From Balanoglossus misakiensis (Eukaryota; Animalia; Hemichordata), in assembly GCA_040954595.2 (NCBI GenBank), contig CM082580.2, positions 12,538,909 through 12,602,908 of the forward strand: 64,000 nt of DNA, read 5' to 3'. The position numbers and the translations under genes are program-made. Shown here piece after piece: positions 1-64,000 of the stretch (position 1 is its first letter; every line of letters starts with the position of its first letter). The notes below the pieces were generated by a model. It was not told where the DNA came from and made no database searches. It worked only from the letters and a program-made list of their open reading frames with translations.

Positions 1-1411
1 GCTGTTCCTTTCAAAGTTTACAGGATTAAATCGGTATTAGCGCCTTGTTTGAATCCGTTGTTATTTTTGCAAACACTTTCCGTAGAATCCGCGGTCTTTT
101 TCGCTCACCGCCTCCATTGTCCGGCCGCATGTACACAGCCAGAAACCAAACAAAGATTTTAGAAGGTATACAAGCTGGTCATTCTACCCAAAACACAGGG
201 GCGTGGGGGAAGAGAAGTGTAACAGTTTTTTGTTACCGAATTAGGCTGGATACGTTGACAGGTGTCCACGAGAAGGAGATGGGGGAGGGGTTCAGAGAGC
301 TCTCCAAAATTACAAAAAGCACGAGAGTGACATTTCAATGTAAAATCGCGCCAAAAAACCCGAGTCGTAGCTTTTCATATCGCGGGCCCACGGCCATCCA
401 AATTTCTACTCCAATTTCCAGTTCTAATAATTCAGATACCGACGTAACCGGGCTATGATCGCTATCCTCACTCCATAAAACCGGCGCGCTATAAATCCAT
501 TCGATGTTTAGTGTTACCAGGCCTGCGCAAGATGGCTAGCCCAATTAAAGGATTGTAAAAGCAAATTATTCGATAAACCCCCAAGACGTAAAAGATGGTC
601 GCGTATTTTGGAAGAAGAGAACAATGGAAGGCACAGTTGCAAGCAGAGACCGGGGTTGGAAGCTTTATCTTCCAGATCCTGCGAGCTTAAGCCATTGTAA
701 TTGGTCAGGGCAAACAATCGTGGTTATCAGACGCGATTTGAGCATGCCAAAAGTTACATTCTACTGATCTTGTTTCCTCAGCAGACACGAACGAGGCAAA
801 TAAATTTGTTTTTGCCTTTCCACCTTTTTTTACAATCCTTTATTTGGCGGTGTTTGGCTTGTCAACATGTCTGATGTGTGGATTGACGGAATCAACGAGC
901 TTGGATCAATGAATGTCGCCTTTATTTAGAAGTTGTAGTGGCAGATGAAAGAGACACAGTGGTGTGATTGTTGTAGGGGTTTGCCCGCGATAAGGCTGAA
1001 TACCTTGTGATTAGAACATGTCGGTCTTCTCTCGAGTTGTTCAGAGAGAGGGGGAGAGACAGAGAGTGAAGGGGGTGGGGATCTATAGAGGGAGCGAGAG
1101 AGAGGGATGTAGCAAGAGCAAAAGAGAGTGGGAGAGAAGGGGGGGCATGAGAGAGCTATGATTGGTAGTTTTGTCAGGTGGGTGGGGTGGGGCTCTGAAC
1201 ATACCGGATGACGGTCACCGGTTTCTGCTGTGATGGTGACCAGCGGCTTTCTGACCTTGCAGTTTGTACAAGACCGGTACTGTCAAAACAGGTGTGCAGC
1301 CATTCCGCGTGACAAATGAGACTAATTAGAATGCAAACTAAACACGTGCATTTTAGCCTATGGGGTGATTTATTGTTCGGTTATTATTTTCCTTCCTTCC
1401 CGGTCTCCCAG

Positions 1412-23162
<21,751 letters not shown>

Positions 23163-25997
23163 TATCCCAACATTTGGTGCCATTATTTTTGGAACGCGGA
23201 CACTTGCTAGATTGCTGTAAATTGCTGTTGGCCCTCTATAAATTTCTTGATATTTTATTTGTTGAGTCGTCGTCGGCCGAGAAGAGTTTGCCCATGATCA
23301 ACCTAAATATGCGATAACGTTTGCATTCTTTGAAATGTTGTGAAAGGTGTTTTTTCTCACTTTTATATGGGTGTGGTCGATAATTGGCCACGTGTTCCGA
23401 AAACTCGTTGACCGTTTTTTTTAGGGGATAGTTAACCGTACCCCTTAGAATTCTTGCCATTTTACCTATGTTTCTGTCATTTCAGTAGTAGATAATCTAC
23501 CTCAGTAGTTCTTGCTGCCTTATTTATCGCTGTAGTGTTACTATGAATTACTTCTGTAATATATATCTCTATATATATCGCCGACAAAAAGTGTGAACAT
23601 CTCACAAGATGTCGACATGAGTGTAAACAACACAACCAGGAAAGCCAAAGGACCCTGAGCGATGCGAGGCAAACACCACTGAGATACCTGCAGTCTGGTC
23701 CACTGTTCCAATTTCTACCGCTGGCTGTAGTATTGCCCCAAATGCCAAAAGCAGGTGCGGGCAAGTTGGCCAACAGAAACCATCTTAGTTTTCATTTTAT
23801 TTCTCTAATTGTAAGTTATATATGCTAAGAAAATAGTAACTTTTAGCTCCGTCCTACGTGCAAACCCACAAACGTTTATGGTAGACTTTATTATATTTTG
23901 TGTATTTGCAGCCTACTAGTAGAAATAGCTTGTGTGTCTTTGTTTCTTTGAAGCTGACCGTCGGATCGACATTTTTGTTCCCGCTGTTTGAATGCAATGA
24001 TTTCGGTATAATGGAGAACAAATTAACTATTTTAAACTGTAAATTCAGCAGTTTGACAAATATCATGTTTATATTGCCTACTGCATGGTAAGCAATATTG
24101 AATAGAAGGGCTAATTTTTTCGTGACAAAGCTTTTTCAGCAGAATTTCAAAGCCGACATTGCCAAATTTGGCAACACTTGACCACTTGGTGGCGCTATAC
24201 TGGTGGGACATTAGGCGGGGGGGGGGGGGAGATATTGACTTTGCAACACGAATTGAACTTGGAGTGGGCCGTGTCACCATGCTAGAAATAGCAATTAGAT
24301 TAGTGGAAAGGAACACATATCAGTACGACTCGTGAAAAACGGTATCTATATTTTATAAAATGGACTTCTCGCCACAAAACAGGACATAGGCATGATATGT
24401 GCTGGGATATCAGATTCAACTACCGTGAATCACAAAACTATACCTGACACCATGTCACAGATGTCTTCGAAGTGTGCTAATGTGTAGGTTTTGATATTAA
24501 GTGAGGTGGCTTGATAAATTGGATAATTTTGTCCACGGGATAAATACTAGTTTTCCGAACGATTCTTGTACTCGTCTGCAGACCATTCACAACAGAAGAC
24601 ATTCTGGGTGAATCAGTAGTCACTTTTATATGATTCAAAAATTAACTGCGGCAATCACACCCTGCAATATTGAAATATATATAATATACGACTTTAAAAT
24701 GCAATGTATTATGTGAAATGTAGACGGATACATGCTCTGTCAAAAATAGCATGTCTTCATGGATTTGATGTAAAGTTCTTTCGTACTTCAGATTTCATTC
24801 AATTTTTGTCAGAGAAACATTAAACCACCAATTACTGCTGCTGTTGTTCTTATGGATTTTCGTTGGAGTACTTTGATCTTGTCTATCGATACACAGTGTT
24901 ATCATTTCATTACCATTTGACACTTTTTGTAGTTATGTATTCTAAGCCACATATTTTGGACAAAAACGCTGGACCTTTGCCAGTCACAAGTTGACTGAAA
25001 TGCCACATGCCTCTTACTGGTATTTCTAAAAATAAACAACAGTAACCATAATATTGCGTATTTTGGCACGACGACTTGTTTCTTTACAAAAGCTGGATTG
25101 AGTAGAGATCTTCATTTGGCTTGTTTATTTCATGACATGACCTCCTCCCTCCCACCCCTAAAAAATTCTACTCTCATTTTTTACTGGGTGAACTTCATTA
25201 TTTATAATCAGCTTATTTCATTATTTAGTGATAATACAAGTAACTATACAACTTGTGACTGGCCGTGACAGTGTTACGCAAAGACTTGTTAGTTTATTCA
25301 TGGTTAATTATCATTGTGTGGTATTAAACAGATCTGTTTCTTTTAGCTTCAAGAGTTTCTTAAATTATCACTTGATGAGCAGATACATGTCCTTTTTATT
25401 TTTAACAGCAAACAATGTTGCAAACACAGCAGAATCTTTTTTTCTTCTTCTCTGAGACCTTTCATTGTGATTGAATGTGCAAATTATTGGGGAAATCACA
25501 TTTTATAAATTATTTTGATTACCGGACCGGATGACTGAGAGAACTTTGCCAAGAATTGTTAATATACATTTTGATCAACAATTCTATTGTGTACTTAATC
25601 TTCAATAAAGGTTGACCTTGTATTGTATTTGTGTGTTTCTTTGTCTGTTACTTCAAGATGCCATACTACACCGCAGGTCTTCAAAACAGTGATCAAGGTA
25701 CATGCACATGTATCACACGTCAAAGGCCAGCTGACAAACAACTACTAAATAATGAATCAGTGGCCCCTGAATATGCATGACAATAGTGCAGTGTTTAATC
25801 CTTGAACTGGTAATGCATACTCCAGGGCTCCCATGTACCGTATTTTGGCTATTGTGCCTACCATGGCACTCTCATAACATGATAACTAACAATTCTTGCC
25901 TGCTGTAAGATATCCTGATCAACTTGACGTCTCCACAGCAAGCATTCATGTCTGGTTCTCCACACTGCTCATGTCTTCTTCCAACCATATCTTATTT

Positions 25998-27786
25998 TCA
26001 CTCCTCATCATCAGCATTCAGTCTTTCTTTCTTTCTTTTCTTCTTCTTTCTTTTCTTATGGTGTCTGTGGCTACGTCTCTCACCATCTCTGTCACCATAT
26101 CTGTCCCCGTCACTGTTATTCAAATTATCGCTCTCACCACCACTGTGTCCATCACTGTCTCTGTCTTCATTCAACTCCTGCTTGATGTTGTCATTTCCTT
26201 CCAACCTTCCACAGTTCTCAATATCTTCTCTGCATTGCCCATCTTTTTGCACTTCTTCCGTCGCTTCTGAAGTCTTCTCATAGTTTTCACCCTGTCCTTC
26301 TTTCTCCTTCTCACTGTGGCCACTTCTGTCTCTATCCCTTTCTCTCTCTCTGTCCCGCTCTCTGTATTTGTCCTTATGTTTGTCTCTATGTCTATCGCTA
26401 TGTCTGTGTCTATCTCTGTCCCTATCTCTTCTCCTGTCTCTACCTCCATCTCTGTCTCTATCTCCCTCTCTATGTCCCCCTCTATCCCTGTCCCTCCTCC
26501 TGTCTCCCTCCCTATCCCTTTCTCTGTTCTCATCCCTCCAACGGTGTCTGCTCCACTCACCTTCCCCACTACCATCAGGTAGGAGAGAGATTGGTTTCTT
26601 GAAAGGTCTATCTCGGCCCCCGAATCTCAATTGTCCAGATTCCTTCCTCCCTCCAAAACCACCACCTGTATTGAAAAAAATTAAAAGTATAAAATAAAGG
26701 TGTTTCTAGGGGCATTCATGCAAACAAGTACAAAATAAAATAGTGCCAAGGACACTGTGCAGCCATTTGATCAGCACTGGTACATTCATGTGGACTATTG
26801 CCTCACACTGCAAGACTCAGTTTGAATTCAACCACAGTCCAAGCAAAAACACACTTACCCAAACGTCTCGGTATCCAGCCTTTCAGTTTTCGTTCACATT
26901 CATAGTCTACAAGTATTTCTTTCTCATCGAGGAATTTTCTGTTGCAGTTCCTGTAAGCCCTATCGGCTGAGACTCCGTCCGAATACTCAATGAAGGCATA
27001 ACCTTTTGAAAATCCTGTTATAATATCGCGAACCAGTCTGAGATGTTTAATTTTACCATATTTAGCGAAAACCTAAATGAAAAATTATTAAAAGTCTGTT
27101 ATATGAAAAAAATATCTACTGTATAGAGTGCGCTATTTCACACACATACCCTTGAAAATCAGTTCTCATGTAAAGCCTAAGGTATAGCCATAACCTCAGC
27201 CATGACCACCTGTGGATATGTATATGAAGAGTTTCACCAATATATTTTTATAAATTTGTTTATTTACTATAGTATTTACCTTCGTGAGTGAAGTTTCATC
27301 AGTCTTTCGACTCAATCTTGTGACAATGATAGTCCTGAGAGGGTCACCAACAACACCTTTGTTAGGTTTGTATTTAGCCTAAAATCAAATGCCAAGAGAA
27401 TGAGAATAAACGTGTGAATTTTTCTGTTTTTTTTTGCAACTGCTGTTGCACATAGCATGCCTAGTACATGTACTAGGCCTGTGTGCAAGTGTGTGTGTGT
27501 TCCCGGCGTTGTACACGGTCGTAACACAGGGAACACACCTCTGCCATGCGGTCTGCGTGCTCCCGGCGTTACACGCCAAGCTAGGAACACACTAATTGTA
27601 CTGTACGCAGGGCTAGACTTATTAAGTTGAACATATCCCCACCACAAGCAACTACTGCATATTTACCTCCATAGCCCTCTCAACGGCCTTGTCGTGCGGG
27701 ATTGTGTCGGTGCCATCAATGCTGCCGGCTTTCAGGGGATCGTAAATATTAGAAAAGGCACTCCACGTACTGTCCAAGACGTCCAT
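25998..27786 (-). CDS. SNRNP35: U11/U12 snRNP 35 kDa protein (minor spliceosome RRM protein)
   Basis: Exons 27786-27667, 27378-27280, 27072-26859, 26665-25998. Translation [62 protein letters not shown]...[19 protein letters not shown]...[34 protein letters not shown] matches the U11-35K family, followed by a long R/D/E-rich tail. Confidence 0.95.
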
Positions 27787-27806
27787 CTTGTCTTCTGCAG
27801 TCCGTG

Positions 27807-27884
27807 TGACCTTTGACCTCTAACTTGCGCCCTCAACACAAACCCTTACTGCGGTTTTGTTTTTACAAAATGGCTGCCATTTTG
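27807..27884. promoter_or_regulatory. SNRNP35 5' region: DR1 element and palindromic double YY1-type site
   Basis: TGACCTTTGACCT at 27807-27819. CAAAATGGC-T-GCCATTTTG at 27866-27884 is a perfect inverted repeat giving a YY1-like CAAAATGGCNGC on each strand. Confidence 0.45.
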
Positions 27885-28357
27885 GCAGCCGCGTAATTCA
27901 GTAGCACGAGGTTTTGCCTTTTTCTGTCTAACACACAAACCAAGGCAAAACTTCGATCTACTGAACTGCAGCTACTGTCTAGGGTAAGAACTTTTAACTA
28001 GTGATAACTTTTATGCTCCCAAAGTGTTTTCCTGTGTATCAAGAACATTGCCCCCCCTGGCTTGTAGGAAAAGCCTTTATTTTTAGTATTATTCAAATGC
28101 ATCATAAATCAACAAAAGGAACGATGGGACGGATGCGGTATAAAATACACACTGGGTGTTACATGTTCACAGATTTTCGCTTGAATCTGGTTTAATTAAT
28201 AGACAGTACGACAAGAAAATGGAGTTTGTAAGGAATGGGTTCTCAAAATACAAAACACGCCAAAAGCAATCGGTTGTCAGCTATTCCAATCGGTGATCGT
28301 GTCACGGAGGAGCAGCTAATCAGAATCCAGCGGGCACCATTCCAGTGGCCCTCACGT

Positions 28358-30548
28358 TTAATCCAACTTTCTCCTGGTCAGCAGATACTCAACGATATGA
28401 TCCATGTTCCATTCGTCATACCATCTGCAACTACCCACGTCATAAGCGTCACATGACACCCTCGGTTGACCCGGTACACGTGACGGCAAATCGGGTTCCT
28501 CGCTTCTCTTTCCCAGAGCATAGAAACTCTTGTAGTAATACCTAAAAGGAAAATATATAAATAATGATGACCGATTTTGTTTGCTGGTGGTACGTGTTAC
28601 CTTTATATATGATTAACAACAACAATAACAGCAGCAGCAGCAGCAGCAACAACAACAACAACATATTACTGAAACAAAGTCGCAAAGAAATCCTCCTACC
28701 ATCTTTGGATGATATACTTGTGTCCTCCGTCGACAATGTCAGCAGAGTGAATGGACATGGGCTCACAGTTTCCATCGGCGTCCATGTTGTTCCAGACAAT
28801 GGCCCGTCCTTGCCTCGGTTTCACTCGAATGCCGAGCTCTGCGAATGAATAATGAAGAACATCATACTTCCATAATTAACTGACCATAAAAATCATAATT
28901 TAAAAACAAATGAAATCTTGGTCGCTGACTTACCTGGGAATGTGGTTTGCCCGCCGTGAACATCTTGCAAGTAAACCAGAATCGTTGCGTAACGGTCTCT
29001 TTCTTCGGTAGAACCCACAACGCAGTCGGTGTGTGTCTTATAACCTGGAGTTAAGTGCGAATAGAGGTGTTAAAATGCATATAAATCCTCGATATCACCA
29101 TATGATGATAGTCACTGAAATTCTCACAACACCTGTCGGACGTCAACTTACCAACACCATAAGGGTAAGAAGTAATCTGAAATTTTCCTCCGTTGCTTGG
29201 ATTGAGTCCCGTGGCTTGTTCCACCTGAGTTTCAAACCGCGTCGAAAATTTACTCTCGCCGCTGTAAAACGATGTACTGTACGACCATTTTATAAACTTG
29301 CCAAGTTGTTGAGAAAAACTCGCATTGACGCATGTGGTACCTGCAATTAAACAATGGATAATCAACTGGCGCAAGGGAACACGGCCATTCGATTGATCGG
29401 GAAAATAGTTCAATTGTTTAGTGACCAGTCTAACTGGTTTACCTGGTGTAAAATCCCTCTCGGACACTTTGATGTCTTTCCCTGCGCCTTGAAGATGTTT
29501 CCGCAGGGTCACAACACTGTTGAAGCACACGATGGGCCCATCTTTGTCCGCCTCCTTCACGTGCTTATTGTGGACGGCCATTAAACCGTGGCATTCTCTC
29601 GGAGTCAAAAAGTTCTCGTACATGTACACCCTACAGGAGTCAGAACACATGGACGGTAAATGAGGTTATGGGATATCACTGACAGTTGCAAGAAATCTTC
29701 CCACTTTCCCGAAACTCATCGTTTCAAAATGTCCAAGTCAACATTGTGATTCGGTGACATACGTGAACGACGTGTGCTGATTGAAGGGTACTACGCGCAT
29801 ATCCTTACCTTACTGAGCTATTGTTTGGCTTGTCGCCTTTCAATTCTTGTGCTTTTATCATCCTTCCATCGACTTCAATGTCACGAACGTTTAACGAATT
29901 CAAAATCTCAGATTTAAAGTTGGCTATCCCTTCTCTTTCCACCGGGTCCAAGTTTCCGTCGGTTGCTGATCGCTCCTCCAATTGGAAGTTTAATTTCGTT
30001 TTGTCTTCCTTTCGTTTTGCGCTATCTGTTTTGTCTTTCGGCCTCCTCCTCTTCTTATTATTAAAAGTTACACTTTCTCCTTTCTCTCCAGTGTTTCCAT
30101 CAGAATCTTTCAGATGTTTCTGCTTGCTAGTGGAACTGCCATCGCTGTCGATGCTGACCTCGCTCTGTTCGCTTCCCGACGTGGTTGCTTCCGCGGATCC
30201 CGGCGCAGATTCTTGACCGGCCCCGTGGGGTGGCGCTCCTTCCGACCCTTCTGCTTCGTGTCTGCTCCCCACCGAGTGTTCATCCCCGTTTTGCGTTTTG
30301 CTGGCATTTGCAGATACCCCGGAACTCCTCTCCGGGTGCGTCGAGTCATCTCGCAGCAGCCCACGATACGCGACTATGCTGCAGATCAATACAGTTGCCG
30401 TAGCAACGAGCACCAACTTAGTTGTAGGAAAACCGTAAAATGCATTTTTCTTACCACGGCCAGAGCCCGGCCTCTGTACTTTGACCTGGGGTTTAATCCT
30501 GTCTGACTTGTGAGCATGCCTCGACTTGAGGGACTTCGGTTTTGCCAT
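28358..30548 (-). CDS. Type II membrane-anchored prolyl 4-hydroxylase-like 2-oxoglutarate/Fe(II) dioxygenase
   Basis: Exons 30548-29809, 29630-29443, 29340-29152, 29044-28934, 28838-28700, 28541-28358 (TAA). Basic N-terminus, one hydrophobic segment (LVLVATATVLICSIVAY), a low-complexity stalk, then P4Hc motifs: VYMYENFLTPREC, YKTHTD (HxD), RYATILVYLQDVHGGQTTFP, VKPRQGRAIVWNN and HSADIVDGGHKYIIQRW (distal His, with the 2OG-binding Lys 10 residues later). Confidence 0.88.
28615..28662. repeat. (AAC)n/(AGC)n microsatellite in the last P4H-like intron
   Basis: Directly visible. Confidence 0.9.
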
Positions 30549-31306
30549 TTTCTACTCGTTGGTATGACAGCAATTATAGGCATACATTTCCCGTTATTGC
30601 CACGGACTGTTCAGAAATTTGCACTGCTCGCTATTTAGACGTAAACTGTGTTTAGAACTTACAAGTTTCAAGGAGATATAATACCTTCAGTGTGATAGTC
30701 TGGTCAGCTGTACTACGCGTTAATAAATATACAACTTATCGGGTCAATACTTAATCAAATTATAAATGAAATACAGATAGTGGGATTGATTGTACTACTG
30801 TTGGTATATGACAAACCGTGGCAACAACGCATTGATAGAACAGGGTAGTCAAGCTGTATTGGACAAAATAATGTATTATATGTTAAAAATAGCTATGTTC
30901 CCATTGTTTAAAATTAATACTTTACAACTGTGCTGGTATACATTGTACACTTTGATTTGTCCATAGCGGGAGGTGCGCCATCTACGGTCGGAATCCCGCA
31001 TGGCAGGGGTCAAAGGCCAGCCTCAGCAAGCGAAACTCACATAGTAAACATTGAGAACAACGGCGATCGCGAAGTGATGCGGGGCTAGATTTCATCAAAG
31101 GCGCTCAACAAGTGCTATGATCGTCAATTATGCCACGGGACACTGACAACAACTTAAGCCACACTTCAGGTATTTAACTAAACAGGGTTACCGGGGTCGA
31201 ACTCGAGAACGCACGCCACGTCACGTCAGAAGTCGTATAAAAGCGTCGATCGCTGTAGAGCTAATACTGACTACTGTAGTAAGTCACTGGCAAGTCATCG
31301 TACACC

Positions 31307-33777
31307 ATGGATCTTTCAGTGGAAACAATGGAAAAGGCGAAGGACTTGGCCTTCAACACAAAATGGCTTCTGGATCTCTTTATCTCCTTGGCGCATATGT
31401 TGACGATCTTTGTCGCGTGTTATGTTTTCCGAATCGTTGGCAGGAAGTTGGTGCCAAAAACCGTTTACCCATATGTTGCCGAAGTGATATGCATGTTCCA
31501 GTTGGCCGCTTGTTGCATGGAGAATGGTACCATCATATATCCCGAGTACGGCGTCTTTGCATACGCCTTCATCATGTTTTGGCTGACGGTCGGTTTCATC
31601 GTGACGTTCGACGGCAACGGAAACCCTTGTAACATTCTGGCAGAACTTGTTCAGAGGAGGATCACCCCGTCTTCCTTGCTGAGTGCGTGTGCCAAGATGG
31701 TTTGCTCGGTAGCCGGCGGTTTGATCGCCGTGCAGCACATCAACATGTTCTGGAGTTTCGGCGCCCTGGATCGCCACTGGCACCACGTCCAACAATTACA
31801 CATCCCCTGCACTTCCGCGATGAAGACTACTGTAGTGTATGGATTCGTGGCGGAGTTCCTAGCAACGTTTACCGTTCGGTTTGTCGCCGGTTTCCATCAG
31901 CTGGGCGGAAAACGGTGGCATAAATTCGTGGTATCATCGGTGATAGTAGCCGTATCTCTAACAGGTAAAGAGCGATTTAATCATTCGTTTGGGGGATCTG
32001 ATAGAAAAAGACGTAAAAGCTAGAAACAAATATCAGATCAGCCATGTCTATATTCTCATATATGATTAACATATGTTGAAGGCCAAGCATTTTATTACTT
32101 TAAAAATTATTTGAATTTTTAGTTTCATTTCACACTGTACACTTATTTTGTAAGACAACATTTAAAGGGACAAAGTCTCTCTCTCACTCTCATTTTCCCA
32201 TTTATTATGTTTGATTCACTACACTGTCTATGCTAATGCACATGTGGATATATAGTGAATCAACATTCAACCTTGCCTTTCCAGAGGGCGCCGTCAATGA
32301 CCTTTGGCTTTTCAGAGACGCGGTGCAAGACGTCTCTCCAAATCCGTTTGAGCTCGTGCTGTGATTGGCTAGTACCATGCAAGATGTTGCTTCATATGAT
32401 TGGCTAATATGCCAGACAGAAGTTCCATCGCGTGCATGGATCGCGTGCACGTTCGATCAGTACGCGTAACGTCCTTGTCACGTGACGTGGCATACGTGTA
32501 GAACAGACGTTCAGAACAACAAACGACACTTGTACTCGTAAATTATGATTACGTGTAAAATAATTCCGATTATCTCAATTTTTGGCGATCGATCTATAAA
32601 AATGAAATCGTGAAGTAAGTAGGCAACCATGGTGATACTTCCGGTGGAACGCCATTGACGAATCAGTTACCTTCCCCTAAATCGAAGGCCACTTCAGCGC
32701 TCTCATTGGTTGAACGAAACGGATTTGGAGAGACCTCTTGACCGCGTCTCTGAAAAGCCAAAGGTCATTGAGGGCGCCCTCTTGAGAGGCAACATTCAAC
32801 CATCACGTTTGTAGGATATGAGAGTAAAAATCTCGCCAAAATGAATAAATGGTAAACACCGAATATTCATTTTGCTCTCCCGTCTACAAGTGGGATGGAA
32901 GGTGTGTGTGGTTGAACTATGAGTAAAATTTCTACATAATGTTTACCATAGAGATTTTCAAAGTCACTAAATTTGGCGGCCATTTTGAATTCCATAGACT
33001 AAGCACAGATATAGGCGGCCATTTTGAACCTCAAATTTGGCGGCCATTTTGAAAGTCTTAATTTTAAGACAATTTTGAAAAGACCCCCCCCCCCCCCCCC
33101 CCGAATTTAATGAGTAAATGAAAAATTATTTTCGGCAAGAAATGGATAATCTAAAGTAGCCAAAAATGAATAATCAGTGTTTACCATTTATTCATTTTGG
33201 CGAGATTTTTACTCTCTCATCTATATGCAGGATGGAAGTTGTTTGTGGTTGAACGTTGATTCACTATATACAATGGTGTCTTGTATCAAACATACTTAAT
33301 GGGAAAAGGGCAGCAAGAGAGAGACTTTGTCCTTTTAATGTGTTAATTTGTCATATATCAGACAAATTCTTTAAAACTGAGTTTATGTGTCTGAATATGG
33401 GATTTTATATTATAACCCTCTTTCATGGAGTTATTTGCAAGAAAACACATACCAGTTTATATATTCGCTTATATTGTAAAAATTATTTTGTTACAGGAGC
33501 GGAGTACACAGGTATGATGTTCAACCCTGCCGTGGCCACTGTACTGACCTATAACTGCGCCGGGCATCATTTCTCAGAACACGTCACCACTTATTGGGCA
33601 GGTCCCTTCCTTGCTACGTTGGTGACAATCTACCTACAAAGTGTTATCAAACACTGGCAGAGGAAACAGCTGACCATGAAACCAAAGCAACAACTTCATG
33701 TGAATGGAGAAGTGAAATCACAGACAAACGAATCCCTCAAGCACCGAAAGACGCGTAAACGTAAACGCTATTACTAA
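31307..33777 (+). CDS. Unorthodox aquaporin (AQP11/AQP12 superaquaporin family)
   Basis: Exons 31307-31964 and 33497-33777 (TAA). Multiple hydrophobic helices. The first NPA box is the deviant NPC (DGNGNPC); the second is FNPAVA, followed by the subfamily Cys (TYNC) and YWAGP. Confidence 0.92.
32249..33270. mobile_element. Outer non-autonomous DNA transposon (MITE-like) with TA-flanked terminal inverted repeats
   Basis: Left end TATATAGTGAATCAACATTCAACC (32249-32272) pairs with right end GGTTGAACGTTGATTCACTATATA (33247-33270). A second inverted segment GAGAGTAAAAATCTCGCCAAAATGAATAAATGGTAAACAC (~32820) pairs with its reverse complement (~33177-33217). Three internal GGCGGCCATTTTGAA repeats. 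Confidence 0.75.
32273..32792. mobile_element. Inner MITE (520 bp) with ~77-bp TIRs and a 9-bp target-site duplication, Mutator-like
   Basis: TIR TTGCCTTTCCAGAGGGCGCCGTCAATGACCTTTGGCTTTTCAGAGACGCGG...CTCTCCAAATCCGTTT and its near-perfect reverse complement ending ...GGCGCCCTCTTGAGAGGCAA. Direct repeat CATTCAACC at 32264-32272 and 32793-32801. Confidence 0.85.
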
Positions 33778-35459
33778 ATCGCACAAATTTACATTTTAAT
33801 CAGTTTGAAGCTCCTAGACTATAAAAGTTCAGCTTTGTTTTATGTGCCACATTTTTTTATCTTTACACCAATTTAAAAAAATGATTTCAGAAGAAAAATA
33901 ATCCCACCACCATTAAATACCAATTTTTACCTCAATTCAGTACAATCCCTTTGTTTTCAGTGACATTGCATTTTGGGGAGACATGCACACATGGAAATTG
34001 GATTAAAATGGTCAAAATTACTGGGTATGTTTGATGTTTCATCAGTTTGTACGGCCAGCAAACATTGATGACCTTGCACAAGTGTTTAAATCTTTTTTTA
34101 AATGACCTGTGGGAGTTCCTAAGAATACACTGAAAGGACCTTGAACTCTGTGAAAAACATGTACAGTCACCCTAGTGAAATTATTTTCTTTATAGGCATG
34201 TCTCCATTGTTGAGACACAGTCAGATTCTTTTTACCTGGCCAAATCAATCAGATTTTATGTATTACATTTGTATTTTTATGTTGTATGAGTGTGGAATTC
34301 TTTTTAAGTCTCTGTTTCTGTAGACTACCGTACAGTAACTGAAACTCTGTTTTCAATCAAACTTCGTGGTACACTTGACACACCTTGTGACCTTACAACA
34401 ATGTCCACTATGCTATATTTTTAAAACTTTGCCTTCTCTTTTCTATTTGAAATCGACACGAAAATAGCTTAGCTTTTGTAGTGTAAAGGTCATGACATGT
34501 TTTCATGTTTAACCAGTGTGACAATTGAGAAGTGTTCAATTCAAACTCTTCTTACATTTGATGTGAACCTTTCACCAAATAAAGGAAATATGTACATTTT
34601 AATTTAAAGATCATCACTATTTTCTTACGATTTAAAATTTGTTACAGTCTTTGCATCTTCACCTTTTATAAATATCACATTGTTTATATATACTGTCATC
34701 TTTTCTAAACCCGAGCATATCATAACTCATTTGAAAGATTTGTCATTTACTGCGAACCATACACGTTTTTGTGTCAGGTTACTAGACTGGCACAGTAAAT
34801 TACTGTGATTTGTACAAGATAAGATAACCATAGCAACAGGAATAAGCAGTTCTATTCATGCTAGAATTTGCGCAATAGATAAGTAAGGTAAGACAGTAAA
34901 TTTGAAATTGGGAAACGTGGTTTTAAATAGTTGGTAATAATTTATTCTTATAAACTTATGTCATGTTTGTTGATGTATGTACTAGTGTGTAAGTATCACC
35001 CTTTTATCACTGTAGTTTAGCCTTAAGTTATGTATAGGATGGTCCTAACTAGTTAACGAACAGAGGTGGTAGAGGTTTAAAGTTTACTTCTGTAGAAGTT
35101 AATCATTCAATTGTGTCTGACGAACAATTCTCAACAAGCTCTTCGGGTCAGCTCGTTGAGATGTTATTTCTACATTTAATTCATATCGTCCATTTATGCA
35201 AATGCACTGATGTCATTAAAAGTCAATAAAACCTATTTTTGAATGGTACAGATGGATTTGTTTGATTTCACCAAGCATGAATACTGACAATGGAATGTTT
35301 TTATCGGTTTATTCTTGCGGTGAAAAATAAGAACTCTGTGGAATCCTAAATACAAAATGCATGTACATCACACAAAACAATTTGGAAGTCCAGCCAGACA
35401 TGTGGGAGGAGTGGTTCCAGAGAGCACTGTTGTACGATTCTTTTTTGTTGCCATGGAAA

Positions 35460-38400
35460 CTACTGACCAACATTGTCAGCAGAGAAAATGCGAGGTTCGT
35501 AGGATGAGCTGTAGTTGCCAAAGGCACTGTTGTAGTTTGGCAGTCGGCTGACGGTCACGGCATCCGAGGGGATGAAAAATAATGGAACAAACGACACCTT
35601 GCCACTCAACCAACACTGTAAGCGAAAAAATACTGAAGTCACCCAACCTTGCATACTGTTGCATAAAGTTACTTGTGTATGTATGACCAGAAAATCCGAC
35701 AATAATTACGGAAATACAAGAAGTAAAGCCACTGACTGTATCTAAATAAGGCAATCAAGTCTTACTTACAATTGTTAGCATGGCACCTTTGTCGAAGTTT
35801 GGTTGGAAGCTTATCAGCTGTGGAATATCTCCTGGGTAACCTTTCACGAAACCACTGTGGAAAATAATTTGAGTGCGCTTATAAATATGAAAAAATATAA
35901 ACATGAAAAGCTTCACTGTCATTTATATTCTGTCACTGAACATGATTACTGGTACAGTTTTTTTAAGGGCAGTACCCAGAGGAAAATTTTGCTGGGGTTC
36001 CCTTAGGAATGGGTAAAAGAATTGTTACCAGGGTTACCAAATAATTTAGTACTTTCAAGCACATTGATGACCACAGATTTGAGCAAAGAACTTACCACGG
36101 CATAATTTCAAACACTGGTTTGAGTCTTGTTCTGAAGACTGCCACCAAGTGGCCAGAATTGCCTGAGTCTTTCCTTCCGGCAAATATGACAGCCAGTCTC
36201 TCTCCAGTGGGATCCCAGGCCATATCCTGAATTTCCCCACCGACACTGACAAAACGATATAGGGATGACCAGGTGATTAGTGATTTCAGCAGGAACATGA
36301 TGGCCATGAAGACAGGTAGGCTAGTTGTGGAGGTCATCATAGTATTTGACCCTATTGGTCACATGGACCTAATTTTTGGCATTCACTTAAACGAAACCCA
36401 TTTTACAGTTCATTCAAAGACTTTTAACATTCTGTTTGTAAACAGAGCAATACAAGCATGTTTTCCTCACCAGATATCAGATCCATCTTGTTCAAGACAA
36501 ATTTCTGACAAATCTGCACACTTTACTGCTGTTTTGGATCCGCCAATCAAGGCATTATTCTCGTGGAAAGACAAGGAATAGATGACCGGTTCCTCTGTGA
36601 CTGTAAATAGCACAAGATCTGCTTTTGGACTCCAGCAAGCCGACTGGCATCGTCCGGATACATTGGACCACCTTTCACACGACCAAGTCTGTGTTTCCCA
36701 CACTCTGCAAAAGACACCATTTTCCCCCTTATTTCTGGATTTCTTGCACGAATTAAATAATTAATTATTTTGTCATAGAATCTACAAAGGCCAGGTGAAA
36801 TACATGACAATACCTTCAGGTGTAATACTGTACTCTAAACTTGCCAAGTGATGAACAGTGAAGTATGTGCTGTGCACACTTGGGACCTACCTGAAAACTG
36901 AAGAGGGAGTCCCAGCAAACACTTTGGAACAATCAGGAGACCATCTCAGAAGCGAGACTCCACCACCACCAATACGGCGAAGAGCTACGCACGTCTCCAT
37001 GGCAACATTCCAAACCTATCAGATCGGGGCGAAAAATAAACTACTGTACACATGGCTACAGATCTGAGTACTTCATTGTCTTTTGATCATAAATGACATT
37101 AAACATCTTCATAATGGCAAAAAGGACCCAATTTTACAGTCAGAAACAAACAGAAATCATGAAGATTCTGTGACTGCATCTCAAAGACATTGGTGTTCCC
37201 AACTGTCACCAAATTGTCCCAAAACCTTCATAGCATCACTCACCATCATGGCAGTGTCTGTTGGTGATGCTGACAACAAGAGATCTCCGTCTGGATGCCA
37301 TGAAATCTGTGTGACTGGCGCATGGCCGTTCTGACTCAGCACCTGGACTGAACTAGTCGATGGTCTGCAAAAAATCCAATTCAACATCATTATGAGCTCA
37401 TGCACATTATCTTCGATAATATTTCCCCTTTGCACCTCTTCAAATATTACAATATTTCTGAATGTCTCTTCTTTACAAATATTTCTTGGTGATAAATGTC
37501 GTGAAAAGAAAAATGTTACAGACTTCACCATGTGATCTCCTTGTGTCTCTGCCAAGGGCACCTACCAGGATACAAACAATGCAAAGTTGTAGTTTCCATT
37601 CAAGGAGAGAAAAATCACCTACCTAGTTGACAGGGACGTTGGATCTATGTGCCATATGACTATGCATGTTTGACAGGCCACTGCAAGCACAGAGGCTGAT
37701 AACGGTTTCCATGCCAACATGGAGATACCTTTCTGTAGTTTGTGTTTGCATATTGGCATTATCTCACTGAAAAAGAACAAAAAAAGTGTAGCGTCTACAG
37801 CAAAACATGCCAATTCTTATGTTTTTAATCATTTTCGTTGGACTAGTAAAATCAACCTATAATCTCCGACATTTAGAGTGATCGTTTTGTATTCATTTAC
37901 CCTGTTAAACTCCTACCTTTTCACTGCATGTATTCTTATGCTGTCATTTTTACAAGCCACAGCCATCTTGGTTGTGTACGGGTGCCATGCGAATGATCTG
38001 ATCGGAGACTGGTACCAATCTTTTGTACTTGAAAATACGTCAACCATCTCCTCGTTTGACATCTACACGGGAAGAAAATGACAGCTTTGATTATGTTATG
38101 GCCGTGACTGCATCTTTCTTTCAAAGTCAATACATGGTTTAATAGGTCCAGAAATATACAAAATCTATCCAATAAGTTGTGTCACTTACCACTAAATGAG
38201 GAAATAGGGAACCATGTAAAGAGTTTCCCCATCTGACCATTGCTAGGCAACCACTGCATAGTGATGATAACCATGGTGATACTGAAAGTAACAGTTGAAT
38301 CAGCTTAGATTACAAATGTAGGAAGTTTTCTAGCCTAGCCAGAGAAATTTCTTGTGTTATATCAAATGAAAATTGTGAAATATCTATGTATTAATAACAT

Positions 38401-38648
38401 ACTGGTTTGCACCACTAGAAGTGTATCAGTAACTACGCACTAGCATACCTTCCGATTTGCTGCTGGCAACCTCTTCCAGGACTCCAGTCAGACCATGTTC
38501 ATACCACGCACTCATGCATCTTTTCCACACAGTTTCACAGTGTGGTAGAAATGCAGACTTGGCACTGAACTGTGATGATGATGGTCGCAGACTTTCTGGT
38601 GTTACGTCTATTTTGGGATAATTTACTTTCTGCAATGAACATGATTTG

Positions 38649-38690
<42 letters not shown>

Positions 38691-38909
38691 GTCACCATCA
38701 TCATCATCATCACCACCACTACCACCACTCTTTCAAAGGCAAAGGGACTAATACGGGCTGACAGTCCGTTTGCACTTTACCTGAGCACTGCGCATGTAAA
38801 CACTGGCATCTTCTTCGCCAGCTCTGCTGTGTATAAACTCACTGTGTAATTCGCACACGGTTACATAGTTCTCAGGGGGTGGCGCACCAAATGTACTTAG
38901 CAGAGACAT
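35460..38909 (-). CDS. AAAS: Aladin, WD40-repeat nucleoporin
   Basis: Exons 38909-38781, 38629-38449, 38281-38190, 38062-37917, 37766-37623, 37364-37244, 37015-36891, 36704-36471, 36245-36096, 35854-35770, 35615-35460 (TAG). Motifs include [80 protein letters not shown] and [12 protein letters not shown]. An acceptor just upstream of the ATG (38921-38923) implies a non-coding first exon. Confidence 0.94.
38649..38728. repeat. (ATC)n/(ACC)n microsatellite in an AAAS intron
   Basis: Directly visible. Confidence 0.95.
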
Positions 38910-38929
38910 GATGAATCCCCCTGCAAAAT

Positions 38930-39626
38930 GATAAAAGAAATTACAGTTATCGTTCCAGTGCTTTGCTGGTAGCCCTGCCACTCCCACCAGACTCCCTTGG
39001 CTGTTGGGGGGGGGGGGGGGGTGGCACGACGGGGTTACGATCCCCGGCAATCTCCATGGCTACACATGTACAAGTCATTCATTGCAAAGTGGTCCAGTTA
39101 CCCGGAAGCTGTATGCCTGAAACATTTAGAGGATATGTTCCTATATGTGATCATAGGTATCTACATATGCGTGCATAAACCGAACGGTGTCAGAGATTAG
39201 AAATACGAGTGTGATTAATTTAAAGTGAAAGCGTTTACCGTAATATTAAACTATAACTCTCACACTACTTCTGCAAGTGGATGGAAACCTCTTATATTCT
39301 AATATGGCGGGTTTCTGATTGCACATGCGCGACGACACGTTTTGACCTTATTTGTTTACATTTTTGCAAATTACACGTGGGAAGTTGCCGCCCCTTTTTA
39401 TTTTCTGCTATATACTGCGGGTAAACAGAGTCCACGTTTCTGAATTCAAATACATTTTTACAGTGACCATTGCGCCACAAATCTTGGTTTTATTTTCAGT
39501 CGATTAAAACCTAAACCCATAACCCGGAAGTGAAATGCGCACTTAAGTTGACCCGTCAACATAAAGTGGGAAGCACATCCTTCATCGTCGAAGAGCATAG
39601 ATGCAAAAATGCATGCATCGCTGACC
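38930..39626. promoter_or_regulatory. Probable bidirectional promoter between AAAS and CYP20A1
   Basis: The ATGs are head-to-head and ~720 bp apart. ETS/GABP-type CCGGAAGTG at 39524-39532, YY1-like AATATGGCGG at 39301-39310 and NRF1-like GCACATGCGC at 39321-39330. Confidence 0.5.
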
Positions 39627-43090
<3,464 letters not shown>

Positions 43091-43945
43091 GTGTGCCAAT
43101 CCCAGTAGTACTCGTAACTTAAATTTCAATGAATGACTGTATCTGTATTTAAATAGAAATTTTAGACGTTCAAAATGTCTTTAAGGTACATATGCCAATA
43201 CACAGTGGTAAGATAATAAGTATTCTAGTGACCCTGCTTATAGGCACACATTTTGTGTGGCCCATCCACTGTGGTTGTCATTCACTTTTGCATGGTAACT
43301 GTGGCCAACGTTGCACAGGTAACCATGTACCTTCATTAATGAACTATAGACAGTAACATGGCTGCCTTTTGTACCGGCAGTTTTTAGCTAGCAAGCAGCC
43401 AAATCAAACACTCATTGCAGTGGCTATAATAATAAATCTGTTATGTATTTTTGATTTTGTTTATTATTTGTATTGGGCATATGGTCTGTGTTGAAATCCG
43501 TAGATACTCACACATCACGGAAGTAATGTTTCCTGTAGGGAATATGACAGTAACTTGTTGGAGAGTCTACATTGACACAAAATCATGTACTTGTAACAAA
43601 ATATGTTTTTCTGTGTTGACTAGGCTGATGTAAAGTCCCTAAACTGTGTAAGTTAATTCTCATCATGTGTATAAATTGCAAGCCAATGTGGACTTGTTTA
43701 CCAGTTCACTGCTGTATTAATGTGTAAAACCTGCCTGATTGATACACAATAAACTGTCTGGAGTGGACATAGAAACATTGCAATATGGTTCTTGAGACTG
43801 ATGTTTGTAATATTGTACCTTTGCAAAAATCAGAAGTCGATGATATATAGTTTATATGTTTCTTCCATTGGGTCCCCATCAAAACTCTGTTGACCTTTAG
43901 TTTCTTTCAACAAAAACAGTTGCATTGTTTTAGAAAAGTATATCA

Positions 43946-44158
43946 GTGTGCAACTGCATGCATATTCGGTGTAAATTTGTACTTTGGGGTCAGCACGTGC
44001 GTGGCACAGCGTGTGGTTCACGACGTCCTAATATTAAGAAATCTGTGACAGCTGACACCACTGATCTCGAGTGGGCTGTTCTGCACATGCGTGCACCGAT
44101 GTATAAAACGTGTCGATAGGGTGACTGACTTCAATGCTTAGTATACTACGTGCGTGCA
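43946..44158 (+). promoter_or_regulatory. Probable ZIP copy 1 promoter: TATA box flanked by three MRE cores
   Basis: TATAAAA at 44102-44108. Reverse-strand TGCRCNC cores at 43946-43952 (TGCACAC), 44089-44095 (TGCACGC) and 44152-44158 (TGCACGC). Confidence 0.5.
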
Positions 44159-44195
44159 GTATAGTATGCGTGTACATGTAAACAACAGGCTGATC

Positions 44196-47100
44196 ATGGC
44201 GATGCGTCCGTTTTGTCTCTATTTATTGGCCCTTTCTTTCTGCCCCGTGGTGAAAGCCACTGCCTCACAGGTTCAAGTTGATGTTCTTGACGCACTCGAC
44301 CAAGTTCGATTGCCCACACCAGAGGTTTTCCTTGACGATCTCGTTCACGAGTACGGAAGTGGTGGAAAACTGTCCGTTGATGAGTTGGAAAACCTCTTGG
44401 TGAAGTTGAATGTTGGGGGAATTCGGAGGAAGACAGCGATCGCGGCAGTCGATGATCAGTCAGGCTTCAACGTACAGAATCAACGGGAGGCCACATTGCA
44501 GTCGCAGAGTCAGGTGATGCGAGTGGCCGATGCTTCAAGGAGAGAAAAGTCACTTGAAATGAGTAAACAGGTTAGTGGCTTTCATTGTTGACATTGACCA
44601 GTTAGTAAAACTTTTGACGGACAATTTCGTTAGGATAGTGTGTACGTTCTTACACATACAGTACTTGTTCACGTTGTTGTGCCAGTTGTAAATGTTTTCA
44701 GTGACAATCATGCATCTATACTTGTTTAGTTTTAGTCGCGTGAACCGCGCCCGGGCCACGATCATCAGATGATGTGATGACCTGAATTTTACGTGGCCGG
44801 CTAGGTGGCCTACATTATTTGCATACAATAAGATGTAAAATGAACTTTGCGTTACACTTGCTGAATCAAAATAAAGTCACCAAATAATGCATTTTTTTAC
44901 CGCGATTTAATCTCCGTGTCATATTCCCCATTGATCAATAGTTAATTACTGGGTAGCAGAAGTATTACCATGACAACCGTTGCCAAATCCTCCCGAACAA
45001 TAGCAAAGAACACTGCCCTGCATGAACCAGCTGTTATTAGCTCTGATTGGTTGTTATCTATACCCATTCATTTCACACAAAAGCACTGATTGGCTGACCC
45101 CATTTCCCCAGAAAGTATGAAACAAAAAGCCAGATTTAATTTATATTAGCCAATTCACACCATGTAAATTAATCACTTGACAGCAGGGTGTCCTTAATAA
45201 CATTATCAGTTTGCTATATTCATGAAATTTTCAATAGGAAAACACTTATGGTTCTGTTGATGATGGGGAATTAAAAGTGTGAATGGGTTTTATTTTCCCA
45301 TGAGATTGGTTACAGGTCATCCATGATATTCCCTTCAGGTAGCCGTATGGATTGTGTCCTCACACCACAATTTAATCACAAAATTTTAATAAGAGTCTTA
45401 TATTAATCAGTGGGATTTGAAATGACTTGGATAGAATGAATGTCTATTGGGACTGGACTTTGCTTGGAGACTCCTCTCACACAGAGCTGACACAGATCAC
45501 TTCACTTTGTTCTGTGGTGTAAATCCAGTGTGGTTGACAGATGCCTTGTTTTTTCACATGTCTAGACGCATTTAGTCAGGTTGAATGCCTTAAACAATTG
45601 CATTCGTAGTTGGCATTGTGACTTGTCATGTAGTTACATGTATTCTGTTTTCTTTCATGATGCAATTTAGCGTGTATGAAGATGTTGATTTTCATCGTGT
45701 TCAAGGTGCCTGCTTTTAACCTTTGTCAACGACAATGCATCATAAATAAACTATATTTGCTCAGTGTCATTTCATGAAAGTAGACCTTGACATCCTGATT
45801 GTAGTGACTACATGTACTGACTTGGCGACTTCCCTTGACTAATTTGGCACCCAGAACAGTAATTTAAATTATTAAGTAGATTATGCTTGTAAGTATTAAT
45901 CTTGTTTCTTAGTGCCTTTACAGAATGTAATACTAGTACAATCTCTTGTCTTTTGCAGTGTTATTCTACCTCCGAAATTATGCAAATCCACAACCTGGAG
46001 CCTACTTCTGAAGTTGACCAAAAAAAGATGTCAGAGATGTGCCCCGTTATCCTCCAACAAATTGGAATGGGGTGTGGCAGTGATGGGGGCTGGGAGGAGG
46101 AGGAGGAGGAGGAGGCAAGATTGGATGGTGACGAGAGCGCTGGGGAGGAAATTCTCATGTTTGAAGACGTGTGGCTGCGCAGAGTGCTACGGAGTACAGA
46201 GAACAACACCGATGACGACACAAGCCCCACAACGGCTCAAGGTAAGCGTGTGCTGACAGAGCTGCCGGTCAAAGTACTGATTATTCAGCCGTTTTTAGGT
46301 CAGCATCAGATTGAAATATGCCTCACTGTATAGTGATACACTTTAGGCCCTACACTGTACCACTTGAACTACTTTCAAGTCGAAGTGACCTATTTGATAG
46401 CGGGCCAAATAAGTACATGTGGGAGAACGCATACATATGATTGTGCGTATTTCTATGGCCGTTTCATGCATGCTCTTTTGTTTGTACCAGAGTGTTTTTG
46501 GCTTGTTTGAATTCCGCGGTTTCACAGACAAGGGGGGTGAAATGATGGAGTTGGATGGTGTGGGACGATTTGGGTGTTCATATTCATTGCCCTCCATTTT
46601 TTTGCAGGTTGTATATAATATATAACTGAGAATGATTAACTTCATTTTGTGTGTTTCTCTCCTCAGTCTGGGGTTATAGTTTTGTCTGTGTGACCATAAT
46701 CAACCTGTGTTCTCTGGTGGGTGTTCTGGTGGTACCATTTATGAATAAGAAGTACTACCAAACCATATTGATGTTTTTGATCTGCCTCGCTGTCGGGACC
46801 CTGTCTGGTAGCTCGCTGCTCCATCTTTTACCCGAGGTAAGTTTTTCGAAAAGGATTGGGGAAAAATTTTCAGTGCATTGGTGTTCATGTGATGTTGAAA
46901 TATATTGTTGCTATGATTTCCTTATAACCATTTTGAAACTGAGGATATTCATTTTCAGCATTATAAGTATTAATAATATTTTTATACAATCTCTGGAATT
47001 CAGCCTTGACTGTGCTGTTTACTCTCATTGATTGTCAGGCACATGGTTTGACTCCTGATCTAGAGTATCTGCTGAAGAATTTGACAGTTATCGGTGGAAT

Positions 47101-47589
47101 CTATCTCTTCTTTCTGACGGAAAAAATTCTGAAGATTTTCATTGTGAGGAAAAAGGTAAGATATACAAATGTTATTAGGAGCTTTAGATTTTTTGGGGGT
47201 ATATATTCACATATTTTGTTGAACGAAAATTTTGAAGCTGTATGCTGTTACCCTCATGGCCATGCGGTCAATACGTGTGGATGTACATCTGCCCATGTGC
47301 TAAGCACTATGTGGATATCAAAGACACAGTAGACATAGCTTCTAAGAGAAACTTGACGATGGTAATTTTCTCATAATAACATTGCCAGCAGAGACCGTGT
47401 TCTCAACACCAGCATTTTACTTCTGCTTGTCTCTAATGTCTTTTTCACATCTTGCAGAGGCTGGCGGACGAGAAGGCCAAAGAAAACTCTGGCGGGGAAG
47501 CTCCGGACATCATGCCGATTTGTTCGATAACAGCAAAGCCAGGCCATGGTGAGCATCGCATTATAGAGCCCGTTGAATTAGCAGCAGAG

Positions 47590-47624
<35 letters not shown>

Positions 47625-48861
47625 CGAAAATGAGAATCATGATAAACCCAAGTGCATTGATGGGAGTGAAGAGAGTGGAGTTGTGCTCGTGGTGGATGAG
47701 AATGGAACTCGGGTATTTGAAACTCCTCTTCAGGTGAGTAAAAAGGTTGGAGGGGGGGGGGGGGGGAAGCAGAATGAAAGAGATTGTGTTGAACAATTAT
47801 TTGGGAAAAAAATACAAAATAATGAATAAGTTGGAGTGCTTCAGATATACCTCATGTGCATGTAGCACTGTGTGATAATATACACTTTTAAATCATGACA
47901 ATTGCAGGAAAAGGATCTCAACGGAGAAAACCAAGATAACGGAACTATCAACAACATGCATGAACATAAGGCCTGCGCCCACACGGTGCTTGCAGAGGAT
48001 CAAAGTATTGCCACAGTGGCGTACATGGTCATCTTCGGCGACGGTCTGCACAACTTCATTGATGGATTGACCATCGGTGCAGCATTCACCGTCTCTGTGT
48101 TGGGTGGGATTAGTATATGCATTGCTATCCTGTGCGAGGAGTTCCCTCATGAACTGGGTAAGTAAGAACTCAGTCCTTACGTGGTTGCGTTTTGTTTATA
48201 CATTTAAATCCTATTTTTATACACCATCCTTCATTACTCGTAAATTGTGAGCAAAAATTGGACCAATTAGTATTGTCTGTTGACATCTGTTGGCTATCAT
48301 GTTTATTCAACCATTTTTGTTTGACTCCAACTTGCAGGGGATTTTGCCATCCTGTTGAATGCTGGGATGTCAGTGAAGAGAGCGCTGTGCTACAATTTCC
48401 TGTCGGCTTGTATGTGTTATCTGGGTGTGGTGTGTGGTATTTTGTTGGCTGAACACACAGAGGGGGCTGAGTGGATCTTTGCCATTGCCGCTGGCATGTT
48501 CTTGTATATCTCCCTTGTTGACATGGTAAGTTTTGTAGGCATTGCTGAACGCACACTCCGTGTAGTTTTGGAACTTTAAATGTCTTGGATGGATGACAAA
48601 AATAACGTCAGGGGACAGGATTTGTCCAGTGTTTCTCCTGGCAAGAGGTCCCTGACCCGTTGGTGAAATAATTTAAAGAAACCAATGATGATGTTTCTGT
48701 TCTCTTCACAGTTGCCTGAAATCAACACTGTAGAAGAAAGAGAAACCAACATGTCTGGTGCAGCACAAGCAAAGATATTTCTTGTTCAGAACCTGGGTTT
48801 GCTGACCGGATGGGCTGCCATGTTGGTGCTGGGAGTCTTTGAGACTCACATTGTTCTATAA
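44196..48861 (+). CDS. LIV-1 subfamily metal importer, ZIP8/ZIP14-like (SLC39A8/14), copy 1
   Basis: Exons 44196-44570, 45959-46241, 46667-46836, 47039-47155, 47458-47733, 47908-48157, 48338-48525, 48712-48861 (TAA). Signal peptide, CPVILQQ (PAL-like), TM1 [12 protein letters not shown], a His12 cytoplasmic loop, [10 protein letters not shown] (TM4) and [11 protein letters not shown] (TM5). EEXPHE in place of HEXPHE is the ZIP8/ZIP14 signature. Confidence 0.93.
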
Positions 48862-49778
48862 AACCAAATAAGGGAGTGGGGTTGTTGAAATAAACCCCTC
48901 CCCTGCCACTCTGTACACCCCTTCTCAATAGTGTTATGTTCTGCGAGTAGTTGTTTTCAGAAATAATGTTTTTATCACAGGGTGCTATGAGGGGAAAAAT
49001 ATAATTTTTGCAAGAATACTTATTGTACTGATCAGAAGACAAGCTGACAATGATTAGTTTTTTATCAGTAAACACAAATCATTCTCAGTGAAATGTTTTT
49101 TGCATAGTTGCTATGGCAACTTTTGCTACCATGGTAGTCCCAGCAATCACTGCCATATAAAAATTCATATCAATTTCGGCAGTTTTGATCCCCCTGGCAA
49201 TTTCAACTGACATTCCATTTCAATACAGTTTTTCAAGGCTGGGTATGATGACTATACAATTTGTGCAGATACGGCAAGCAATTTATTTTTGCATTACATT
49301 TTGTGTATGCGGTTCAACAGGGCAAATACATGTAGTTTACTGGAGATTTCGTTTTATGAAAATGGGAATAGTCAGTGCTTGAAGAGTACTGCCTTCTAAG
49401 TGCCATTACTCTTCATGTCCATTAATTTTTTTTACATGCTATTTGCTTTAATACGACAAAAATCCAGTTTATCTTTTGCAATGGTGGCTAGGAATCAAAT
49501 TAGGGGTCAAGGAACCATTAATGTTCTGGGGGGGGGGGCAGTGGATGATTAAAGCAGGAGCAAGACACATGAATATTTTTTCTAAGGCAATATGGCTTAC
49601 TGATGGGAATCTAAAATTTATCTTCAAAGGTTTTAATTTGGGGCGAGCAGTATGCGAAAATATGTGTCCTTTTGACTGAGAAATGACTGACCCTTTGTTG
49701 GCAGACTGAAAATAAGAGTCTCTGAGTCTCTGCCAAACCTTGATTTCTCTCTTTTTGTGCTGTCAGCCATTGAAGGCT

Positions 49779-49809
49779 GTGCAGTCAAATTCAGTGCAAT
49801 TTACTGCAT
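49779..49809 (+). promoter_or_regulatory. Canonical iron-responsive element (IRE) hairpin in the probable 3' UTR of ZIP copy 1
   Basis: G-TGCAGT-C-AAATT-CAGTGC-AATTT-ACTGCA-T: 6-bp Watson-Crick lower stem plus a G-U pair, unpaired C at 49786, 5-bp upper stem, CAGUGC hexaloop. Sense strand, ~920 nt after the stop codon. Confidence 0.75.
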
Positions 49810-49997
49810 TTACATTTTTTTTTATTTTTAAAAGAAACGAAAAACAATTTATGTGCCTTATGAGTATTATCTTACTCATTCCCCATCGTATCTCAACCAG
49901 ACACGTCTGATAAATTATATATGTATTCATAGGTATATATATATTTTTTATGAAATATCAATCAGTCTTTTTATATGCCCTTGTTTTGTGATCAGGG

Positions 49998-50237
49998 GCA
50001 GTGAAACTCAGTGAAGTTTACTGTGCATCAAATGTACATTTTATTTAAAAACCACACCACAAAGTTGTACTTTTTGTGTGTTTTGCCATTCAAGTTGATT
50101 TTATTAATTGAAGTAATTACGATTGATATTCTGTACATACGGTGAATCTCAGGGAAGATTACTGTCAGATATTTGTATGATCATTCGTTGGAGTTGTCAT
50201 CACTCGCTCACTAGAGCAGTGAAACTCAGTTTACTGT
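49998..50237 (+). promoter_or_regulatory. Two degenerate IRE-like sister hairpins
   Basis: 49998-50024 GCAGT-G-AAACT-CAGTGA-AGTTT-ACTGT has the same geometry and loop type but a G bulge. 50216-50237 GCAGTGAAACT-C-AGTTTACTGT has the same stem with most of the loop deleted. Confidence 0.5.
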
Positions 50238-51395
50238 GCCTTCAAGTTTCAATATGCATTTGTATATGTAATATTATGTATTGATTGAAACACTTTTATA
50301 TTGTAACAGTTTCAATTGCTCCTTTTAATAAGCGATGAAACTCTGTGTTAAGTTACAGGTCACACGAACCAGGTATCAGTCTTTTTCATAAGCAGAAAAA
50401 GAGAAAAGACTCATGTGCATATAATTAAGATTATCTTGGGACCCTTTTCATATACTCTTTAAAAATTAACATAATACTTAAAAAAACATAGCAATTTTGT
50501 TTTACTTTTTAGTGGAGTTTTGTCTGTAACTAGCTGTTAGGGTTGCTTTGCTTACACTAATTAATGCAATTAAATTTTACCTTCATAAGGTCACAATCAT
50601 TAATTTTCTTTGCTTTGTGTGAACACCTTAGACTATAAAGCACAAAATTGGTGTTTCCTTTTCACAATTTTTCTTGAACTCACTGTAGGCTTCTCTGCTT
50701 CTTTTGAACAGTTAATAACAGCTACATGTAAGCTATATCCTATGCAATTAGTGCTGTTCTATGCAACCAGCCCCAAAAATCTTGATCCTGAGGCTGAACA
50801 ATGGAGACTGTTTTGGCGGTGACCAGGTAGACAGATGTATACTGTTGCCCTCATCATGGCCAGACAGTATGTGCTTACTGTCACATTCAGTATGCACATC
50901 AGTTGGTCCAAGTGTGTGAGTTACATTTAGCTCTTATATACAATCTTTGTTGATCTCTGGTGTTTAAGAATTTTCACAAAAGTAATGACGATCTGGTAAT
51001 ATTACTGTAAAACTAAAGCAGCTGTTGTAATCCAATATTGACTTCAACATTTTTTGCATAGTATGTGTATTTGCTCCTTTGGCAAGATGCAAGTTGGTTA
51101 ATTTTGATTAAAATTGGCTCTCATACACATTCTGGTCTGTGCGTCTTCTTATATCTCATGTGATTAAAATTCAAATCCCATTCCAATTTCAACCTGTCAG
51201 TCCCGTTTCCTTTCTCACGGGTTGAGATTTGCCATTGAAAACAATTGGATCAAACCAAGTGATATTGGTTAAAGGGTGAAATGTGTGAAAAGTGTCACAG
51301 TACAGGTATGTGCACAGTAAACGTTGTGGACTTGAAAAGTTTCAGTACAGACATCAGTGTTTACTTTCATGGCAGGTATCTCTGCGGAAGCTTTC

Positions 51396-51406
51396 TCCCC
51401 CCCCCC

Positions 51407-51442
<36 letters not shown>

Positions 51443-51443
51443 C
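51396..51443. repeat. Poly-C followed by (CT)n simple repeat
   Basis: Directly visible. Confidence 0.9.
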
Positions 51444-53600
51444 AACAATACAAAGGTTTTCCATTCTATCGCCACTTGAGGGCGCTATCGATAGGATCAT
51501 AAAAACTTGCATGTGCATGGTGTGTGATCCAATGAAATCGTGGTTCGGTTTTAGTTTAAGAAAAGCAATTATTTTTGGAGCTTTCGGATTTACGGGAAGG
51601 TATGACAGAGGTTGGATGTAAAAAATAGACCCTGCCTACCACCGGTTTTCTACAAATTGTAAGGCCTGCCTGCGCTCTTGCAGTCATTTATAAAGTTGAT
51701 CCCTCTTTCAAGGTCAAATTGGTTAATGAGGTCACCTGACCTATAATGCCAAGTTTAATTAGAACTACAATTCTTACAAATACACATGGTATGTATGTCT
51801 GATGGAATTGTCGCTATTTTAATGAGTGACTAACTACAGAGAGTAATAATAGAAATATTACAATAGCATGTTCCTATACACTTTTCCGGGGAAATGATCG
51901 TTGCTTGCCTCGACTTGTCACCGTATCTTGTCTTGGCTTGTCACCCATGCAGTGCACGATTCGTTTTGCATACATAGGCTACATTACATACACACACACT
52001 ACGTACGTATGCACACACACACACGCACACTTGTGCGCATGCTTGCCACGAGGAATACCTGATGACAAATGGCACTTATCGTAGCTCCGGTGACCAAAAC
52101 AAGATTACCTTCCGACACAGTGACACTAAAGTTCCGTCCACCATTAATTCTTCGCAAAACCAAGCAATTTTGTCTTTCTTTGGTTTGCCACACTTTAAAC
52201 ATGGTACTGTCACGATGTACTACTCAACCCTTACATCCAAATATTGTTTTATCCCCAACCTGTGCCACGCATTCTCACTTGTATAGGGTCTTGAACTAGC
52301 ATCAGTTCTATCAAATTATCTTCAGGGCCCTCGCCACCCAATATTATGGAAATATTCATAACGTCTGTATAGCACATTTTTCTTTGTATTATGTTTTTGA
52401 GTCGTTATTGTTGTCAACTTTCCCAGTTTGGCAGCGTTACATAATGCACCTGTCGAGAACAAAAGTGTCCATTGTATATAATCATGGCCGAGAAGAGAAT
52501 TTCTTCTTGTTATACAAACTCCTGTTATTGTTTTAATATTCACTGACATCGCCGGTATTTTATTCGTAAGCTAGAACAATTCAAGACAATGCCTTTTCAT
52601 TCATGACATTAAAAGACTAGTTTTCATTCAGTTTCATGGATTAAAGTGTATCAACAACACGAGAATTCGGATATTTTTACTATAAGCTTACTGCGATTAT
52701 TTTTAAGTTTTGTTTGAAAATACTACAATTTTAGGTACACATGCCCGTTCCTTTTCCGTATTCAACGATCTATATTTGGGTTTTGCTGCGGAGATTAACC
52801 AGTTCCGAAAAAAAGTCCGAGTTTTTTCCTACGTTCCACAGCATTGTTACTGTAAAGTCGTTATTTCACGTGTGTCTGCATTGCTTCATTCAGTCATGCT
52901 TCGATCGCTATGATTGTTGTAATTTCATTCAGACAAATGCAAGGAGGGGTCCTGATATTTCCTTCAAAGCGCCGTGGTGTGTGACACCCTGTTCACTGTT
53001 TCATAGTTTTTGTTTATTCTCTGTGTGAACCACAGATTCTACTCGATATCCCGAAGCACTAGGAAGTTTCCAGTATTCGGCTCATCAACTGAGCCCCTGT
53101 GCCAACGGCCACCGCTGTTATTGTTGAAAGTTAAATTTGAGTCCGCACTTGAATTCGTTCTTCAACAGGAACGGTGGTCTTTACACATAATGCGATATAT
53201 GTTTAAAAAGCAAAACACCGGACAATTTAAGCATGCATATGCTACAGCTATTTGAATAAGAAATAAAACAGAACCAAAAGACCAAAATAGACACCTGATG
53301 ATTCTTTAAGGCCTCATTTATCATTTCCGTATAATATATATGGCTCTCTGGCCTCCAATCACATGATCACCTGTCCCGTTGAGTTAGATGTCGCTTTGTT
53401 CTTTGCTTGTAAGGGCGGGGGAACACGCTCAGTCAGATTGTTCTTCGTTGGCATTACTACAAAAGCGCTCTTACTGCAAAGTTGCGTTTCGTCTAACTTT
53501 AGAAAAGCACTGTGTGGTACGGTGTAAGCTCTTGACTGACAGACCGCGGTTCGCTTTATTTTGTGACCACTTCTCGGTCTGCATATCGTCGACTGTTGTG

Positions 53601-56600
53601 ATGGTGACGGTCACGGTAGCAACGACGTCGCTTTATTTCTGTTTGTTTTTGGCGGCGCCTGTCTGGTCGCTGGAAAAGTCCTCTCTCCCGCAAGTGGACG
53701 CTTCTTCTACGGACACCGGCGACGCAGGTCGACTTTCACACACCGGCCTGCCCTCTCCGGCGATTTTCCTCGGCCAGCTCGTTCGGGAGTACGGAAGAGA
53801 TGGAAAACTGTCAATTCAACAGTTGGAGCAATTCTTGCTCAAACTGAACGTCGGTCGGAATTCGGCCGAGGCCCAGAAGACCGCACCCAGTAGCAAGGAC
53901 TTCAACAGACGAAATGATGAAGATGAATCGGGGGCAAAAAATATGCACAGCTATTCACAGTTGCAAATGATGGATGATGATGGCCCGCAAACAGACGGGC
54001 GGGTGAGAAATTTTAATTGGGTTATTTGCTCCATTCTGTACGTGTTCTGGCCACGTCAGTGAAAAGCTGTTAATTTTAGCTTTTAACTTTTCAGCATGGA
54101 CTCAAAACTGGGTTCTGCTTCTCATCAAAGCGTGTGTAATTTTAATCATTGCTCAGACGACTAATGGATTTAAGATACACTACGCGGGGCTGTGTCATTA
54201 CACTATACGCTCCGTGGAGCAGTTGACTCGCAAAAACAAAATAGCCTAACCTCTTAAAAAACTTTTTTTCGGTCAAAGCCTTGAACTATATGTGTGGGTT
54301 GTGGTTTGGTCACGCGCACTCAGGCGTTTGATCGCGATCGATGCCACCACCGAACGTGAATGAAAATGTCCAGGTGGGCGGAGTTATCCACGATAGTTCT
54401 GAGTGACAGGCTGTGATGCATAGTCGTTGTGGTCCTACCTTTGCGACAAATGTTTGGCATTACACTGAAAAGGGGTGCCTTATATAATATCCGTGGTTCA
54501 AATGCAGGAAATATCGCCATGTTTGCATTAATGGCACTGACTCTGGCTGTTCTGCTAGGGTGCTCGGGTGCCATATCGGGTTTGTTTTATTTTCCTTAAC
54601 ACAGTGCTACTCTACATCTGAACTTCTGCAAATCCACGACCTAGAGCCCACAGATGAGGTTGACCGCTACAAGATGTCGGAGATGTGTCCCGCCATCCTC
54701 CAACAAATCGGAATGGGCTGTGGCAGCGACGAGAAGGGGACACGAATTGATGACGACGATGATGACGATCCCATGTTTGAAGGATCATGGCTGCACAGAA
54801 TTTCACGGAGTGCAGACGACGACCATCATGATGATCACCAAAGTAACAATACTGGTCCACCTCCAACATCTGGTGAAAGTAAGCCTATTTTTTATATACG
54901 CACACGCCCGAATCATTTAGCAATGCTTTAATTCACAGGCTCATTTCCCATTAGCATGTGACTAAATGTTCTAAATCAGTATCGTCATGCATCTGCAAGC
55001 AAGGGGGGAGTGAAAATTGTAGTGGGGTACACCTGCCCGACTAAGTGTGGTTCCCTGATTAGACCAGATTGTGCAGCTGACGACGACGTTCTTATTATAT
55101 TTTGACTGTGGTGATTGCATAAATATTCGTCTTTTTAATTACCCCCTTTGCCAATTTTCAGTCTGGGGTTATGGCATCCTTGGCGTTGTTGTCATCAGTG
55201 CTTGCTCGTTGGTGGGAGCGTTGGTTGTACCAGCAATGAACAAGTCCCATTTCCAGTACATGCTGATGTACTTGATCTGTCTAGCCGTGGGAAGTCTATC
55301 GGGTGGCGCCATAATCCATCTTGAACCCAAGGTACGTAAGCTTGGCCGATTTCGGGAGAAAGCCATACATTCTCAGAACCACGTTCGTGTTCTTACGACA
55401 CAAGCTATTGATTCATACATGTACATAATGCAGACACTCTTGTACTCTGACTGATAGTGCATATCAGTGCGTGCCCAGGGTACGTGCACACCTATTACAC
55501 GTGGAGCAGCTTGCATCATCGCCCATATTGCATGTTAAAGGTGGGCGGGTATCATGATGCATGTTGAGTGAGAACAGAGGGCACGTGAATGAACGTTTTG
55601 GGGGTGACTACACCTGTACGATTTGCCCATCCTTGTCCCCCCTCCAATTTCAGTCACACGGAACCCACCCGGATCTCGAATATCGTCTGAAGAGTTTGAC
55701 AATTATCGGAGGCATATATCTGTTCTTCTTCACTGAAAGAATCATGAAGATGTGCATAGCAGCGAAAAAGGTAAGACACACCTACACGATCCCCAAGCTC
55801 TTGACATAATCGTTGTGTTGGTGTTACCCTAGCTGATATTCGTTCTTATGATATATGATTTGACAGGATATCTCATCGTGGCTTATTTCATTTTTCCCTT
55901 TATTTCCTTCACAGAGGCGAAAGGAAAACAGGAAAAAGTCAGCTAAGTTTCCCAAAAATGAGAGCGAACTTGTTCTCATTGTCAATGGAAAAGAACATGT
56001 GACCGAAACATCATTTCAGGTGAGTTCAAAACTGCCGCGTTTCATTCCCACATTCAAACGCAACAAGTCAGTATTTCCGGACACAAAGACTCAGAGAGTA
56101 CGGAACCAACACTTGTGGAATATGGTTCAACTGATATCCGGCAGTATCAAAAGCAGGACGTGTCACATGGATTTTGTACATCCTCCGAGAACAAAGTCTC
56201 TTTGGACTGTTAAGTTTACAAACCTGCAAACATAATCCAAGCCAATGTTATTCATAATAAGCAAATGATACTATTGTCTTATATATTAAAGGAAAACAGC
56301 ACCAAGACCACAAACATGACGAACGGCCCTGCATTGGGCTTAGACCATAAAACGTGTGGTCATGATCACATGGCGCTGGTCGAAACCAATGGGATCGCTT
56401 CGGTCGCCTATATGATTATCATCGGTGACGGCCTTCACAATTTCATGGATGGATTGGCCATAGCTGCCGGCTTCTCCACTTCTCTCATCAGCGGACTCGG
56501 AATTTGCATCGCTATTCTGTGCGAGGAGTTCCCTCATGAACTGGGTGAGTGTGGTTTATCAGGAACTGATTGTCTGTCCCTTAGTAGTTCTGTCTGTTGG

Positions 56601-57187
56601 ACTGTGTGACTGATTGACCCATTCTCTCTCTCTCCTTGCAGGAGATTTTGCCATTTTGCTAAATGCCGGCATGTCGGTGAAGAAAGCCTTGCTGTGCAAC
56701 TTCCTATCAGCCTGCATGTGTTTCGTTGGCTTGGTGTGTGGAATTTTGCTGACCGAATACACAGACGCCGCAAGATGGATCTTTGCCATTACTTGCGGAA
56801 TGTTTCTCTACATCGCCCTCGTCGATATGGTGAGTATTGTACAGTATGTGTATCTGGGCGAGTGAATCTGGTGCCTTTTGTGGCTCTATCACAGGGAAAC
56901 GGGATTCCGCTTGGCACTTAATTTCCCTAGGCGGACAGAATTCGCCGCTTCAAGATGCTTCGAGAAACCCAATGATTATAGTTTTTTTTTTTATCGGCTG
57001 ATTGCTGTACCTGTCCTTTCCATTGCAGCTTCCTGAAATTAACGTCGCAGAGGAAAAACTGGAGAATGTTACCTGGACCACACAGGCATGCATTTTCCTG
57101 CTCCAGAATCTTGGATTACTGACAGGCTGGGGTATTATGCTTGTCATTGGAGTCTTCGAGTCCAGCATCAAACTTAAGAAATTGTAA
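53601..57187 (+). CDS. ZIP8/ZIP14-like (SLC39A) metal importer, tandem copy 2
   Basis: Exons 53601-54002, 54605-54878, 55162-55331, 55654-55770, 55915-56019, 56292-56544, 56642-56829, 57029-57187 (TAA). Same 8-exon structure and intron phases as copy 1; [17 protein letters not shown] and [11 protein letters not shown] present; frame open throughout. Confidence 0.92.
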
Positions 57188-58074
57188 CGGACCGTACTCT
57201 GCGTGGACGATAGTTGTTACATTTTGGTGTGTTTCGTCTGTACGCCGTCGTCTATGTCGTCGCCCGCCAACTTTTGATTTCTTCTCAGGAACCGTTCAAT
57301 CATATATTGTCTATACGAGATTCAAGGTGTAACTTTGAGTCTGGTTTGGATAAAATACAAAGAAATGGGTGTATTGTGTCGTCTTATTTTGCTTTTACGG
57401 TTAAACAGGTCGGAAACAAGCTTTACCAAGATCTATTAAAGAAAGTGACTTCACCCACAAGCTGTCATTATTGCATGACGTTTTTTTTTCTTTTGTCGTC
57501 TTCTCTTTTCTGCTGTGTTACTTTAGTCGTTGTGAGGCACAGCCCGGATCCCTGCAGTAGACAGTGTTGATCTTAGCCTTTAATGCTACTCTGTTTCAAG
57601 ACAGAAATCAAACCAAATTTTACTGTATTTGTAGGGCCAAAATCACTGACTCGAGTATACGAGTTTAACTGAAATTGTTGCAGTGAAACCAACGAGACCC
57701 CGCGAGATTTCGCGTGGGTAGATAATTTATAGGGGTAGGGGGCATTCTTGTGACACATTGGAAACAACACATATTCTGTCGCATAAATGTCTAATTCTTT
57801 TAATTTGGGCATGAAATGGATTTCTTTCATTTTTATCACTTTAATTCGAATATCTCTCGAGAGAATTTAACCACCTGTAACTGGTCCCTTCACTTTTAGT
57901 GTGATTAGTGTGGTTCTGGGTGTGGCTATGTGCACATGCGCACCTGTCAAAGCATTCGGAGTTAAAAGTGAACAGTATTAAAACAATCAACAGTTACTTT
58001 GACCCTCGAACACAAACACCGCGCTTCCCTCGGTGTATCGTCTAGGTGCTTTTTTTTTATCATCCACTGTGAGA

Positions 58075-62430
<4,356 letters not shown>

Positions 62431-63295
62431 TAGAAGTCTTAATGGAAGGTGAACTTCCGATGGTATTGCATATTGGTGACGCGGGGTTTAGCAGAGGCAC
62501 ATTATAGGTTGCCCGTCTTTTAATCATACGTTATCGTCCATCGTCATCCTCAATTTGCGATTGTTCCCAGAAGAATCTTGTCCGGAACAGATGATCACCG
62601 GATAGCTTTAAGTTTGATGAAGACAAGATGTGACAAAGTTCGCGCGTTATTGTGTATCTTGAGGTATTTTGTCAATCCCGACCTTTTTTTGTTTTATTAG
62701 TGTTTTATTCAGTATCACTTGACGCGTGTGACCAATCAATGCATTATTTACATGGTTACCGGCGCTGTAAAAGTGAACACTGTGATTAGAGAAGTATTAA
62801 ATAAACTGGAAGGAGAATAAATTACTGTATCGGCGGGTTCTCGATTAACAATTTGAATATCTACAAATATATGCCTCAGTGGCTACTAACACAAATATAT
62901 ATTAATTCAATGCATGAACGAAAACCAGCAATGTCCCTAGGGACTTTTTTATGGGGAAATGTTTATTTTTACAACATGGTTAGCGATATTGTTATTTCGA
63001 AAATGGCGTTTTCTAAACCAGTGAATGGGTTAATGTTGGAGGGGAATGTTAGCATATGAAGATTGTCTGTTGGTGCTAAATATAATGTGTATTATATAAC
63101 TTTAAAATGTTATCTAACTTTTGCAGACATTGAAATAAAGGGAGGTGGTCGTCAGAACTGCACATGCGTCATGTTTCTTTCCCTTCAACCAATATTGGAT
63201 GATAACGTCCGGATATAATATACGTGTAATTGTTTCTTCTTTGTATGCATATCTCTTTGCTGGCCATCCCACACTTTCTTTCATTTCTAGGCATG

Positions 63296-64000
63296 TTACA
63301 TCAACGTGGTTGTGTTAGGCGGCGGTGCAAAATACTGCCGTAGATAGATCGCCCAGTAGATAACATTAAAAGCCAGGAATGAAGCCGGAAACATGACTTT
63401 GGCCACATTGTCAATTCGTAGTGCACTACACACCTTCTTCTCTTTTGTTTGCACATGTCGTCTGCTTTTCCTCTCATCATTCATGAGAGTGGCTAGCGAT
63501 GGCTGAAGCTCGTCGTTTTCCTGTTTCATGTACCTGGGTACGTGTTTTGTGTCCAAATTGATGTTATAGTTCAACGTTGAATCCTGGAATGGAAAAAAAA
63601 AAACTTCGAGAGTTTAGAAATAGGGTAGAAACATGGCAAATGCATACTCGTGGATAATTAATATACGCACAAAGAACGACACCAAACTATTCGCATTTAC
63701 CCCCCCCCCCCCCTCACACCTCTTGCGTTATGGGCTTGTGGGAATCATTAACTTACGATGCTCTTTATCCGAATCTTCTGCTTTTCTTCGTCTTTGCCCC
63801 GCCTGTGCAGGTAGTTTGCCGCGGCAAACTCGAGCAAGGCAGCAAACACAAACACTAGACAACAGGACATCCAGATGTCGATGGCCTTGACGTAAGACAC
63901 CTTAGGCAGGGTCTCATTGGCTCCCGAACTCTGCGTCGTCATGGTGAGTACGGTCGTTATCCCCAGGGCGACGCGCGCGGGCGAGGAGTCGGCGCTGATC
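63296..64000 (-). CDS. Cys-loop ligand-gated chloride channel, glycine receptor alpha-like (3' part only)
   Basis: Exon >64000-63757 encodes [26 protein letters not shown] (M2 with the anion-selective PAR motif) and [33 protein letters not shown] (M3). The last exon 63583-63296 encodes [25 protein letters not shown] (M4) and the stop. Confidence 0.9.

What the first reader, a model, noticed from the sequence alone, without database searches (positions are those of the whole stretch)
49779..49809. Canonical iron-responsive element in the probable 3' UTR of a ZIP8/ZIP14-type transporter
Seen: a sense-strand hairpin TGCAGT-C-AAATT-CAGTGC-AATTT-ACTGCA that meets every IRE rule (CAGUGN loop, 5-bp upper stem, unpaired C, 6-7-bp lower stem), ~920 nt after the ZIP copy 1 stop in AU-rich UTR-like sequence. 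Established: IRP1/IRP2 binding to 3' UTR IREs stabilises iron-uptake mRNAs (TFRC; an IRE isoform exists for DMT1/SLC11A2), and ZIP14/ZIP8 import Fe2+ as well as Zn and Mn. To my knowledge mammalian ZIP14/ZIP8 mRNAs are not recognised IRE targets. Inference: in this invertebrate a ZIP importer may be wired directly into the IRP/IRE iron-starvation circuit, playing a TfR1/DMT1-like uptake role.
Basis: partly seen in the sequence, partly recalled or inferred. Interest (0 to 1): 0.9.

Follow-up and report, generated by a model that had tools for sequence, protein, structure and literature searches.

The report
Iron-sensing hairpin array on ZIP transporter
In what is probably an acorn worm, the DNA just past a zinc/manganese/iron-importer-type gene carries one textbook iron-responsive hairpin and three related copies, which would let iron shortage stabilise this gene's message much as it does the vertebrate transferrin receptor's.

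Summary
The hairpin is real. 49779-49809 meets all five published IRE sequence/structure features. It lies on the sense strand 917 nt after the stop of an 8-exon ZIP8/14-type gene that groups with ptychoderid hemichordates, and 1 of 20,000 shuffles of the region gave an equal hairpin. Their stems change only in pair-keeping ways (30/30 cells paired, 3 double changes) and their flanks share no homology. The two derived tandem paralogs have none. Best reading (0.55): IRP binding stabilises a long-UTR mRNA when iron is low, as for TFRC/DMT1. Against: no RNA evidence; a proximal AATAAA 28 nt after the stop; a competing fold (2-4 kcal/mol); no Rfam IRE hit; G8 copies fail the mammalian rule; iron transport unproven. 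Conservation in other hemichordates could not be tested, and 24 other ZIP8/14-type loci showed no array. Ten literature searches and a 2021 IRE catalogue gave no SLC39 IRE, though the 2007 evolutionary survey could not be read.

The parts
44196..48861 (+). ZIP8/14-type (SLC39A8/14-like) gene, copy 1; 8 coding exons (44196-44570, 45959-46241, 46667-46836, 47039-47155, 47458-47733, 47908-48157, 48338-48525, 48712-48861), 602 aa
   Evidence: AG/GT boundaries and open frame; Pfam Zip in exons 6 and 7; exon 6 is 73% identical to Ptychodera ZIP14-like; tree
48889..48894 (+). Proximal AATAAA; would give a short isoform without the hairpins (inferred)
49751..49790 (+). Upstream stem-loop predicted to compete for the 5' arm of HP1; its inner 5-bp hairpin can coexist with the IRE fold
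49779..49809 (+). HP1: canonical IRE-type hairpin (U7-A25, C8 bulge, 5 WC pairs, CAGUGC loop, 7-bp lower stem)
49996..50026 (+). HP2: G8-bulge IRE-type hairpin, CAGUGA loop, 5 WC upper pairs, 5-bp lower stem
   Evidence: the bulge can slide because G8 can wobble-pair
50137..50167 (+). HP3: G8-bulge hairpin with CAGGGA loop (G17), 5 WC upper pairs, 5-bp lower stem
50214..50239 (+). HP4: relative of HP2 lacking 5 nt of the loop and upper stem; not an IRE
   Evidence: scores 26.9 bits, E 1.2e-4, against a model built only from HP1-3
50569..50574 (+). Candidate distal ATTAAA followed by a U/GU-rich tract; would give a 3' UTR of about 1.7 kb holding all four hairpins (inferred; others at 49548, 51107, 51163)
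53601..57187 (+). ZIP copy 2, derived tandem paralog, no IRE-grade hairpin downstream
58075..62430 (+). ZIP copy 3, derived tandem paralog, no IRE-grade hairpin in the 1,570 nt available downstream

Best explanation
A canonical IRE-type hairpin and three related hairpins lie downstream of a hemichordate-like ZIP8/14 gene, and they likely form a 3' UTR array that iron regulatory protein would bind when iron is scarce, stabilising the mRNA and raising metal uptake. Shown: gene, hairpins, pair-keeping changes among copies, absence from the two paralogs. Inferred steps: (1) a long 3' UTR isoform ending near 50590 or later carries the array, while the AATAAA at 48889 may give an IRE-less isoform; (2) apo-IRP1 binds HP1 strongly, the G8 copy HP2 more weakly, and HP3 weakly or not at all; (3) binding, perhaps by pulling HP1 out of a competing fold, shields the AU-rich UTR from decay; (4) the transporter imports Fe2+ along with Zn and Mn; (5) with ample iron IRP1 takes its Fe-S cluster, leaves, and the mRNA decays.
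For: HP1 meets Volz 2021 features 1-5 (PMC8466369) and SIREs motif 1 with no mismatch and no G-U in the core (PMC2896125). Chance: 1/20,000 regional shuffles; none gave two relaxed hairpins. Of 4 hairpins in the 64 kb with 5 WC pairs + bulge + >=5-bp lower stem and any 6-nt loop (both strands; 0.55 expected per strand), 3 carry CAG(U/G)GN loops and lie within 390 nt of each other on the sense strand. Among HP1-3, 30/30 stem cells pair and 3 of 10 pairs show double changes, against 27-47% paired and 0 double changes when slid. Flanks show no homology (all 24 flank comparisons z<1.7), so only the hairpins are kept. All three have U7-A25, as do 24 of 38 classic IREs (my count from Table S1). G8 IREs work in crustaceans, annelids and brachiopods. 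The gene keeps the E of EExPHE tied to broad Fe/Mn specificity (PMC10372143). TFRC has five 3' IREs and DMT1 one, both stabilising (PMC10351883).
Against: No transcript data. AATAAA 28 nt after the stop, and ATTAAA at 49548, could end mRNAs before HP1. In native flanks the IRE register of HP1 costs 2.0-4.0 kcal/mol, at about the 95th percentile of 150 random placements, and that of HP2 about 7. Rfam IRE models gave no hit even at E<=10 on 71 nt (no positive control run). G8 lowers mammalian IRP1 affinity, and hemichordates are not among the known G8 lineages; G17 breaks the AGU triplet. G8 can wobble-pair: the canonical register holds 2% (HP2) and 18% (HP3) of the isolated ensembles. With three sequences the covariation is not significant (37/500 shuffles). 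His at the Q180-equivalent raises Zn/Cd preference about twofold in human ZIP8. Mammalian ZIP8/14 protein rises with iron loading, the opposite logic. 0 of 24 other EExPHE ZIP loci with >=1.3 kb downstream had an array.
Confidence: 0.55

Rival explanations
1. Only HP1 is a working IRE (single-IRE control as in DMT1 or CDC14A); HP2-4 are decaying duplicates.
For: HP2 and HP3 lack C8, HP3 lacks U17 and HP4 has lost its loop. HP2 is predicted to be sequestered by about 7 kcal/mol. Volz's table notes that IREs mostly occur singly.
Against: Decaying copies should break pairs, yet 30/30 cells pair with three double changes. G8 is shared by HP2, HP3 and HP4, and the flanks have lost all homology while the hairpins have not.
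Confidence: 0.2
2. The hairpins are not in the mRNA or have no function: a chance IRE-like palindrome, locally duplicated and kept paired by template-switch repair, with transcripts ending at the proximal AATAAA.
For: Canonical AATAAA at 48889. Competing fold. No Rfam hit. A scan of very many windows will meet some chance IREs (0-0.12 per Mb). CAGT/ACTG words are somewhat common in the window (303 and 311 against about 237 expected).
Against: The hit sits behind an iron-capable transporter type on the sense strand; 1/20,000 regional shuffles. The family has no other member above 15 bits in the 64 kb, so it is not a dispersed repeat here. Repair explains pairing, but not why C14, A15, G16, G18 and the 5-bp spacing are kept in three copies.
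Confidence: 0.15
3. The array is a selected RNA element, but the G8 hairpins are sites for another factor (such as a decay nuclease or a Roquin-like protein), so the effect may be destabilisation or translation control with IRP acting at HP1 only, or not at all.
For: HP2-4 share a G8 stem that folds as a longer helix with a sliding bulge, and HP4 keeps the stem without the loop. In TFRC, decay is by Roquin. Weak triloop hairpins of Roquin type lie at 50066, 50275 and 50291 (motif recalled, no control).
Against: HP2 has a perfect CAGUGA loop at the exact IRE spacing, and G8 IREs bind IRP1 in other invertebrates.
Confidence: 0.1

Closest known systems
TFRC (transferrin receptor 1) 3' UTR five-IRE array
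   Same: Several IRE hairpins spread over some hundred bases of a long AU-rich 3' region of an iron-uptake-type gene; U7-A25 pair below the bulge; one imperfect-loop member (TFRC IRE A has A17; HP3 has G17).
   Different: Different gene family, stems unrelated in sequence, invertebrate host, only one C8 member with the others G8; function untested here.
DMT1/SLC11A2 +IRE isoform (and CDC14A plus-IRE variant)
   Same: Divalent-metal importer (Fe, Mn) with a 3' IRE; possible +IRE and -IRE mRNA forms.
   Different: DMT1 has one IRE with a 3' bulge, and its isoforms arise by alternative splicing with different C-termini. Here the protein is SLC39 and the isoforms, if any, would come from alternative polyadenylation.
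G8-bulge ferritin IREs of crayfish, shrimp and polychaete
   Same: G in place of C8 with a CAGUG loop; the crayfish one binds IRP1 in vitro (PMC4184891 passage).
   Different: Those are single 5' UTR elements in protostome ferritin; here G8 and C8 forms sit side by side in one 3' region of a deuterostome gene.
Mammalian ZIP8/ZIP14 (SLC39A8/14)
   Same: EEFPHE transport motif; grouped away from ZIP6 in the tree.
   Different: Not listed among IRE genes (Volz Tables S1-S2); protein rises with iron loading; Gln rather than His at the TM2 filter site in the four vertebrate ZIP14s aligned.
Sponge NAALAD2 predicted 3' IRE (PMC7034838)
   Same: A predicted 3' IRE in an invertebrate.
   Different: Single, prediction only, no Infernal score in Volz Table S2; different gene.

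Membership tests
Classic IRE (HP1) | C14-G18 cross-loop pair | tested here: met
   loop CAGUGC; rule
Classic IRE (HP1) | A15-G16-U17 triplet | tested here: met
Classic IRE (HP1) | N19 is U or C, not G | tested here: met
   C19
Classic IRE (HP1) | Bulged C8, with no G at n25 | tested here: met
   C8 and A25
Classic IRE (HP1) | Five-pair upper helix plus lower helix | tested here: met
   5/5 Watson-Crick, lower stem 7 bp
Classic IRE (HP1) | Forms in its native context | tested here: inconclusive
   2-4 kcal/mol predicted penalty; the model omits the 1-3 kcal/mol pseudo-triloop bonus
Classic IRE (HP1) | Sense strand, inside a UTR | tested here: inconclusive
   sense strand, 917 nt past the stop, no ORF of >=110 aa over it on either strand; transcript end unknown; proximal AATAAA
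Classic IRE (HP1) | Scores on an IRE covariance model (a screening criterion, not a structural feature) | tested here: not met
   no Rfam IRE hit; no positive control run; Volz's own model not available
Classic IRE (HP1) | Conserved in related species | not testable with these tools
   no hemichordate DNA reachable; 0 of 24 more distant loci had an array
Classic IRE (HP1) | Binds IRP and confers iron regulation in vivo | not testable with these tools
   needs EMSA and reporter assays
Classic IRE (HP2) | Bulged C8 | tested here: not met
   G8; fits the G8 invertebrate variant instead, with loop and spacing met and A19
Classic IRE (HP3) | C8 and U17 | tested here: not met
   G8 and G17
TFRC-type stabilising array | Several IRP-binding IREs in one 3' UTR | tested here: inconclusive
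   one canonical, one G8, one G8/G17, one loop-deleted
TFRC-type stabilising array | Roquin-type decay hairpins among the IREs | tested here: inconclusive
   5-6 bp triloop hairpins at 50066, 50275 and 50291, no control
ZIP8/ZIP14 subgroup of SLC39 | E in place of H in the TM5 motif (EExPHE) and grouping apart from ZIP6 | tested here: met
ZIP8/ZIP14 subgroup of SLC39 | Fe2+ transport | not testable with these tools
   E343-equivalent kept, Q180-equivalent is His

The most novel reading that the evidence does not exclude
In acorn worms a ZIP8/14 importer is the IRP-controlled iron-uptake gene. It carries an independently evolved TFRC-like array in which C8 and G8 IREs sit side by side and give graded IRP affinity, alternative polyadenylation switches the array on or off, and the tandem paralogs have shed iron control. 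3' IRE stabilisation would then predate or parallel vertebrates, and one natural IRP would read both bulge types.
Probability: 0.35. Interest if true: 0.85.

Novelty: new variant of a known kind. Interest (0 to 1): 0.72.

Why it matters
In the 2021 catalogue the verified 3' IRE genes are TFRC, DMT1 and CDC14A, all listed from mammals, and TFRC is the only one with several IREs. A SLC39 target in an invertebrate deuterostome would add a transporter family to the IRP regulon and show how iron uptake is controlled outside the vertebrate TFRC system. It would also show opposite iron logic to mammalian ZIP8/14. How G8 IREs function is described as structurally unexplained; one UTR with both C8 and G8 copies makes that directly testable with a single IRP.

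Tried and rejected
Whole genome: none held, so ferritin IREs, IRP1 and TFRC of this animal could not be checked. RNA runs: none was listed, which is no evidence either way; no reads were laid. Rfam: no IRE hit by gathering score on the window or by E-value on 3.2 kb, 71 nt and 61 nt; the weak snoRNA and other matches were judged chance. Metagenome scan: 487 relatives found in 52 of 64 parts of the collection, best 80 kept. In these 80 loci (500 kb) a pattern scan gave one hit, L018, with a 3-bp lower stem, and model R1 gave nothing better than E 0.56. 24 of the 80 had EExPHE, a C-terminal match and >=1.3 kb downstream; the other 56 were dropped. None of the 24 matched a hemichordate best and none had an array. 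Genome collection: 19 loci, all prokaryote by title, not scanned for hairpins. Viral collection: 0 matches to a hairpin pattern. Tandem duplication of a 217-nt unit (suggested by the spacing): spacers not homologous, z 0.09. Dispersed repeat or transposon end: no other member above 15 bits in the window. 5' IRE of copy 2: rejected by inference, being 3.8 kb upstream of its ATG. Literature searches; others (SLC39A14+IRE+SIREs; IRE+hemichordate) returned 0 papers. Piccinelli and Samuelsson 2007 and a ZIP8/14 review were not held. Earlier-findings look-ups gave only unrelated notes. The tree is the quick version, as the careful search did not finish. Pfam on 16 other ORFs identified only one.

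Full report
Observation. The hairpin is present as described at 49779-49809 on the + strand. It has loop CAGUGC, five Watson-Crick upper pairs, an unpaired C8, U7-A25 and a 7-bp lower stem. As a 31-mer its minimum-energy fold is the IRE register (-8.8 kcal/mol, 51% of the ensemble). It satisfies the five features in Volz 2021 (PMC8466369; main text parts 1-3 of 5 and supplement parts 1, 5 and 6 of 6 read) and SIREs motif 1 without mismatch (PMC2896125; parts 1-2 of 3 read; my own SIREs-like scan, not the server). One of 20,000 dinucleotide shuffles of the 1,739 nt after the stop gave an equal hairpin. Markov simulations put such hairpins at 0-0.12 per Mb.

The gene. Copy 1 has 8 coding exons at 44196-48861 and encodes 602 aa, with Pfam Zip matches. 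Its nearest relatives are hemichordate ZIP14-like proteins. In a quick maximum-likelihood tree of 32 rows it falls in a hemichordate clade (support 100), and in a subclade with Ptychodera (99), on a short branch. Copies 2 (53601-57187) and 3 (58075-62430) form a derived pair. The host is therefore probably a ptychoderid acorn worm (inference). All three copies have CEEFPHE, with the Glu that marks ZIP8/14. All have His where the four vertebrate ZIP14s aligned have Gln. In human ZIP8 that single change raises Zn/Cd preference about twofold, while loss of Fe and Mn transport was shown for a four-residue variant that includes E343H (PMC10372143, passages). Iron import is thus likely but not shown.

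The array. A scan of both strands found only three hairpins with a CAG(U/G)GN loop, five paired upper bases, a one-base bulge and a lower stem of at least 5 bp. All lie in this region on the sense strand: HP1 (C8), HP2 at 49996-50026 (G8, CAGUGA) and HP3 at 50137-50167 (G8, CAGGGA). With any loop allowed the count is 4. A model built from HP1-3 found a fourth, loop-deleted copy at 50214-50239 (26.9 bits, E 1.2e-4) and nothing else above 15 bits in the window. Across HP1-3 all 30 stem cells pair; 3 of 10 pairs show double changes, one shows a one-sided change and six are invariant. With three sequences this is suggestive only (37 of 500 shuffles reach it). The flanks and spacers show no homology, so the copies are islands of about 30 nt, as expected if the structure is what is being kept. 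None of 20,000 shuffles gave two relaxed hairpins, though the copies are related and not independent events. Copies 2 and 3 have nothing comparable in 3,000 and 1,570 nt downstream.

The G bulge. In mammals C8 is required and C8-to-G weakens IRP1 binding, but brachiopods, annelids and arthropods have G8 IREs that appear to work, which Volz calls structurally unexplained. The crayfish G8 IRE binds IRP1 in vitro (PMC4184891, passages). Hemichordates are not on that list. HP2 is thus a G8-type candidate, HP3 also breaks the AGU triplet, and HP4 cannot be an IRE. G8 can wobble-pair with U24, so the bulge is predicted to slide.

Results against. (a) An AATAAA lies 28 nt after the stop and an ATTAAA at 49548. 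The first signal past the array is ATTAAA at 50569, followed by a U/GU-rich tract. No RNA data could be had. (b) In native flanks the IRE register of HP1 costs 2.0-4.0 kcal/mol because an upstream stem-loop takes its 5' arm; with 45-nt flanks this is near the 95th percentile of 150 random placements. HP2 costs about 7 and HP3 1-2. By my arithmetic 2-4 kcal/mol weakens apparent binding 25- to 700-fold. Most reported ferritin IRE Kd values are 5-90 pM and three are in the nM range (Table S3), and the folding model omits a 1-3 kcal/mol loop bonus, so binding remains feasible and the competition could even act as a switch. (c) Rfam gave no IRE hit, without a positive control. (d) None of 24 more distant EExPHE ZIP loci with at least 1.3 kb downstream had an array; two had single weak cores (L001, L018). 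None of them was hemichordate-like, so this limits the feature's range but does not test conservation. (e) Mammalian ZIP8/14 protein goes up with iron loading (PMC5574447 and PMC9409945, passages).

Mechanism. Most likely, apo-IRP1 binds HP1, and perhaps HP2, in a long-UTR isoform and protects it from decay when iron is low. This is the logic of TFRC (five IREs, Roquin-mediated decay) and DMT1 (PMC10351883, abstract and introduction; PMC13094726, passages). That this animal has an RNA-binding IRP1 is inferred from its presence even in sponges (PMC7034838, passages); it was not checked here. I put 0.55 on a functional array, 0.2 on HP1 alone, 0.15 on no function and 0.1 on another binder. About 0.75 in total goes to IRP control of this mRNA.

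Novelty. No SLC39 gene appears among the 38 classic and 83 IRE-like entries of Volz's tables. Ten full-text searches gave no report of an IRE in ZIP8/14 in the listings or in the passages I read, which also included PMC12467715 and PMC10452680; most listed papers were seen only as listings. The library lacks most subscription papers. Piccinelli and Samuelsson 2007, the evolutionary survey most likely to bear on this, could not be read, and transcriptome-wide IRP target lists were not examined. The IRE/IRP system is known; the target family, the invertebrate 3' array and the mixed C8/G8 make-up are what is new. Verdict: real feature, new variant of a known kind, function untested, interest 0.72.

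Noticed in passing
window 43896-44195: The 300 nt before the copy-1 ATG hold 9 RCGTG (HIF-type core, motif recalled) matches on both strands against 2.6 expected (1 of 1,000 shuffles as many), and 3 metal-response-element matches (39 of 1,000). Copies 2 and 3 have 1 and 0 RCGTG (the copy-3 window was offset by 11 nt). This may mean hypoxia/iron and zinc transcriptional control on top of the IRE.
   Followed up: partly
window 53601-62430: Two derived tandem ZIP8/14 paralogs. They lack the His run and long loop of copy 1 and have EPK in place of LPE at the end of TM2. Ptychodera has its own derived group next to them in the tree.
   Followed up: partly
window 47588-47625: Run of 13 His codons in the cytoplasmic loop of copy 1.
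   Followed up: no
window 49751-49790: Stem-loop directly 5' of HP1 that either sits beside it or invades its 5' arm; a possible two-state switch.
   Followed up: partly
window 35400-38760 (- strand): Aladin/AAAS-like WD40 gene (one exon matched Pfam).
   Followed up: partly
window 39600-43100: Multi-exon gene on the + strand that reads like a cytochrome P450 (CYP20-like), ending about 1.1 kb before ZIP copy 1; by eye, name recalled, not tested.
   Followed up: no
window 33500-33780: Last exon with an NPA motif, aquaporin-like; by eye, not tested.
   Followed up: no
L018:13975-14005: Single C8/CAGUGU core with only a 3-bp lower stem, 2.8 kb past a ZIP8/14-type gene in GC-rich DNA; probably chance.
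   Followed up: partly
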